DNA from: an uncultured archaeon
Lineage (GTDB): Archaea; Iainarchaeota; Iainarchaeia; Iainarchaeales; 1-14-0-10-31-34
DNA length: 64,000 nucleotides
Direction: 5' to 3'
NCBI GenBank assembly: GCA_964608675.1
Contig: CAZSOZ010000005.1
Span: 1 to 64,000 of the forward strand
Part shown: in pieces, positions 1-64,000 of the stretch
Numbering within the stretch: the stretch's first letter is position 1
Layout: each line of letters opens with the position of its first letter
Notes under the pieces: generated by a model
Databases searched by the model: none
Told to the model about the DNA's origin: nothing
What the model saw: the letters and a program-made list of their open reading frames with translations, nothing else
Program-made: the position numbers and the translations under genes

Positions 1-46
1 TATTTTTTAATTTAATTTCTTTTTTTTTTCTCATTTTTTGTTTTTT

Positions 47-616
47 TTAATTTTTTTTTTTTTGGTTTATTCTGCTGTTTTCTGCTCCGGTTATTTTGAA
101 GTATTTTGCGTTTTTCTTTTTTCCGTAAGGAATATCGCATTCTGAAGTCAGGGTATCCAGAGTAAGTCTGGCAATTTTTATTCCAGGTCTGATTATAATT
201 GGAATCTTTGAAATATTGCTTATTTCTAAAGTAGGGTTTCCTTCAAATCCTGGATCAAAAGCTGATGCAGTTGAATGCACTATTAACCCAATTCGCCCTA
301 AACTGCTTCTTCCATCCAGCCTTCCAGCTAAATGGTTTGGAATCTTAATGTATTCTTTTGTTGTTGCCAAAATTAATTCTCTTGGGTGAACAACAAATTT
401 TTTTCCGTTTTCAACTTTAATTAATTCAGTTAAGTTTTCAGGAACTCCTTCTTTTACGTCAATATGGCTTATTTCTGAATTCCTGAAAATCCTGAATTTG
501 TTTCCCAAACTTAAGTCAACTGAAGAACAAGAAATTTCTTCTATTTTTATCCCGCTTATTTCAAGCATATTTTCTTTTATTGCTTTTTTTAAGTCTTTAT
601 CTGATAATACAGCCAT
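47..616 (-). CDS. dcd: dCTP deaminase
   Basis: LSDKDL N-terminus, SVDLSLG, GRSSLGRIG and FDPGFEG motifs. Confidence 0.92.
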   Translation of the reverse strand: MAVLSDKDLKKAIKENMLEISGIKIEEISCSSVDLSLGNKFRIFRNSEISHIDVKEGVPENLTELIKVENGKKFVVHPRELILATTKEYIKIPNHLAGRLDGRSSLGRIGLIVHSTASAFDPGFEGNPTLEISNISKIPIIIRPGIKIARLTLDTLTSECDIPYGKKKNAKYFKITGAENSRINQKKKN

Positions 617-677
617 GTTTTGAATTTAGTGTGCAAACATTTTTTATCTTTTTGATGTTCAGTTCTTTTGGTTTCAA

Positions 678-1403
678 ATGGAATTCAAATCAAAAATACT
701 GGAAATAAAAAAATGTGAAGATGAAGAAAATTGTTTTAGAATAATTAAATTTGAAAAACCTGAAGATTTTTCTTTTCAGTCCGGACAGTTTGTAATGATT
801 GCTTCTCTGGATTTTAAAATGAAAGACAACCCCGAAAAACTGAAATGGAGTTCTTTTTCTGTTGCAAGTTCTCCTCACCAAAAGCATTTAGAGTTGTGTA
901 TTAGAATTTATGAAACAGGAGGCTTAACCCAGCATTTAAGGGACACAAAAAAAGAAGGAGACACAGTACTAATCAAAGGTCCTTTTGGAAATTTTACTTT
1001 AAATAAAGACTTCAAAGAAATTTCTTTTGTTGCTTTAGGCACAGGAATTGCCCCGATGATTTCAATGATCAGAACTTTACTGCATGAAAAAGATGAAAGA
1101 CCAATTAATTTGTTTTACGGCTTTAGGAACAGATGCTGTTTTTTGTACCATGAAGAACTGCTTGAACTCCAGTCAAAACACAGAAACTTTAATTTGAATT
1201 TCATTCCAAGCGATCCTGAAGAAGACTGGGATGTCCCAAAAGGATATGTTCAGGAATTAATTGAAAAAGCTGAATTTTCTATTCCAAAAAATGAAGTGGA
1301 TTTTTATATGTGCGGTCCGCCAAAAGCCTTGGAGTCAATCAAAGAGTTTTTGATTGAAAAAGAATTCAGTAAAGACAGAATTTTCTACGAAAAATGGGGA
1401 TAA
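678..1403 (+). CDS. FAD/NAD(P)-binding oxidoreductase (ferredoxin-NADP reductase-like)
   Basis: F..GQF, GPFG, GTGIAP and YMCGP motifs. Confidence 0.85.
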   Translation: MEFKSKILEIKKCEDEENCFRIIKFEKPEDFSFQSGQFVMIASLDFKMKDNPEKLKWSSFSVASSPHQKHLELCIRIYETGGLTQHLRDTKKEGDTVLIKGPFGNFTLNKDFKEISFVALGTGIAPMISMIRTLLHEKDERPINLFYGFRNRCCFLYHEELLELQSKHRNFNLNFIPSDPEEDWDVPKGYVQELIEKAEFSIPKNEVDFYMCGPPKALESIKEFLIEKEFSKDRIFYEKWG

Positions 1404-1414
1404 ATTTTTTCTTA

Positions 1415-1483
1415 AAAGGTTTCAGAACTCATAATCTTAATCATTGCTTGCGCTCATTTCAGCCTGGTTCATCATTAACCTTT
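1415..1483 (-). ncRNA. box C/D guide sRNA, predicted target elongator tRNA-Met C34
   Basis: Minus strand: 7-bp terminal stem AAAGGTT/AACCTTT, box C ATGATGA (1469-1475), D' ATGA, C' ATGATTA, box D CTGA (1422-1425); both guides complementary to the tRNA-Met at 43243-43359. Confidence 0.85.
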
Positions 1484-1529
1484 AAACAAAAGCTGAATAA
1501 TAAAAAGCTGAAAAAAAATTAAAATGTTT

Positions 1530-1862
1530 TTATTTCCATTTGTGTTTCGGATTTCTTGGAATAACAATCCATGCAATTATGTATAATATTATTCCTGTTC
1601 CCCACATTAAAGTTAGTGCAACCCAAAACAATCTTATTAACACTGGGTCAACTTTAAGGTATTCTGCTATTCCCCCGCAAACACCGCCTAAAATTTTTTT
1701 GTTTCCTGAACGGTAAAGCCTTGGAATTTTTTTGAAATCTTTTTCCTCTGAAAGCGTTTCCTCAACTTTTTTTCCTGCTTTTTTTCCAAGCATTTCAACT
1801 TCTTCTCCAAAGTCATTCATTCTTTTCTCAAATTTTTTTTCTAATGGCTCTTTTTTTGGCAT
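1530..1862 (-). CDS. PspC domain protein
   Basis: RLYRS...LGGVCGGIAEY..VDPVLIRL...LYIIAWIVIP PspC signature. Confidence 0.88.
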   Translation of the reverse strand: MPKKEPLEKKFEKRMNDFGEEVEMLGKKAGKKVEETLSEEKDFKKIPRLYRSGNKKILGGVCGGIAEYLKVDPVLIRLFWVALTLMWGTGIILYIIAWIVIPRNPKHKWK

Positions 1863-1873
1863 TGAAATTCCTC

Positions 1874-2905
1874 CTATGGAATTAAAACTATTTTCCCGCA
1901 GTTGCCGGTGTTAATTAAATCAAATCCTTTTTCAAATTCCTCTAATTTGAATTTATGTGTTATTATTTTGCTTAAGTCAATTCCCTGTTTCTGGAGTTCT
2001 TTTACTTTGTCCCATGTTTCAAACATTCTTCTGCCGTTAATTCCTCTTACAACAGCAGACTTGAATGTAATTCCATTGTTTACATCAAGTTTCACTTCAT
2101 CAGGAAACACTCCAAGAATTGCTGCTTCTCCTCCGCCTCGCAAAGCGTTGAATCCTTTTTTAAGTGAATCAGGGTGCCCTGACATTTCCAAAAAAACGTC
2201 TGCTCCTCTGCATGTTTCTTTTAATATGACTTCATCTGATTTTTCTTTTTTTGCGTCAATAACTTCTGCCCCCAGTTTTTCTGCTATATTAAGCCTGAAA
2301 TCATTTACGTCTACTGCAAAAATTCTTTCTGCTCCAATTTTTTTGAGTATCATAACCGCGTATAGCCCAATCGGCCCGCATCCAAAAACTGAAACAGTTT
2401 TTCCTTTAGTTTCCTGTGCAAAAACCGTATGAACTGCGTTTCCGAAAGGCTCCTGAACAGAAGATGTTTCATGAGAAATTTTTTTGTCATTAATTATTGC
2501 GTTCTGCCATGGAAGAGTCAAATATTCTGCAAAACTTCCGTTTACATCAACCCCCAAAATTTTTAGGTTTTCACAGATGTGTGCATTTCCTATTCTGCAC
2601 TGAAAACAAGTAAAATCAGCTAAATGCGTTTCTCCTGAAACAAAATCTCCCAATTCAACTTTTTCTGTTTTGTTTCCTTTTTCTATTACTTCCCCTGAAA
2701 ACTCGTGGCCAAAAATCATCGGAGGCTTAATTCTTGATTCACTCCATTTGTCCCAGTTATAAATGTGTTTGTCTGTCCCGCATACTCCGCATGCTTTTAC
2801 TTTAATCAGCACTTCGTTTTCTTTCGGTTTAGGAATGTCTGCTTCCTTTAGTTCAGCCCCTGCTTTTGGTTCAGTTTTCCATAATGCTTTCATTTTTCTT
2901 TCCAT
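1874..2905 (-). CDS. tdh: L-threonine 3-dehydrogenase
   Basis: CGTDKHIY.WD.W, GHEFSG, GCGPIG, GRRMFETW; divergent from kbl. Confidence 0.9.
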   Translation of the reverse strand: MERKMKALWKTEPKAGAELKEADIPKPKENEVLIKVKACGVCGTDKHIYNWDKWSESRIKPPMIFGHEFSGEVIEKGNKTEKVELGDFVSGETHLADFTCFQCRIGNAHICENLKILGVDVNGSFAEYLTLPWQNAIINDKKISHETSSVQEPFGNAVHTVFAQETKGKTVSVFGCGPIGLYAVMILKKIGAERIFAVDVNDFRLNIAEKLGAEVIDAKKEKSDEVILKETCRGADVFLEMSGHPDSLKKGFNALRGGGEAAILGVFPDEVKLDVNNGITFKSAVVRGINGRRMFETWDKVKELQKQGIDLSKIITHKFKLEEFEKGFDLINTGNCGKIVLIP

Positions 2906-2972
2906 AAAACCCCTCTTTTATTATTTAAGCACAATAAAAATAAAAACTTGTAAGAAGTAATTTTTTTGGCTT

Positions 2973-4163
2973 TTGGAGGAAAAAAAAATGACTGCACTTG
3001 ATTTTATGAAAAAAGAAGTAAATGAATTAAAAGAAAAAGGCTTGAACTGGAAGCTGAGGGTTCTGGAAACAAAGTCTGTTCCACATTCAGTGGTTGACGG
3101 AAAAAAAACTTTAATTTTATGTTCCAACAATTACTTGAATTTAAGTTCTCATCCTAAATTAATTGAAGCTTCAGTGAAAGCAGCAAAAGAATTTGGTGCA
3201 GGAAGCGGTTCAGTTCGTGCAATTGCAGGAACAATGAAACTGCATGTTGAATTAGAAAAAAAAATTGCTGAATTCAAGGAAACAGAAGACGCATTATATT
3301 ATCAGACAGGTTTTGCAGCTAACGCAGGCTTAATTCCTGCTTTAGCAGGAAAAAATGATTTAATTATTTCAGATGAATTAAATCATGGAAGCATTATTGA
3401 CGGAGTAAGGCTTACAAAAGCTGAAAGAAAAATTTTTCCTCACCGCAATACAGATGTTTTAGCAGAACTTTTAGAGGAAACAGAAAAAAAATTCGAAAAA
3501 ATTTTTGTTATTACAGATGGAGTTTTTTCTATGGATGGAGATATTGCTCCTTTAAATAAAATTTCTGATTTATGCTTAAAACATAATTCAGTTTCATATG
3601 TTGATGACGCTCATGGAGATGGTGTTTTGGGAAACGGAATAGGAATAGTTCATCATTTTAATTTAAAACAAAAAATTGATATTGAAATGGGAACTTTTTC
3701 TAAGGCTTTTGGAGTAGTCGGAGGCTATATTTCTGGTTCAACTGATTTAAAGGAATTTGCTTTTAATAAAAGCCGTACTTGGCTTTTGTCTGGAAGTGCG
3801 CCTCCTGCAACTGCTGCTGCATGCATTGCTTCTTTGAATGTAGTTAAAAATGAACCAGAGCACGTAAAAAAATTATGGGAAAACACTGATTACTGGAAGA
3901 AAGGCTTGAAAAAAACAGGTTTTAATACAGGTGAAAGCGAAACTCCAATTACTCCTGTAATGCTTAGAGAAAGCCTTACTGCACAAAAGTTTTCTCAAAA
4001 ACTTTTGGATAAAGGAATTCTTGCTTTACCTATTGTTTTTCCTATGGTTGCAAAAGATAAAGCCAGAATCAGAACAATAATGAATTCAGGTTTAACTAAA
4101 CAGGATTTAGATTCTGCTTTAGAAAAATTTGAAGAAATAGGAAAAGAATTAAAAGTAATTTAA
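2973..4163 (+). CDS. kbl: 2-amino-3-ketobutyrate CoA ligase (glycine C-acetyltransferase); start may be ATG 2988
   Basis: SNNYL, SDELNHGSIIDG, DGVFSMDGD, DDAHG, GTFSKAFG; adjacent to tdh. Confidence 0.85.
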   Translation: MEEKKMTALDFMKKEVNELKEKGLNWKLRVLETKSVPHSVVDGKKTLILCSNNYLNLSSHPKLIEASVKAAKEFGAGSGSVRAIAGTMKLHVELEKKIAEFKETEDALYYQTGFAANAGLIPALAGKNDLIISDELNHGSIIDGVRLTKAERKIFPHRNTDVLAELLEETEKKFEKIFVITDGVFSMDGDIAPLNKISDLCLKHNSVSYVDDAHGDGVLGNGIGIVHHFNLKQKIDIEMGTFSKAFGVVGGYISGSTDLKEFAFNKSRTWLLSGSAPPATAAACIASLNVVKNEPEHVKKLWENTDYWKKGLKKTGFNTGESETPITPVMLRESLTAQKFSQKLLDKGILALPIVFPMVAKDKARIRTIMNSGLTKQDLDSALEKFEEIGKELKVI

Positions 4164-4168
4164 TTAAA

Positions 4169-5221
4169 TTATTTTTTCATGATTGAATAAGTAGGATAAG
4201 CAAATTCTATTTTTTCTTTTTCGAATTCTTTTTTTATTCCTAAATTTATTTCCTGCTGGGCATCCATATACACATTGTAATCCTGTGAATCCAAATAATA
4301 AATTACTTCATAGTTTAATGAAAAGTCCGCGAATTTTTTGAAGTGAACTCTGTCTACTCTTGTTTTTGGAACTTTTTCTATTATTTTTTTTACTATTTCA
4401 GGAATTTTTTTCATTTTTTTTATTGGAGTCTCGTATGTAATTCCAAAACCAAATTCTATTCTTCTGTAATTCATTTTTTTAAAGTTATGAATCCTTGAAT
4501 TAATTAATTCATGGTTTGACATTACGAGTTCTTCTCCTCTTAATGTCTTAAGCCTTGTTGATTTTAATCCGATTTTTTCAACTGTTCCTAAATCGTCTCC
4601 GATTATTAAAAAGTCGCCTTCTACAAACGGTTTATCAAAATAAATTGTGAAAAAATAAAATATATCGCTTAAAATATTCTGCAAAGCAAAAGCTATTGCC
4701 AGTCCTGCTATTCCAAATCCTGCAATCAAAGTATTAATATTAAATCCCATGTTTGAAAGCAAAACAAGCAATGCTATAAGCCATAACAATACTTTTCCGA
4801 ATCTTGCAAGATATTCCAATGCCCTTGGAGTTCCTTTTTCTTTTACTTCCTGTTTTTTTTGGTATTCTTTTACAAAAAAATCAAGTGAAACCTGCATTAT
4901 TTTTACAATATAATAAAGCACGGCAATTAACAGCAAATAATAAATGCCATCTCCGATTTCTTTCGGCAAAACAATAAACCAGGAAGCAATATACAAACTT
5001 AAAATCAAATAAAAAGGATATTTAATTGATTTAATTATGCTGATTATTAAGTCGTCGTATTCTGTTTTTGTCCTTACACTGATTTGGTGAAGCAAATACA
5101 AAACATATTTTTTGAATCCAAAAATAATTAAGTTAACTAAAACAAATACTCCTAAAGCAATCAAATATTCTTCAACTGTATTCCCAAAATAACTTGAAGA
5201 AAGAATGTCCTCTAAAGCCAA
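4169..5221 (-). CDS. small-conductance mechanosensitive channel (MscS family)
   Basis: GIAGLAIAFALQ..LSD, KPF..GD, GTVEKIGLKST, IEFAYPT. Confidence 0.9.
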   Translation of the reverse strand: MALEDILSSSYFGNTVEEYLIALGVFVLVNLIIFGFKKYVLYLLHQISVRTKTEYDDLIISIIKSIKYPFYLILSLYIASWFIVLPKEIGDGIYYLLLIAVLYYIVKIMQVSLDFFVKEYQKKQEVKEKGTPRALEYLARFGKVLLWLIALLVLLSNMGFNINTLIAGFGIAGLAIAFALQNILSDIFYFFTIYFDKPFVEGDFLIIGDDLGTVEKIGLKSTRLKTLRGEELVMSNHELINSRIHNFKKMNYRRIEFGFGITYETPIKKMKKIPEIVKKIIEKVPKTRVDRVHFKKFADFSLNYEVIYYLDSQDYNVYMDAQQEINLGIKKEFEKEKIEFAYPTYSIMKK

Positions 5222-5373
5222 TTATTTCACCTTTAATATAATAAATTCCCTTGTTTATTTAAAGATTCTTTTTTTTCTTTTTTAAAAATTAAGCAAATTA
5301 ATTACTTAAAAATCTTCTTTTTTTTAATTTTTTTTCTGAAGCATTTATTAGAAGAAAAAACCCTTTTTTATAC

Positions 5374-6045
5374 ATGAAAGAAATCAAGGCAAACACAGTT
5401 ATTTTTGATATGGATGGCGTAATCATTGATTCAATTCCATTGCACAAAAAAACTTATTCAGAAATCTTCAAAAAAATGAATGTTCCTTTTTCTATTGAAA
5501 AATTTGATGAAATTAACGGCCGGCATATTGAAGATGCATTTAATTACATTAAAGAAAATTACGGCGGAAATTTTAACGTAAATAAAGCAGTAAAAAAAAA
5601 GAAGGAAAAAAACATTGAGATTTCAAAAAAAGCTCATTTAATGAAGGGAACAAAAAAATTAATTAAAATTCTTGCAGACAAAAACTTTAATTTAATTCTT
5701 GCTACTTCTGCAACAAAAAAGGAAGCAGAAAACGTTTTTAAAAGATTTAATTTAAATCAATATTTTGACTGTGTTATAACCGGAGAAGACGTTGAACACA
5801 GCAAGCCCAACCCAGAAATTTTTGTTTCATGCATAAAAAAACTTAATTTAAACAAAAAAAATTCTGTTGTAATTGAAGATTCGCCTAAAGGAATTAAAGC
5901 AGCAAAAAAAGCAGGAATGAAATGCATTGCTTTAACATCAACTCACAAAAAAACTCAATTAAATGAAGCAGACGCTGTTGTTGAAAACCTTAACGAAATT
6001 TCTTCAATTTTAAAATTTAATAACCAAAAAAGAAAAGGAGGATAA
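5374..6045 (+). CDS. HAD-superfamily phosphatase (beta-PGM-like)
   Basis: FDMDGVIIDS, KPNPEIF, IEDS..GI.AA..AGM. Confidence 0.88.
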   Translation: MKEIKANTVIFDMDGVIIDSIPLHKKTYSEIFKKMNVPFSIEKFDEINGRHIEDAFNYIKENYGGNFNVNKAVKKKKEKNIEISKKAHLMKGTKKLIKILADKNFNLILATSATKKEAENVFKRFNLNQYFDCVITGEDVEHSKPNPEIFVSCIKKLNLNKKNSVVIEDSPKGIKAAKKAGMKCIALTSTHKKTQLNEADAVVENLNEISSILKFNNQKRKGG

Positions 6046-6046
6046 A

Positions 6047-7045
6047 ATGAAGAACCCTTTTTCAATTCTTTCTTCTTCAGAAAAAAAGAAAATAAAAAAG
6101 AAATCTTTTCCTGATTTTGTTAAACCAATGCTTGCTGTTTTAACTAAAAACCATTTTTCTTCTCCTGACTGGATTTATGAAAGAAAACTTGACGGAGAAA
6201 GATGCCTTGCATTCAAAAAAGGAAGCAAAATAAAATTAATGTCAAGAAACAAAAAAAACATTTCAAAAACTTACCCTGAATTAATTGAGCTTCTGGAAAA
6301 ACAAAATCACACTTTTGTTGCTGACGGAGAAATTGTTGCTTTTCAAGGAAACACTACAAGTTTTTCCCGCCTTCAAAACAGGCTTGGATTAAAAGACGAA
6401 AAAAAAATAAAAGAAACAGGAATAAAAGTTTATTTTTATTTGTTTGATTTAATTCATTTGAACGGATTTGATTTAAGCGAACTCCCTTTAATTAAAAGAA
6501 AAGAACTGCTGAAAAAAAGCATTAAATTTGACGAACCTCTGCGTTTTACTGAACACAGAAACAAAGAAGGAAAAAATTTTTTGGGTGAAGCCTGCAAAAA
6601 AGGATGGGAAGGATTAATTGCTAAAGAATCAGAAAGCGTTTACAAACACAAGCGTTCAAAGAAATGGCTTAAATTCAAGTGCGGAAACCAGCAGGAATTT
6701 GTTATAGGAGGATTCACTGAACCTAAAGGAAGCAGAATAAATTTTGGAGCGCTTTTAATAGGATACTATAAAAAAAACAAATTTAAGTTTGCAGGAAAAG
6801 TCGGAACAGGATACAGCGATGAAACTTTAAGAGAATTAGGAAAAAAACTTAAATCAATTGAAATAAAAAACAAGCCTTTTGATGAAAAAGTAAAAGAAAA
6901 AAAAGTTCATTGGGTTAAACCCAAGCTTGTTGCAGAAATTGCTTTCACTGAATGGACTAATGAACGAAAATTAAGGCATCCAAGGTATCTGGGTTTAAGA
7001 AGAGACAAAAAACCCAAAAATGTTGTAAGGGAGAAGCCAAAATGA
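6047..7045 (+). CDS. ligD: ATP-dependent DNA ligase, LigD ligase-domain type
   Basis: ERKLDGER, DGEIV, EGLIAK, WLKFK, EFVIGG, GKVGTG, LRHPRY.G.R.DK. Confidence 0.88.
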   Translation: MKNPFSILSSSEKKKIKKKSFPDFVKPMLAVLTKNHFSSPDWIYERKLDGERCLAFKKGSKIKLMSRNKKNISKTYPELIELLEKQNHTFVADGEIVAFQGNTTSFSRLQNRLGLKDEKKIKETGIKVYFYLFDLIHLNGFDLSELPLIKRKELLKKSIKFDEPLRFTEHRNKEGKNFLGEACKKGWEGLIAKESESVYKHKRSKKWLKFKCGNQQEFVIGGFTEPKGSRINFGALLIGYYKKNKFKFAGKVGTGYSDETLRELGKKLKSIEIKNKPFDEKVKEKKVHWVKPKLVAEIAFTEWTNERKLRHPRYLGLRRDKKPKNVVREKPK

Positions 7046-7911
7046 AAAAAAAATTCGGAAAACACAAAATCAAGCTTTCAAATCAAGATAAAATTTATTT
7101 TCCTGAAAAAAAAATTTCCAAAGGAGAATTAATTGAATACTATGAAAAAATTGCAGACAGAATGCTTCCTCATTTAAAAGACAGGGTTATTACAATGAAA
7201 AGATATCCTGACGGAATAAAAAAACAAGGGTTTTTTCAAAAAGAAGTTTCTGATTATTTCCCTGAATGGATTAAAACAGTTAAAGTAAAAAAAAAGCAGG
7301 GCACAGGAAACCAATTAGTCTGCCAAAACAAGGAAACCTTAATGTATATTGCCAATCAAGGATGCATTACTCCCCATATCTGGCTAAGCAAAATCAGCAA
7401 GCTTGAAAAACCTGATAAAATTGTTTTTGATTTGGATCCTTCAGAAAAAAATTTTTCTGACGTAAAAACCGCGGCTTTTGATTTAAAAAAAGAAACTAAA
7501 AAAATGAAGCTTAATTCTTTTGTTATGACCACAGGCTCCAGAGGACTGCATGTAATTGTTCCAATTAAATCTGAAACTTCTTTCAAGAAAGCAAGAGCTT
7601 TTGCAAGAAAAACAGCTGAAAAAACCGCAGAAAACAATCCTGAAAAATATACTGTTGAACAAAGAAAAAACAAAAGAAAAGGAAGAGTTTTTCTTGATTT
7701 TTTAAGGAATTCTTATGCTCAAACAAGTGTTGCTCCTTATTCTGTGAGAGCAAGAACAGGAGCGCCTGTTGCAGTACCAATTGAATGGAGTGAATTAAAA
7801 AACAAAAACATTAAACCTCAAACCTTTAACATAAAAAATTTGTTTAAGAAAAAAAAGAAGGATTCATGGAAAAAAATTTACAGGAAAGCAAAGACTCTTC
7901 CCGTTGATTGA
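7042..7911 (+). CDS. LigD polymerase/primase domain protein (Prim-Pol)
   Basis: RYPDG...FFQK, PD.IVFDLDP, TTGSRGLHV, FLDFLRN...T.VAPYSVRAR..APVAVPIEW. Confidence 0.88.
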   Translation: MKKKFGKHKIKLSNQDKIYFPEKKISKGELIEYYEKIADRMLPHLKDRVITMKRYPDGIKKQGFFQKEVSDYFPEWIKTVKVKKKQGTGNQLVCQNKETLMYIANQGCITPHIWLSKISKLEKPDKIVFDLDPSEKNFSDVKTAAFDLKKETKKMKLNSFVMTTGSRGLHVIVPIKSETSFKKARAFARKTAEKTAENNPEKYTVEQRKNKRKGRVFLDFLRNSYAQTSVAPYSVRARTGAPVAVPIEWSELKNKNIKPQTFNIKNLFKKKKKDSWKKIYRKAKTLPVD

Positions 7912-8078
7912 AAATGAAAAAATTTATTGGAACTTCCGGCTGGAATTATTCTCACTGGAAAAAAAATTTTTATCCGGAAAACCTTTCAAAAAAAGACTGG
8001 TTTAAATTTTATTCAAAGAAATTCAAAACCGTTGAAATAAATTATTCTTTTTATAAATGGCCAGACAAAAAAACTCAA
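7908..8078 (+). pseudogene. DUF72 N-terminal fragment
   Basis: IGTSGWNY.HW...FYP...Y...F.TVEINYSFY.WP, after which similarity ends. Confidence 0.8.
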
Positions 8079-8274
8079 AAAAATTTTCATTGCAATGAGA
8101 AGAGTTTTAAAAACAGCAATCAGAAACAATGCTGACCCAAAAAAATTTCCTTTTTCTTATCTGATTCCAAAAAGAGAAAAAGGTGAAAAATGCCCTAAAG
8201 GAAAAACCAAAATAAAGCAAATAAAAATTTCAGGGCGTTCAACTTATTTTTGTCCAAAACGCCAAAAACTTTAA
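8079..8274 (+). pseudogene. C-terminal fragment of an Fpg/Nei DNA glycosylase (H2TH end plus zinc-finger region)
   Basis: Manual translation KIFIAMRRVLKTAI...CPKGKTKIKQIKISGRSTYFCPKRQKL*. Confidence 0.72.
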
Positions 8275-9032
8275 TTAAGCAGGCTTAAAGTTATTCCCAT
8301 TACAATGCTTCCTAAAAGAAAACCAAAAGTCATTAAATGAGCGTTTCCTTTGCAGTGATTCATTGCTGTTGGAAGCAGTTCATCAAAGCAAATGAAAACC
8401 ATTATTCCTGCAACAAACGCAAGGCTTGCGCCAATTAATGCTTCTGAAAGAAACGGCAAAAGAACTAACGCTCCGATTAATGCTCCAATTGGTTCAGCTA
8501 TTCCTGATAAAAAGGAAACAAAAAACGCTTTTCTTTTCTTTTTTGTTGCAAAATAAACAGGAATTGAAACCGCTATTCCTTCAGGAATATTATGCATTGC
8601 AATAGCTATTGCCATAATTATTCCTAATTCAAGAGATTCAAGGTTTCCTGCAAAAACAGCAAACCCTTCAGGAAAATTATGTATTGCTAAGCCCAAGCCT
8701 ACAAACAAACCAGTTTTCAAAAGTTTACTGTTTTTTCTTTTTTTTGAAACTTTTTCCATTATATATTCATGTGGAATAAAATAATCAATTAAAAAAACAA
8801 CTGTTGCTCCGCCAAAAAATAAGAACAATGCATTACTGTAGCCTATTGTTTGAATTCCTTCAGGAAGCAGTTCAATAAAAGAAACAGTAATCATTACTCC
8901 TGTTGAAAAAGCCAAAGAAAAAGTCAAATAAGAACTTTTCATTTCTTTGATAAAAAAAACTACAGCGCTTCCGATTACTGTTGAAATTCCTGCAAAAAAA
9001 GCTAGAATTAATCCAACAAATACCGGATCCAT
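8271..9032 (-). CDS. zupT: ZIP-family zinc/metal transporter ZupT
   Basis: AIHNFPEG and AMHNIPEG motifs, ~8 TM segments. Confidence 0.88.
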   Translation of the reverse strand: MDPVFVGLILAFFAGISTVIGSAVVFFIKEMKSSYLTFSLAFSTGVMITVSFIELLPEGIQTIGYSNALFLFFGGATVVFLIDYFIPHEYIMEKVSKKRKNSKLLKTGLFVGLGLAIHNFPEGFAVFAGNLESLELGIIMAIAIAMHNIPEGIAVSIPVYFATKKKRKAFFVSFLSGIAEPIGALIGALVLLPFLSEALIGASLAFVAGIMVFICFDELLPTAMNHCKGNAHLMTFGFLLGSIVMGITLSLLN

Positions 9033-9082
9033 AAAAGAAATGAAATAAGATAAACAAATAAAAAGGTATGCCTAACTTTGTT

Positions 9083-10054
9083 TTATCCGCATTCTTGATT
9101 ATGTAATTCCTGCAATTTATTTGCAGTGGATTCATATTCTTTTGCTTTTGTCTGGTTTTCTTCAGTCAAAGAATGGTATCTGTATCCTTGGTATGAAACA
9201 AACACGTAATCGCATAACTCTTGAATGCCTGTACACAAGTCAGTGTTTTCGCATGCCTGGAACTGCCAGCTTTCTCCTTCAGGATGAATCCATACAATCC
9301 TGCATCCATTTATTGTTTCGCATGAATCAAGCTTATCGCAGTAAGAACAGCATCCGGGACTGCATTTACTGCATTCTTTTGGTTCAAACATTAATGTTTC
9401 GCATAATTCTTTTTCACAAAAATTTTCAGAGCAGTATTCAATGCATGCATTTCTGTTTTGAATTTTTTCACAGTATTCTGAATTAAATTCTGAATCCCAT
9501 TCACAGAATTCCTGCCATTCCTCACATTCAAAACTATTTTCTTCCATGCATTCTGCTTTCTTTTTGCTGCAGTCTTCTTTAAGGTCATCAAAACTAAACG
9601 GGTTTTCCACATGTTTTTTTAGTACATTAATTATTTCTGTTTTAACTTTATCAAATGCATCCACATTAGTGTTAACTACATTAACTGTCTTGTTTTCGCC
9701 TTCTGCAGTAATTGAAATTTTTGAAAAGCCTCCGTCCATTATACTTGGATCATCATAATTGTTATTTAATCCAAAAAAACTGTTCACTATAACTGCGTCA
9801 TAAATTTTTTTTCTTTCTTGTTCGCTTACTTTGAATTCGTGTTCTTTTGTTAAATTCATTCCCATACTTTTTTTGAATACTCCGTTGCCTTTTGAATCAA
9901 TGCTTAATTCGTAATGCCCCCATTCCAAGTGCATTGCTCCTGATTCATATTCCACTGAAAAATCTGATGGAAGTGTTTCAGGAGGCTGAGGCGGATTAGG
10001 GCATCCTGCGAACATTAATACAGCCAAACAAATAAACAAAACTGTTTTTTTCAT
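9083..10054 (-). CDS. secreted lipoprotein with Cys-rich C-terminal region
   Basis: Lipobox-like LMFAGC; many Cys in the C-terminal half. Confidence 0.65.
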   Translation of the reverse strand: MKKTVLFICLAVLMFAGCPNPPQPPETLPSDFSVEYESGAMHLEWGHYELSIDSKGNGVFKKSMGMNLTKEHEFKVSEQERKKIYDAVIVNSFFGLNNNYDDPSIMDGGFSKISITAEGENKTVNVVNTNVDAFDKVKTEIINVLKKHVENPFSFDDLKEDCSKKKAECMEENSFECEEWQEFCEWDSEFNSEYCEKIQNRNACIEYCSENFCEKELCETLMFEPKECSKCSPGCCSYCDKLDSCETINGCRIVWIHPEGESWQFQACENTDLCTGIQELCDYVFVSYQGYRYHSLTEENQTKAKEYESTANKLQELHNQECG

Positions 10055-10093
10055 TTTAATTACTAATAAGAATTAGTTATATTTAATTGTTAT

Positions 10094-10147
10094 TGTCTGT
10101 TCGTTGGTCTTTTTTCTGGAGAAAAATTCCCTCCTCACGGATTCGCA
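10094..10147. repeat. 54-bp direct repeat of the tRNA-Tyr 3' end plus downstream flank (att-like)
   Basis: Ungapped 44/54 match to 12641-12694. Confidence 0.8.
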
Positions 10148-10187
10148 AAAAGGTTTTTGGTTAGAAGAAGGAAGTTTGCAGTCCATT

Positions 10188-10472
10188 TTATTTCCTCTTG
10201 TAAATGTTGTCGTGGTGGTCAAACTTGTCAAACAATATGTGTTTTTCTTCTTTTATGACTTTGAAAAGCAGGACAAAACTTTTTGCGATATGAACTCTTT
10301 TGTATTCTTTTAGCTCATTTCTCAGGTTTTTGTAGTGTTTTATTGTTGTTTTATCTGAATTAATTATTTGCTTGATTTTTTTGTTTAGTATTTCAACAGT
10401 TTTTTTGTCTCTTTTTGCAACAACTTTTATTGTCGCTTTAACTTCATCTGACAGGTCAAAAGAAAAAGACAT
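10188..10472 (-). CDS. RelE/YafQ-superfamily toxin
   Basis: YKNLRN.LKEYKRVHI..SFVLLF...FDHHDNIY; directly downstream of the antitoxin. Confidence 0.78.
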   Translation of the reverse strand: MSFSFDLSDEVKATIKVVAKRDKKTVEILNKKIKQIINSDKTTIKHYKNLRNELKEYKRVHIAKSFVLLFKVIKEEKHILFDKFDHHDNIYKRK

Positions 10473-10733
10473 TTATTCTCCTCTGCATATTTTGTCCAGT
10501 TCTTTTATGCTCATTTTCCTGAAGCCATATTTTTTTATGTGTCTGTTGCAGGATTCAATTACTTCTTTTATAACCTCTTCCTTAACTTCAGGTTCAACAA
10601 ACTCTTCGCCATACATTTCAGCGAATTTATCCATGGCGTCTCCTTTGTCTTTTAAGCCGTATTTTTCTTTTACTACGCCTAAAACTCTGTTGGTATAGTC
10701 TTTTACTTTAAGGTTTACAGTAACTTCTCCCAT
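10473..10733 (-). CDS. antitoxin (DUF2683-like)
   Basis: NRVLGVVKEKYGLKDK..A...EPEVKEE pattern; adjacent to the toxin. Confidence 0.7.
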   Translation of the reverse strand: MGEVTVNLKVKDYTNRVLGVVKEKYGLKDKGDAMDKFAEMYGEEFVEPEVKEEVIKEVIESCNRHIKKYGFRKMSIKELDKICRGE

Positions 10734-10798
10734 ATAATTTCACCTAATATAAAATTAGTTCAACTAATTTATAAATGTTTCTTTTAATCCGCTCGGCG

Positions 10799-10853
10799 TG
10801 CAGTCCAGCTTTATGCTGGACGTTTTGGCAACTTGCCTTTTTTTAAAAGGCAG
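10799..10853. repeat. double-hairpin repeat module (GTCCAGC-TTTAT-GCTGGAC plus GCCTTTT..AAAAGGC)
   Basis: Degenerate copy at 43503-43559; first hairpin inverted at 49566-49588. Confidence 0.7.
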
Positions 10854-10897
10854 ATTCCCACCTCCCAGCCTTGCTCTACGGGTGCAATTCCCGCCGG
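10854..10897. repeat. 44-bp inter-cassette repeat (tRNA-Tyr 3' end plus T-arm-like hairpin)
   Basis: 39/44 identical to 11460-11503. Confidence 0.85.
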
Positions 10898-10901
10898 ATT
10901 T

Positions 10902-11030
10902 TTATAATTCTGCTAATTGTGCATAAAAGTCTTTGTATTTTTTTAGGTCTGCTTTGACTATGCCTTTGATGTCTTTCCATTCTGCCATTGTTATTGGCTC
11001 TCTTTTCCCTTTAATTTTTATTGTTTTCAT
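10902..11030 (-). CDS. 42-aa putative Doc antitoxin (missing from the ORF track)
   Basis: MKTIKIKGKREPITMAEWKDIKGIVKADLKKYKDFYAQLAEL*, starts 5 nt after the doc stop. Confidence 0.6.
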   Translation of the reverse strand: MKTIKIKGKREPITMAEWKDIKGIVKADLKKYKDFYAQLAEL

Positions 11031-11035
11031 TTTTT

Positions 11036-11398
11036 TCAGTCCTTTCTTGTGTGGTTTGCAATCCATGTAACTATTTCATTTAATTGTGTTTTTGGTTTAA
11101 CTGACCATATCACTACATTAAATCTTGATGTTTCGCCAACCTTTAATTCTTTTCCGTTCAGTTTCAAAAAAGCAGTCATTGCCTGGAATGCTGTTCTTTT
11201 GTTTCCGTCTGCGAAAGCGTGCCTTCTTGCAATATCCATTAATAAAGTGGCTGCTTTTCTGTCTATTCCCCTTGTGTTTGCCACTTTGTAAACAATATGG
11301 TCTATTTCTCCTTCGCTTCTAATTATTCCTTTGTCAAATTGTTTGTTTATTTCAATTATTGCTTCTTTTGAAAGTGTTTTTGCATAAATCCTTGCCAT
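11036..11398 (-). CDS. Fic/Doc family toxin
   Basis: HAFADGNKRTA Doc motif. Confidence 0.88.
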   Translation of the reverse strand: MARIYAKTLSKEAIIEINKQFDKGIIRSEGEIDHIVYKVANTRGIDRKAATLLMDIARRHAFADGNKRTAFQAMTAFLKLNGKELKVGETSRFNVVIWSVKPKTQLNEIVTWIANHTRKD

Positions 11399-11453
11399 GC
11401 ATTAATTCTGTAAATTACAGAATTTAAACATATTGTTTTCTGCTTGCTAAAAT

Positions 11454-11503
11454 AGAAAAATTCCCGCCTCCCAACTCTGTTCTACGGGTGCAATTCCCGC
11501 CGG
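11454..11503. repeat. inter-cassette repeat containing the tRNA-Tyr 3' end
   Basis: AGAAAAATTCCCGCCTCCC is 18/19 to 12667-12685; the rest matches 10854-10897. Confidence 0.85.
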
Positions 11504-11527
11504 TTTATGTTGCAAGTTCCTTGTTTT

Positions 11528-11917
11528 TTATAATTCGTATAGTTCTTTTATTTTTTGTTTTACTTCTTTTAATTTTTGGCTGGAAATTTTTCCAGCTTTT
11601 TCTGTAATTACGCTTTTTTCTATTGTTGTGGGAAAATCAGTTAAGATTTTACTGTCAACTCTAAGTTCGCCTTTTACCAAATCTTTATTGGTTAATTTTA
11701 AGTCATATTTTTCCTTTGGTTCTGTGGAAGAAATGCTTAATACAATCAAGTCTTCAGATTTTCTATTATAATTTGAGTTGCTTATTACAAGAACAGGTCT
11801 TCTTTTGAATCCAACTTGTTGAGAATAAAGAATGTTTGCGATTATTATATTTCCTTGTTCAAAATTTGAATAACTTTTCTGCATCCTCTCCCTCTTCAGC
11901 AAGTCTCCTGTAGGCAT
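11528..11917 (-). CDS. MazF/PemK toxin (true start probably the downstream MQKSY)
   Basis: QGNIIIA...[13 protein letters not shown]....DLIVLSISS. Confidence 0.85.
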
Positions 11918-12065
11918 AAACTCTCAAGCGATCTTTCTCAATTGCTTCAAGAAGCTTAGCTTTTTCTTCTATTGCTTTTCTTGCTACTTCAGTCCACTTA
12001 ATTTCAGAATGCTTTTTCATTATGTCGTGAAGTTCTTTTGGAATTGCCATAGTCATATTAACCAT
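11859..12065 (-). CDS. ribbon-helix-helix antitoxin
   Basis: [30 protein letters not shown]; overlaps the toxin start. Confidence 0.75.
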
Positions 12066-12150
12066 TCAATCACCTTAAATAAGTAAGATAAGTAAACTTA
12101 TTAAATTTATGTTTTGTTGTTTGTGGTTGGAGGTTTGGAGTTCATAAGAG

Positions 12151-12387
12151 TCACAGATATTCTTCAAATTCTTTTCTGCTGATTTTTAGTTCGTGCTTTA
12201 TTATTTTGTTTAGCAGTCCTTTTGGAATTTCTTTTCCTTTGTGGAAGGGAATTGTTAATACTCTTCCGTCTGGATTATAGAATGATTTGTGTGAGCTTTT
12301 TTGTCTTTTTTCTTCAAAACCCATTTTTTGTATTATTTTAATTAGTTTTTCTGGTTTTATGGGTTTGAGTTTAGGCATAAACAGCAA
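12151..12387 (-). CDS. hicA: HicA toxin
   Basis: GF...RQKSSH......G..LTIPFH..KEIPKGLL..I. Confidence 0.85.
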   Translation of the reverse strand: MLFMPKLKPIKPEKLIKIIQKMGFEEKRQKSSHKSFYNPDGRVLTIPFHKGKEIPKGLLNKIIKHELKISRKEFEEYL

Positions 12388-12604
12388 CTTTTTTTATTGC
12401 AATGAATTTTGGTTCTTCTTCTTTTTTGACTTCTTTTAGTGTTTCCAAATGCAATTCAATTGCTTCTTTAATGTTTTTCATTAGTTCTTTTTCTGTTTTT
12501 CCTTGTGAATAGCATCCATGCAGTTCTGGAACTGAACCAATAAACCAGCCGTCTTCATCTTTTTCTACTAATACATCAAATTCTTTTGCTTTCAACTCTT
12601 TCAC
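12371..12604 (-). CDS. hicB: HicB antitoxin (short form)
   Basis: EKDEDGWFIGSVPELHGCYSQG.T..E...NIKEAIELHL. Confidence 0.85.
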   Translation of the reverse strand: MKELKAKEFDVLVEKDEDGWFIGSVPELHGCYSQGKTEKELMKNIKEAIELHLETLKEVKKEEEPKFIAIKKVAVYA

Positions 12605-12674
12605 CTAATAACATATTAGTTCAATCTGAATAAAAAGATTTGTCTGGTTATCGGTCCTTTTTTTGGAGAAAAAG

Positions 12675-12845
12675 TCCCGCCTCCCGGATTTGCACCGGGG
12701 ACCTCTCGGTGTCCGCTTACCTGCTTCTGTGCGGGTGGAACGGCGCAGTACTTCGCTTTGCTCAGTACAGCTGTCACTCCTAACACCTTTTTCAGTGTTT
12801 GCAAAAAATCTACAGCCGAGCGCACTACTACTATGCAAAGGCGGG
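12675..12845 (-). tRNA. tRNA-Tyr(GTA) with 99-nt intron (12711-12809) at position 37/38
   Basis: CCCGCCT/AGGCGGG acceptor, CTCGG-CT-GTA-G|A-CCGAG anticodon arm, BHB (CTGT/GCGG, bulges AGA and ACA). Confidence 0.9.
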
Positions 12846-12893
12846 TTCCTGTGATTAAGAAAAATTTGTTTAATTAAAGTTAAAAGCTTATTA

Positions 12894-13778
12894 TTAAACT
12901 TGTTTTGAAGGATTTAAAGCTTTTTCGTATAAAACCGGCACAATAACTGAAACCCATAATCCTAAAAACATCATTAAAATAAATTGAATTGGGTCAGGCA
13001 AACTGTATGGCCTTAAAATTATTGGAAAAGTAATTAATCCCATTCCCATGAATCCAATCACTGTTTTTGTCAGAACATCTCTTCTTGAAATTCTTTTCTG
13101 TTGGAAGTCAATTTCTCTCATAAAAAAGAAGCCTCCATAATAACCAAAAAATAATCCTAAATAAACTAATTGAGGGGTTAAAATAAACAAAACAATTGCT
13201 CCTATAACCATTAAGGCAACTAAAATTTCATCCTGTATTCTGCTTAATTTTAAACTGTAATTATCAAATTTTTGTATGAATTGTTTGCTTGTTAACCCAA
13301 TTAATGTTCCTAAAACCACTCCTACTATTACATCTGAAGGAAAATGTGCTCCTAAGTAAACTCTTGAGTATGCCACTAAAATTGTTGCTATTCCCAAACC
13401 AAAAACAATTAGTTTATTTTTGTGGTTTAAAAAATAACCAAAAATTGCTGCAATAGTTGTAGAGTGCCCTGAAGGAAAACTAAAGCCTCCAAATCGTTCA
13501 TAAACTAAAACTCTGAATCCTTGTTTAACTGAAGGCCTTGGTTTATGAAAAAACTCTTTTGCTGCTCCAACAATTAAAACAGAAAAAACGATTAAATTCA
13601 TTAAATGAAATGATTCTTTTTCTTTTCCTTTCCAGTAAAAAAATCCCACTAAAAAAAACCATAAAAGAGGGCTTCCTAATTCAGTTAATCCTCTTACTAA
13701 ATAATCCATGTAATATACTGGAATAGGGTAAAAATTTTGTACTGCTTGCAGTATTGTTGTGTCAGAAAATTCCAGCAT
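12894..13778 (-). CDS. PAP2-family membrane phosphatase
   Basis: K....PRP, FSFPSGH, SRVYLGAHFPSDV. Confidence 0.88.
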   Translation of the reverse strand: MLEFSDTTILQAVQNFYPIPVYYMDYLVRGLTELGSPLLWFFLVGFFYWKGKEKESFHLMNLIVFSVLIVGAAKEFFHKPRPSVKQGFRVLVYERFGGFSFPSGHSTTIAAIFGYFLNHKNKLIVFGLGIATILVAYSRVYLGAHFPSDVIVGVVLGTLIGLTSKQFIQKFDNYSLKLSRIQDEILVALMVIGAIVLFILTPQLVYLGLFFGYYGGFFFMREIDFQQKRISRRDVLTKTVIGFMGMGLITFPIILRPYSLPDPIQFILMMFLGLWVSVIVPVLYEKALNPSKQV

Positions 13779-13781
13779 AAA

Positions 13782-14219
13782 TTAAACCTTTGTTTTTTTT
13801 GTTTTTTTCATTCCTGGAATTTCTATTTCAGAGTAATCAACTCTTATTTTGTTTTCTCTTAAAGCTTTTCTTGAAGCATAAACTTTCAGAAATTCAGCCA
13901 TTTCTTTTTTTTCTTTTTTTTGCCATTCAGGTTTTTCTACTAATTCATTTACAACTGAACTGATTTTTCTTCCGTTTACTGCTTGAATTATTTCTCCTGG
14001 ATTTTTTCCTGTTTCATTCATTATTTCTTCTAATACAGAATTAAGTTTATTTATTTCAACTATTTTTTCCAGATTTTCTTCTATTTTTCTGTCTATTCCT
14101 GTTCCTAATGAAGCCAGAAATTCCATTACACTTTTTGGATCAGTTTTTTCTGTTACCTTTAATTTTTTTACTGCAATCCATCCTTTCATGTTTGCTATAA
14201 ACTGAATTACTTCTTCCAT
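13782..14219 (-). CDS. conserved archaeal protein (DUF2666-like)
   Basis: IQFIA..KGW.AVKKL.V....P..V.EFLAS pattern. Confidence 0.55.
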   Translation of the reverse strand: MEEVIQFIANMKGWIAVKKLKVTEKTDPKSVMEFLASLGTGIDRKIEENLEKIVEINKLNSVLEEIMNETGKNPGEIIQAVNGRKISSVVNELVEKPEWQKKEKKEMAEFLKVYASRKALRENKIRVDYSEIEIPGMKKTKKTKV

Positions 14220-14305
14220 TCAATCACCTGACAAAAATAAGTTTGTTTTAATATAAATAGTTTTTCTTTAAAAATTGAAGAAAAAAAATTTAAAAAGAAA
14301 AAGTA

Positions 14306-14330
14306 AAAGCACGCTTTAAAGCGTGTTTTT
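14306..14330 (-). terminator. hairpin plus U-rich tract downstream of the micro-ORF
   Basis: GCACGCTTTAAAGCGTGT palindrome followed by T-runs on the minus strand. Confidence 0.4.
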
Positions 14331-14342
14331 AAGGAGAGTTAT

Positions 14343-14366
14343 TTAATGACAGTCTATTCCTGCCAT
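14343..14366 (-). CDS. putative 7-aa micro-ORF MAGIDCH
   Basis: ATG GCA GGA ATA GAC TGT CAT TAA, with TATA box ~26 nt upstream and an operator-like palindrome. Confidence 0.35.
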   Translation of the reverse strand: MAGIDCH

Positions 14367-14373
14367 AAAATTA

Positions 14374-14387
14374 TTAGGGGTGCCTAA
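14374..14387. promoter_or_regulatory. DtxR/MntR-like operator TTAGG-N4-CCTAA
   Basis: TTAGGGGTGCCTAA; related sites upstream of feoA and zupT. Confidence 0.55.
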
Positions 14388-14407
14388 GTTTAAATAGTTT
14401 TTGTTTT

Positions 14408-15379
14408 TTATTCATTTTTTATTTGAAACGGCCCTTTATTTTCAGAGTATTCTCTGTAAATCTGTGATATTTCGTATAAATGGAATTTGGCTTTGAATTT
14501 TTTTTTGAATTTTTCCATTACTTTTCTTAAGTATTCGTTGCTTCTTAAATTTAATTCTATAGTTAAATCGTATTGTCCTATAATTTTTCTTGCAGAACTT
14601 GCTTTGTTTGTGTTGTCAAAAAATCCCAGCATTGAATTGATTTCTTTTGGGTCTGTTATCATAAGGCTTATTTCGTATGAATTTAATCCCATTTTATTGT
14701 AGTTTTGCAGAATAGTGTATGCAAAAATTACTCCTTTTTTTTCCAGTTTTTTTATTTTATATGCAACTGTTTTTGGGTTTGCATTAAGTTTTTTTGCTAT
14801 TTCTGTAAACTTTATTTTGCTATTTATTGAAAGAAAATTAATTATTTTTTTGTCAAGTTTGTCTAATTTTATTTCATTTTTTGTTGACTGGACAAAGCTT
14901 TCTCTTGTTTTTTCCTGTTTTTTAAAGAATCTTTTGTTCATTTGATAGGTTTCGATTATTAAGTCTATTTGTTTTTCATGTATTGATTCTCCAAATTTTT
15001 CTTTGAACTCATCAAAAAATTGATCTAACTCTTTTGAATTTTTCACTAAAATAACAAAATCTAAATCGTAATTACTTCCTTCAGTAAGCCTTACATTTAA
15101 ACAAAGTTTGCTGTTTCGAAGATAATTTATTATTTCTTTTTCTTTTACAGGAAAAAGATAATCAAGTTTTAGATAAATTAAATAATATTTGTAGCCTAAT
15201 TTACTCATGTCAAAAACAGTGTTAAATCTTCTGATAAATCCATTTTCTTCCAATTTTTTTATTCTATAATTGACGGTTTCTTTTGATGACCCGACTTTTT
15301 TTGCAATTCTTTTTGAAGGAGTCCTTGAATTTATGCTTAGTTCATTTATTATTTTTTTATCCAGTAAATCAAGTTTCAT
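14408..15379 (-). CDS. tandem-duplicated Lrp/AsnC transcriptional regulator
   Basis: Two LD.LDKKII..LSINS...IAKK...V.Y.IKKLE..G HTH units. Confidence 0.85.
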   Translation of the reverse strand: MKLDLLDKKIINELSINSRTPSKRIAKKVGSSKETVNYRIKKLEENGFIRRFNTVFDMSKLGYKYYLIYLKLDYLFPVKEKEIINYLRNSKLCLNVRLTEGSNYDLDFVILVKNSKELDQFFDEFKEKFGESIHEKQIDLIIETYQMNKRFFKKQEKTRESFVQSTKNEIKLDKLDKKIINFLSINSKIKFTEIAKKLNANPKTVAYKIKKLEKKGVIFAYTILQNYNKMGLNSYEISLMITDPKEINSMLGFFDNTNKASSARKIIGQYDLTIELNLRSNEYLRKVMEKFKKKFKAKFHLYEISQIYREYSENKGPFQIKNE

Positions 15380-15535
15380 TTCTTTTCATATTTATTTTTA
15401 TGCAACCTAATTTTAAATCTTTTTAATCAAAAAAACAAAAAATTCGGTTTAATTTTCCTTTTTTTTTAAAAAAAATCAAAAACCTTTATTAGATTTCAAA
15501 GCCGTTTTTTTATTAAATGAAAAAGGAGGGATTTT

Positions 15536-16003
15536 ATGACTGAAATTGTTTATAGAAATAAAACAAAAGAAGAAACAATTGAAGCAGATAACATTAAAGG
15601 ACAAAAAGTTTTGGATGTAAAAGGAAACGAAATAGGAAAAATTAAGTCACTTCATGTTGATCCTGTTTCACTTTCAGTGGAAGCAATCACTATTGATAAC
15701 GGTTTATTTAAAGGCAGTGATTATGTAGGAAAAAATTATATTTTTTCTTTGACTGACAAAGCAGCAGTATTAAGCGTTACACCTATTACACAGTTAATTG
15801 GTTTAACAGTTTATGATTCTGAAGGAAAAGAATTAGGCAGAGTAAAAGAAGTTTACAGAGTTCATAAAACAAACAGTATTTTGTCTTTGATTGTGGACAG
15901 AGGAATTATGAAATCTGATTTAATTGTCTATGATGATGAAATAAAAGAACTTGGAAAAAACATAATTTTGAATGAGTCTTTTAAAGAACCTAAGGAGGAA
16001 TGA
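15536..16003 (+). CDS. double PRC-barrel protein
   Basis: G.KV.D..G.EIGKI motif twice; SD GGAGG. Confidence 0.78.
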   Translation: MTEIVYRNKTKEETIEADNIKGQKVLDVKGNEIGKIKSLHVDPVSLSVEAITIDNGLFKGSDYVGKNYIFSLTDKAAVLSVTPITQLIGLTVYDSEGKELGRVKEVYRVHKTNSILSLIVDRGIMKSDLIVYDDEIKELGKNIILNESFKEPKEE

Positions 16004-16004
16004 T

Positions 16005-16613
16005 ATGCAAAAATATGTTTTGCCTGAACTTTCATTTAATTTTTCTGACTTAAAGCCTTATATTTCTGACAAACAACTTGAACTGCATTACGAAAAACAC
16101 CATAAAAGTTATGTGGATAAAGCTAATGCAATTCTTGAAAAAATAGAGAACGCAAGAAAAGGAGGGCTTGAATTCGATGTCAAGTCAACTTTAAAGTCTT
16201 TGTCTTATAACATTGGCGGGCATGTGCTTCATTCCTTATTTTGGGAAAACCTTGGTTCTGAAGAAAAAACTTTAGATAAACCAAATAATTCTTTAAAAGA
16301 AGTGATTGACAGGGAATTCAGCAGTTTTGAAAGATTCAAAAAAGAGTTTTCTGAAACTGCTTTAAGTATTGAGGGTTCAGGCTGGGCTGTTTTAGCTTAC
16401 TGTAAAAAAACTAACAGGCCTTTGCTGATGCAGATAGAAAAACATAATCAAAACATTTATCCGGGCTTTAACCTTTTGCTTGTTTTGGATATGTGGGAGC
16501 ATGCATATTATCTTGACTACCAAAACCAGAAAAAAAAGTTTGTGGATTCTTTTTGGAAAATTGTGGACTGGGAAGAAGTCAGCGACAGGCTTGAGGAAAC
16601 AATAGAGGAATAA
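16005..16613 (+). CDS. sod: Fe/Mn superoxide dismutase (start likely ATG 16005)
   Basis: LHY.KHH..YV, GHVLHSLFW, GSGW, DMWEHAYYLDY. Confidence 0.92.
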   Translation: MQKYVLPELSFNFSDLKPYISDKQLELHYEKHHKSYVDKANAILEKIENARKGGLEFDVKSTLKSLSYNIGGHVLHSLFWENLGSEEKTLDKPNNSLKEVIDREFSSFERFKKEFSETALSIEGSGWAVLAYCKKTNRPLLMQIEKHNQNIYPGFNLLLVLDMWEHAYYLDYQNQKKKFVDSFWKIVDWEEVSDRLEETIEE

Positions 16614-16626
16614 AGGAGGTAATATA

Positions 16627-17097
16627 ATGGATTTAAAAATTTCAGATAAATTTGAGGAAGCAAAACAAAGAATGAATGAAATTTTTGACGATATTTTAAG
16701 CGAAAGAAAAACAAATTTTCAGACAAGGCTTCCTGCATGGAAGCAAAATAAATCAATAAAGGAAGATTTTGTTTCTCCTTTGGCTGATTTCTGGGAAACA
16801 GACAAAGAATTTAAAGCAGAAATTGATTTGCCGGGAATAAACAAAGAAGACCTTGAAATAAACGTTTATGGAAACAATCTTGAAATAAAAGCAGAAAAAA
16901 GCCATGAAGAAAAAAAAGAAGAAAACGGAAGCTTCAGACAGGAAAGATATTACAGCGGTTTTTACAGGCAGATTCCTTTGCCTGAAAAATCTGATCCTGA
17001 TTCTGTTAAGGCAGAATACGAAAACGGAGTATTAAAAATTTCTGTTCCCAAAACAGAGGAATTAAATTCAGATAAAAAGAGAATTGAATTAAAGTAA
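16627..17097 (+). CDS. small heat shock protein Hsp20
   Basis: DLPG..KED, ER.Y..F.R.I.LP, AEYENGVL.I.VPK. Confidence 0.92.
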   Translation: MDLKISDKFEEAKQRMNEIFDDILSERKTNFQTRLPAWKQNKSIKEDFVSPLADFWETDKEFKAEIDLPGINKEDLEINVYGNNLEIKAEKSHEEKKEENGSFRQERYYSGFYRQIPLPEKSDPDSVKAEYENGVLKISVPKTEELNSDKKRIELK

Positions 17098-17146
17098 AAA
17101 TATTTTTTTTACTTTTTTTCAATTAAAAAAAAAGGAGGCGGTTTTT

Positions 17147-17359
17147 TTGATGAAAAACCATTTATATAATTTGATGATTCAACTGGTTACTGAACACAAA
17201 AGCCTGTGGAGAATAAAAAACATGTATAAAAAGGATGCAGAAAACTGTTCTCAGTGTATTGAATTCTGGAAGAAAACAGAAACAGAAAAAGAACGACAAA
17301 TAAGTGAATTCGAAGAAATAATAAAGGATCATTATATTATTGCAAAGGAAGGGGAATAA
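17147..17359 (+). CDS. small hypothetical protein in the stress operon
   Basis: ORF with SD GGAGG; NHLYNLM.QL..EHKSLWRIK..Y..DA..C..C. Confidence 0.6.
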   Translation: MMKNHLYNLMIQLVTEHKSLWRIKNMYKKDAENCSQCIEFWKKTETEKERQISEFEEIIKDHYIIAKEGE

Positions 17360-17878
17360 ATGAAAAAAATTGCAGTAATTTTAGAGAACTGGTTTGAAGA
17401 CATAGAATTCACTGCTCCTGTTGATGCCTTTAAAGAAAAAGGGCATCAAATAATAGTTATTGGACTGCAGGCAGGAAAAACACTTAAAGGAAAAAAACAG
17501 GGAATTGAAGTGCAAACCAATAAATCTTTTGATGAAGTTTTGGTTTCTGATTTTGATGCCCTGCTGATTCCTGGAGGGTATTCTCCTGATAAATTAAGGG
17601 CTGATTCAAAAGCAGTTGAATTCACTAAAAATTTTACTGAAAGCGGAAAACCGGTTTTTTCTATCTGCCACGGCCCCCAGCTTTTGATTTCAGCTGATGT
17701 CTTGAAAGGAAAAAAAATTGCCGGCTGGAAATCAATTATTCAGGACATAAAGAATGCTGGAGCAGAATTGGTTGACGAAAAAGTTGTTGTTGATGGAAAC
17801 ATTGTTTCAAGCAGGAACCCTGATGACCTTCCTGCTTTTATTCAGGCTTCACTTCAAAAACTTGAAAAGGAGGTTTAA
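17360..17878 (+). CDS. pfpI: PfpI/DJ-1 family protease/deglycase
   Basis: FED.E, IPGGYSPD.LR, ICHGPQLL, VVDGN.VSSR.PDDLPAF. Confidence 0.9.
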   Translation: MKKIAVILENWFEDIEFTAPVDAFKEKGHQIIVIGLQAGKTLKGKKQGIEVQTNKSFDEVLVSDFDALLIPGGYSPDKLRADSKAVEFTKNFTESGKPVFSICHGPQLLISADVLKGKKIAGWKSIIQDIKNAGAELVDEKVVVDGNIVSSRNPDDLPAFIQASLQKLEKEV

Positions 17879-17881
17879 TTT

Positions 17882-18349
17882 ATAGCTGACGTTGGAATAA
17901 GAAACTTAAATAAATCTGTTCAAAAAACAAAAGAATGGTTTAAAGACATACAAAATTTAGTTGAAATAAAAGATGAAAATCTTGTATATTCTATTGCAGG
18001 AAGTGTTCTTCAAACTTTAAGGGACAGATTAACTGTTGAGGAAGCAATTCATTTAGGAAACCAATTGTCTTTGGTTATGAAAGGAATTTATTATGAAAAT
18101 TATGTTCCTTCAAATAAACCAAAAAAATTAAAGAAAAATGAATTTCTTGCAGAAGTAAATAAAAAAATAAATAATCCTTCTTTGATTGACTCTGAATCAG
18201 CTTCAATTGCAGTTTTTTCAATGCTGAAAAAAAGGGTTTCTGAAGGAGAAATGAAGGACGTTAAAGCAACTCTTCCTAAAGACCTGCAGAATTTTTTCAA
18301 AAAAGGAGGCAAAAAAAATGAAGATAATGGATTTAGACAGAGTGCCTGA
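17882..18349 (+). CDS. DUF2267 family protein, apparent ATA start
   Basis: The frame of 18065..18349 extends 61 codons upstream (..KTKEWF...VLQTLRDRLTVEEAIHLGNQL..) to an ATA 7 nt after GGAGGT. Confidence 0.7.
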   Translation: MADVGIRNLNKSVQKTKEWFKDIQNLVEIKDENLVYSIAGSVLQTLRDRLTVEEAIHLGNQLSLVMKGIYYENYVPSNKPKKLKKNEFLAEVNKKINNPSLIDSESASIAVFSMLKKRVSEGEMKDVKATLPKDLQNFFKKGGKKNEDNGFRQSA

Positions 18350-18584
18350 TGGAGGCCAGCCTTTTAAAACAATTAAACAACTTCCTGAAATAGTGAAAAA
18401 AAAGCTTCCTTCGGAAGCACAAAAACATTGGATGAGAGAATTTAATGAAGCTTGGGAAAGATATCCTGCTCCTGGAAAAAGAAAAACCGGTTTATCAAGA
18501 AAAAATCGTGCTTGGAAAGCAGCATGGTCTCAGTTAAGAAAAAAATACAAAAAAATTAATTCAGGAAACTGGATTAAAAAATAA
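18318..18584 (+). CDS. ChaB family protein
   Basis: LP..VK..LP..AQ..W...FN.AW..Y...A...AW.....KY.K...G.W.KK. Confidence 0.78.
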   Translation: MKIMDLDRVPDGGQPFKTIKQLPEIVKKKLPSEAQKHWMREFNEAWERYPAPGKRKTGLSRKNRAWKAAWSQLRKKYKKINSGNWIKK

Positions 18585-19460
18585 TTAAATTTCTATATTA
18601 AAGTAAGTTCTTACGATGAAGCCGATTGCAAACGAAATTAATGCTACTCCTAAACTTATTGAAGCCATTTCTGTGAATCTTTTTTTGAACGAAAACCCTT
18701 TCACTACTGAAATATAAAAATTAAATACTGCAATTACAATTACTGCTGTAATTAAAGTTAAAATTAATGCAATTGCTTTTTCTTTTAAAATAAAGAAAGG
18801 CAGAACCAAAAGAATTACTGTTGCAAGGTAAGCTGTTCCTGTATAAACTGAAGCCCGTAAAGTTTTGTGTGTTGATTCTCCTTCTGATTTAATTGAAATG
18901 TATTCTGATGCAGCCATTGAAAGCGAAGCAGAAATTCCTGTAATTAAGCCTGCTGTGGCAATAATTAAATTGCTTTTAAATACAAAAGTGAAGCCTGCCA
19001 GCGCTCCAGTTAATTCAACTAAAGCATCATTTAAGCCTAATACAATTGACCTTATATGTTTTAGTTTTTCTTCGTCAATTAATTTTATTAATTCTTTTTC
19101 GTGTTCGTGTTCTTCGTCTATTACTTTTTTTGAGTCAGGAAATTTTTTTTCAAGTTTTCTGTAGGTTTGCTGTGCTTTTTCTTCTCTTTCTTCCATTAAC
19201 TTTAATCCAAAAACTAATCCGAAAATTCTTGCAATCCAGTAATAAAACCATATTTTGAATTTATTTGGCTTCACTTTTTTTTCTGTGTATTTTTCCCAGA
19301 AATGATAATGATTTAATTCGTCTTCAGCTATATGCTGTAATATTTCTTTGTTTTGTTTTTCTTTTATTGTTTTTGCAAGATTTTTATAAATATAGTGTTC
19401 TGTTATTTCATTTTTTTGTATGTTTAATAAGGTTTTCAGTGTTTTTTTGTCAAGTTTCAT
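18585..19460 (-). CDS. rubrerythrin-like domain fused to a VIT1/CCC1 transporter
   Basis: EITEH.IY..LA, E..H motifs; IVLGLNDALVELTGALAG, SMAASEY. Confidence 0.85.
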   Translation of the reverse strand: MKLDKKTLKTLLNIQKNEITEHYIYKNLAKTIKEKQNKEILQHIAEDELNHYHFWEKYTEKKVKPNKFKIWFYYWIARIFGLVFGLKLMEEREEKAQQTYRKLEKKFPDSKKVIDEEHEHEKELIKLIDEEKLKHIRSIVLGLNDALVELTGALAGFTFVFKSNLIIATAGLITGISASLSMAASEYISIKSEGESTHKTLRASVYTGTAYLATVILLVLPFFILKEKAIALILTLITAVIVIAVFNFYISVVKGFSFKKRFTEMASISLGVALISFAIGFIVRTYFNIEI

Positions 19461-19633
19461 TCTAATACCTTTGAAGTTAATAATTCTTTTGCAGTTAAAT
19501 GTTTTACAATGCTGGTAATAAATAATTTTTTTCTTTCAATTTTGTTTTCTTTTAAAACTTCATTCAAAAATTTTCCTGCTTTTCTTACAAAAGGTTTTCC
19601 TGTTTTGTTTTCTTTTTTTCCTTTTATTTTTTC
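19457..19633 (-). pseudogene. family-4 uracil-DNA glycosylase fragment
   Basis: Start-less frame GKKENKTGKPFVRKAGKFLNEVLKENKIERKKLFITSIVKH. Confidence 0.6.
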
Positions 19634-19720
19634 TCACTAAATAATGCGTATCGCACTTAGTTAAAAACTAATTAAAAGTATACTCTAAAATTTATTTTTT
19701 AATACGATTTTTTTGTTTTT

Positions 19721-20818
19721 TTATTCAAGTTGGTGTATTGGAGTATTGTTTCTTTCGCTGATTTCTTTGAGTATATCGTATTCCATTAAGTTAGCACAAA
19801 AACTTATTGCTTTTCCTGTTTTTCCCTGTCTTGCAGTTCTTCCTATTCTATGCAAATAAGCTTCTGTTTCTTTTGGAAAATCAAAGTTAACTACGTTTCC
19901 TATGTCATCAACATGAATTCCTCTGGCAACAACATCTGTTGCAATTAATATTCCGTCTTTTGATCTCTTGAATTCTTCTATTATTTTGTTTCTTGCTCCT
20001 TGTTTTTTGTCTCCATGGATTGCCAAAGTTTTAATTCCTTTTTTTGATAATTGTCTTTGAAGCCAGTCAACAGATTTTTTTGTTCTGCAGAAAACCAAAG
20101 TTTTTGAGTTATCTGTTGCCAAAAGCCTGTATAATGCATTGAGTTTTTCTTTACTGTTTACCATTATATAGTATTGCTGTATTTCTTGTACTGGGGCATT
20201 ATCTGTGCTTAAATCAAATACTATTTTGTCTTTTTTTAAGTGTATTTCAATTAATTCAAGTATTTCTCTTGGCATGGTTGCAGAAAAAAGCATTGTGTGT
20301 TTTTCTTTTGGAAGAAAAGAAATTATTCTGCTTACGTCGTCCCTGAAACCCATATCAAACATTTTGTCTGCTTCATCCAAAACCAAATATTTTGTTTTGT
20401 TTAAATATAAAACTTTTCTTGAATTTAAATCCAAGAGTCTTCCTGGTGTTCCAACAATTATTTGCGGTTTTCTTTTAAGCAAATCAATCTGCCTTTTAAT
20501 GTTTTGTCCGCCAAAAACTGCTATTACAAACACGTTAGTGTTTCTTGCAATTGAAGCAATTTCTTCTTTTACCTGCAAAGCTAATTCTCTTGTTGGGACC
20601 ACAATTAAGGCATAATCGTTTTTTTCTTTTATTTTTTGTATTAAGGGTATTGCAAATGCAGCTGTTTTTCCTGTTCCTGTTTTTGATTTTCCTACAATAT
20701 CTTTTCCTTTTAGTATTTCAGGAATTACTTTTTCCTGTATTTCTGAAGTATTTTCAAAGCCTTTTTTTTGAAGTGCATTTTGTATGCTGTCATCTATGTT
20801 TAGTGTATTAAATTTCAA
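19721..20818 (-). CDS. DEAD-box RNA helicase
   Basis: TGTGKT, PTRELA, GTPGRL, DEAD, SAT, HRIGRTAR. Confidence 0.95.
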   Translation of the reverse strand: MKFNTLNIDDSIQNALQKKGFENTSEIQEKVIPEILKGKDIVGKSKTGTGKTAAFAIPLIQKIKEKNDYALIVVPTRELALQVKEEIASIARNTNVFVIAVFGGQNIKRQIDLLKRKPQIIVGTPGRLLDLNSRKVLYLNKTKYLVLDEADKMFDMGFRDDVSRIISFLPKEKHTMLFSATMPREILELIEIHLKKDKIVFDLSTDNAPVQEIQQYYIMVNSKEKLNALYRLLATDNSKTLVFCRTKKSVDWLQRQLSKKGIKTLAIHGDKKQGARNKIIEEFKRSKDGILIATDVVARGIHVDDIGNVVNFDFPKETEAYLHRIGRTARQGKTGKAISFCANLMEYDILKEISERNNTPIHQLE

Positions 20819-21450
20819 TTAAATCATTCTCCTTTTAAAAAAGAAATAAAAAAAATAACGCTATTTTAATTCAGTTTATTTAAACTGAAATCAAATATTT
20901 TTCACTTAAGAAAAAAAATAGAGTTATTAAACATTTTTTCTTTTTTTATTAAATATAATTGTAAACAAAAAGATTTTTAAATACGGTTTTCATTTTAATT
21001 TTAAAGGGGAAACAACATTTCTTCTTATAAATCGTTAATTGCTTTATCAATTCTTTTGTACCCTGCTTGTGTTATTTTTTTCATTTTGTTTTTAATTTCA
21101 TTTTTGTTGTTTGAAAAGTACAAAAAAACGTAACCTCCTTTGAAAAGATTTTTTTGTTTTCTTTTACATCTATACTTTAATTTCTGTTTTATTGTTTTTT
21201 TCTTTCATTTCATTACTTTTTTTGTTTCTTCAAAGTTAATTACATCTCTGAAAAATTGGGTAAATAGGCACTAATAGTTTGTTTGCCATTATTTTAATTC
21301 TTTTTTGGGGTAGTGACTCAAAAGGGATTTAAAAATCACAACTGAAATTAAAATAAAATAATTTAAATTACAGCCAAGCTTTTTTTTCATAAATTTTTAG
21401 GATAGAATTTCTTTTTCTTTTTTTATTTTTTTTGCTGTTTAGTTATTTGA

Positions 21451-21678
21451 ATGAAAAATGGTTTGTCGGGCTTATTTTCTTTTTTGAATAAAAAGGAACT
21501 GCCTAAATGTGCTTGGTGTGAAAAAGAATCAGATAATTTTCCTTTTGTTAAAATAAAGGATAAAAAGGAATATTTTTTTTGTTCAGAGGAATGCAAAAGA
21601 AATTTTAGAATAAACTATAACAAAAAAGCAAAGAACCGCACTTGTTCAGCTTGTTTACTAAAAAAAATAAAGCGTTAA
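21451..21678 (+). CDS. small TRASH/YHS-like metal-binding protein
   Basis: CAWC...YFFCSEECK..F plus a C-terminal CxxC. Confidence 0.55.
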   Translation: MKNGLSGLFSFLNKKELPKCAWCEKESDNFPFVKIKDKKEYFFCSEECKRNFRINYNKKAKNRTCSACLLKKIKR

Positions 21679-21853
21679 TTTTTTTTGTAAATTTTGTTTT
21701 TTTTTAATTAACGAAATCCCTCTATTTTTTTAATGTTGATTTAGGGTTTGAGTGAAATCTACAGTGCCAAAAATTATGTGCTTTGGTTTCTAATCTGTGG
21801 TTTTTGGATGCTTTCTTGTAAATAAGAATTAATTAACTTGAAATTTTTTTTTA

Positions 21854-22729
21854 TTAAAAAATTTTGTTGATTATTTCTTCAAAAATTTTTTTTGTTTCAG
21901 GCTTAAAAAGGATTATTGGAGTAAGGTTCACTAAAGCATCAGTAAAACTTTTGTCATAAGGTATTTTTGAAAGAATTTTAACTCCTTTTTTTCCTGCAAA
22001 TTTTTCTATTTCTTTTGTTGCTTTTTGGTTAAGATTAAATTTGTTTATTATTATTCCATAAGGTATGTTGAAATGATTTACCATTTTCAAGGCTCTTTTT
22101 AAGTCTGAAATTCCTGATGGAGTTGGCTCTGTTACTGCTACAACAAAATCGCTTCCTGAAACAGATGCAATTACTGGACAGCCTATTCCAGCTGAAGCAT
22201 CAATAAGCATTATTTCTGCTTCACTTTCTTTTTCTTCTGCAATGCTTTTTACTTTTGCAACAACTTTTCCTGAACCAGATTCCCCTATTTCAAGTTGGCC
22301 CGAAACAATGCTGAACCCATACTTTGTTTTTCCATAGCCAATTCTTGCGTTTTCAATTTTAATCAACTCAATTGCTTTGTATGGGCAAATCATTGAGCAT
22401 ACCTCACAGCCTTCACAGGAAAAATTATCAAAAATTGGCTGGTTTTTTTCTTTGTCCCAAGAGATCGCATTAAAATAACAGCTTTTCAGGCATTTTTTGC
22501 AGCCTTTACATTTTTTTTCATTTAATTTTGCTTTTTCGTTTGTTGAAATTTTTTTCCATTCCAAGAAATCTTTTTCTTTTAAGCCAAAAACTAAAGCCAG
22601 ATTTGATGCGTCAACATCGCAGTCAGCGCAAACTATTTTGTGTTTTTCTGACAACGCGATTGCAAGTGAGGCAGTAATGCTGCTTTTTCCTACTCCTCCT
22701 TTTCCGGAGAGAACAGTTATTTTTTTCAT
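21854..22729 (-). CDS. MinD/ParA-superfamily P-loop ATPase with inserted 4Fe-4S domain
   Basis: SGKGGVGKS, DCDVDA, two CxxCxxCxxxC motifs, VTEPT. Confidence 0.88.
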   Translation of the reverse strand: MKKITVLSGKGGVGKSSITASLAIALSEKHKIVCADCDVDASNLALVFGLKEKDFLEWKKISTNEKAKLNEKKCKGCKKCLKSCYFNAISWDKEKNQPIFDNFSCEGCEVCSMICPYKAIELIKIENARIGYGKTKYGFSIVSGQLEIGESGSGKVVAKVKSIAEEKESEAEIMLIDASAGIGCPVIASVSGSDFVVAVTEPTPSGISDLKRALKMVNHFNIPYGIIINKFNLNQKATKEIEKFAGKKGVKILSKIPYDKSFTDALVNLTPIILFKPETKKIFEEIINKIF

Positions 22730-23565
22730 TTGACAACTAACTCCCTTATTTTTTCTATGCTTTTATCTTTGATTGGAATTCCTTTGCTGTAAGCCTCCAT
22801 TATTTCTTTTTTGTAAGGAATTCTTGCTTTAATTTCTTTTCCTTGTTTTTGGGCGGCTTCTTCAATTAAATTGGATTTTCCTTCTTCAAACCTGTTCAAA
22901 ACGATTTCAAAATTAATTTTAAGCTTTTTTATTAACTGCATTATTAATTTCAAATCATGTTTTCCTAAGGGAGTTGGCTCTGTTACAGCTAAAGCAAGAT
23001 CTGTTTCTTTTAAAGCTGAAATCACATCACAATGTGTTCCTGCTGCAGTGTCAACCAAAACAAAATCAAATTTTTTTTTGATTTTATTTACTTCTTCTTT
23101 TAGTGCGCCAACAACAAATTCTGAAACTGCTTCGTTTACCTTTAATTCACCTGAAAGAAAGTTAATGCCGTGTTTTTTTCCTTTAAAGATGGTTCCAATT
23201 TCTTTTTTATTCCCCCATGTTATTGCTTTTGCAGGGCAACTTAAAGCGCATGCCCCGCATCCATTGCATTGCTCAGGCAAAAAAATTGGTTTTTTTCCTT
23301 TAACAGCAAAAATTGCATGCGTTTTGCATACTTCTCCGCATTTTCCGCATTTAATGCATTTTTGAAAATCCAATTTTGGGGTTCTCTGCCAGACAAGCCT
23401 TATTTTTTCTCTTTTTATTCCAAGCAGTAAATGGTCATTTGGGCAGTCAGTGTCAGCATCAACCAAAAGAACTCTGTATTTTTTGCTTAATGAAACTGCC
23501 AGAGCGGTTGCAACAGTGCTTTTTCCTGTTCCTCCTTTTCCTCCAGTGATTGCGATTTGCTTCAT
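22726..23565 (-). CDS. MinD/ParA-superfamily P-loop ATPase with inserted 4Fe-4S domain
   Basis: GGKGGTGKS, DAD.DCPN, two ferredoxin motifs, VTEPTP. Confidence 0.88.
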   Translation of the reverse strand: MKQIAITGGKGGTGKSTVATALAVSLSKKYRVLLVDADTDCPNDHLLLGIKREKIRLVWQRTPKLDFQKCIKCGKCGEVCKTHAIFAVKGKKPIFLPEQCNGCGACALSCPAKAITWGNKKEIGTIFKGKKHGINFLSGELKVNEAVSEFVVGALKEEVNKIKKKFDFVLVDTAAGTHCDVISALKETDLALAVTEPTPLGKHDLKLIMQLIKKLKINFEIVLNRFEEGKSNLIEEAAQKQGKEIKARIPYKKEIMEAYSKGIPIKDKSIEKIRELVVK

Positions 23566-23582
23566 TTTATTTACCTTTTTAT

Positions 23583-23762
23583 TTATTCATCAAGTGTTTC
23601 CACAGTGAATTTTACTTTTCTTTTCATTCCTATTTCCGGCACAAAAGAAACAAGAAATTCTTCAAAGGATTCGTTTTCTCCTTCACAGCCAACATGATTG
23701 AATTTCTTGTTTCCAAGCAATTCAATTCTATTAAATAATCTGCCTTTAATTTTTTTTTTCAT
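23583..23762 (-). CDS. 59-aa hypothetical protein (missing from the ORF track)
   Basis: MKKKIKGRLFNRIELLGNKKFNHVGCEGENESFEEFLVSFVPEIGMKRKVKFTVETLDE*, SD GGGAG, fills an operon gap. Confidence 0.55.
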   Translation of the reverse strand: MKKKIKGRLFNRIELLGNKKFNHVGCEGENESFEEFLVSFVPEIGMKRKVKFTVETLDE

Positions 23763-24348
23763 TTTTTTGTCTCCCCTGCTTTTTTTTGAAATTTAAAATA
23801 CACCCTTTATTTAAGTAATCATTATGGCTTATTAAACCACAATACTTTTTTTCAAAACAAAAACCATTGTTTTCTATTTCTCGTATAATGTCTTTTTCAC
23901 ACATGTTTTTCAGGTTTTTTAGAGGCTGATCTAATTTGTTGTGTTTTGGATACAAAGAAAACAAGCCGTTTTCTTGCAAAACACGATGAATTTCTTTGTA
24001 TAATTTTTTCCTGTTTTCAATTAAATGCAGGACATCGTAAACCAAGGCAACATCAACAGAATCATTTTTCAATTCAATTTTTGTATTGCCATTAGATTTT
24101 ATTATTGAAATATTCGTTAATTCCTGTTTTGCTTTCTTTGCTTTTAATTCTTTTAATGGTTCATTGATTTTATCTAAAGCAAAAACTTTTCCTTTGCTTC
24201 CGACAATTTTTGATAGAGGAACAGAATAATGCCCTGTTCTTGCCCCAAAATCAAGGACTTTTTGTTTTGGCTTGATTCCAATTCTTTTTAGGAATTCAAT
24301 TCCTTTTGTTTTTTCCCATTCAGTCATTTCTTTATTCGTGTTTAACAC
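23746..24348 (-). CDS. class I SAM-dependent methyltransferase
   Basis: VLDFGARTG, VFALD, SVDVA..YDVLH. Confidence 0.8.
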   Translation of the reverse strand: MLNTNKEMTEWEKTKGIEFLKRIGIKPKQKVLDFGARTGHYSVPLSKIVGSKGKVFALDKINEPLKELKAKKAKQELTNISIIKSNGNTKIELKNDSVDVALVYDVLHLIENRKKLYKEIHRVLQENGLFSLYPKHNKLDQPLKNLKNMCEKDIIREIENNGFCFEKKYCGLISHNDYLNKGCILNFKKKQGRQKNEKKN

Positions 24349-24418
24349 CTTTTAAAACATATAATGTAGCGTTTTTTTTTTATTGTTTGAAACAAAAATT
24401 TTGTTGCCTCCTTTAAAT

Positions 24419-25186
24419 TTATATTTCAGGTCGCCTGAAAAGGGTTTCCTTTAAATCCAAGACTTCAACTGATGGCTTTTTTATTTCATAAATTGAAATT
24501 GCATTCAATTCTTTGAATTCTTTTTTAATTGAAACCAATTCTTTTTCTGTTAATGGATTCACTGGAGAGCGCCTTAAAGGCGTGTCAATTTGAATTTCAT
24601 CAGGTTCAATTTCCTTTGCAATATAAAAAATTTCTTGTGCGTTATTCTTATTTTTTTCAATGAACATACATTGTAATGCAAATTTTTTTCCTGTAAATTC
24701 TTTTCTCATTTTTTTAATGCCTTCAAGGATTTTCTTGAATTCAATTTCTTTTGCAGGCTTGTTTATTTCTTCAAAGAGTTCTTTGTTTGGTGCATCAATT
24801 TTTGCTACAATGACATCAAGTTTGTTCAGGGCTTTTTTCACTTCCTTCAAATAAAACATTGAGGAATTTGTCAGGATTCCCACAGGCAAATCAGTTAATT
24901 CTCTTGCAGTGTCAATTAATTCGCTTAAATTTTTTGCAAGAGTTGGTTCCCCGCTTCCTGAAAAAGTTATGATATCTGCTTTGGCTTTCTTTAAGCTTTC
25001 CTTTAATTCTTTTTCAAGTTCAAAGTTTTCCACAAAGTTTTTTTGCTCAAAACTTTTATTTTGTGTTTTTCCCAGCTGACAGTAAACGCAGTCAAAACTG
25101 CATGTTTTGTTTTTCCTGCAAACAGGGTCAATTCCAAGGCTTCTTCCAAGCCTTTTTGAAGGAACAGGCCCGTAAACTATTTTCAT
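24419..25186 (-). CDS. radical SAM protein (COG0731-like)
   Basis: YGPVPSKRLGRSLGID, CSFDCVYCQLG, SGSGEPTL. Confidence 0.85.
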   Translation of the reverse strand: MKIVYGPVPSKRLGRSLGIDPVCRKNKTCSFDCVYCQLGKTQNKSFEQKNFVENFELEKELKESLKKAKADIITFSGSGEPTLAKNLSELIDTARELTDLPVGILTNSSMFYLKEVKKALNKLDVIVAKIDAPNKELFEEINKPAKEIEFKKILEGIKKMRKEFTGKKFALQCMFIEKNKNNAQEIFYIAKEIEPDEIQIDTPLRRSPVNPLTEKELVSIKKEFKELNAISIYEIKKPSVEVLDLKETLFRRPEI

Positions 25187-25203
25187 TTTAATTCTCCTTT
25201 AGT

Positions 25204-25578
25204 TTATTCATGTTTGTCTTCTTTTTTTATTCCATATCCTTTTCCATTTCCTGGCAGGCAAATATTTTTTTCTGTTTTAATTTTTCCTTCAATAAAATCT
25301 TTTAAAACTGTTTTGATATTGCCTGAAACCCCCCAAATTAATTTTATTTCATATTCTTCAAAGAGTTTTTGTGCTTTCCGACCAACCCCTCCAACAACCA
25401 TTATGCTAATGCCTTTTTCATGAAAAAATTTTGGCAAAAATCCAGTGAAATGCCCTGGATTTTCTATTACTTCTTTTTTTATTACTTTTCCTTTTTCAAT
25501 TTCAAGTATAGTAAATTGAGGGCATCTTCCAAAATGCTCTGCTACTTTTCCAGAATCATTTGAAATTGCTATTTTCAT
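25204..25578 (-). CDS. NifB/NifX-family protein
   Basis: MKIAI...VAEHFGRCP.F, GG.G..A. Confidence 0.85.
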   Translation of the reverse strand: MKIAISNDSGKVAEHFGRCPQFTILEIEKGKVIKKEVIENPGHFTGFLPKFFHEKGISIMVVGGVGRKAQKLFEEYEIKLIWGVSGNIKTVLKDFIEGKIKTEKNICLPGNGKGYGIKKEDKHE

Positions 25579-25599
25579 TTCAATCTCCTTTTTTTTTAA

Positions 25600-25989
25600 T
25601 TAAATTTTTTTGTTTGCAGTTAACCCAAAATGGCCTGTGGCTGAATTAATATTGGTTTCTTTTAGTTTTCCTTCACTGAATTGTTGTATTGCATCTTCCA
25701 CGCTTAATTCAGAAACCTGGTAAACTTTTATTTTGCTTTCATGTAAAACCCTAAAAGCATTTGGCCCGATATTTCCTGAAATAACTGCTTTTATTCCTTG
25801 GTTTGCAATTGTTTGTGCTGCTGCAATTCCTGCTCCCATTGCACCATCTTTTGCTTTATTTTCTATGAATTCCTTTTTTTTAATTTTTTTTCCTTTAACT
25901 TCAATTATAAGGAAGCCAGGGCATCTCCCAAAAACAAAGTTAACTTTTTGTTTTAAATCATTTGATGCTACAGTAACAGCTATTTTCAT
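25600..25989 (-). CDS. NifB/NifX-family protein
   Basis: FGRCPGF, GAGIAAAQ, GNIGPNAF. Confidence 0.85.
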   Translation of the reverse strand: MKIAVTVASNDLKQKVNFVFGRCPGFLIIEVKGKKIKKKEFIENKAKDGAMGAGIAAAQTIANQGIKAVISGNIGPNAFRVLHESKIKVYQVSELSVEDAIQQFSEGKLKETNINSATGHFGLTANKKI

Positions 25990-26240
25990 TCAGTTTCCTC
26001 CTCTTCCATTTCTTTTTTTAATGCAATTCCTTGTCCTTTGTATCCAATATAAATTAAGGGAACAGAAAAAACAATCAGCAACGAAGCAAGGGTATTTTGC
26101 CAAACAATTATTCCAATGCATAAAACCATTATTGGAACAACATATCTTCTGTAAACGCATTCTTTTAATGTCCTTGTATAAACAAAAAAAATTGAAAAAA
26201 CGAATATTACAAAACTAATTAAATTAATTGTTTCTTCCAT
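25986..26240 (-). CDS. small membrane protein
   Basis: Three hydrophobic segments; translationally coupled within the operon. Confidence 0.55.
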   Translation of the reverse strand: MEETINLISFVIFVFSIFFVYTRTLKECVYRRYVVPIMVLCIGIIVWQNTLASLLIVFSVPLIYIGYKGQGIALKKEMEEEETE

Positions 26241-26265
26241 TTAATTCCTCTTTAATACTTTTTTT

Positions 26266-26421
26266 TTATTCTCTAGTCAGGGGAGAGCCGCATTTTGGGC
26301 ATTTCCTGCTAGTGCAAGGCAACCCTATATTGTGTGGTACTTTGTTTCCGCAATAAGTGCAAACACAGTTTCCGCCAGGACCTAATGCTGAGCCTCCCAT
26401 TCTTCCTCTTCCATTCGGCAT
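26266..26421 (-). CDS. 51-aa Cys-rich zinc-ribbon protein (missing from the ORF track)
   Basis: MPNGRGRMGGSALGPGGNCVCTYCGNKVPHNIGLPCTSRKCPKCGSPLTRE*, SD GGAGGT; resembles the C-terminus of 38036..38443. Confidence 0.75.
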   Translation of the reverse strand: MPNGRGRMGGSALGPGGNCVCTYCGNKVPHNIGLPCTSRKCPKCGSPLTRE

Positions 26422-26451
26422 TTTTTTTACCTCCTAATCAACAACCTCTAA

Positions 26452-26467
26452 ATGAATTTATATTCAT
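26452..26467. promoter_or_regulatory. operator ATGAAT-N4-ATTCAT
   Basis: Just downstream of TATA box TTTAAATA (minus strand); twin at 37707-37722. Confidence 0.6.
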
Positions 26468-26537
26468 AATATATTTAAACTTTGCTTTAATTTCTGGGCA
26501 GTTTTTCTCTGAATAAATTATTCTTAGGAAGATTTTT

Positions 26538-26559
26538 AAAGTTAGCTAAACCTAACTTT
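26538..26559. promoter_or_regulatory. DtxR/MntR-like operator upstream of feoA
   Basis: AAAGTTAG-CTAAAC-CTAACTTT perfect 8-bp inverted repeat next to the TATA box. Confidence 0.6.
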
Positions 26560-26579
26560 TTACAGTTTTAATTTAATTT

Positions 26580-26834
26580 TTGTTGATTGTAATGCCTAAA
26601 ACGTTTTTTTCTTTGCTTATTTTGTCTTCTGAAAAGAAGGGGTTAATTGTCTTTTTAGATGGAGGTTTTGGCTTTCAGCAAAAACTTGCTTCTTTAAACA
26701 TCAGGGTTGGAAAAACAGTCACTAAAATAACTTCCCAGCCTTTTTCTGGTCCTGTAGTTATTTTGGTTGACAACACCGAAATAAGTTTGGGAAGAAAAAT
26801 TGCTTCCAGGATTTTTGTGGAGGAACTCGAATGA
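26580..26834 (+). CDS. feoA: ferrous iron transport protein A
   Basis: KLASLNIRVG...GPVVI.VDN.EISLGRKIA..I.VE; overlaps feoB. Confidence 0.85.
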   Translation: MLIVMPKTFFSLLILSSEKKGLIVFLDGGFGFQQKLASLNIRVGKTVTKITSQPFSGPVVILVDNTEISLGRKIASRIFVEELE

Positions 26835-28525
26835 AACTGCTTTTAATGGGCAACCCAAACGTAGGCAAAAGCACTTTTTTTTCAAGGTTAACTGGAATAA
26901 ATGTAATGATTTCAAATTATTCTGGGACAACAATTGAATTAAAGAAAGGAAAAATGAAGTTTAATAATAAATTAATTGATGTTATTGATGTTCCTGGAAT
27001 TAATACTTTAGAGCCTTTATGTAAAGCAGAAGAAGTTGCTGTTAAAATGCTTAAAGAAGGAGACTTAATAATTAATGTAGTTGATGCAACTAATTTAGAG
27101 CGAAGTTTGTATTTGACTTTTCAGTTAATGGAAAAAAACATTCCTATTGTTGTGGCTTTAAATTTTTGGAATGAAACCAAACATAAAGGAATTGAAATTA
27201 ATATAAAAAAACTTGAAGAACTTTTAGGCATTCCTGTAATCCCAACTGTTGCTTTAACCGGAGAAGGAATAAAAGAAGTTGTTTTTGAATTAAAAAAGAA
27301 ACCTTTGCCTCTAAAAAAACATTCAGAAGAAAAATGGATTGGAGTAGGCAAAATTGTTAAAGACACTCAAAAAATCAAGAATAAAGAGCATTCTTTTTTG
27401 GACAGGCTTGAAGATTTAAGCATTAAACCTTTAACTGGAATTCCTTTGGCTTTCTTGATTTTATTTTTTTCTTTTTATTTGGTTTGGTTTATTGGGGAAA
27501 CAATTATTTATTTTATTTTTGGTCCTTTGTTTGAATTTTATTTTCCTTTTCTTGTTTCTTTAAGTAATTTTTTGGGTCCAGGTTTTTTTCACGATATTTT
27601 AATTGGTTCTTTAATTAATGGTAAAATTGATTTTGTGCAGTCAATGGGTTTGCTTTCTACCGGATTGTTTGTTCCAATTGCAATGGTTTTGCCTTATGTT
27701 TTTTCTTTTTATTTTGTTTTAGGTTTTTTGGAGGATAGCGGTTATTTACCTAGACTTGCAACTTTAATTGATAATTTAATGCATAGATTTGGAATGCATG
27801 GCTTGGCTGTGATTCCGATGCTTTTGGGTTTAGGTTGTAATGTTCCGGGGGCATTAGCTGTAAGAATTTTGGAGACAAAAAGGCAGAGGTTTATTGCTGC
27901 AACTTTGATGGCTATTTCTGTTCCTTGCATGGCCCAAATTGCAATGATTTTTGGGTTGCTTGGTTCTTTTGGAGTTAAAGGTTTGATTATTGTTTTTGGA
28001 ACTCTTTTTATTGTTTGGATTACATTAGGGTTTTTTCTTAATAAAGTTATGAAAGGGTTGACTCCTGAAACTTTTATGGAAATTCCGCCTTATAGAATGC
28101 CTTATTTGAATTCTTTAATTAAAAAATTGTGGATGAGACTAAAAAATTTTTTAACTGAAGCAATTCCCTTTGTTTTTTTGGGTGTTTTAATAATAAATTT
28201 TTTGTTTGTTTTTGGAGTAATTGATTTTATAAGCAGAATTGCTTCTCCTTTGGTTGTCGGGGTTTTAGGTCTTCCAAAAGAAGCAGTTATTTCTCTTGTT
28301 ATTGGTTTTTTAAGGAAAGACATGGCAATAGGATTATTGTTGCCTTTGAATTTAACTTTAAAGCAATTAATTATTTCAAGTGTTGTATTAACAATGTATT
28401 TTCCTTGTGTTGCAACTTTTGTTGTTTTATTTAAAGAGCTTGGATTAAAGGATTTAATTAAATCAACTTTGTTAATGATTTTTTTATCTTTTTTGGCGGG
28501 CGGAATCCTTAACTTAATTCTTTAA
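26831..28525 (+). CDS. feoB: ferrous iron transport protein B
   Basis: GNPNVGKS, NY.GTT, DVPG, LEDSGYLPR, LGCNVP, YFPCVAT. Confidence 0.93.
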   Translation: MKLLLMGNPNVGKSTFFSRLTGINVMISNYSGTTIELKKGKMKFNNKLIDVIDVPGINTLEPLCKAEEVAVKMLKEGDLIINVVDATNLERSLYLTFQLMEKNIPIVVALNFWNETKHKGIEINIKKLEELLGIPVIPTVALTGEGIKEVVFELKKKPLPLKKHSEEKWIGVGKIVKDTQKIKNKEHSFLDRLEDLSIKPLTGIPLAFLILFFSFYLVWFIGETIIYFIFGPLFEFYFPFLVSLSNFLGPGFFHDILIGSLINGKIDFVQSMGLLSTGLFVPIAMVLPYVFSFYFVLGFLEDSGYLPRLATLIDNLMHRFGMHGLAVIPMLLGLGCNVPGALAVRILETKRQRFIAATLMAISVPCMAQIAMIFGLLGSFGVKGLIIVFGTLFIVWITLGFFLNKVMKGLTPETFMEIPPYRMPYLNSLIKKLWMRLKNFLTEAIPFVFLGVLIINFLFVFGVIDFISRIASPLVVGVLGLPKEAVISLVIGFLRKDMAIGLLLPLNLTLKQLIISSVVLTMYFPCVATFVVLFKELGLKDLIKSTLLMIFLSFLAGGILNLIL

Positions 28526-28824
28526 TGCATAAAAAACCAGCTTTTATTTTTTTTTATTTCAATTAAATTATGTTTATTTAATCAAACAAATTCCACTAAT
28601 TTTTAATGAGTGGTTTAATTTTTATGGGGAATTTGTAACATCAAAAATCATTCATGCCACCGGTCTCTGTTCAGTGGTTTTTGACTTTTTTGTTTTTCTA
28701 AAAAAATAAGAAAAACTGAATTAATTTACGAAAGCTTTCAGGGTAATTCAAAAATTTGTCTTGTTTTCCTGAAAATTTGTTTGTTGGGCAGTGCATTCTG
28801 TTAACAATGTCTGGCTTAAAGCTT

Positions 28825-29631
28825 TTAATTAGCTGAAAATTTTGACAGCAAAACAGATGCCATGTAAATAAAAGAGATTATTAAAACTATTATTGGTCCT
28901 GTAGAAAAATTAAGGTAATATGAAACGAATAATCCTGTAATTGTTGCAGTCAGTGTTATTGCAGTTGAAGTTATCATGATTTTTTTTATGGTTTTGTGAA
29001 AAAGTTGTGCGCTTGCTGCAGGAATTGTCAGAATTGCAATCATCAAGACTATTCCTACAACCCTTATTGTTGCAATAATTGTTAATGCAATTAAACCGAA
29101 TAATATTATGTTAATTAAAGTGGTTGGAGTGTTCCTTGTTTCAGAGTATTCTTCATCAAAGGTTACTGAAAGAAATGAATTGAACATTAAAAAGACTATT
29201 GCAAGTATGACTGCATCTAATGCAAGTATCATTAACAAGTCTGCTTCTGAAACAAGCAGTATGTTTCCAAATAAATAAGTAAATAAATCTGTTGCATATC
29301 CTGGAGTAAGAAAAATAAAAACCAGTCCTGTTGCCATTCCTGTGGCCCATAAAAAGCTGAGTATTGTGTCCAGCCTGTTTTCTGTGCTTTTTTTAAGAAA
29401 AGCAATGATGAATGCTGAAAGCAAACTAAATACAATTCCTCCTGCAAGAGGATTAAAATTAAGATAATAGCTTATTCCTAAACCACCGAATGCCGTGTGA
29501 GCAATGCTTCCTGAAATCAGTGACATTCTTTTTACTACAATGTATGTTCCTATTATTCCTGAAGCCAGTGAAGCCAGCACTGCAATAATTAATGCGTTCT
29601 GGAAAAACTGGTATTGAAGTATTTCAAGCAA
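28825..29631 (-). CDS. znuB: Zn/Mn ABC transporter permease
   Basis: IAHTAFGG, YLFGNIL, VVGIVL. Confidence 0.85.
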   Translation of the reverse strand: MLEILQYQFFQNALIIAVLASLASGIIGTYIVVKRMSLISGSIAHTAFGGLGISYYLNFNPLAGGIVFSLLSAFIIAFLKKSTENRLDTILSFLWATGMATGLVFIFLTPGYATDLFTYLFGNILLVSEADLLMILALDAVILAIVFLMFNSFLSVTFDEEYSETRNTPTTLINIILFGLIALTIIATIRVVGIVLMIAILTIPAASAQLFHKTIKKIMITSTAITLTATITGLFVSYYLNFSTGPIIVLIISFIYMASVLLSKFSAN

Positions 29632-30328
29632 TGCACATCTCCTTCATTTTAAGTGAACTGGTTTTATGGTACTTTATTGTGTTTGTGTTGCATTTGTTGA
29701 TGCAGACAACTTCTTTGGCGTATTTTGAAAGCATTTCAAGATCGTGGTCAACAATCACAATAGCTATTTTTTTGTTTAATTCTTTTAAAATTTTATAGAA
29801 TTCTTCTTGGATGTGAATGTCAAGGTTTGACATTGGTTCGTCCAGCAAAAGAGCTTTTGGTTCATTGGCTACTGCTCTTGCAACAAAAACTCTTTGTTTT
29901 TCTCCTCCTGAAAGCTCGCATAGTTTATTGTTTCTTAAATGCCAAATGCCAAGGCTTTTTAGGGTTTTTTCAGCCATTTTTCTGTCTTCTTCAGAGTATT
30001 GCTTGAACAGTTTTTTTCCAACTCTACTCAAAAGCACAATCTCTTGGGCAGTTATTGGAAAATTAAAGTCAATGTCTTTGAATTGAGAGAGATAACCAAT
30101 TTGTTCTCTTCCTTTTTTTGGGGTTTTCCCAAACACTTTGATTTTGCCTTTTTTTGGTTTCAGCAATCCCAGAATCAGTTTCAGCAAAGTAGTTTTGCCT
30201 CCTCCGTTGGGGCCAACAACCCCAAGAAAATCTTTTTTGTAAATTGAAAGATTAATGTTTTTTAAGAAATCTTCTTTTGAATAACTAAAGCATACATCAT
30301 TTAATTTGATTATTTCCTTTCTGTTCAT
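29624..30328 (-). CDS. znuC: Zn/Mn ABC transporter ATPase
   Basis: GPNGGGKT, LSGGEKQR, LLLDEP. Confidence 0.88.
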   Translation of the reverse strand: MNRKEIIKLNDVCFSYSKEDFLKNINLSIYKKDFLGVVGPNGGGKTTLLKLILGLLKPKKGKIKVFGKTPKKGREQIGYLSQFKDIDFNFPITAQEIVLLSRVGKKLFKQYSEEDRKMAEKTLKSLGIWHLRNNKLCELSGGEKQRVFVARAVANEPKALLLDEPMSNLDIHIQEEFYKILKELNKKIAIVIVDHDLEMLSKYAKEVVCINKCNTNTIKYHKTSSLKMKEMCIA

Positions 30329-30340
30329 AGTACTCAGAAA

Positions 30341-31216
30341 CTATTTTTTTAAGTTTTCAGTGATAGTTATTGCTACATTTCTTAGATTGCTTATGTAATT
30401 CTCAGAAAGAGGGTCAATTGAAACAACAACAGCATCAATTTCTTCGGCGATTGATTCAGCTATATCTTTATTGAATTGTGATTGAACGAATATTACTTTA
30501 ATGTTTTCTTTTTCAGCTTCATCAATTAGTTCCTGCAATTGCTCTGCTGTCGGTTCTTTTCCGGATTGCTCTATAGCTACTTGTTTAATATCATATTCAT
30601 CAGCAAAGTAACCCCAAGCTGGATGGAATACCATGAGCTTGTCTGTTTTCAGTTCCTTGAATTTGGATTCAATTTCATCATGCAGTTCATCAAGCTGTTT
30701 TTTGAAATTCTCTGCATTGCTTTTGTATGCGCCAGAATTTTGTGGATCTTTTTGTGACAATGATTCTGCAATCACATCAACCTGCTTTTTGGCCTGTAAA
30801 GGTGAAAGCCAGATATGCGGGTCAATTCCTTCCTGTTTACCAAAATACCTGAGTTTTACATTAATTGAAGTGTCCACTATCAACATATTTTTATTCAATT
30901 CAGCAAATTTATTGGTATGAGACTTTTCAAAAGCAATATGGCCTACCCTAAAATAAATGTCAGCGTTTTCAACATTAGCCAGATCACTTGGCTTTGGTTC
31001 ATATGTTGCAGGGCTTGCCCCTAAAGGAATTAATTCCTTTACATTAACGTGTTCTCCTCCAACTGCTTTTACAAAAGCTTTTTGAGGTAAAATGCTTACA
31101 ATCACATTTAATTTTTTGCTTGATTCTTTTTCAGGGTAATTAATGCAGCCAGAAAACAAAAATAATATAATAACTAATGCAAAAAACAACTTGCTGGTTT
31201 TCATTTTTTTTTTCAC
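30341..31216 (-). CDS. znuA: Zn/Mn ABC transporter substrate-binding lipoprotein
   Basis: Lipobox FSGC, YEPKPSD, DPHIWLSP, FHPAWGYFA. Confidence 0.88.
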   Translation of the reverse strand: MKKKMKTSKLFFALVIILFLFSGCINYPEKESSKKLNVIVSILPQKAFVKAVGGEHVNVKELIPLGASPATYEPKPSDLANVENADIYFRVGHIAFEKSHTNKFAELNKNMLIVDTSINVKLRYFGKQEGIDPHIWLSPLQAKKQVDVIAESLSQKDPQNSGAYKSNAENFKKQLDELHDEIESKFKELKTDKLMVFHPAWGYFADEYDIKQVAIEQSGKEPTAEQLQELIDEAEKENIKVIFVQSQFNKDIAESIAEEIDAVVVSIDPLSENYISNLRNVAITITENLKK

Positions 31217-31250
31217 CTTAATATTTTATAAACAATGCAGTATAAATATG

Positions 31251-31273
31251 TTATTGATTGTAATTATCAATAA
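31251..31273. promoter_or_regulatory. Fur/Zur-type operator
   Basis: TTATTGAT-TGTAATT-ATCAATAA palindrome between divergent znuA and zur. Confidence 0.65.
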
Positions 31274-31282
31274 GGTTGTGTT

Positions 31283-31672
31283 GTGGCAAAAAAAAGAAGC
31301 ACCAAACAAAAAGAATTTCTTCAAAAAAAATTAGAGGAAATTGATTCTTTTTTTAGTGCAGAAGACTTGCTTGCATTAGCCGGCAAAGAAAAAAAAAGAA
31401 TTGGGGTTGCCACTGTTTACCGGTTTCTCAATGAACTGAAAAAACAAAACCTTTTGTATTCTTATAAGTGCAACAGGAAAACAGTTTTTTCCAGGCAAAA
31501 TAACAGTCACTGCCATTTTGTTTGTGAAAGCACTGGCAAAATAACTCATTTCAATATTGATTCTCTGGATTTCCTTAAAGACAAAATTCCTGGTTCAATT
31601 AAAAGCTTTCAGCTTGAAGTCAGGGGCGTCAGCAACGGAAAACCTAAAACCTGCTGTAAAAAAACCAATTAA
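31283..31672 (+). CDS. Fur-family regulator (Zur-like)
   Basis: SAED...IGVATVYRFL, HCHFVCE..GKI. Confidence 0.82.
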   Translation: MAKKRSTKQKEFLQKKLEEIDSFFSAEDLLALAGKEKKRIGVATVYRFLNELKKQNLLYSYKCNRKTVFSRQNNSHCHFVCESTGKITHFNIDSLDFLKDKIPGSIKSFQLEVRGVSNGKPKTCCKKTN

Positions 31673-31707
31673 AAAAGACAATCAGAAAAACCGGACTTAA
31701 TATGCCG

Positions 31708-31719
31708 AAGCCTCTAGGG
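31708..31719. repeat. att-like copy of the tRNA-Thr(TGT) 3' end, AAGCCTCTAGGG
   Basis: Identical at 32680-32691 and 36080-36091; 11-bp core equals 36731-36741. Confidence 0.8.
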
Positions 31720-31873
31720 CGAGAAAAACAAATTATTCAAAGCCTGACATGCTTTTTGATTTACTATAAAATTATAGTATATAAAACTAGTTAAAAACAG
31801 GTCGAGTAACCAAAAAAAGGAAATTAATTTTAATAGAATGAATTAATTACTTTTTTAGTTTTTTATAGTTTAA

Positions 31874-32608
31874 TTATCCGATGTATCCTGCAGGTGCTAA
31901 ACCACCATGACTTAAGAAAGTACTTATAATTGAAAAAAACAATTTCCATAAAACATAAAAAGCGCCAAAAATTATAATCCATTGCACTAAATTTGTTATT
32001 AGAGCTATTACGGCACTTTTAATTAAGCTTTGATTATGTGCTTCTCTTGTAGACAAAATTGACCAGTATAAATTAATTAGTGATAGTAAAATTAGTAAAT
32101 AAGTTATTGGGTTATAAATTATTGAATCAAGTGAAGAAATATTGCCTTCTGTGGGATAACTTGCAAACCATAATACTGCTAAGTCATGCGTGAATGAATT
32201 AGCGGCAATGGTAACTAATATTGTTGATATAAGCCATAAAACAGGATATAATGAAGTTAAATAAAATTGTTGTGTAAAAGTTGCTTTGCCGCCTAAAAAT
32301 TTCATTATATAATGTGCTATTAAATTAGAAAGAATTACTGCAAAAAACAAAAGAATACATAAAGGGATAATAAGCAAAACTTCAATAACAACTGCAACAA
32401 ATATTGCATTACCCATACTTGAGATGCCATGAGCTAAGATTCTTTCAATAACTATATAGCAAAAACTGATTAAGGGTGACAATAAAAGAAAAAATATTGC
32501 ATAGTTAACCAATGCTTTCTTTAATGAAGCTTTTGGTTTCTCTTCAGTAAAAGTTTTCTTTGGATGAATTAATGCATTAATCCATATTCTGATTCTTTCC
32601 GTAACCAT
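31874..32608 (-). CDS. Yip1-domain membrane protein
   Basis: LIHPKKTF.EE, KFLGGKATF, REAH.QS..KS; multiple TMs. Confidence 0.7.
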   Translation of the reverse strand: MVTERIRIWINALIHPKKTFTEEKPKASLKKALVNYAIFFLLLSPLISFCYIVIERILAHGISSMGNAIFVAVVIEVLLIIPLCILLFFAVILSNLIAHYIMKFLGGKATFTQQFYLTSLYPVLWLISTILVTIAANSFTHDLAVLWFASYPTEGNISSLDSIIYNPITYLLILLSLINLYWSILSTREAHNQSLIKSAVIALITNLVQWIIIFGAFYVLWKLFFSIISTFLSHGGLAPAGYIG

Positions 32609-32679
32609 GTGTTTTATTGTAGTTTTAAGTAATATTTATTATTTTGCTAAAGCCTTTGTTATATGAATTTCAACGACCT

Positions 32680-32691
32680 AAGCCTCTAGGG
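32680..32691. repeat. att-like copy of the tRNA-Thr(TGT) 3' end
   Basis: AAGCCTCTAGGG. Confidence 0.8.
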
Positions 32692-32757
32692 AAACCAATC
32701 CCCAAAGTGTGAAGCCTACACAACATTTTTCATAACTTATATTTTAATTTTTCGGTT

Positions 32758-35466
32758 TTAAATAATCTCTATTTCATCATCGTATTCTTCTTCATTTTCA
32801 TCAGAGTCTGTTGTTTCTTCTACTTTTCTTGCTTTTTTATTGTAATGTGGGCAAAATGCTGCAAAAGCACATTCTCTGACTTGTTTGCAATTATTTGGAT
32901 TAGGCGTAAATTCTTTATTTTTTATTTTAGGTATTATATTTTGTATATCAAAAGTTATTTGTTCAGTTAAATCAAAACATATTTTTTTCCCGCCTTTTCC
33001 AAAAAAATAAATAATTCCTTTTTTAATTGAAGGGTCTTTTATTGCCCAAGAATATAACTTAATTTGTCTTTTGGCTTGGTCTTCAGTAAAATGATTGTGG
33101 GCTCCTGACTTAAATTCAACAATTGTTTTTTCTCCATTTTCGTCTGTTAAAACCAAATCAATTCTTCCTCTTATTAAACAATCTGATATCGTAGTTTGAA
33201 AAGGCATTTCAGGGTTTATTTTTTGATTTTTCAACTCTTTTTCAAAAGATTTGAAGTATTTTTCTAAAGCGTTTTTATAAATATAAGGCCTTAAAGGAGC
33301 AAACTTTGGTAATTTTTCTTCAATTAGCTCATCTAAATCAACTGTTAATTTATCTGAAAAAAACTGTTCGCCTTTTAAATTTGAGATTTTTAAGTTTAAA
33401 TGATATAATAAAATGTGAAATACTGTTCCATAAGTTAATGAAGAATAATTATTTCTTGGAATAGCAAAATTATTGTAAAAACGCAACTTATATGAATAAG
33501 GACACTTCAAAAATTCTTCTATTTTATGATGAGACAATTCAAGAATTTCTTGTTTTTTGGCGTTTGGGCGTATAGAAAGGTCTTTTTGGTTTTCATAAAG
33601 AGTTACCAAATTCGCAGCATTAGGATCTTCCACAAGAATTAAGGCTGTATTTTTAAGGATTTTTTTTATGTCTTCCGGCATGTAATTTATTTTAGTATAA
33701 GAAAGAATTAATTCGTCTTTAGCACGAGTAATGCCAACATATTTTGCTCTTAAAAAATCTTCATTTGGATCATACTGCTCAAACAAATCATGTAAAGGAT
33801 CTGATCTTTTGCTTGGCATAAAATTTTTTTGTATTTCTGGGATTATTACTATTGGAAACTCTAATCCTTTTGATCTATGAAAAGTTAATAGTTTAACAGA
33901 ATCATCTAAAAATTCAATTGGTTGTTCTGTATCAAGAAAATCTTTCTTTGTTTGAGATATGTATTCAAATATTTTTTCAGAAGGAGTATCAAACATTGTT
34001 AGATTTGTTTCTAAAATTTTTGAAAATTTTGCAAGATTGAAAATTACTTTTTCTTCATTATCTCTAATTTTTTTTTTGAGGTATTTTGAATGACGAATTA
34101 TTTCATAAAATGCTGATAAAGGATTTCTATTGTATAAAATAGCTTCTGTCGGTAATTTTAATTCTAACAATGTGTTTTCGATTTCTTTTTCTTCTTTCCA
34201 TTCCTTAAATACATTAAGTATCTCGTTCATATAATCTATTTGTAAAAGACCTCCGTCTCCAATAACTTCAAAAGGAATGTTAGCTTCTTCTAATGCCTTT
34301 ACAAACTCTTGCGAGTTGTATTTCACGCTTTTAAAAAAAATGCCTATATTGGAGTAATTCTGAACAATTTTTTTGCTATGTAAATCTTTAATATATTCGA
34401 TAGTGTTTTTTATTTCTTCATCTTCTGAAAAAAATTTTTTCACTTTTATTTTCACTCCGTCATTAGTTAATTCTCCGTCTTCTTTATCAAAATTTCCAAT
34501 TATTTCTTTTTCTTTTTCAAGATTTAAATATCTGTTGGAAAAAGTGATTATCTTTTTTGTAGAGCGATAATTTTTCCTAAGCATGTATTCTTTTGAATTT
34601 GGAAAAGATTCACAAAACCTATCAAATATTGTGACATCACTTCCTCTAAATCCATAAATGCTTTGGTTTCTGTCGCCAACAACCCAGATTTTTGTTTTTT
34701 CACTTAAAAATAATTTTAGTAAATCTTCTTGAATTCTATTAACATCTTGGTATTCATCAGCAAAAATATAATCAAACTTATTTTTCGCAAATTCACTTAA
34801 TTTTGGGTTGTTTTTGATTTCTTTTATTACTGTGTGTATTAGATCTCCAAAATCAAAGCTTCTTTGTTCAAGCAACATGTTGCAGTATTTAATGTAAGCT
34901 TCTTCTAATGGAAAATCTTTTTCTTTTAATTCTTCTAAATAATAATTGTCTTTTATCCTCCCAAAAAAATTATTTAGATCTGAGATGTTGGATTGTGTTT
35001 CATTATTTCTAATTGTGTTTGAAAATTTTAATAAAAACAAAAATTGAGAATATTCATCTAATGCTTTAAAACCCTTGTAATCCTTAAAAAATAGAAGATT
35101 TTCTTTTATGAATCTTGCACAAAATCCATGAAAAGTAGAAACATAAAACTTTTTTTCATTGGGAAATCTTGAAATAATCTTACTTAATAGATCTTCAGCA
35201 GCTTTATTAGTATAGGTTATTAGCAAAATTTTATTTGGATTTACTCCGTTACTAACAAGATTAACAACTTTTTCTATTAACAAAGTTGTTTTTCCAGATC
35301 CGGGGCCTGCAGTGATCTTAATGTTATGTTCAGTATCTGATAATATTAACTGTTTTTCTTTGGAAAGTTTCACTTTTATCACACATTCTTTTAGGTAATG
35401 AGAATTTAATACCAATTGTCTTTTTTGTGAGTTTTGTCGTGTTTTTTTTGGTTGTTGAATACCCAT
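32758..35466 (-). CDS. UvrD/PcrA-like SF1 helicase fused to a C-terminal PD-(D/E)xK nuclease (true start likely GTG ~35382)
   Basis: AGPGSGKT, DEYQD, VGD.NQSIYGFRG, TFHRSKGLEF, YVGITRAK, CPY.Y, GRIDL..IVEFKSG, C-terminal Cys cluster. Confidence 0.88.
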   Translation of the reverse strand: MGIQQPKKTRQNSQKRQLVLNSHYLKECVIKVKLSKEKQLILSDTEHNIKITAGPGSGKTTLLIEKVVNLVSNGVNPNKILLITYTNKAAEDLLSKIISRFPNEKKFYVSTFHGFCARFIKENLLFFKDYKGFKALDEYSQFLFLLKFSNTIRNNETQSNISDLNNFFGRIKDNYYLEELKEKDFPLEEAYIKYCNMLLEQRSFDFGDLIHTVIKEIKNNPKLSEFAKNKFDYIFADEYQDVNRIQEDLLKLFLSEKTKIWVVGDRNQSIYGFRGSDVTIFDRFCESFPNSKEYMLRKNYRSTKKIITFSNRYLNLEKEKEIIGNFDKEDGELTNDGVKIKVKKFFSEDEEIKNTIEYIKDLHSKKIVQNYSNIGIFFKSVKYNSQEFVKALEEANIPFEVIGDGGLLQIDYMNEILNVFKEWKEEKEIENTLLELKLPTEAILYNRNPLSAFYEIIRHSKYLKKKIRDNEEKVIFNLAKFSKILETNLTMFDTPSEKIFEYISQTKKDFLDTEQPIEFLDDSVKLLTFHRSKGLEFPIVIIPEIQKNFMPSKRSDPLHDLFEQYDPNEDFLRAKYVGITRAKDELILSYTKINYMPEDIKKILKNTALILVEDPNAANLVTLYENQKDLSIRPNAKKQEILELSHHKIEEFLKCPYSYKLRFYNNFAIPRNNYSSLTYGTVFHILLYHLNLKISNLKGEQFFSDKLTVDLDELIEEKLPKFAPLRPYIYKNALEKYFKSFEKELKNQKINPEMPFQTTISDCLIRGRIDLVLTDENGEKTIVEFKSGAHNHFTEDQAKRQIKLYSWAIKDPSIKKGIIYFFGKGGKKICFDLTEQITFDIQNIIPKIKNKEFTPNPNNCKQVRECAFAAFCPHYNKKARKVEETTDSDENEEEYDDEIEII

Positions 35467-35630
35467 AAATTGCTTGGTCTGTTGTCTGATTTATCTCTGT
35501 TAATATGATGAACTACTTCTCCATCTTCTAAACTTCTTCCTATTCTTTGTTCAGCAGCCCATCTGTGAACAGGTGTTCCGGAATCAGAAAACCGTCTGTA
35601 TCCTTTTTTATCTTTAAACCATTGAGCCAT
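35406..35630 (-). CDS. small HNH endonuclease
   Basis: VHRW.AE...VVHHINRDKSDNRPSNL. Confidence 0.82.
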   Translation of the reverse strand: MAQWFKDKKGYRRFSDSGTPVHRWAAEQRIGRSLEDGEVVHHINRDKSDNRPSNLWVFNNQKKHDKTHKKDNWY

Positions 35631-35646
35631 ATTTTAACCTCCTTAA

Positions 35647-36006
35647 TTACTTCCATTTTAATTTAAATTTCTTTAAATCTTTTCTTTTCATTGCGCATTT
35701 TTTGCACAATAATTCTTTTATGTGAGCGTCTATACTTGTAGGGTTGTCAAAATCAATATCTCCGTTATCTTTTCTGTAATATTTCATAATAGATAAAGAG
35801 TTTGTAAAATGAGGTTCGTTTTCTTTTATTTCTTTATCACACTTATAACAAGTAAGTATTTCTTCTGTATCCTCATAGGCTTTAGATTGAATAATTTCTC
35901 TTAAAAGTCTTGAAGGTTTTTTGCCTTTTTCTTCAGCAAATATAACAAACTTTTTTGCAAGTTCTTTTGGGACTTTAGTGCTAATAACAACAAATTCTTT
36001 TACCAT
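35647..36006 (-). CDS. RHH DNA-binding domain plus zinc finger
   Basis: VISTKVPKEL...SRLLREII; CYKC...CKKC. Confidence 0.6.
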   Translation of the reverse strand: MVKEFVVISTKVPKELAKKFVIFAEEKGKKPSRLLREIIQSKAYEDTEEILTCYKCDKEIKENEPHFTNSLSIMKYYRKDNGDIDFDNPTSIDAHIKELLCKKCAMKRKDLKKFKLKWK

Positions 36007-36079
36007 AATAAAATAAGTAGACCAAAATGAATATAAAAGTATTACTAAAAAGTTGCTAGGGATTTATACTTTGATTATT

Positions 36080-36091
36080 AAGCCTCTAGGG
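36080..36091. repeat. att-like copy of the tRNA-Thr(TGT) 3' end
   Basis: AAGCCTCTAGGG. Confidence 0.8.
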
Positions 36092-36132
36092 TCCTAACAA
36101 CGGTTAGTTTGATATAATAGGGGCTTCTGTTT

Positions 36133-36660
36133 TTAGATTTGGTCTACTAAGTTTCCATATGCAGTGTTATATCCAAATGAAGCCAAACAACAGAATTCTT
36201 TGCAAGAATCAGGACAGCTCATTTTAGAGCTATCGTGGAAAGGAAGCGTCCCTTTTTCTTTAGCTTGACAGGTAATATAAAAGCTTGTGCTGGTTTGTTC
36301 GTTGAATTTTATTGAATCTTTTTTTAATGAATCAGTATATTGCACTGAAGTTATTTCAGGAGAGAAATCAATTTGAATGCATTTTTCTCCTATGTTTAAA
36401 ATGTTTGAAAACTGTTTTGAACTAAAAGTTTGGTCTTTTTGGATTACTATGGTTTTTGTTGCAAAAGTTTTTCCATTTGGGCTCATTGATGCTTTTTTCA
36501 AAGTGTCTTCAATTGATTTTGAATAAGGAGAATTTACTTTTTGATTTCCACACCACCACATTATTTCACAGAAAAAAAAATATCCTCCGATTAATAGTAC
36601 AACTAAAACAATTATTGCACTAATTACAAAACTGGAAAATGCGCTTCCTTTAAATTTCAT
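36133..36660 (-). CDS. membrane-anchored/secreted Cys-containing protein, possible class III (pilin-like) signal
   Basis: MKFKG|SAFSSF followed by a hydrophobic helix. Confidence 0.55.
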   Translation of the reverse strand: MKFKGSAFSSFVISAIIVLVVLLIGGYFFFCEIMWWCGNQKVNSPYSKSIEDTLKKASMSPNGKTFATKTIVIQKDQTFSSKQFSNILNIGEKCIQIDFSPEITSVQYTDSLKKDSIKFNEQTSTSFYITCQAKEKGTLPFHDSSKMSCPDSCKEFCCLASFGYNTAYGNLVDQI

Positions 36661-36730
36661 AAGTTAAATATTGTTTTAACTACTATTTATTTTTTTCCAA
36701 AGCCCCTGTTATCCAAAACTAATCATTTAG

Positions 36731-36998
36731 AGCCTCTAGGGGGATTTGAACCCCCGGCCTACTGATTACTCGGTTCCGCCCGAGTGTGACGGTGCACGCC
36801 GTAAAGGCGTGCTAGCACTGCTTTATGCAGTGCTTCGGCACTCACGCTCGAAAGCGTGACGGTGCAGGACATTCACTTTGTTCAGTCCAGCTGCCAAAGC
36901 ATGACAGCCCTGTCGAGCTGAAAGCGAAGACAGTGCTCCGTGTTAAACCGGCGGAACGGTTTTACAAGTCAGTCGCTCTGCCACTGAGCTATAGAGGC
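36731..36998 (-). tRNA. tRNA-Thr(TGT) with 196-nt intron (36767-36962)
   Basis: GCCTCTA/TAGAGGC acceptor, ACTGA-CT-TGT-A|A-TCAGT, CTTG/CGAG helix with TAA bulge, GGTTCAAATCC. Confidence 0.92.
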
Positions 36999-37044
36999 AA
37001 AAAAAACTCTGTTTTTAAAGCTTTTAAGCAATAAATATTTTTTA

Positions 37045-37698
37045 ATGGAATCAATTAAAAGTATTTGCTCTAAATGCACTGAATGCTGTAAAAAATACAA
37101 TATAACTCTGCTTCCAGAAGAAAGCAAAAGAATATCTCAATACATGAATTTAAATGAAAAAGAATTTATTGAAAACTATTGTGATTTACTGCTTCAATTT
37201 TTTCCTTCATTTAAATCAAATAATCCGTTTGTAGTTCATTACACAGAAATCCCAAAAAAATTATACAAAAAATTTCAAGAGCATTCTGAAAAAGATTATT
37301 TCTTTGTTCTCCCAAATATAAGTTTAAAAAAAACAAACAAATGCATTTTTCTTGAAAACGGTTTATGCACAGTACAAGAAGTAAAACCAGAGCAATGCAT
37401 TTTATTTCCTTTTATAATAATCAACGAAGAAACAAAAATAAAAGAAAAATATTTGTTCTGCAAATTATTAAAACAAGGAATTAAAGCAGATGAAAACGCA
37501 AAAGAAAAATCCTTAAACCATTACACAAAAGTAAAAAACTATTTTGAGTTAATAAAAGAAAAAGGCTTTCAGCAAGAATGGAAAGAACTTCCAAAAAAAG
37601 GAGCAATTTTTTTAGAAGAAAAGCAAATTCAAAAAATAACGCAAAAAGACTTCTTAAAACTCATAAACTTATTCAAAGTTTCCGACCAAAACCTTTAA
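37045..37698 (+). CDS. YkgJ/CxxCxxCC family protein
   Basis: CSKCTECC, CIFL..GLC.V...KPEQC.LFPF. Confidence 0.8.
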   Translation: MESIKSICSKCTECCKKYNITLLPEESKRISQYMNLNEKEFIENYCDLLLQFFPSFKSNNPFVVHYTEIPKKLYKKFQEHSEKDYFFVLPNISLKKTNKCIFLENGLCTVQEVKPEQCILFPFIIINEETKIKEKYLFCKLLKQGIKADENAKEKSLNHYTKVKNYFELIKEKGFQQEWKELPKKGAIFLEEKQIQKITQKDFLKLINLFKVSDQNL

Positions 37699-37706
37699 AT
37701 AAAGTT

Positions 37707-37722
37707 ATGAATATATATTCAT
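37707..37722. promoter_or_regulatory. operator ATGAATATATATTCAT
   Basis: Perfect 16-bp palindrome 5 nt after TTTAAATA. Confidence 0.62.
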
Positions 37723-37743
37723 TATATAATTTAAGGGAGGTAA

Positions 37744-38034
37744 TTGATTATGCCTTATTTTGATAGAACTGGTCCTGATGGAAGAGGTCCTTTAACTGGA
37801 AGAGGTTTTGGTTATTGTTCTGGAAGGCCTTTTAGAAGAGGTTATGCCAGAGGAAGAAATCGAAGTTTTGGAAGAGGTTTTGGCTTTAGAAGAGATTTCC
37901 CGGATTTTTGTGAAATGCCTTTTGAAAGACCCTTAACTAAAACTGAAGAAAAAAAAATTTTAGAAGAAGAACTAAAAGACTTAGATGAAGAAAAAAAAGC
38001 AATCCAGGAAAAATTAAAAGAATTAAAGGGTTAA
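37744..38034 (+). CDS. DUF5320 family protein
   Basis: MP.FDRTGP.GRGPLTGRGFGYC plus coiled-coil tail. Confidence 0.8.
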   Translation: MIMPYFDRTGPDGRGPLTGRGFGYCSGRPFRRGYARGRNRSFGRGFGFRRDFPDFCEMPFERPLTKTEEKKILEEELKDLDEEKKAIQEKLKELKG

Positions 38035-38035
38035 T

Positions 38036-38443
38036 ATGCCAAGACCAAGAAGATTCAGAAGGGTTTTTTCTGAACCCAATATAACTTACTTTAAGCCGGC
38101 TGGCATTAGAATGGTTGACTTAGAGGAAACAGTTATTTCTGTGGATGAATTTGAGGCTGTGAGACTGAAAGATTTTGAAGGATTAGAACAGTCAGATTGT
38201 GCTAAAAAAATGAATGTTTCTCAGCCTACCTTTCACAGATTAATTTTAAATGCAAGAAAAAAGCTGGCTGAAGCAATAGTTAAAGGAAAAGCAATTAAAA
38301 TTGAAGGCGGACATTTCAGGATTTCAGGCAACCCTAAAAAATGTGTTTGCAGTAAATGCGGTTATTCTTTGCCTAAAGAAAGAGGGGTTCCTTGCAATTC
38401 AGTTAATTGCCCTGAATGTAATGCTTTAATGGTAAGAGGATAA
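38036..38443 (+). CDS. DUF134 DNA-binding protein with C-terminal zinc ribbon
   Basis: MPRPRRFR, FKPAG, DEFEAVRL.D, MNVSQPTF.R. Confidence 0.88.
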   Translation: MPRPRRFRRVFSEPNITYFKPAGIRMVDLEETVISVDEFEAVRLKDFEGLEQSDCAKKMNVSQPTFHRLILNARKKLAEAIVKGKAIKIEGGHFRISGNPKKCVCSKCGYSLPKERGVPCNSVNCPECNALMVRG

Positions 38444-38444
38444 A

Positions 38445-38888
38445 ATGAATGAAAAAAACCAGCAAAATAAAAATGATTTGAAATGTGTTTTGTTGAGGAC
38501 CGGGAAAGGCTTGCTGAATAGAATTCCTTTTCTGTTTCCGACAATTTTATTGATTGCTTTGGTTAATTCTTTGATTCCAAAGAGCTTTTATTCAACTGTT
38601 TTTAAAGGAAACCTGTTTGTTGATTCTTTTATTGGAAGCATTGTTGGAAGCATTTCAGCAGGAGACCCTTCTTCAAGTTATGTGCTTGGAGGAGAGTTTT
38701 TGAATCAAGGAGTTAATTTGATTGTAGTTACTGCTTTTCTTGTTGCATGGGTTACAGTCGGAGTAATCCAGTTGCCTGCTGAAATTTCTTTTTTAGGAAA
38801 AAAATTTGCTTTAATCAGAAATCTTACTGCGTTTGTTTTTTCTATTTTGGTTGCACTTACAACAGTTTTTTTGTGGAGCGTGTTCTAA
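38445..38888 (+). CDS. predicted permease subunit (DUF318-like)
   Basis: GSISAG.P..SY.LG, WVTVG..QLPAE. Confidence 0.7.
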   Translation: MNEKNQQNKNDLKCVLLRTGKGLLNRIPFLFPTILLIALVNSLIPKSFYSTVFKGNLFVDSFIGSIVGSISAGDPSSSYVLGGEFLNQGVNLIVVTAFLVAWVTVGVIQLPAEISFLGKKFALIRNLTAFVFSILVALTTVFLWSVF

Positions 38889-38889
38889 A

Positions 38890-39405
38890 ATGAAATTAAA
38901 GAATTTTTTATTTCAATTTGGTTTTCTTGCTTTAATGGTTTTAATTTACATTTACTTGTTTTTTTTTGAAAAAAAACGGTTTTTTTCTTCAATTGATTTT
39001 TTCCTGAAAATTTTAGTTAATTTGATTCCTGTTTTTGCTTTGATTTTTGTTTTAATGTTTTTGATTAATTTTTTTGTTTCAAAAAAAACGGTTTCAAAGT
39101 ATGTTGTTTCTTCCGGAAAAAAAGGATGGTTGTTTGCGGTTGTTGCAGGAATTCTTTCAATGGGTCCGATTTATATGTGGTATCCTTTTTTGCAGGATTT
39201 AAAAGAAAAAGGATTTAATGAAGGCTTGATTTCAGTTTTTTTGTATAATCGTGCAATCAAAATCCCTTTTATTCCTTTAGCAGTATTTTATTTTGGCTTA
39301 AAGTTTGTTTTTATTTTGGCTTTTGTTATGATTGTTTTTTCGGTTATTCAAGGATTAACTGTAAATAAACTGATAAAAATAAAAACTTTTTCTGTAAATA
39401 ATTGA
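38890..39405 (+). CDS. predicted permease subunit (start likely ATG 38890)
   Basis: GILSMGPIYMWYP, FLYNRAIKIP. Confidence 0.7.
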   Translation: MKLKNFLFQFGFLALMVLIYIYLFFFEKKRFFSSIDFFLKILVNLIPVFALIFVLMFLINFFVSKKTVSKYVVSSGKKGWLFAVVAGILSMGPIYMWYPFLQDLKEKGFNEGLISVFLYNRAIKIPFIPLAVFYFGLKFVFILAFVMIVFSVIQGLTVNKLIKIKTFSVNN

Positions 39406-39410
39406 GGTGA

Positions 39411-40523
39411 ATGAAAGTGAAATTTAAGTTTTTTGTCTTGCTTTTTTGTTTTCTATTTTTGTTTTCTTTAGTTTCAGCTCAAGAAGACAAAAAAGTTGAA
39501 GTAAAATTTTTTTATAGTTCTTCTTGTCCTCATTGCGCTGAAGCAAACGAAAAATTAATTGAATTAGAATCAAAATATGCTTTTTTGGAAATTGACAGGC
39601 TTGTGATTTCAGAGAACACTGATTATTTAATGCAGCTTTATCAGGAATATGGTGTTCCTTCAGATAAATGGGGGCATGTTCCAATTCTTTTTGTTGGAGA
39701 AAAATATTATATTGGAGACATTCCAATAATTCAAAATATTGAATCAGATGTAATTGAATTGCATGAACAAATTCCAGTTGATTCTGAGCCTAATTTAAAC
39801 CCTGAACCTAAACTTAAACCTGAAACAAAAGTTTCTTTAATTCAGCTTTTAGGTTTGGCTTTGGTTGATGCAGTTAATCCGTGTGAGTTAGCTGTTTTAA
39901 TTATTTTGATGACTGCAATTCTTTCAAGGTTTCCAAATCGAAAAGATAAGGCATTAAAGGCTGGCTTGGCTTTTACTTCAGCAATTTTTTTAATGTATTT
40001 TTTGTTTGGTTTTTTGATTATTCTTGGATTCAAAACTTTAGTGGGTTTGGCTGACATTCAGTCTTTGTGGTTTTATAAATTGCTTGCAGGACTAGCAATA
40101 ATTCTTGGATTACTAAACATCAAGGATGCAGTTTGGTATGGCGGAGGCGGATTTATAATGGAAGTCCCTCAAAGATGGCGTCCAAAAATGAAAAGCATTA
40201 TTAAAGGAACAACTTCTACTGCAGGAGCTTTTGTTGCAGGAATTATTGTAAGTTTTTTTTTGACTCCTTGTACTGCAGGACCTTATTTTGTTTTTGGAGG
40301 AATTCTCTCCAACATGGCTTTTATTGAAACACTTCCTTATTTGTTTCTTTATATGCTTGTTTTTATTTCTCCGATGATTGCAATTACTTTGATTACATAT
40401 TTTGGTTTTATGGTAATAGGCGATGTTGCCGGCTGGAGGGAAAAAAACATTAAAACTTTACATTGGATTGCAGGGCTTTTACTTCTTGTTTTAGGTATTG
40501 CAATGCTGTTGGGCTGGATTTAA
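39411..40523 (+). CDS. thioredoxin-like domain fused to a CcdA/DsbD-like membrane domain
   Basis: CPHC; DAVNPC; TPCTAGPY. Confidence 0.8.
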   Translation: MKVKFKFFVLLFCFLFLFSLVSAQEDKKVEVKFFYSSSCPHCAEANEKLIELESKYAFLEIDRLVISENTDYLMQLYQEYGVPSDKWGHVPILFVGEKYYIGDIPIIQNIESDVIELHEQIPVDSEPNLNPEPKLKPETKVSLIQLLGLALVDAVNPCELAVLIILMTAILSRFPNRKDKALKAGLAFTSAIFLMYFLFGFLIILGFKTLVGLADIQSLWFYKLLAGLAIILGLLNIKDAVWYGGGGFIMEVPQRWRPKMKSIIKGTTSTAGAFVAGIIVSFFLTPCTAGPYFVFGGILSNMAFIETLPYLFLYMLVFISPMIAITLITYFGFMVIGDVAGWREKNIKTLHWIAGLLLLVLGIAMLLGWI

Positions 40524-40576
40524 TCATTAATTTAATAAAGATAATTAACTATTTTTTTTTGTGGAGGTTGAAATAA

Positions 40577-40861
40577 ATGTTATCAAAGATTCCGATTGAT
40601 TTAAATAAAGTGGAAGAAAACGATTTAGATAAAGAAATTTTGAGGGCTTCAATTATTGCTGAATTGGATGCAGTTAATTTGTATGAACAGATGGCTGCAT
40701 TAACTAAAAGCAGTAAATTGAAGAAAATTCTTTTGGATGTAGCCAGAGAAGAAAAAACACATGTAGGAGAATTTCAGGCACTGCTTTTGCAAATCGATGA
40801 AGAACAGGTAAAAGAATTAGAGGAAGGAAAAAAGGAAGTCGAAGAAGAATTATCTGAATAA
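40577..40861 (+). CDS. short ferritin/rubrerythrin-like protein
   Basis: AELDAVNLYEQ...EEKTHVGEF. Confidence 0.78.
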   Translation: MLSKIPIDLNKVEENDLDKEILRASIIAELDAVNLYEQMAALTKSSKLKKILLDVAREEKTHVGEFQALLLQIDEEQVKELEEGKKEVEEELSE

Positions 40862-40937
40862 TTTTCTTTTTTTTTCTTTTTTAATTTTTTTTATCATATA
40901 ATAACTTTTTTATTTTTGTTGCAGTTGTTTTTTATTC

Positions 40938-42086
40938 ATGCATACTTCTAAGATTATTTTGAATAAAACAAATTACAGGAAAAACATTGATTTCATTAAG
41001 AGACTGGTAGGAAAAAAAGTTTTGGTTTCTTCTGTTGTTAAAGCAAATGCTTACGGCCATGGAATAAAAGAATTTGTTCCTGTTGCAGAAGAAGCAGGAA
41101 TAAATCATTTTTCTGTTTTCAGCCAAAATGAAGCTTTTGAAGTAAAAAAATACTGCAAAAACAATCCTACAATAATGATTATGGGGGTTGTTTCGCTTAA
41201 ACATTTTGATTGGGTTGTAAAGAATGACATAGACTTTTATGTTTTTAATTATACTCGCCTTCTTTCAGCTTTAAAAATTGCCAAAAAATTAAATAAAAAA
41301 TTAAGGATTCATATTGAAGTTGAAACAGGATTAAATAGAACAGGGTTTGCTGAAACAGAACTGCAAGACCTTTTTAAAATCCTTAAAAAAAACAAAAAAT
41401 ATATTAAAATTAAAGGTTTGTGTACTCATTTTGCCGGAGCAGAAAATATTGCAAACTATTACAGAATAAAAAAACAAAGAAAAAGGTTTAAAGAGTATAT
41501 TTCTGTTTTTAAAAAAGAAGGAATTACTCCTGAATTAATTCATGCTGCTTCTTCTGCGGGCATGATTACTATGCCTGAAACAAGATTTAATTTGGTTAGA
41601 GTGGGAGTAATGCAGTATGGTTTTTGGCCCAGTGGAGAAACCAGAATGTTTTATTTTGCTAAGAAAAAAAGAAAGGAAAACCCTTTGCATCCAATTTTGT
41701 CATGGGAATCAGAAATAATGAGCATTAAAACAGTTAATGCAGGGGATTATATTGGTTATTCAAATAATTATCAGGCTTATGATGAAATGAAAATAGCTAC
41801 GGTTCCTGTTGGTTATTCTCAGGGTTACAGCAGAAGGTTAAGCAATAATTCTTGGGTAATAGTTAACGGAGAATTTGCAGAAGTTATAGGAATAGTTAAC
41901 ATGAATTTGTTTCAAATTGATGTAACTCATTTGCCTGAAATTAAAATTGGAGACAAAGTAATTTTGATTGGAGAAGACAGCAACAAAAAAATAAGTTTTG
42001 CTTCTTTTAGTGACAGAAAAAATTCTTTAAGTTATGATATTCTTACAAGAATTCCTGAAGATATTCCGAGAAAAGTAATACATTAA
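40938..42086 (+). CDS. alr: alanine racemase
   Basis: VVKANAYGHG PLP-lysine motif, VETGLNRTG, THFA, VRVG..YG, GYSQGY, IVNMN. Confidence 0.88.
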   Translation: MHTSKIILNKTNYRKNIDFIKRLVGKKVLVSSVVKANAYGHGIKEFVPVAEEAGINHFSVFSQNEAFEVKKYCKNNPTIMIMGVVSLKHFDWVVKNDIDFYVFNYTRLLSALKIAKKLNKKLRIHIEVETGLNRTGFAETELQDLFKILKKNKKYIKIKGLCTHFAGAENIANYYRIKKQRKRFKEYISVFKKEGITPELIHAASSAGMITMPETRFNLVRVGVMQYGFWPSGETRMFYFAKKKRKENPLHPILSWESEIMSIKTVNAGDYIGYSNNYQAYDEMKIATVPVGYSQGYSRRLSNNSWVIVNGEFAEVIGIVNMNLFQIDVTHLPEIKIGDKVILIGEDSNKKISFASFSDRKNSLSYDILTRIPEDIPRKVIH

Positions 42087-42091
42087 TTGCA

Positions 42092-42166
42092 TGCTCCGGC
42101 CGGGATTCGAACCCGGGTCAATGCCTTGAGAGGGCATTATGCTTAACCGGACTACACTACCGGAGC
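42092..42166 (-). tRNA. tRNA-Glu(CTC)
   Basis: GCTCCGG/CCGGAGC acceptor, ATGCC-CT-CTC-AA-GGCAT, GGTTCGAATCC. Confidence 0.93.
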
Positions 42167-42170
42167 AAAC

Positions 42171-42299
42171 GTTTCGCCGTTTGAGCACGATGCACGACAT
42201 AAAGTCGTGCTAGCACCGCTTTACGCTGTGCCTCGTTGCAACCAGCCGAAACTGGTTCAGGACATTTGTTTCACTCAGTCCAGCTGTCTCAAATGGTTG
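42171..42299. repeat. multi-hairpin element in the tRNA-Glu 5' leader, homologous to the tRNA-Thr intron
   Basis: Same four hairpins in the same order as 36794-36895, with compensatory changes. Confidence 0.8.
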
Positions 42300-42346
42300 A
42301 TTAAGATTCTTTGAAGACAAATAATTAAAAAGAATTTTAATGAAAA

Positions 42347-43261
42347 ATGAGATTACCGGCAATGAGCTGCCTAAAAGAACTTATTCAAGAAAAAACAGTT
42401 TTTTCTATGAATTCTTATTTTGATATTAGTTTGTTGAATGATAAATCTGATTCAAAACACACTTCATTACACGCTGAAATAGTCAATCTTACTCAAGAAG
42501 ATATTGATTTGAAAAAGGCATTAAATTTAGGTTATTCTCTTTCTTCAGTTGAAGATTGGATAAAACAAAGACACAGTGTTCCAATAAATGTTTTGAACAA
42601 TATTGATTCTATTTCTCCTCAAGTAAAATTTTTAAATTATAGAGGATCAAAAATAAAAGTAAAACTTCCTGAATTAGATAATAATCTGTTTTACTTTGCA
42701 GGAGTTGTGTTTGGAGATGGTCATGTTAGCGGTGTTATTAGACCAAAAGGCTATCGTAGTTATCGAGTTAAAATAGAGAAAAGCAAATCTGATTTTTCAC
42801 AGTATTTTATCTCACAACTAATTGAAGAACTGTTTGGTTTTAAACCAAGAATTTATTTCTGGAAAAGAAAAAGTGAATTAGTTAATATTATTGTAAACTC
42901 TAAAGTTGTTTCAAGGATTTTGACAAATGTTTTTGGTTTTTCGTATGGAAAGAAATCAGATAAAGTAATTGATTTTGTTAAACAGTTTCCAGAAGAATTG
43001 CAATTGTATTTCATTACTGGCTTGTTGGATACTGACGGAGGAATTTCAGCAAGCTCTTTTTCTTTTTGTAATTCATCAAAAAAGACAGTTTTGTTTGTAA
43101 AAGATTTTATGGAAAAACAAAATCTTGCCACTAAATTTTATGAACAATCTAAAGAGAACTTTAAATGGTATCAAGTTAGAATTCCATTAAAAGATAAAAA
43201 TAAGTTTCTCAAAACTTTTCCTTTGAAAAATAAAAGAAAGTATGCCGGTGGAGGGATATGA
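42347..43261 (+). CDS. free-standing double-motif LAGLIDADG endonuclease-like protein
   Basis: YFAGVVFGDGHV and FITGLLDTDGGI motifs. Confidence 0.82.
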   Translation: MRLPAMSCLKELIQEKTVFSMNSYFDISLLNDKSDSKHTSLHAEIVNLTQEDIDLKKALNLGYSLSSVEDWIKQRHSVPINVLNNIDSISPQVKFLNYRGSKIKVKLPELDNNLFYFAGVVFGDGHVSGVIRPKGYRSYRVKIEKSKSDFSQYFISQLIEELFGFKPRIYFWKRKSELVNIIVNSKVVSRILTNVFGFSYGKKSDKVIDFVKQFPEELQLYFITGLLDTDGGISASSFSFCNSSKKTVLFVKDFMEKQNLATKFYEQSKENFKWYQVRIPLKDKNKFLKTFPLKNKRKYAGGGI

Positions 43262-43359
43262 GCCCTCGACCTTCAGATTATGAGTTTCGCCTCCAAAACA
43301 ATTCATAAATTAAAAAATCGCTTGGAACTGACGCTCTAACCAGGCTGAGCTACACCGGC
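43243..43359 (-). tRNA. elongator tRNA-Met(CAT) with 42-nt non-canonical intron (43286-43327) at position 30/31
   Basis: GCCGGTG/CACCGGC acceptor; TCAG|A-CT-CAT-AA-TCTGA; strict BHB GAG-CGTC-AG|T-TCCAA / TTGGA-GGCG-AA|A-CTC. Confidence 0.88.
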
Positions 43360-43559
43360 GTACGAAAAGCTCTTTTGTTAAAGCAATAAGAATTAGCAAG
43401 TGAAAGCATTTTAAACAATTAGTTTTAAGGTTGAGCTACACCGGCAAAAAAGCAGTAATATTTTCTTTAAGGAAAGCATTTAAAGGATTAACAATTCATT
43501 TTTGCAGTATGGCTTTACACAGTATGTTTTGGCAACGTGCCTTTTTTTTTAAAAGGCAG

Positions 43560-44228
43560 TTATTCTTTGCCTATTCTGCTTTTCACTTCTATTTTTCCGT
43601 CGCATAAAATTATTCTGTCTGCGTAACCAACAAATAATCCTGTTTCTAGTACTCCGGGAATTTCTTTTGCTTGAAATTCAAATTCTTCTGGAGAAGGAAT
43701 TGAATCAGTTAAAACATCAATAATGTAGTTGCCTGACTCAGTTTTTGTAATGTTTTCTTTTTGTTTTCTTTCTTTTGCTGCTCCAAACGATTCCAACTGC
43801 ATTTTTGTTCTTTTCCACCAGAAAGGGCTTGTTTCAAAGGGAACTACTCCAAACATTTTTGAAACAAGATTCTTTTTTTCTGTTATTACAATTAAGGTTT
43901 CTGCGCTTTGTGCAATCATTTTGTCTCTTACAAAGCTTTTTGATTTTCTTTTAATATAATTATAGTTGTGGTCAACTAAATCAGCAAATTCTACTGCTAC
44001 ATCAACTTCTTTTTCATTTAATGAAATCATTTCTAAATTCAATTGCTTTAAAATTAAAGTCATTTCAGCTGAAGTAGGAACAATTTTTAATTCAAGGCCT
44101 TCAATTTCTTTTCTTAAAGCCATTTTTTTTAAAAACTTTATTCCTAGTTCACTTGAACCTATTCCAATTGTTTGCCCGTGCTTAATGTATTTTTCTATGA
44201 GTAATTCAATCTGGTCTTCTGGAATCAT
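43560..44228 (-). CDS. rpiA: ribose-5-phosphate isomerase A (divergent)
   Basis: IGIGS, IVPTS, TESGNYIID, IPGVLETGLF; catalytic motifs divergent. Confidence 0.72.
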   Translation of the reverse strand: MIPEDQIELLIEKYIKHGQTIGIGSSELGIKFLKKMALRKEIEGLELKIVPTSAEMTLILKQLNLEMISLNEKEVDVAVEFADLVDHNYNYIKRKSKSFVRDKMIAQSAETLIVITEKKNLVSKMFGVVPFETSPFWWKRTKMQLESFGAAKERKQKENITKTESGNYIIDVLTDSIPSPEEFEFQAKEIPGVLETGLFVGYADRIILCDGKIEVKSRIGKE

Positions 44229-44334
44229 TCAAATCAGTTATAATACGCTTTTCTGATTAAAAAAACTACTGCTTTTATAAAAAAGGTTTTTTCTGGAACC
44301 CTTAAAATGTTTTTGGTTTTTTTTATTTTATTGA

Positions 44335-44955
44335 ATGTATTCTGATAGTCCTTCTTGGGATTTGCATTGGAAGGAAATAAATAAATTTCTTTTTTTTTAT
44401 GAAAGAATTCAAGAAAACCAGTTTAAAATGTATAAGAAATTAATTGGAAACAAGATTTCTTCTAATTCAAAGATTCTTGAATTAGGCGGAGGAAGCGGAA
44501 TTTTAAGCAGTCGATTAGTCAATGAATATGATTGTGATTCAGTTATAATTGATAATTCATTTAAAGCAAAACAAATTTTTGAAAAAAAACAGCCAAACAA
44601 AAAAATTAATTACAAGTTAATGAATGCATTTGAATTAAATGAAAAAAACAAGTATGATTTAGTTTTTTCTGATGGATTAATAGAACATTTCACTGGAAAA
44701 AAACAAGAAAAATTAATTGAAATGCATAAGAGTGCAGTCAAAGATTCCGGCAGTATTATTTTGGTTGTGCCAAGAAAATCCAAAAGATATTTTATTTTAT
44801 CAAATTTAATGAAGTTTTTTGGTTTATGGAATTTTGGATTTGAAAAACCTTTTTCTTTAATTGAACTAAGAGGATTGTGTACAAAAAACGGTTTAATGGT
44901 TCATAAAGATTTTAAGGGAATTTGGGAAATTGCAGTTATTTGCTCCAAGCTTTAA
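44335..44955 (+). CDS. class I SAM-dependent methyltransferase
   Basis: ILELGGGSG, YDLVFSDGLIEHF. Confidence 0.82.
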   Translation: MYSDSPSWDLHWKEINKFLFFYERIQENQFKMYKKLIGNKISSNSKILELGGGSGILSSRLVNEYDCDSVIIDNSFKAKQIFEKKQPNKKINYKLMNAFELNEKNKYDLVFSDGLIEHFTGKKQEKLIEMHKSAVKDSGSIILVVPRKSKRYFILSNLMKFFGLWNFGFEKPFSLIELRGLCTKNGLMVHKDFKGIWEIAVICSKL

Positions 44956-45809
44956 ATTAAAAGCAAAACCAATCCAAGAACAGAAACAATTATTGCTAAA
45001 TATTTTGTTTTAGATAATTTTTCTTTTAAAAAAATTCTGGCTAAAACTGAAGTCAGAACAGGAGTTGGAGCAACAACTATTGCAGTTAAGGAAGCCCCAA
45101 TTAATGCAATAGAAAAATTATATGCAATTGAACCAATAACCAATAAAACTGCAGAGCCAAACAATAACAGATTGGCTTGTTTTTCCTTTAATTTGATTTC
45201 TTTTTTTGTTAACAAAGAATAAATTAATATCATGAAAAAAATAGCGGACTCCAAAAACATTGAAGCATTAAATGGATTTAATTCTAATACAATCGGCTTA
45301 ATTAAAGCAAAATATGTTCCCCACCCAAAAACTGTCAGCAAAGCAAAAATCGTTCCTTTTTCTATTAAAAATTTTTTTTCTTTTCTTTCCAATGAAAGCA
45401 AAATTAAAGCAGAAATTATCATTAAAACTGCAATCCATTGAAGAAAAGAAAGGCTTTCATTGAATAATATAACTGAAATTGCTATTGTAACTAAAAAATA
45501 GTTTTTTGCTATTGCGGTAGCCAAACTAACAGTGGTTTGCTCCATTGCCTTAAAGAAAAAAATTATTGCTGCGCTTCCGATAACACAAGTAAATAAAAAG
45601 TATGGAATCATTGTGTTTGGAAGAAATTTTATTTCAGTGAAAATCAGTGCAGCAAAAATCACCAGAAAAAAAACAAAAAAATACCTTATACTTAAAGCAT
45701 TGAATGCCTTCAGTTTTTTGAGCGCGCTTTTGTCAAAAATTCCTTCTGCTCCCCAAGAAAAAAAGGAAATTAATGCATACATTGCTTGAATCATTAAATT
45801 AATAGGCAT
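44952..45809 (-). CDS. EamA/DMT-family transporter
   Basis: ~10 TMs, two EamA repeats (LFNE.L, FLKEKL). Confidence 0.82.
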   Translation of the reverse strand: MPINLMIQAMYALISFFSWGAEGIFDKSALKKLKAFNALSIRYFFVFFLVIFAALIFTEIKFLPNTMIPYFLFTCVIGSAAIIFFFKAMEQTTVSLATAIAKNYFLVTIAISVILFNESLSFLQWIAVLMIISALILLSLERKEKKFLIEKGTIFALLTVFGWGTYFALIKPIVLELNPFNASMFLESAIFFMILIYSLLTKKEIKLKEKQANLLLFGSAVLLVIGSIAYNFSIALIGASLTAIVVAPTPVLTSVLARIFLKEKLSKTKYLAIIVSVLGLVLLLI

Positions 45810-45833
45810 TAACTGTATTTATTTTTTAGGGAA

Positions 45834-45905
45834 AGCCTCCGGCGGGAATTGAACCCGCGACCTTATCCTTACCAAGGATACGCTCTACCACTGAGCCACG
45901 GAGGC
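45834..45905 (-). tRNA. tRNA-Thr(GGT)
   Basis: GCCTCCG/CGGAGGC acceptor, TATCC-TT-GGT-AA-GGATA, GGTTCAATTCC. Confidence 0.94.
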
Positions 45906-45987
45906 CTAAAAGAAAGAACTGAGTGAAAAAAAGTTTATTAAGTAATTCGCTGTAAAATTAAGTTTGTTTCATTAATATTGCTTTATG

Positions 45988-46015
45988 ATATACGTATATA
46001 AATTTTTTGTACGTA
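45988..46015. promoter_or_regulatory. putative vapBC autoregulatory operator
   Basis: ATATACGTATAT and TACGTA palindromes flanking a TATA-like box. Confidence 0.4.
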
Positions 46016-46034
46016 TATTTGTATTGGTGGTTTT

Positions 46035-46277
46035 ATGGGGCGTGTTACTGTTTCATTAAAAAAAGAAGATGAAGATGAATTAAGAAAGATTGCTGAAATT
46101 AAGTATAAGAGCAGAAAAGGCGCCATGGCAAAAGTTTTAGGAGAGTCAATTAAACTGCTTTCAAGGCAATCTGCTAGGAAGAGAGCAATGAACAGGCAGT
46201 TTAAATGGATGGAAAAAGGATTTAATTTAGGAAAAATAAGTGTAAAAAAGAGAGAAGACATTTATGACCGAATATGA
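46035..46277 (+). CDS. VapB-like antitoxin (RHH)
   Basis: RVTVSL....E..LR; KGFNLG...REDIYDR tail; overlaps vapC. Confidence 0.72.
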   Translation: MGRVTVSLKKEDEDELRKIAEIKYKSRKGAMAKVLGESIKLLSRQSARKRAMNRQFKWMEKGFNLGKISVKKREDIYDRI

Positions 46278-46695
46278 AGAATTAAACCTTATTGACTCAA
46301 ATATTTTGGTTTACGCTTATGATAAAAGTGAACCAAAAAAACATTCTAAAGCAAAAGAGGTACTGAAAAACAGTTGGATAAAAAAAAATGCAGTTTTAAG
46401 TATGCAGAATTTAGCTGAATTTCATTCAGTGATAACAAAAAAAGCAAAAAAGCCTGTTTCTTTAGACAAATCTAAGCAAATAATCTTAGACTTAACTGGT
46501 GGCTTTGAAATATTAAAATATTCTGAAAGTACAATAGTTAATGCAATAAACAATCAGGCCATATACAAAATGCCTTTTTGGGATGCGCTAATTGTTTCCA
46601 CAATGGAAGAAAACAGTATTGATTCAATAATAACTGAAAATACAAAAGATTTCAAAAGAGTAAAATGGCTGAAGGTAATTAATCCATTTAAATGA
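46264..46695 (+). CDS. PIN-domain (VapC) toxin
   Basis: IDSNILVYA, LAEF, FWDALI, TEN.KDF. Confidence 0.88.
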   Translation: MTEYEELNLIDSNILVYAYDKSEPKKHSKAKEVLKNSWIKKNAVLSMQNLAEFHSVITKKAKKPVSLDKSKQIILDLTGGFEILKYSESTIVNAINNQAIYKMPFWDALIVSTMEENSIDSIITENTKDFKRVKWLKVINPFK

Positions 46696-46697
46696 AT

Positions 46698-47543
46698 TCA
46701 CTTAACAAATCCCTTAATTTTTCTGGCTGAATTGTTTTCTGCAAGCAAAACCGATTCAGTTAATTTCACTTTAAATCCTTTTGATTTCAGGAAACCAATT
46801 AAAAAAAGCATGTTGTTTTTTCTTTCATCAAGGTTATGGCATTCCATTGCAATTCTCTTGATTTTTCTGAAGCATGAATCAGGAAGTCTGTAAAGAACTT
46901 TGTATTCAGCTCCTTCAATATCAATTTTAAGGAAATCGCAGTAACTTATTTTATTTAATTTAAATATTTCATTCAGAGTAACTGAATTAACTTCAATAAA
47001 ATTTTTTTTGTTAAACCCTTTTGACTTAATAAACTGGTTTGTATATTTATTTTTGTTTTTTTCTTCAAAACCGTAAACTGAATGGCCTCCGGAATGGTTT
47101 TCAGACAAAAAAATTCTTTCTTTTCCTTTTTTGTCTGAAACCGCCAGATTAAAAGGAAAAATTTTGTCTTCAAGATTATTTGATTCAATGTTTTTTTTCA
47201 GAATTTTAAAGTTTTCTGCCACTGGTTCAAAAGAAAACACTTTAACTGCTTTTTTTGATGCAAAAACAGAAAAAAATCCTGCTTGTGCACCCAAATCAAT
47301 TACCACAGAACCTGATTCAATGATGTTTATTCCGTACTGGTCTTCTAAAACTGTTTCTGTAAACAAATATTTATCCACTGTTTTTGTGCGCATTGTGAAT
47401 AAAAGCCCGTCTTTCATTTTAAGATTCAAAGGTTTTTTTTTGGTTAACTCTAAATAGTTGAAGAAATAATCCTGCCAGTTTTTTATTAATTTGATTACAG
47501 TTATTCCGCGCTTAATTTCTTCAATTAAAAAAGCTCCTTTCAT
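46698..47543 (-). CDS. FkbM-family methyltransferase
   Basis: IDLGAQAG.FS, FEPV..NF, LKIDIEGAE. Confidence 0.85.
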   Translation of the reverse strand: MKGAFLIEEIKRGITVIKLIKNWQDYFFNYLELTKKKPLNLKMKDGLLFTMRTKTVDKYLFTETVLEDQYGINIIESGSVVIDLGAQAGFFSVFASKKAVKVFSFEPVAENFKILKKNIESNNLEDKIFPFNLAVSDKKGKERIFLSENHSGGHSVYGFEEKNKNKYTNQFIKSKGFNKKNFIEVNSVTLNEIFKLNKISYCDFLKIDIEGAEYKVLYRLPDSCFRKIKRIAMECHNLDERKNNMLFLIGFLKSKGFKVKLTESVLLAENNSARKIKGFVK

Positions 47544-47556
47544 TCAAACACTTGCT

Positions 47557-48852
47557 TTATTTTAAAACATTTTTAATTTTCTCTAAATCAGAAAACTTTA
47601 TTTTAATTTCTTTTCCTGTTTGCATGTTTTTCAGGGAAAATTCTTTTGCCGTGAATTCTTTTTCCCCTAAAACAACAGCAAAAGGAATCCCTTGTTTAGA
47701 GACAAAATCCAAATTCTTTGAAATGCTTCTGTTAAGCAAATCCATTTCAGTTTTAATGCCCAAACCCCTGATTTTTTCAGCTAAACTAACTGCATTAACT
47801 GAATTATTAATTGGAATTACAAATATTTTGGTTACTGTTTTCTTGCTTTCAATTCCTTTGTTTTCTAATTCATCTAAAATTCTTTCCAAGCCAAAAGAAA
47901 TTCCTACAGCAGGAAATTCTTTGTCTTTTCCAGAAATCAATCCAATCATTTTATTGTATCTTCCGCCGCCGCCAACAGAACTTTTAATTTTTCCTTTTTT
48001 TAAAAGGATTTCAAAAATCGGGCCTGTGTAATACGCCAAACCGCGAACAAGATTCGGAGTTATGTATAAGTTAGTTATTTTGTATTGTTTTGACAAGTCT
48101 AAAATTTCTTTTAATTCTTTTATTCCTGTTTTTCCTTCTTCTGATTTAACTTTTTTTTCTAATTTTTTTAGTATTTCTTCATTGCTTGCTTTCAATTCAA
48201 TTAATTCAAATATTTCTTTCATTTTTTTTTCTTCAATGCCTTTTTCTTTTAACTCTTTTTCTATTTCTTTTTTTGGCTGTTTATCCAGTTTATCTATTGC
48301 CAATAAAACAGGCAGAACTTTTTCTTTTTCTATTCCAATTTCTGTCATTAATCCATTCAATAATTTTCTGTTGTTTAAACGTATTTCTACCTCCAGTTTC
48401 AGTTCTTTAAAAACTTTTTCAGCTATTTTAATTATTTCTATATCTGCCTGCATTGATTTTGTTCCAATTATATCGGCATCACATTGATAGAATTCCCTGT
48501 ATCTTGCGGTTGTTGTTGGCCCGTCTCTAAAAACTCTTTCAATTTGGTATCTTTTAAAAGGCATTCTTAAATTTGAATTCATTGCAATTACTCGTGCTAA
48601 TGGAACAGTCAAATCATACTTTAATCCTAATTTTCTTTTTCCTTGGTCTTCAAACGAAAAAATTTCTTTTAGTATTTCTTCTCCTCCGGCATACTTTGAA
48701 TTTAATACTTCAAATCTTTCAAATACAGGGGTTTCTATTGGGGAATAACCATATAATTCAAATACTTTTTTTATTTTTTCAATTATTTCCTGTTTCATAA
48801 TTTGTTTTTCCGGCAGGAAATCTCTTGTTCCTTTTGGTTGCATTAATTCCAT
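47557..48852 (-). CDS. hisS: histidyl-tRNA synthetase
   Basis: PKGTRDF, YDLTVPLAR, REFYQCD, RGLAYYTG, GGGRY; next to tRNA-His. Confidence 0.95.
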   Translation of the reverse strand: MELMQPKGTRDFLPEKQIMKQEIIEKIKKVFELYGYSPIETPVFERFEVLNSKYAGGEEILKEIFSFEDQGKRKLGLKYDLTVPLARVIAMNSNLRMPFKRYQIERVFRDGPTTTARYREFYQCDADIIGTKSMQADIEIIKIAEKVFKELKLEVEIRLNNRKLLNGLMTEIGIEKEKVLPVLLAIDKLDKQPKKEIEKELKEKGIEEKKMKEIFELIELKASNEEILKKLEKKVKSEEGKTGIKELKEILDLSKQYKITNLYITPNLVRGLAYYTGPIFEILLKKGKIKSSVGGGGRYNKMIGLISGKDKEFPAVGISFGLERILDELENKGIESKKTVTKIFVIPINNSVNAVSLAEKIRGLGIKTEMDLLNRSISKNLDFVSKQGIPFAVVLGEKEFTAKEFSLKNMQTGKEIKIKFSDLEKIKNVLK

Positions 48853-48936
48853 GTCAAATCACTTTTTTTGTTTTTGCATAACAAAAACCTTTCTTTTGAA
48901 CAGCTTGCATTTTTCTTTTTGAAAGAAAAAGAGCAG

Positions 48937-49010
48937 GGCCGCGACCGGGATTCGAACCCGGCTCTGGGGATCCACAGTCCCCTATCCTAAACCACTGGAC
49001 GACCGCAGCC
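48937..49010 (-). tRNA. tRNA-His(GTG) with encoded G-1
   Basis: G-GCTGCGG/TCGCGGC-C, GGGGA-CT-GTG-GA-TCCCC, GGTTCGAATCC. Confidence 0.93.
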
Positions 49011-49184
49011 ATTAATTGAATGAATTTTAAGCTGGAAAAATTTTTTATTTGGATTGCATTCTGGAAAGTATTTAAATAATTAGCAGAATAATTGTCTGTT
49101 ATGAACTCGATCACTTTTCATGGCAATCAATAATATTTGAGTTATGTAGTTATTAAAAAGCCTTTGTCTGCGTTTTTTATTTAT

Positions 49185-49294
49185 GGCTCCATGGTGTAAT
49201 GGATTAGCATCACAGCTTGCGGTAAACTTTTAGAAAAAGTTTAATCAAAAGTTGCAATAAGCTGTTGGCCAGGGTTCAATTCCCTGTGGGGCCG
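49185..49294 (+). tRNA. tRNA-Arg(GCG) with 37-nt intron (49223-49259)
   Basis: ACAGC-TT-GCG-G|A-GCTGT; BHB TTGC/GCAA with GGT and TAA bulges. Confidence 0.88.
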
Positions 49295-49353
49295 TCCGAG
49301 CTGCTTCTCGGAAGGGAGCGCACCATTTCGCTTTGCTTATGGCACTGCAATAA
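49295..49353 (+). repeat. tRNA trailer element copy 1
   Basis: TCCGAGCTGCTYCTCGGAAGGGAGCG + hairpin + ACTGCAATAA; copy 2 at 49541-49592. Confidence 0.8.
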
Positions 49354-49456
49354 GCTAATTATTTTTAAATTCAATTGAATTAAGTTTTTTTTATGCAGTT
49401 CGGCTGAGTGCAAGCGAATGCCGTGCTCTGTGTTAAACCGGCGGAACGGTTTTTTT

Positions 49457-49540
49457 GCAGGAGTAGCGAAGCGGTCAAACGTGCTGGCTTCAGGGGCCAG
49501 TGGCTTAGTGCCTTCGGGGGTTCGAATCCTCCCTCCTGCA
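49457..49540 (+). tRNA. tRNA-Leu(CAG)
   Basis: GCAGGAG/CTCCTGC acceptor, CTGGC-TT-CAG-GG-GCCAG, long variable arm. Confidence 0.93.
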
Positions 49541-49592
49541 TCCGAGCTGCTCCTCGGAAGGGAGCGTCCGGCATAAAGCCGGACTGCAATAA
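49541..49592 (+). repeat. tRNA trailer element copy 2
   Basis: First 26 bp are 25/26 identical to 49295-49320. Confidence 0.8.
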
Positions 49593-49687
49593 AATGCATT
49601 AAAGTTTTATTTAATGCATTTCTTTTGTGTTATTCTGTCTGTTCGCGATGTAGGGCATGCTGTTTGTTTTATTTGATAGCCATTGCA

Positions 49688-50674
49688 TTATCTGTTAACT
49701 GCCATGCTGTAAACTTGTTCAATTATTAGTCCATACACTATTGTAAGAACATAAAAAATTGTGTTTGACAACAAAAGGAAAACTGAAAAAACTGCAAAAC
49801 CCATCATTAACCATAATAAGTCTGTTATTATTCCAAATAAAGGCATTTGTTGTTTTACTCCTTCTAACACGCTTTCTAGTTGTTCGTTTGATAAATCTTG
49901 TTCTTTTTGTATTTCTTGTTCTACTAATTTTTTGTATTCTTCTGAATCAAGGTAGTCTTTTTGTATTAATACTGCCTGATAAAATAAAATTGCGTTTGGG
50001 TCTGAAGAATTTTCTAATGCCTGAAATTGAGGTAATTCAATTATTTGTTTTGCTGTTTGTTTTTGGGTTTTAATTATTGCTTCTGTAAACATGTCTGTTA
50101 ATTGCTGGGTTGTTTGTTCTCCTCCGGCTATTTTTAGTAATTGTTCGTCAATTTGTTTTTCGTACATTTCTTGGTTGTTGTAAACAGTTAAGGCTGTAAT
50201 CAAAAAAAACCCTAATGCAAGTATTGTTCCGGTTTTATGAATTCCTGTTCCAAGAAGCCTTATTGAAACATATTTTTTTAATTCAAGTTTTTTTACGTGA
50301 ATTAATTCAACTGCTAACGCTAAGCCAATTAAATAAAATATTCCTGCAAGGAAGTATTCCTGTAAACCTGAAAATAAAAGCATTGAAATAATTAATCCTG
50401 TTATTGTTCCTCCTAAAGAAACAATAAATGAATTAAGTTTGTTTTCTTCTGTTTTTGCATGAATTGCAGTTAATGCAATTGTTATTGGAAAAAGAAAAAC
50501 AAAAAACAGGAATTCACTTGTTTTTAAAATTGAAATCACTTGATTTATTTCATTTAAATCAAGGATTTTTGTAAGAGTTAATCCTGATGCATTAAGAAAA
50601 TAACTCCATAAAATAACACTTAAAAGTATTCCTGCCATGAAAGCAAAATTTTTTTTAGTTAAATTTAATTTCAT
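49688..50674 (-). CDS. hypothetical polytopic membrane protein
   Basis: Several TMs with a helical extracellular loop; coupled to the upstream gene. Confidence 0.6.
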   Translation of the reverse strand: MKLNLTKKNFAFMAGILLSVILWSYFLNASGLTLTKILDLNEINQVISILKTSEFLFFVFLFPITIALTAIHAKTEENKLNSFIVSLGGTITGLIISMLLFSGLQEYFLAGIFYLIGLALAVELIHVKKLELKKYVSIRLLGTGIHKTGTILALGFFLITALTVYNNQEMYEKQIDEQLLKIAGGEQTTQQLTDMFTEAIIKTQKQTAKQIIELPQFQALENSSDPNAILFYQAVLIQKDYLDSEEYKKLVEQEIQKEQDLSNEQLESVLEGVKQQMPLFGIITDLLWLMMGFAVFSVFLLLSNTIFYVLTIVYGLIIEQVYSMAVNR

Positions 50675-53124
50675 TTTTGTTCTCCCTCTTTTTTGTTTAA
50701 TATTATGGTAATTGCAATTAATAGGATTAAGATATTTATAAAGTTTGTTTCCGGAACTTTTATCTGCTGCATTGCCTGTTCATTGTAATTAAAGGTTGTT
50801 CTTCTGGTGTTCATAGAAGTATTTATTTCTCCTTGTGCTTTTGCTGTAGCATACACCCAGTAATTTTTTTGTCCTTCTAAGTTTGTCTGTAAGTCAGCTG
50901 AAGACACAACTAAAACAAAATCTTTTCTTCCTTCTCCTTGTGAATAAGGAAGAATCTGCTGGTTTACTAATTCCAGTCCTGGAATTAAATTTGGCTGTTC
51001 GTTTATGTTTGAATCAGGAACATTTTCTTTTATTTCAAAATAAATATTAAAGTCTTGCACTTCATTTGTTGCGTTTTCTATTCTTGCTGTTATTTCAAGG
51101 TTTTCTTCTTGTTTTATTATTTCAGGATTTACAGATAATTTTGCTATATTAATTAAATCTTTTATTTGAATTTGATTTATTTTTATTTCTGCTGAATCAG
51201 AGTTTTCTGCTCCATAATTGTCTTTTACTGTTAATGTTGCTGATGCAGTTCCTGCTTGACTGCAAGTTATTACAGGGTTTTCCTGTATTAGAGTTTGTTG
51301 TATGCAGGGAGTTCCTTTTACATTAATTATTTTCCATTTGTATTCAACTATCATTCCTTCATCTGTGCTTCCAGTTGAATTAAGCGTTATGTTTTCTCCT
51401 TTTACAGCAGTGTATGGTCCGTTTGCTTCTGCTTTTGGAAGAAAGTTTCCTGACAATGAAACATTTATTTCTTTTGAGTCTTGTGCTGTATTATTGAGTA
51501 CATCTGTTATTCTTATTTTTGGATTATGTTTTCCTGCATTGTAAGTGTAAGTCATCCAGTTTTTTGGAGAATTAGTTGTTGTATCAATTGTTCCGTCTCC
51601 GTCAAAATCCCATTCAAATACATATGGGGGAATTCCTGAACTGCATTCACTCCAGTCTCCGCAAACCCAGTCTTCACTGCAAAAGCAGTCTTCATCTATT
51701 TGTTTATTGCAGTTGTCATCTAATGAATTTCCGCATACTTCTTCTGCATTTGGGTTTATTGATGGATTTAAATCATCACAGTCTGTTCCTGAAGAGCAGT
51801 CTGTTGGATGAAATCCATTAAATCCATCTGAATCTAAATCAGAGCAGTTTTCACTTGAATCAATTGTTATTTCTATTTTTGTTGTTTGTTTTGATGGAAT
51901 TGCTGTGTTTTCTGGAATGTAATCTACAAAAAACTCGTATTTGTCTCCAATGTTTCCTGTCGGCATTACATGCCAAGTATTAATGCAGGTTTCTCCTGCA
52001 AGCATATTTGAACAAGTCTGTGGATTTAAATCAGTTGTATAAAAAGGGTTTCCTGAATTCATTGGAATAACTCCTTTTGGAAGAAACTCTGAATAAGTAA
52101 TTATTAATTTAGGTCTTTGATTTGAGCTTGAAGCTTCTTTTGAATAAAATCTAATGTTTCCCATTCCATCATAGTTGTAATATTTCATCATTAATCCATG
52201 ATTGTCTGCTGAATTATTAACCCAGTTTTGAATTAGGTTTGTTATTTCAACTAAATAAGTGTTTGCTGTTGAATTGTTGTCTGGAATAAAAATTGTTTCG
52301 TATGCTGATTCATAATCTGTTCCTGCATTCATGTTTATTGCATCCCATGCAGAAGTATTGTATTCTGCATAATATGCGTTTGCTCCTCCTGCACTATTCC
52401 AGCCTGATGTTGTTTCCCCCCATTCTTTATGTATTTGATGAATGCTTATTGGATCGCCTCCTCTCCATGCAGAAGTTGTTCTTATTTCTAGAAAAGCTTC
52501 AGTTATAATTGTTCCTGTAGGAATTGATGAGACATCAAATTTCATTAAAATCCTGCTGTTTTCATTTATTAATGATAGTCCATCGCTTGTTCCGTAATGC
52601 TGTTCGTTTTCAGCCAAATAAGTGTCTTTTCCTCCTGAATCAATTGAAATTGTTTCTGTTGGATCTAATACTGCCTGTATGTTTCCGCAGTCAAAGTCAT
52701 TGCATTTAACGCTTGTTTGGAATGTAAATAACTGGTTTTGAACTACATTAATGTTTTGAAATGGAAGAAGCTGGTTTATTGTTATTGTTGCTTGTGTTGC
52801 AGGACATGAATCAGGGATGTCTACACAGAAACCCCATGTTCCTGAATTACAGGTTTGAATTCCTGGACAGCCTTCACTTGTACTGCAATTTAATGTGTCT
52901 CCGTCAGTGCATGTCCCGCATGCCTGCAGGATTTCAGGTTTATTGTTTGTTGTTCCGCATTCATTTTTGTCAGTGCATTCTCTTGATTGTATTCCCTGTA
53001 GAATGTTTGCATTTAAATTTACGTCTAATGGTTCATTTCCTGTGTTTGTATTTAAGTCAAGCTGGACTTCTATTGCATGAACCGAACAACAAAATAAAAT
53101 TATTGCAAGCAAAATTTTTTTCAT
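50671..53124 (-). CDS. surface protein: PKD domains, DNRLRE-like domain, Cys/Asp-rich repeats, C-terminal VPETN-TM anchor
   Basis: Signal peptide, WDFDGDG, DTYL..RILMKFD, DCDD.NPSINP.A.E.C. Confidence 0.78.
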   Translation of the reverse strand: MKKILLAIILFCCSVHAIEVQLDLNTNTGNEPLDVNLNANILQGIQSRECTDKNECGTTNNKPEILQACGTCTDGDTLNCSTSEGCPGIQTCNSGTWGFCVDIPDSCPATQATITINQLLPFQNINVVQNQLFTFQTSVKCNDFDCGNIQAVLDPTETISIDSGGKDTYLAENEQHYGTSDGLSLINENSRILMKFDVSSIPTGTIITEAFLEIRTTSAWRGGDPISIHQIHKEWGETTSGWNSAGGANAYYAEYNTSAWDAINMNAGTDYESAYETIFIPDNNSTANTYLVEITNLIQNWVNNSADNHGLMMKYYNYDGMGNIRFYSKEASSSNQRPKLIITYSEFLPKGVIPMNSGNPFYTTDLNPQTCSNMLAGETCINTWHVMPTGNIGDKYEFFVDYIPENTAIPSKQTTKIEITIDSSENCSDLDSDGFNGFHPTDCSSGTDCDDLNPSINPNAEEVCGNSLDDNCNKQIDEDCFCSEDWVCGDWSECSSGIPPYVFEWDFDGDGTIDTTTNSPKNWMTYTYNAGKHNPKIRITDVLNNTAQDSKEINVSLSGNFLPKAEANGPYTAVKGENITLNSTGSTDEGMIVEYKWKIINVKGTPCIQQTLIQENPVITCSQAGTASATLTVKDNYGAENSDSAEIKINQIQIKDLINIAKLSVNPEIIKQEENLEITARIENATNEVQDFNIYFEIKENVPDSNINEQPNLIPGLELVNQQILPYSQGEGRKDFVLVVSSADLQTNLEGQKNYWVYATAKAQGEINTSMNTRRTTFNYNEQAMQQIKVPETNFINILILLIAITIILNKKEGEQK

Positions 53125-53143
53125 TTGATTAAAAAAGGTTTTT

Positions 53144-54526
53144 TTAATTTAAAAGTCTATCCTTTTTGTTTTTTTTTCTGCTGAATTCAAATATCATTAA
53201 AACAGAAATTAATATAACCATTATTCCAATTAAATTTGTTTCAGGAATCTGAAGTTCTTTTACTCCAAAATAATTAAAGATTGTTCTTCTTGTATTCAAT
53301 AAAGTGTTTGCTTCTCCTGAAGAAACAGCTGTAGCATACACCCAATAATTTTTTTGGGTTTTTAGGTTTGCCTGTAAGTCAGCTGAAGAAATCGTGAAAC
53401 TGAAATCTTTTTGTCCGTAAGCAGTATTTATTGTCAGACTGTTTATTGAATCTGAAATTAATTCCGGCAAAGCAGAAATGTTTTTATCAGAAACATTTTC
53501 TTTAATATAATATTTTAAATCAAATGTTTGAGGAACATTTGTCATGTTTCTTGCTTTTACAATTACTGTTAAGTTGTCTCCTGTTTTAATTATTTCTGGT
53601 TCAACTTTAATTTTTGCTATATCCACTTTATTTTCTCTGTAAACAGGCTGGACATTCAATTGAGTTAACGCAAAAGCTCGCCCTCCTCTGTTGTCTCTTA
53701 CTATTAAATAAATCACAGTATTTACAGGATTAATGCAGACAATTTCAGGATTTTTTTTTGTTGAAGAAAAAGGATGGCATGTTCCTGCACCCGGAATGAC
53801 CCAATGATAGTGTGTAATTATTCCGTCAGGATCATAGCTTGCACTTGCATCTAAAGTAAACGGGATTCCTGGTTCTCCAGAATAAGGTCCGCTTGGATCG
53901 GCTACAGGGAGAACGTTTGCTCCAGGAGAATGAACTGTAATCTCTTTGATTGTTTCTTTTTCTTTCATTCTTGTATCCGTTACTTTTATTTTTGCGTTGA
54001 ATACTCCTGGATTTGAATAAGTATGATTCACTGTAATTGAATCAGGGGAATTAAGTGTTGTATCAATTGTTCCGTCTCCGTCAAAATCAACTTCAAATAC
54101 ATATGGTGCTGAACCATTTATGGCTGTTGCATTAAAAATAACAGGCAGTGGAGCAGTTCCTTCTGCTGGATCAGGGTTTGTTGTTGTTGAAAGAGTTAAA
54201 TTATAAACTTTTATTGTTTTAACTGCATTTCTTGTTTCGCTTGCATCTGTTACAGTTAATTTTGCATTAAATTGTCCTGCATTGATGTAATCATAAAATT
54301 CATTGCTTGTAGTTTCCGGATCATTTATTGTTGTTCTTTTATCAATTGTTCCGTCTCCGTCAAAATCCCATTCAAATACATAAGGTCCTGTTCCATTTGA
54401 AACAATTCCTGTGAATTCAATTGTTTCTCCTGCTTCTGCAATTAATGGATTTGCACTTAAATCAATTGTTAAACTATAAGCATTTGAAATAATAAGCAAA
54501 ATAAATAATGCAATTATTTTTTTCAT
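53144..54526 (-). CDS. surface protein with three PKD domains and IPETN-TM anchor
   Basis: Signal peptide, WDFDGDG/VDFDGDG, LDASASYDPDG. Confidence 0.8.
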   Translation of the reverse strand: MKKIIALFILLIISNAYSLTIDLSANPLIAEAGETIEFTGIVSNGTGPYVFEWDFDGDGTIDKRTTINDPETTSNEFYDYINAGQFNAKLTVTDASETRNAVKTIKVYNLTLSTTTNPDPAEGTAPLPVIFNATAINGSAPYVFEVDFDGDGTIDTTLNSPDSITVNHTYSNPGVFNAKIKVTDTRMKEKETIKEITVHSPGANVLPVADPSGPYSGEPGIPFTLDASASYDPDGIITHYHWVIPGAGTCHPFSSTKKNPEIVCINPVNTVIYLIVRDNRGGRAFALTQLNVQPVYRENKVDIAKIKVEPEIIKTGDNLTVIVKARNMTNVPQTFDLKYYIKENVSDKNISALPELISDSINSLTINTAYGQKDFSFTISSADLQANLKTQKNYWVYATAVSSGEANTLLNTRRTIFNYFGVKELQIPETNLIGIMVILISVLMIFEFSRKKNKKDRLLN

Positions 54527-54570
54527 TCTGCAATAAAAAAGGTTGTTCTTCTTTAAATTCTTTGCTTTTG

Positions 54571-55464
54571 CTATTTTGTTGTAATTTTTATTTCTTCTTC
54601 AAATGCAATTATTGTATGTTCTGCCTGGCTTACAAGAATTTCTTTGTCTTCTTTTAGTACTGGATGAGCTTTTAATGCTTCTTTTGAAATTAATTCCCGC
54701 AAAGCTATTTTTGTTTTTGTTTCTCCAAATTCTTTTGTCAGCCATCTTTCTGCAAAAGGAAGCCCTTTGAATTCTTCAATTGATTTTTCAAGTATTTTTC
54801 TTGCATCCATGTTTCTTAATGGAATTGCTTTGCTGAATTCAAAGATTTCTGTTTTTGCTCCTTCTTTTATTCTTCCGTTTCCTGTTGAAGCAAAAGGCTC
54901 TATTGCATAAGCATTTCCGTCTTCTATTTTTCTTGGATCGTTTTTTGAAATATTGGGTATTGCTGGAGGAGCATGCGCTATGTATTTCATTAAACCGTGT
55001 CCTGTTAAATTTTCAACAGGCTTAAATCCAAATCCTTCAATTGTTTTTTCTATTTCTTTTCCTATTTTTCCTAATTCTGTTCCTATTTTAATTAAACTTA
55101 ATGCGTTTTCTAATGCCTGTTCTGAAGCTTCAATTAATTTTCCATTTTCTTTTGAAAAATCCAAGGTAATGCTTGAATCCGCAATAAAGCCTTCAATATG
55201 AACTCCAATATCAATTTTTAAGACATCTTTTTTTTCAATCACTGTCTTGTCATCAAATGAAGGAGTATAATGTGCAGCAAAATTATTCAAAGACAAATTT
55301 ACAGGAAAAGCCATTCCTGCTTCTGCTTCAATTATTTCTTTTTCTATGCTTTCAGCTAAATCCAGTAATTTCATTCCAATTTTAGCTTTTTTTACTGCAT
55401 TTGCTTTAACCTGCTTTAAAACTTTTCCGGCTTTAATATATTTTTCAAATTCTTTTTTTTCCAT
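54571..55464 (-). CDS. map: type II methionine aminopeptidase
   Basis: AAHYTP, KIDIGVHIEG.IADS, NLTGHGL, AIEPFA, SQAEHT. Confidence 0.93.
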   Translation of the reverse strand: MEKKEFEKYIKAGKVLKQVKANAVKKAKIGMKLLDLAESIEKEIIEAEAGMAFPVNLSLNNFAAHYTPSFDDKTVIEKKDVLKIDIGVHIEGFIADSSITLDFSKENGKLIEASEQALENALSLIKIGTELGKIGKEIEKTIEGFGFKPVENLTGHGLMKYIAHAPPAIPNISKNDPRKIEDGNAYAIEPFASTGNGRIKEGAKTEIFEFSKAIPLRNMDARKILEKSIEEFKGLPFAERWLTKEFGETKTKIALRELISKEALKAHPVLKEDKEILVSQAEHTIIAFEEEIKITTK

Positions 55465-55473
55465 TAATATCCT

Positions 55474-57864
55474 CTACCCAAAAGCGCTTAAATTACTTTG
55501 TTTTCCTCCGTGAATTAAATCCTGTTCTGTGTAACCTAATTCCTGCACTATTTTAATTACTGCAGGAATAACCTGATGAGAAATATAATACTCTGAATCA
55601 TAGTTTCCTTCTTCTATGAATTCTTCTAATTCTGCTTTATCTGAAATGCTTTTTCCTGTTTTTGTAATAACATAACCTATAATACTTCCTGTTCCCAGAA
55701 TTTTTCCTTTTTTTATTGCTTTTTTTGCTGCAGCAACATGCGGGCCTATTGAATCATATCCTGCAATAGGTTTTTTGATTTGACTGAAAATAATTAAATC
55801 TTCTTTTTTGGTTTTTCCTGTTTTGAGTTCTTCTATTACTTTTTTAATTTCTTTTACTGCTTTTTCTGGTTTTCCTTCTTTTAAAATTAATTCCAAAACC
55901 TTTTTTTGTGTTTTTTTTGCTATTCCGCTCCAGTCTCTTCTAACATATTCAAAGCCGACTATTTTTATTTTGTTTTCTTCGTCAATTAGCGCATACCTTT
56001 TTTTTGCTGCTTTAATTCCTTCTTTTTTTGTTACAAAAATTCCTCTTTTAAAAAATCCTTCTAATTCTAATTCCATTACTCCCGGCAGGCTTTCGTTTGT
56101 TTTTTTTACGAATTCAATTACTTCTTTTTTGTTTTTGTTTTCAGGAATTTTAATGAAAGCTGAATCAGTGTCTCCTCCTATTACTCTGAATCCTTTTTCT
56201 TCTGCTTTTTTTGCTATTTCTTTTACGTAATACCTGCTCCATGCAGTTACTGCTTTTGCTGATTCAAATGAATACCATCTGCTTCTTTCATATCCTAAAT
56301 AACCATAAAAACTGTTCAATAAAATTTTGAGTGCATGCTGTCTTGCATTTAATTGAATTTTTTTTGCTTGATTTTTTTCTTCTTTTAATTCTTTTTTTAA
56401 TTGAGTTCTTTTTTCAAGCAGTTCTTTTTGCACTAACGGAAGGAAGCCTTTTTTGTTTTCACAAAACCATGTTCCTTCAGGAGAAACATGTTTTCCGTTT
56501 TTACAGCATTTACAATTCAAGGTTTCAGGGGAAACATTGTGTGAAATCATTATGCTTGGATGCAGGCTTCTGAAATCCAAAACCGCAATATTTTCATGCA
56601 GTCCTGCAGTGGGTTCTCTTACAAACCCTCCTTTAAATGATTTCATCATTCTTTCTTTTACTTCTTCTTCTTTTGGTTTATTGGGAAACAAAATTCTTTC
56701 TTTGAAGCTTTTGTCCATTAAAAGTTTTTCAACCATGTCGCTGGCTGAACTCCGGTTTACTCTGAATAAAGTTTGTTTTGTTAGTTTTCCTAATTCAGTC
56801 ATTAAAGGCATGAAGTCTGTTGCCAGTTTGTAAGTGTAATAAGAATCCTCATAATTGTATTCAAGCAATTTTTCAAGGTTTTTTTCGTCTTTCCAGATTC
56901 TTGTTATTTCTTCTGCAATAATTTTTTCTTTTTGTATTCCATAAACCGAATTAACTACTGTTTCCAAGTCATATTTTATGGAATTAATTATTCCGAATCT
57001 TGAAAGCATGCTTACTAATCTGAATGCATCAAAATGCTGTATTCCTTTTATTTTTGTTGCGTTGTACATTCCTTTTCTTTGAATTAAAGGCTCGCTTTCG
57101 TCAATTCCTATATTGAATCTTGTTTTTAGTTTTCTTGCTCTTTCTTTTAAGTAAGGCAAATCAAAGGAGTCTCCGTTGTATGTAATAATTACATCTGTTT
57201 TCTTTTCTTTTATTTTTTCTTTTAGTTTTTCTATTATTTCTTTTTCGTTTTCCACCAGCAAAACATGGCTTCCTTTTTTTGTTGTAATAATTTGTGTTTT
57301 AATGGAATTTTTTTCAGAAAAAGTTATTGCACACATTAATATTTCGTTTTTTTTTGGGTCGCTGAATAATTCTTTTGAAGAATAAGTTTCCAAATCCAAA
57401 GCAAAAGAATTCAAGTCTGTTTTCATTTCAGTTTTTTTAACTGAAATCACTTGATTGTTTTTTGTTTCTATTTCTATTCCGTTTAACGGCTCTAATTGTT
57501 TGTCAATCAAATACCTTTGAGTAAAAATCAAGTCAAATTCTCTTTTTTCTTTTATTTCAGGTATTTCTTTTATTTTTTGTCTTGCAGTAACTAAATCTGC
57601 TGTTGAATTAAAGTACACTTTAATGTAATTTTTCCATTCTTTTGCTTTAACTGCTTTAACTGTTTTTCCGCTGTCTTTGAATTCTGTTTCCATTATTTTT
57701 TTTAATGCTTTTTCTTTGCTGTCTGTTTCAACAAAAAAGTAAGGCAGAAAATTTTTTTCTGTAAATATTTGTATTTTTTTTTCTGTTTTTACATACAGTT
57801 TTATAACTGTTTTTTCGTTTTCCTGAATGGAATCAATGTCTAAAAGTATTCCTTTGATTTTCAT
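55474..57864 (-). CDS. polB: family B DNA polymerase
   Basis: DLET, YNGDSFD, DFRSLHPSI, KILLNSFYGY, GDTDS, KKRY. Confidence 0.95.
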   Translation of the reverse strand: MKIKGILLDIDSIQENEKTVIKLYVKTEKKIQIFTEKNFLPYFFVETDSKEKALKKIMETEFKDSGKTVKAVKAKEWKNYIKVYFNSTADLVTARQKIKEIPEIKEKREFDLIFTQRYLIDKQLEPLNGIEIETKNNQVISVKKTEMKTDLNSFALDLETYSSKELFSDPKKNEILMCAITFSEKNSIKTQIITTKKGSHVLLVENEKEIIEKLKEKIKEKKTDVIITYNGDSFDLPYLKERARKLKTRFNIGIDESEPLIQRKGMYNATKIKGIQHFDAFRLVSMLSRFGIINSIKYDLETVVNSVYGIQKEKIIAEEITRIWKDEKNLEKLLEYNYEDSYYTYKLATDFMPLMTELGKLTKQTLFRVNRSSASDMVEKLLMDKSFKERILFPNKPKEEEVKERMMKSFKGGFVREPTAGLHENIAVLDFRSLHPSIMISHNVSPETLNCKCCKNGKHVSPEGTWFCENKKGFLPLVQKELLEKRTQLKKELKEEKNQAKKIQLNARQHALKILLNSFYGYLGYERSRWYSFESAKAVTAWSRYYVKEIAKKAEEKGFRVIGGDTDSAFIKIPENKNKKEVIEFVKKTNESLPGVMELELEGFFKRGIFVTKKEGIKAAKKRYALIDEENKIKIVGFEYVRRDWSGIAKKTQKKVLELILKEGKPEKAVKEIKKVIEELKTGKTKKEDLIIFSQIKKPIAGYDSIGPHVAAAKKAIKKGKILGTGSIIGYVITKTGKSISDKAELEEFIEEGNYDSEYYISHQVIPAVIKIVQELGYTEQDLIHGGKQSNLSAFG

Positions 57865-57928
57865 TTTGTCTCTTTATTAATCCAAAAAACAAAGTTTATT
57901 AAAACAGAAAAGCCTTATATTTAGCGTT

Positions 57929-58399
57929 ATGCCGCATAGAAGACCGTCTAAAGGCAAAAGTTCTACTTATTCGATTGAAGATCTTGTAAGAGACATTAAA
58001 GCATTAAACAGTTCTGTTCTTTTGTTGAGCCAGAAAATGAATTATCTTGTAAGAAACGAAAAAATTTTAGGCAGAAATTTTATTATTTTAAACAAAAAAT
58101 TAAAGGCTTTAGAGCAAAGAAAGCCTTCTTCTTCAGGAAGCAGTTCTGTACCTGAAGATTTGTCTGATGAATTAGCTGAACTCCAGGAAAAAACAAAACA
58201 AAATGAATTCATGCTCAATGAAGTTAAATCTGATTTAAGCAAATTTAATTCTGTTTATGCGAAAGCCGAAGAAGTAAAGGAATTAAAATATATAGTTGAA
58301 GCAATTAATCCTTTGGAGTTTGTGACTTTAGATCAAGTAAAAGATTTAATTAAAGAAAACCCCTCTGCAAAAACAAAAAAATCAAAAAAGAAAAAATAA
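57929..58399 (+). CDS. hypothetical coiled-coil protein
   Basis: Heptad-rich; ELKYIVEAINPLEFVT motif. Confidence 0.6.
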   Translation: MPHRRPSKGKSSTYSIEDLVRDIKALNSSVLLLSQKMNYLVRNEKILGRNFIILNKKLKALEQRKPSSSGSSSVPEDLSDELAELQEKTKQNEFMLNEVKSDLSKFNSVYAKAEEVKELKYIVEAINPLEFVTLDQVKDLIKENPSAKTKKSKKKK

Positions 58400-58408
58400 T
58401 GTTTTTTT

Positions 58409-59908
58409 TTATTTTTCTTCGCAGGAGCTTAAGCCCGGTCTTAATTTGATTCTGAACTGCTTGCTTTTTGCTACTTTTACTCCTACATCGTTTCTGTCAA
58501 TCAAAAATATTTCTGCTTCAGATATCTTCATTACTTCTTTTCTTAAATCTATAGGCCGGTCTGAACTTAAAGCAAAAGCAACCCCTGTTGCCTTGAGTTT
58601 GTCCAGCAATTCAATGATTTCTGTTGCAAGAATTGAGTTTTTTTTTGAGCCAATTATTTCTTTTATTTCAGGAAGAAGTACAGCTGAATTTATTCCTTCT
58701 TTATTTTTGCTGTATTCTAAAAGTATTCCTTTCAAAATATTGTGAATCAATAAAGTTGAAACTGTTTCATCTAATCCTTCCATGTGAATTATTCCTGCTC
58801 TGCCTATTGATTTCCCCCAGTTTTTTGAGATTTCTTTGATTTCATTTTTTCCTCCAAACAATCCCTTGTATTTGTTGTTAATTAAATTGAGTATTCTTAT
58901 TGTACGGTATTTGTTTGTTATTTTTGATTCATCTCTTAATTCGATTTTTTTTGCTGATGAAATTAATTCTTCCATTGACTGAGGTTTTTTGTCTTTTATT
59001 AATTTTGAAATCATTTGTTGTTCTTCTCCTTCTTTCATTCCAATTAATTCAAGGAGACCTTTTACTGTAATTAAATTCAAATCTATATGCAATTCATCTC
59101 TTGTAAAATGTTTTATTGGAAAACCTATTGGTTCAAAATCTACTTTGTAGTCTTTTAAAATTTTTTCTTCTGGATTAGGTTTATTTAAGCCTATAAAACT
59201 TTTATCCCAGTCAAATATTACTGCAGGAACGCTGTTCATTAATGCTCCTTCTGCTATCAGATGAATTACATGTTTTCTGTCTTTTGGAGTAGACCCAAAA
59301 ATTGTTGTTTTCATCATTAATTTTAATGGTTCGTTTATTATTGTCCCTGCTTTTGTTAATCCCATCATTACTGCACCTTTTCCGCTTTTTTGTGTAGGAA
59401 TTTCTGTTTTTTCTCTTCCGGGCATTTCTTCTGGAGCAAGCACAGGAACAATTATTGGATGAGAAAAAAACGAGCTTTTAATTCTTTCAGGAGCATCATT
59501 TAATTCTGTTAACTGCAAATCGTATGCTTTTGAAAAATCTTTCATCATTGAACTTGTTGTTTCAACTTTTTCCATTAATTGTTCTGCTTCATCACAGAAA
59601 GCATTTTCTTCATATTTAACATAACTTGGAGAAGAACTTACAAGCAAAAATTTTGTTGTTTCTTTTGGTTCATGTTTGAATAAAATTACTGCTTCTTTTG
59701 GAAGCGTTTCAATAAAATCTTCTGTGCTTCCTTCAGCAAAAAAAACTTTGAATATTTCTATTACTGCGCCTTGTATTTCTTCGTTTTCTTTTTCAAGAAC
59801 TATAACTAAAATTAATCCGTTTGGATTTGAATTCATTTCCACTTGGAATCCTTCAAGGTTTCCAGAAAAAATTTTTTCCCATGGCCCTTCTCTTATTCGG
59901 AAATCCAT
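58409..59908 (-). CDS. degenerate HerA/FtsK-like P-loop protein
   Basis: TTIFGSTPKDR (decayed Walker A), IAEG....VPAVIFD, F.IKLRP.LS. Confidence 0.55.
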   Translation of the reverse strand: MDFRIREGPWEKIFSGNLEGFQVEMNSNPNGLILVIVLEKENEEIQGAVIEIFKVFFAEGSTEDFIETLPKEAVILFKHEPKETTKFLLVSSSPSYVKYEENAFCDEAEQLMEKVETTSSMMKDFSKAYDLQLTELNDAPERIKSSFFSHPIIVPVLAPEEMPGREKTEIPTQKSGKGAVMMGLTKAGTIINEPLKLMMKTTIFGSTPKDRKHVIHLIAEGALMNSVPAVIFDWDKSFIGLNKPNPEEKILKDYKVDFEPIGFPIKHFTRDELHIDLNLITVKGLLELIGMKEGEEQQMISKLIKDKKPQSMEELISSAKKIELRDESKITNKYRTIRILNLINNKYKGLFGGKNEIKEISKNWGKSIGRAGIIHMEGLDETVSTLLIHNILKGILLEYSKNKEGINSAVLLPEIKEIIGSKKNSILATEIIELLDKLKATGVAFALSSDRPIDLRKEVMKISEAEIFLIDRNDVGVKVAKSKQFRIKLRPGLSSCEEK

Positions 59909-60010
59909 TTTTTAATCACTTTAAACTAAATTGTAAACTAATATAAATAAGTTCTTCATATTATAAATGGAGTATTGTTTTAAAATAAAAACTTTTTTCA
60001 GCAGGGATTT

Positions 60011-60601
60011 TTGATGGTTAACAAGGAAGTTGTAATTAAAACAATAAAGAAAATGCTTGATTCTGGTATTGAAGACAAAGTAATTCTTAATACTTTGTCT
60101 GATTTGGGTTTGTCTGAAGATGAATCAAGTGAACTTCTTGAAAAAGCAAAAGAGGAATCCTCTGAAACAAACGAAATTTCTGAAGATTCCGAAAAAACCG
60201 AAAATGAAACTGAAAATGAAACCGAAGAACAAGAAGAGCCTTCTGATATTGATTCAGGAAACGATTATGATATTGATTCTGTTATAAAAAATACTTCAAA
60301 TAAAATAAAAGAACAGTTAGCGGAAAAAGAATCTTCTGATTCTGTAAAAGAACAAGCCACTCATATGAAGCTTAACGAACATCAAGAAAAACTTGATGAA
60401 ATCCATAAAAAAGTTGATTCATTGCAGGGAAGCATTAATTCTGATGATTTAAATGAATTAAATAAAAAAGTTTCTTTGATTGAAAAAAGTGTTTCTGAAA
60501 TTAAATCTGATTTAAAGGATTCTAAAGCAAGAATTAATGCAATGCATGACATCATGAAAAAAATTCTTGAAACAAACAGAAAAATTTTAACTAAAAAATA
60601 A
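60011..60601 (+). CDS. acidic coiled-coil hypothetical protein
   Basis: Glu/Ser-rich linker, C-terminal coiled coil. Confidence 0.6.
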   Translation: MMVNKEVVIKTIKKMLDSGIEDKVILNTLSDLGLSEDESSELLEKAKEESSETNEISEDSEKTENETENETEEQEEPSDIDSGNDYDIDSVIKNTSNKIKEQLAEKESSDSVKEQATHMKLNEHQEKLDEIHKKVDSLQGSINSDDLNELNKKVSLIEKSVSEIKSDLKDSKARINAMHDIMKKILETNRKILTKK

Positions 60602-60602
60602 T

Positions 60603-60977
60603 TTATTTTCTGAAAATCCTGCTTAATCCCTTCCAAAAATTTTTTGCTGCCTGCCCCATGTTTTTCCAAAAATTTTTGTTTTTGTAAGTATAGTCTTCTG
60701 GTGCAAGAGCTTGTCCTGACTGCCTTCCTGTTTCTTTTACTATTTCAGTTAAATATTCTTTTGAAGGAGGTTTTGGTTGCGCTTCCTGCATTTTTGTTTC
60801 AATGTCTTTTGTTAATTCTTTTGCTCCTGCTTTTCCGATTTTGGCTGTTCCTTCAATCAATTTTGCAGTAATTGAAATCAATATTAAAACTCCTGTTATC
60901 CATGCAATTAAATGCGGTCCATTAAAATAAAACCAAAAAAACAGCAGAGTTAATAAAAGAATGTGAACTAATTTCAT
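60603..60977 (-). CDS. small membrane protein
   Basis: Two N-terminal TMs plus an amphipathic tail. Confidence 0.6.
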   Translation of the reverse strand: MKLVHILLLTLLFFWFYFNGPHLIAWITGVLILISITAKLIEGTAKIGKAGAKELTKDIETKMQEAQPKPPSKEYLTEIVKETGRQSGQALAPEDYTYKNKNFWKNMGQAAKNFWKGLSRIFRK

Positions 60978-60978
60978 T

Positions 60979-61284
60979 TTACATTCCTTCCATTAATCCT
61001 CCGAAGCCTCCTGGAGAAAACATTTCAGGTTGTTCTTCGTCTGCTTTTTTTCCCATAATTAAAGCAAGCAGAATTAATCCTATTATCACAAATAAAGCGT
61101 ATTCCTGCAAATTGTCTTTGATTAAATACATTGCTCCTGCTGCAACCAATAAAATTAAAGTTGATTTAATGTCTTTCATTGCAACTATGAGTATTGCCAG
61201 CATTAATACAATAAGCCATGTGTCCCCCCATTGGGTTGCCATCATCAAAAAAATTATTGCAAGAATTAAATTAAATAAATTCAT
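60979..61284 (-). CDS. small membrane protein
   Basis: ~4 hydrophobic segments. Confidence 0.6.
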   Translation of the reverse strand: MNLFNLILAIIFLMMATQWGDTWLIVLMLAILIVAMKDIKSTLILLVAAGAMYLIKDNLQEYALFVIIGLILLALIMGKKADEEQPEMFSPGGFGGLMEGM

Positions 61285-61536
61285 TTAAGGCGCCTCGTAA
61301 ACCAAAACTTTTTCAAGTAATTCTTTTCCGAATGTTGCAAGCAAAAACAATATTACTCCAAGCCAGATTAATTCTCTGTGCTGGCTTACTGTAAGGTAAA
61401 CTATTATTGCAGCAAAAATTATTGCAAGTTTAGGGCTTCCAAGGTTTCCTTTTGCCCATGAATAAACCCATACAAGAAAAAACAAGGAAATAGCTATTTC
61501 TAAATCCAATGCCAGAGAAAAAATCATTGCATTCAT
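61285..61536 (-). CDS. small membrane protein (true start ATG 61536)
   Basis: MNAMIFSLALD...KGNLGSPKLAII; the upstream extension overlaps the next gene. Confidence 0.6.
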   Translation of the reverse strand: MNAMIFSLALDLEIAISLFFLVWVYSWAKGNLGSPKLAIIFAAIIVYLTVSQHRELIWLGVILFLLATFGKELLEKVLVYEAP

Positions 61537-61547
61537 TTTTTTTTCAC

Positions 61548-61880
61548 TTAATGTTTTCTTCCAAATTTTGTCATAAAAAAACTTGTTCCCCAAATCAACA
61601 TTGAACTGACTCCAATTTGGACAACCAGTATGTAAACATATGCTGCAGATGAAACTGCAGGATACTTTATTACTAAAATATATATTAGCAGGCCTGTAAT
61701 TATTAATGTTAATGGCCCTGAACCAAGGTATCCTCTTACTGTAGTGTATAATGCAAACACTAAAATCAATTGAACTAATATTTTTGCTTGAGGAATAAAA
61801 GTCATTAAAACCCAGGGAAGCAATCCTACTAAAATAAATAAAGCAAAAATTAACAGAATTAATCCGCCTTTTTGGTTCAT
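61548..61880 (-). CDS. small membrane protein
   Basis: VRGYLGSGPLTLII motif, ~4 TMs. Confidence 0.62.
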   Translation of the reverse strand: MNQKGGLILLIFALFILVGLLPWVLMTFIPQAKILVQLILVFALYTTVRGYLGSGPLTLIITGLLIYILVIKYPAVSSAAYVYILVVQIGVSSMLIWGTSFFMTKFGRKH

Positions 61881-62227
61881 TAATGCATCCCTCTTTTAGG
61901 CACATTGTGGCTTGGAATATGGCTCATTTGCTGTTGCATTTGGCTTTCATCAGGAGCATGCTGTGCAACAAAAAAGAAGTCTACAAGCAAATGCCCTAAT
62001 CCAAAAAAGAACATTACATACAGAATGTAGATTCCTCCAAATAGTTTCCATTGATCAAATATTACAAAGTATGATGCTAAAGCCATTAAAATTACTGCAA
62101 AAGGCCCTGTGCCTAAATTGCCTTTAATGAATGAAACTATTGCCAGCAAAACAAAAATTTTTAAAGCTAAAGTCATGTCTGCAAAAAACTCGCTGATAAA
62201 AAAGAATGCAATTAAATTTAATTCCAT
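61880..62227 (-). CDS. small membrane protein
   Basis: IKGNLGTGPFAVI motif, 3 TMs. Confidence 0.62.
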   Translation of the reverse strand: MELNLIAFFFISEFFADMTLALKIFVLLAIVSFIKGNLGTGPFAVILMALASYFVIFDQWKLFGGIYILYVMFFFGLGHLLVDFFFVAQHAPDESQMQQQMSHIPSHNVPKRGMH

Positions 62228-62279
62228 AAACTAAATTAATGTTTTTTCTGCTTTAAAATCATTTTGTTTTTTTGGTTTT

Positions 62280-64000
62280 TCAGTTAATGCAGTTTTCTCC
62301 TGCTTCAAGAGTGTTTTCAAATTCATTTATGCTTTGATTTAATTCTCCTTGAGTTTGATATAAGTTTGCTTCATTCCAGTAAACATTCATTGAAACATCA
62401 TTCTGCATTATGCATGCTTTTCCGTTTTTAATTAATTCAAATACTGTTTGAATATTCCTTAAATAATCTGAAACAGCGTATTCATCTGCGTTATTGTACT
62501 GCATTCCGCTTATTCCATTCAGCCTTACGTTGGGTGAATTTTTTATGTCTGCGTTGCTTAAGCTTCCTTGTTCTTCTCTGAACATTTTTAATTCAATGTT
62601 TCTTTCAGTAGGAGTATAAAAAATTGTTTTAAAATAAGTGTTTCCTTCTTTCACTGCATTATTCCATGAAACTTTATATAAGTTTGGCATTTCTGTCTGG
62701 CCGGCTTTTTCGTCCCATTGCCTGTAATTTTGTACAAACCTTCCTTCAAAGTCCATGCATGCTCCTAATCCTTTCCAGTAAGCAAGTCTTTCTGTTCCTG
62801 CAGTTAAAGGCACTCCTTGTTCTGTCATTCCATAATAATATGAAAATCCTTCATTTGGGCTTTCTTTATGATACATGTTTAATACAACCGGAGTTGCTTT
62901 GTTTGAATAAAACTTTAAATTCATTTCATTTAAAGAAGAATCAAGGTAATTCATTCTGAGAATGCTTCCTCTGGTATCTGCATCTGAATTCATTTTCTGC
63001 AGTGAATCAATTTTTTCTATTTCTATTTCTTTTAATGGGCTGCTTCCTTCAAGTGTCGGCCCTAAAACTGTTTGGTTGTTTATTTTTATTTCTTCCAAAC
63101 CTAAATTTTGGTAGCCTGCTCCATATCCAATTCTTTGATAACCTAAATTTGTTTCTCCTATTTTTCCGTCAAACGGCAGATAATAAAAAATTGAATTTGG
63201 TTCAGGAGTATCTAATCTTGTGAATTCAATTCCTATTTCTGCGTTGGGTTTTCCGTCGACAGCAAACAAGCTCCATCTGTCATTTTTATAGTTTATAGTT
63301 AAATCAATTCTATACAGTCCTGGACCTGAAAGCTGTTTTTCATTTGAATGTTTTACTTTGAATTCCATTAAATCTTCTTTGTTATAATAAACTGACATTT
63401 CGTTTTCGGTTGTATTTGGATTATTGTCGGTAAACCATACAGGCGAATTCAAAAAAGTGTTTTCATAGTAGTCAGCGAAATCTGATTTAAAGTCTTGTGT
63501 AAAGCCGTCTTCAATTAAATAAGCATTAAAATGACTTAATTCTTTTATGTAATTCACTGCATTTTTTATTTCCTGGTCGTTGGTTAAAACTTCTCTTCCG
63601 TTAAATTTAATTTTTTCTTGAATAACATTTTGTCCTGTTTTTGGGTCAAGTTTGTTTAAATAATATTCTAGTGGAAAAATTCCTGCTGAATCAATTGTTG
63701 ATGTTCCAATCCAGCATTTGCTTTCATTTTGGTTTCTTAAATTCAAATTAAATGCATATGAATTATACAGCGGTTTCTGTATTGGGTTAATGCTGTCTGC
63801 TAAGTTATCAGACAAATGCCGTATTTCTGCTTTATAAACTTCTTTTGTTTCTGTTATTGAAAACTCGCATGAAAATTCTTTAGTGGAATTTCCTGAAACA
63901 CTGTCTGGTTTACTGCAGATTTCTTCTTCTAAATCTGAGTTTTCAGGAGGAATCAATTTTACTGTAAATGCAACAGGCAGAGACTGGCTTGTTTTGTTTT
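62280..64000 (-). CDS. C-terminal part of a large hypothetical (probably secreted/surface) protein
   Basis: Frame stays open to the window edge; Asn/Tyr-rich. Confidence 0.6.
   Translation of the reverse strand, partial: NKTSQSLPVAFTVKLIPPENSDLEEEICSKPDSVSGNSTKEFSCEFSITETKEVYKAEIRHLSDNLADSINPIQKPLYNSYAFNLNLRNQNESKCWIGTSTIDSAGIFPLEYYLNKLDPKTGQNVIQEKIKFNGREVLTNDQEIKNAVNYIKELSHFNAYLIEDGFTQDFKSDFADYYENTFLNSPVWFTDNNPNTTENEMSVYYNKEDLMEFKVKHSNEKQLSGPGLYRIDLTINYKNDRWSLFAVDGKPNAEIGIEFTRLDTPEPNSIFYYLPFDGKIGETNLGYQRIGYGAGYQNLGLEEIKINNQTVLGPTLEGSSPLKEIEIEKIDSLQKMNSDADTRGSILRMNYLDSSLNEMNLKFYSNKATPVVLNMYHKESPNEGFSYYYGMTEQGVPLTAGTERLAYWKGLGACMDFEGRFVQNYRQWDEKAGQTEMPNLYKVSWNNAVKEGNTYFKTIFYTPTERNIELKMFREEQGSLSNADIKNSPNVRLNGISGMQYNNADEYAVSDYLRNIQTVFELIKNGKACIMQNDVSMNVYWNEANLYQTQGELNQSINEFENTLEAGENCIN

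Follow-up and report, generated by a model that had tools for sequence, protein, structure and literature searches.

The gene for an 817-aa surface protein of an uncultured archaeon, in the window of 64,000 nt analysed here (the whole stretch of DNA under study), has its first PKD domain (PKD1) split by 453 in-frame codons (1359 nt), and the ends of the inserted block are halves of one cysteine motif in swapped order. A sequence-only reading of the locus took this for the integration of a circular DNA encoding adhesin domains, a possible means of surface-protein shuffling or phase variation. The question that the locus raises is whether the block is such a mobile element or an old part of the gene. 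Our results favour the latter, and we put the probability that it is an ancient, fixed nested domain insertion, and not a mobile or switching element, at roughly 0.8.

A multi-domain cassette within a PKD loop

Translation of the ORFs confirmed that PKD1 is interrupted while the PKD domains of the neighbouring paralog are not. The features are as follows, with "TSR-like" standing for a module that weakly resembles thrombospondin type-1 repeats.

50671..53124, minus strand: surface protein gene, 817 aa (ORF list; Pfam and NCBIfam; AF2 model)
52990..53073, minus strand: N-terminal part of PKD1, aa 18-45, ending ...DVNLNANILQGI (aligns with the start of the paralog's uninterrupted PKD)
52918..52989, minus strand: insert start, second half of a TSR-like module, aa 46-69, strands B and C (Q.R.C.D...CGT...KP...Q.C)
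52801..52917, minus strand: second Cys module, aa 70-108 (C..G....C.T...CPG.Q.C....W..C.D....CP)
52660..52800, minus strand: N-terminal strands of a beta-sandwich, aa 109-155, ending ...CGNIQAVLDP (AF2 strands 113-162; kept in orthologs and giants)
52075..52659, minus strand: inner variable domain, DNRLRE / disaggregatase-repeat, aa 156-350 (NF033679, PF06848)
51829..52074, minus strand: C-terminal strands of the beta-sandwich, aa 351-432, KGVIPMNSGNPFYTT...FFVDYIPEN... (AF2 strands 361-422; kept in orthologs and giants)
51682..51828, minus strand: MopE-type putative metal-binding Cys motif, aa 433-481 (PF11617)
51631..51681, minus strand: insert end, first half of a TSR-like module, aa 482-498, strand A, CSEDWVCGDWSECSSGI (matches intact-unit positions 3-18)
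51457..51630, minus strand: C-terminal part of PKD1, aa 499-556, PPYVFEWDFDGDG... (identity to paralog PKD copies)
53144..54526, minus strand: tandem paralog, 460 aa, PKD domains uninterrupted (PKD_4 E 2.4e-20, 3 stretches)

The 817-aa protein is laid out as a signal peptide, PKD1 with the insert, a K319L-like PKD domain (aa 562-648) and a beta-sandwich region, and the AF2 model has a C-terminal transmembrane helix at aa 792-816. Read across the N joint, the protein runs ...DVNLNANILQGI and then QSRECTDKNECGTTNNKPEILQAC..., and across the C joint ...CSEDWVCGDWSECSSGI and then PPYVFEWDFDGDG, while the tandem paralog, which shares 44% identity with the stretch aa 496-810, reads VSNGTGPYVFEWDFDGDG without a break at the equivalent site. 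PKD1 was identified by alignment to the paralog PKD and not by profile: the only PKD match given by Pfam on the 817-aa protein lies at aa 562-648, with no match of PKD1 to PF18911 or PF00801. The 62 nt beyond the C joint (51566-51627) are PKD sequence, to judge by identities of 90% and 82% with the two PKD copies in the paralog. The insert sits in the PKD1 loop just before the conserved PY.F.WDF strand; the size of a PKD domain is about 85 residues.

Nested, or discontinuous, domain insertion is a general and well-documented class in multidomain proteins, and the locus has marks of it. The parent PKD is continuous in the paralog and also in a protein of 517 aa encoded near HisRS in G006, which belongs to another genus, both its parts are retained here, and the tandem paralog is our model for the state before insertion. 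The inserted domains have profile matches of their own, to NF033679 (E 1.2e-23, 83.9 bits, cutoff 34) and PF06848 (37.2 bits, cutoff 33.9) for the inner domain and to PF11617 for the MopE-type motif (aa 448-478, E 1.1e-9, 38.8 bits, cutoff 27), and the insert's unit recurs in giant proteins. The block is an in-frame multi-domain cassette nested within a PKD loop. As in other nested insertions, a surface loop of the parent is broken by independently folding domains, both halves are retained and conserved, and the uninterrupted form exists in a paralog. Unlike in those, the insert ends are a single small module's two halves in swapped order, there are three levels of nesting (PKD, split TSR-like module, sandwich, variable domain) and the innermost domain is exchanged between species.

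A chimeric contig that fused a PKD gene with a fragment of a giant-protein gene might give the same picture, and De Bruijn contigs do break at 51577-51624, in the PKD repeat beside the C joint. However, Logan contigs of two runs bridge both joints: the C joint in X1 record 6 (51595-51932) and X2 record 10 (51595-52178), and the N joint in X1 record 2 (51904-53300) and X2 record 14 (52929-53256). X1 may be the source sample, and the contigs of a third run, X3, cover only 51421-51624. A chimeric contig was ruled out by the independent assemblies of four other species, which show the same joints, and we give an artefact practically no weight. Misassembly, which the sequence-only reading had itself named as a way for its claim to fail, is thus not what the bridged joints show; ordinary recombination between two motif copies, the other way that it named, is partly borne out by the giant proteins described below.

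The split module and its fold

The termini of the insert had been described as swapped halves of one Cys/Trp motif, and comparison with five intact copies upheld this. These copies (C..W.C..WS.C..G.Q.R.C.D...CGT...KP...Q.C) lie in three other ORFs of the same genome, where unpaired halves occur in the 817-aa ORF only. In the AF2 model of the intact unit, built on a 30-row alignment (pLDDT 88.1), strands were predicted at residues 7-9, 19-26 and 40-42; aa 46-69 of the 817-aa protein match positions 20-43 and hence the latter two strands, and the split point falls between unit residues 18 and 20, in the A-B turn.

In a VIA search with this model against 48,161 chains, the top 20 rows were all TSRs or TSR-related structures: 17 TSRs, together with pleiotrophin, midkine and a C8 chain that bears a TSR. 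The best match, 8oxr, had an rmsd of 2.3 over 45 residues and a Z of 4.8, which is under the tool's safe level. Foldseek against the PDB gave nothing at E<=0.001 with the intact-unit model (best E 0.27), and Pfam TSP_1 matched neither the 817-aa protein (E<=0.1) nor the intact unit or three giants (E<=1). The earlier description of the motif as TSP1-like therefore holds weakly for the predicted fold and finds nothing in Pfam, and we liken the intact motif to thrombospondin type-1 repeats in this weak sense. What the module shares with TSRs by prediction is an elongated form of about 45 residues in three strands, six Cys, a strand A bearing Trp and a strand B bearing Arg; unlike a TSR, the module has no Pfam match, interleaves its Cys with Trp (C..W.C..WS.C) and belongs to an archaeal host. 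In passages of one paper, TSP1 is treated as an animal-type adhesion domain (PMC3417536). Our search of the literature on DPANN and prokaryotic thrombospondin repeats found no description of an archaeal TSR, which is not proof of absence. Giant surface proteins of DPANN archaea are thus assembled from an unannotated Cys module, whose fold would be thrombospondin-repeat-like if the likeness is real.

Giant paralogs and the origin of the permuted order

In the giants G000:C3 and G000:C8 a CPG module is followed by the sandwich with its variable domain, then by an intact TSR-like module and another CPG module, and in the giant G004:C127 intact TSR-like modules at aa 470 and 819 flank the whole unit. 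The second Cys module stands after the intact TSR-like module in 30 of 30 aligned units; its structural resemblance, to fibronectin type I modules, is weak (Z 2.1-2.3). Since giants carry the unit between two intact motifs, the insert is one period of their arrangement, and its permuted order is explained by ordinary recombination or copying between two such motif copies.

We propose that in a genus of Diapherotrites-type DPANN archaea, in which two tandem paralogs encode PKD surface proteins, one of the two took a block of about 450 residues, placed in the PKD1 loop ahead of the PY.F.WDF strand. The block would have been one giant period, namely a TSR-like module, the CPG..C Cys module, the sandwich with its variable domain and the next TSR-like module, with the same cut in both TSR-like modules, at the tight A-B turn. 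A cut at this turn in both would explain why strands B-C open the insert and strand A closes it. No donor was found in which a MopE motif separates the sandwich from the second TSR-like module, and no known giant matches the insert exactly.

It had also been claimed that circularising the insert restores the Cys motif, and in silico it does. For the origin of the block, though not for any later event, a circle can indeed be envisaged, in which two TSR-like modules recombined, looped a one-motif circle out of a giant gene and inserted it by a single crossover into the PKD loop at Gly-codon homology. A single crossover accounts for both ends lying in the same motif phase, units between two intact motifs exist (G004:C127), and a Gly-x dipeptide is duplicated at the joints in 6 of the 7 orthologs that have both, as crossover homology would leave. 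However, two template switches at the same microhomology predict an identical sequence, as does a linear insertion followed by selection for ends that refold, and Gly is expected anyway from the motif turn (G.Q in the 30-unit alignment) and the PKD loop (G..PY in uninterrupted PKDs). We regard this origin as possible but rather unlikely, and a circular intermediate is not needed to account for the ancient event. Because silent sites are saturated at such divergence, no DNA trace of the origin can survive; the event behind the insertion is older than the divergence of the genus, and its mechanism is no longer readable from the sequence.

Circular permutation can arise from tandemly repeated units, a route known as permutation by duplication. 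The likeness to our case is that a one-period piece whose two ends correspond to a single point of the unit looks circularly permuted; the difference is that here there is no free-standing protein and the new termini are joined to the loop of a host domain.

Conservation of the joints

The N joint is present in 7 of 7 and the C joint in 9 of 9 related sequences that cover them, at protein identities of 35-59%, and the corresponding parts of PKD1 are kept in the same proportions (7/7 for the N part, 9/9 for the C part). The relatives counted were the same-genus genomes G001, G003, G004 and G005 and the metagenome orthologs P0002-P0007, the gene sequence of G001 being taken from P0005. Both joints are kept in G003, G004 and G005, in the same gene neighbourhood and at 35-59% identity; G001 keeps the C joint, and its contig stops before the N joint. 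Split joints were thus found in 5 of the 6 same-genus genomes (the C joint alone in G001). The sixth, G002, showed neither an ortholog nor either paralog, only Cys-module matches, and its locus may be unassembled. A homolog search of 1.84 billion representatives (E<=0.001) gave 153 clusters, and among the best 150 of these a split N joint was found only in P0001, P0003, P0004, P0059 and the fragment P0144; P0138, considered as a further carrier, was rejected since it has two intact motifs.

Phase variation, as the sequence-only reading proposed it, would require a circle of adhesin domains that still integrates and excises at a GGAAT core in a palindromic site. The ortholog comparison that it recommended speaks against recent integration, as the joints are conserved in all covering relatives at this level of identity, and no presence/absence polymorphism of the insert was seen among relatives covering the site. 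The search for an empty site or a circle junction, also recommended, showed neither in the contigs of X1 and X2, though contigs can miss rare forms; the only two joints reported in the contigs are, by their spacing, cross-mapping among the paralog's PKD repeats. Read evidence alone is weak because contigs drop rare variants; the same contigs bridge both filled joints. Phase variation thus finds nothing in its favour in joints that are fixed in all covering relatives, with no empty site in the contigs.

No recombinase was recognised by eye among the 16 ORFs of at least 100 aa at 47000-58000, four of which were run on Pfam and gave no recombinase family, which again argues against present-day movement. 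The products encoded in this interval include an FkbM-type methyltransferase, identified by Pfam; judged by eye from their translations, others are HisRS, a membrane protein, the two PKD proteins, a MetAP-like protein and PolB. In G001 a Phage_integrase-family ORF (35.1 bits, cutoff 27.1) lies beyond the membrane-protein gene; the insert is older than the G001 species.

DNA at the joints

What spoke for a current process was the DNA itself. ATTCC does stand on the plus strand at both joints (51632-51636 and 52991-52995), spaced 1359 nt as had been claimed, and removal of the 1359 nt in silico leaves a 5-nt microhomology and a 10-nt perfect palindrome. In 20,000 random 1359-nt deletions of the same genome, a microhomology of at least 5 nt occurred in 1.6% and a palindrome of at least 10 nt in 2.3%, and both together in 0.05% of the joints. 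However, Gly-Ile is encoded at both joints, and GGAAT would then be shared with a probability of about 0.38 by codon usage alone. The relatives argue in the same direction: in G004, G003 and G005 the joint microhomology is 0, 1 and 2 nt, the palindrome 2, 0 and 0 nt, and the longest identical run within 9 nt of the joints 2, 6 and 2 nt. The palindrome that removal of the insert was said to restore is therefore a feature of the source genome (10 nt, against 0-2 nt in relatives); it and the GGAAT repeat are specific to that genome and not kept. The details of the joints at DNA level are not far beyond chance. The split pattern in the protein is far beyond chance, recurring as it does in every relative that covers the joints. 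An element that still moves or switches is, on all this evidence, very improbable, and the locus illustrates how conserved residues and biased codon use can between them give rise to a convincing DNA signature of repeat and palindrome.

Probable reassembly of the halves

Each motif half has three Cys. C-W-C-W-C is kept in 9/9 first halves and [RK].C...C...C in 7/7 second halves, and in every relative the split motif retains its six Cys, its two Trp and its Arg/Lys, and the PKD its PP[YF].F.WDF strand. Because all core Cys, Trp and Arg survive in both halves, the two probably re-form one clasp. Their re-association would yield a complete, disulfide-bonded TSR-like module, and this module would hold both insert ends at the PKD loop, so that PKD and displayed cassette could both fold.

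Complex prediction of aa 18-72 against aa 478-560 gave a score of 0.41 (best of 3 controls 0.01), with at least 93% of contacts agreeing between runs and a partner pLDDT of at least 67, and supports pairing weakly. Of 157 solved complexes 116 pass the mark applied, as do 2 of 215 mismatched pairs, and scores of 0.60 or below belong to 18 of the 157 and to both mismatches that passed. The score came without contacts and does not distinguish pairing of the TSR halves from pairing of the PKD halves alone, and since PKD and TSR folds have been solved, resemblance to known structures may account for the pass. The full-length AF2 model (9-row alignment, mean pLDDT 57.3) is uninformative on the clasp because both joint regions, aa 1-69 and 424-499, fall below 50.

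This lack of confident structure at aa 1-69 and 424-499 would also suit half motifs that are relics which do not pair, the insert being tolerated through ends that act as flexible linkers; PKD1 itself, which Pfam does not call (the best PKD stretch being aa 562-648), might then be non-functional. Retention of the motif Cys, Trp and Arg/Lys and of the PKD strand in every relative, at 35-59% identity, is unexpected for relics, and the weakly supported pairing of the flanks also counts against them, so we consider this explanation unlikely. If instead the halves refold into a clasp, the protein would be a natural case of an engineering trick, in which a domain is permuted so that its ends meet and is then inserted into a loop, and it would show how a large multi-domain block is tolerated within a domain of about 85 residues.

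Circularly permuted domains have been inserted into host proteins by engineering, for example in cpGFP-type sensors. As in those designs, the permutation would set the ends of the insert side by side to fit the host loop, which is what the split at the A-B turn of the modelled intact module suggests; unlike them, the case here is natural, multi-domain and structural, not a switch, and implies no allosteric coupling. The literature on domain insertion and circular permutation yielded engineering and survey work in our search and no such arrangement, which again is not proof of absence. A bolder and doubtful extension, to which we give slightly less credit than to relics, is that the split TSR-like module serves in nature as an adaptor for insertion: neighbouring modules in giants would recombine and release one-period circles with self-complementing ends, which would snap shut after translation. 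In this way loops of other surface proteins could receive multi-domain cassettes, which recombination with giants could later re-load with new binding domains, and host-dependent DPANN archaea might generally diversify their surfaces by this route.

Exchange of the inner domain

Three types of inner domain were found, with no cross-type BLASTP match at E<=1e-3. Type A (DNRLRE) occurs in G000, in G005 and in unit 1 of G003; type B in P0002, P0003 and P0007, in unit 2 of G003 and in the G000 giants C3 and C8; type C in the G004 ortholog and the giant G004:C127 (48% identity), and weakly in P0006. Comparison of these sequences shows that the innermost domain has been exchanged among at least three unrelated types after insertion, two of them common to giant paralogs. 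Because of this exchange, the cassette can be seen as a display site for swappable, probably ligand-binding, domains at the cell surface, and a position that takes unrelated domains in different species bears on surface variation in small, probably host-attached cells.

Surface variation by cassettes is known from pilin-type gene conversion and from shufflons. Modules common to a surface-protein gene and its paralogs, and an inner domain that varies among close relatives, are shared with these systems. Unlike them, the gene has no recombinase-like product around it (by eye), and the differences lie between species, with none seen within the population in the X1 and X2 contigs, from which rare forms may drop out. 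Surface-protein shuffling, as first suggested for this locus, thus fits the exchange of inner domains within the gene family, but no present-day or recent integration of a circle was seen.

A tree of the C-terminal part of the sandwich (16 rows, 72 columns; P0008_1 left out as identical to G004_C71_1) neither shows nor excludes a single origin of the inserts, or gene conversion. The ortholog inserts do not form one clade in it, three changes being needed and no branch being starred; 7 of 10 ortholog segments group together (80/84), P0006 joins the G000 giants (84/95), and the two G003 units fall elsewhere.

Architecture of the split PKD gene

The window lies on one of the 53 contigs (C5) of a 1.2-Mb genome with 31% G+C, and the source name of a related protein, P0005, puts the group in Candidatus Diapherotrites (DPANN archaeon). 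The ORF at 50671-53124(-) codes for 817 aa, with a start resembling a signal peptide, and its first PKD domain is split. At the N joint, where the insert starts, the protein reads ...EPLDVNLNANILQGI then QSRECTDKNECGTTNNKPEILQAC..., and at the C joint, where it ends 453 codons downstream, ...CSEDWVCGDWSECSSGI then PPYVFEWDFDGDG. The adjoining upstream gene (53144-54526, same orientation, 460 aa, PKD domains at E 2.4e-20) carries ...IEFTGIVSNGTGPYVFEWDFDGDG unbroken, and the 62 nt flanking the C joint outside the insert match the two PKD copies of this paralog at 90% and 82% identity. ATTCC occurs at 51632-51636 and 52991-52995. ORF reading and paralog comparison bore out in every detail the sequence-only reading of a split PKD domain, swapped halves of one Cys motif (C..W.C..WS.C..G.Q.R.C.D...CGT) and ATTCC at both joints.

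Parts of the insert
aa 46-69: second half of the Cys motif, opening the insert at the N joint
aa 70-108: second Cys module, C..G....C.T...CPG.Q.C....W..C.D....CP
next after the second Cys module: first beta-sandwich strands, ending CGNIQAVLDP
window 52075-52659: DNRLRE / disaggregatase-repeat domain (NF033679, E 1.2e-23, 83.9 bits against a cutoff of 34; PF06848, 37.2 bits)
C-terminal to the DNRLRE domain: rest of the beta-sandwich strands (KGVIPMNSGNPFYTT...FFVDYIPEN)
MopE-type metal-binding motif (PF11617, 38.8 bits against 27)
aa 482-498: first half of the Cys motif, closing the insert

Since the sandwich is itself split by the DNRLRE domain, the nesting has three levels. Nested insertion and circular permutation are both familiar phenomena with a standard engineering analogue; here, unlike in those cases, the insert ends are swapped halves of one small module and the core is swappable. 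In the literature searched, no description was found of an insert bounded in this way, with three-level nesting, a swappable core and an archaeal TSR-like module.

Fold of the Cys unit

Unpaired motif halves occur within this genome only in the 817-aa gene, and intact copies number five, in three other ORFs (two giants of 1922 and 1583 aa and a protein of 145 aa). Thirty intact units (each a motif plus the Cys module after it), drawn from this genus and a neighbouring one, share invariant C3, W7, C9, C15, R22, C24, C30 and C43. Membership of the Pfam TSR family found no support, as Pfam gave no match for the intact unit or for the copies in the giants. An AF2 model from the 30-row alignment reached a pLDDT of 88.1; its strands lie at 7-9, 19-26 and 40-42. 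Foldseek returned nothing significant for it, the best being the THSD7A TSR didomain at E 0.27. When the model was aligned structurally with every one of 48,161 representative chains, the top 20 rows were all TSR or TSR-related domains: 17 thrombospondin type-1 repeats, a TSR-bearing C8 chain, pleiotrophin and midkine. Despite low scores for a module so small (best match 8oxr, Z 4.8, rmsd 2.3 over 45 residues), the list is one-sided and the modelled unit therefore likely has a TSR-like fold. Passages of PMC3417536 treat TSP1 as an animal-type adhesion domain.

Age of the insertion

Forty relatives were searched in addition to the genome itself. Three congeneric genomes keep both joints: G003 in an open frame of 1516 aa, G004 in one of 784 aa, and G005 in a gene broken over two contig ends. 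G001, also congeneric, keeps the C joint, its contig stopping short of the N joint. In these four, the locus has the uninterrupted paralog and a MetAP-like gene to one side and a membrane protein of 330 aa to the other. The locus was not found in G002, of the same genus, which gave Cys-module matches only, and none of the 40 relatives gave a joint-spanning match outside the genus. A large protein database added the orthologs P0002, P0003, P0006 and P0007. Altogether the N joint is present in 7 of the 7 sequences covering it and the C joint in 9 of 9, at 35-59% identity to the 817-aa protein, in a sample of few species. A search of aa 14-110 against 1.84 billion cluster representatives matched 153 clusters at E<=0.001; among the 150 matches listed, the split joint is found only in P0001, P0003, P0004, P0059 and the fragment P0144, the others matching intact modules. 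P0138, a candidate joint-spanning sequence, has two intact motifs instead. In G006, of another genus, the PKD proteins near the HisRS gene are uninterrupted. Because the joints are kept in the covering relatives and the PKD proteins of G006 are unbroken, these comparisons firmly indicate a single old insertion, derived and acquired once before the genus diverged.

X1 and X2, two sequencing runs of one study, contain respectively 99% and 92% of the words sampled from the stretch, and X1 may be the source sample. Contigs of both bridge the C joint (X1 record 6, 51595-51932; X2 record 10, 51595-52178) and the N joint (X1 record 2, 51904-53300; X2 record 14, 52929-53256), so that the two junctions, for which the sequence-only reading had asked for spanning reads, are spanned at the level of contigs. 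With the same joints also present in separate assemblies of four other species, an assembly artefact is excluded. Two reported joints were dismissed as paralog PKD repeats mapping onto 51569-51627, the intervening 226 and 747 letters matching repeat positions, and a loose end past 51624 is paralog sequence. Neither the empty site nor the circle joint, the junctions expected without the insert and in an excised circle, was seen in the contigs of X1 and X2, from which rare forms can drop. With the joints also fixed in all covering relatives, the suggested phase variation or active circle integration is very improbable at present.

Repeat and palindrome at the joints

The shared GGAAT/ATTCC and the palindrome are present in the window and look unusual on their face, as random 1359-nt deletions in the same genome (20,000 trials) left microhomology of at least 5 nt in 1.6% and a palindrome of at least 10 nt near the joint in 2.3%. 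However, Gly-Ile stands at both joints and 62% of Gly codons are GGA, so that two Gly-Ile dipeptides would have GGAAT in common with a probability of ~0.38. Neither feature is kept in G004, G003 and G005, where joint microhomology is 0, 1 and 2 nt and the in-silico empty-site palindrome 2, 0 and 0 nt, respectively; within 9 nt of the joint, identical runs extend to at most 2, 6 and 2 nt versus 5 in the window, and 3.6% of random pairs have a run of at least 5. Silent sites being saturated at ortholog divergence, the exact repeat and palindrome are best read as chance. The part common to the relatives is the Gly codon, with a Gly-x dipeptide at both joints in six of the seven orthologs having both. 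This duplication may go back to a short stretch of homology used in the original crossover, or may equally reflect a Gly required in both turns.

Origin of the cassette and exchange of its inner domain

The giants, adhesin-like paralogs of 1500-1900 aa, are arrays of the Pfam-unannotated TSR-like Cys module, each followed by a CPG..C Cys module.

Giants considered
G000 (own genome) contig C3, 108364-114129 (L026:65-5830), (-)
G000 contig C8 (L027:60-4808), (+)
G004 contig C127 (L028:2254-6816), (+), with a DUF362 domain at its start

In the own giants the order is CPG module, sandwich with variable domain, intact TSR-like module and CPG module, and in the G004 giant (1521 aa) intact TSR-like modules, one at aa 470 and one at aa 819, enclose the whole unit. 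Sequence comparison thus identifies the insert as a cassette of one period, related to units of the giants. Any one-period piece of such an array necessarily looks circularly permuted, so the swapped halves alone need no circle. The circle to which the permuted order had been attributed is a doubtful but admissible ancient source, by a single crossover into the PKD domain; two template switches at one short homology, or a linear insertion with selection favouring self-closing ends, predict the present sequence just as well.

Three types of domain occur within the sandwich, with no cross-type similarity at E<=1e-3.

Inner-domain types
type A (DNRLRE): G000, G005, first unit of G003
type B: P0002, P0003, P0007, second unit of G003, G000 giants
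type C: G004 ortholog and G004 giant (48% identity), weakly P0006

In G003 (L022:1426-5973(+), contig C6; 1502-aa protein P0059), the insert has grown to 1114 codons with both joints kept: it has gained a further CPG module, a second sandwich-MopE unit and, ahead of the type A domain of the first unit, a laminin-G-type domain (PF13385, E 6.3e-23). Given this duplication and three inner types among orthologs, the cassette appears clearly to have been re-loaded repeatedly with its joints fixed, the inner domain being exchanged after insertion. The proposed surface-protein shuffling therefore holds for the inner domain, but not for the insertion itself, which is old. That two of the three types are also found in giants suggests exchange between paralogs; in a tree of the C-terminal part of the sandwich, seven of 10 ortholog segments clustered, P0006 went with the G000 giants and the two G003 units lay apart. 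The cassette would display variable, probably binding, domains. The source name of another relative, P0008, is right-handed parallel beta-helix repeat protein.

Probable reassembly of the motif halves

The split falls between unit residues 18 and 20, where the modelled secondary structure places the tight turn from strand A, which carries the Trp, to strand B, which carries the Arg. Each half has an odd number of Cys, three. Every relative retains the six Cys, the two Trp and the Arg/Lys of the split motif along with the PKD strand PP[YF].F.WDF, the pattern to be expected from purifying selection acting on a complete module. The full-length AF2 model is unreliable at both joints. Complex prediction between aa 18-72 and aa 478-560 scored 0.41 (best of three controls, 0.01), graded weak support and given without contacts, with at least 93% contact agreement between runs and partner pLDDT of at least 67. 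Among solved complexes 116 of 157 attain its mark, and among mismatched pairs 2 of 215, whereas at scores up to 0.60 only 18 of the 157 do so, together with both passing mismatches; as both folds have solved relatives, the pass may stem from likeness. We put the probability that the two halves reassemble into one module at about two in three, in which case the split TSR-like module would shut the insert like a clasp.

Neighbourhood of the locus

Features near the locus
46698-47543(-): FkbM-type methyltransferase (PF05050, E 1.2e-19), adjoining HisRS
48936-49009(-): tRNA-His
49185-49297(+): long tRNA call that may hold an intron
49456-49543(+): tRNA-Leu
49276-49599(-): 107-aa ORF overlapping the tRNA cluster, probably spurious
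49688-50674(-): 328-aa membrane protein, no Pfam match, kept beside the locus in G001, G003, G004 and G005

The tRNA cluster (48936-49543) lies beyond the membrane-protein gene. At that place G001 (contig C48) has an ORF of the Phage_integrase family (L025:1-810(-), 35.1 bits against a cutoff of 27.1), which may mark an element integrated at a tRNA of G001 and has no bearing on how old the insert is. Elsewhere in the window's genome, contig C10 (13,070 nt) has 53.8% G+C versus 29-32% for C1-C9 and could be contamination of the genome bin or a foreign element within it.
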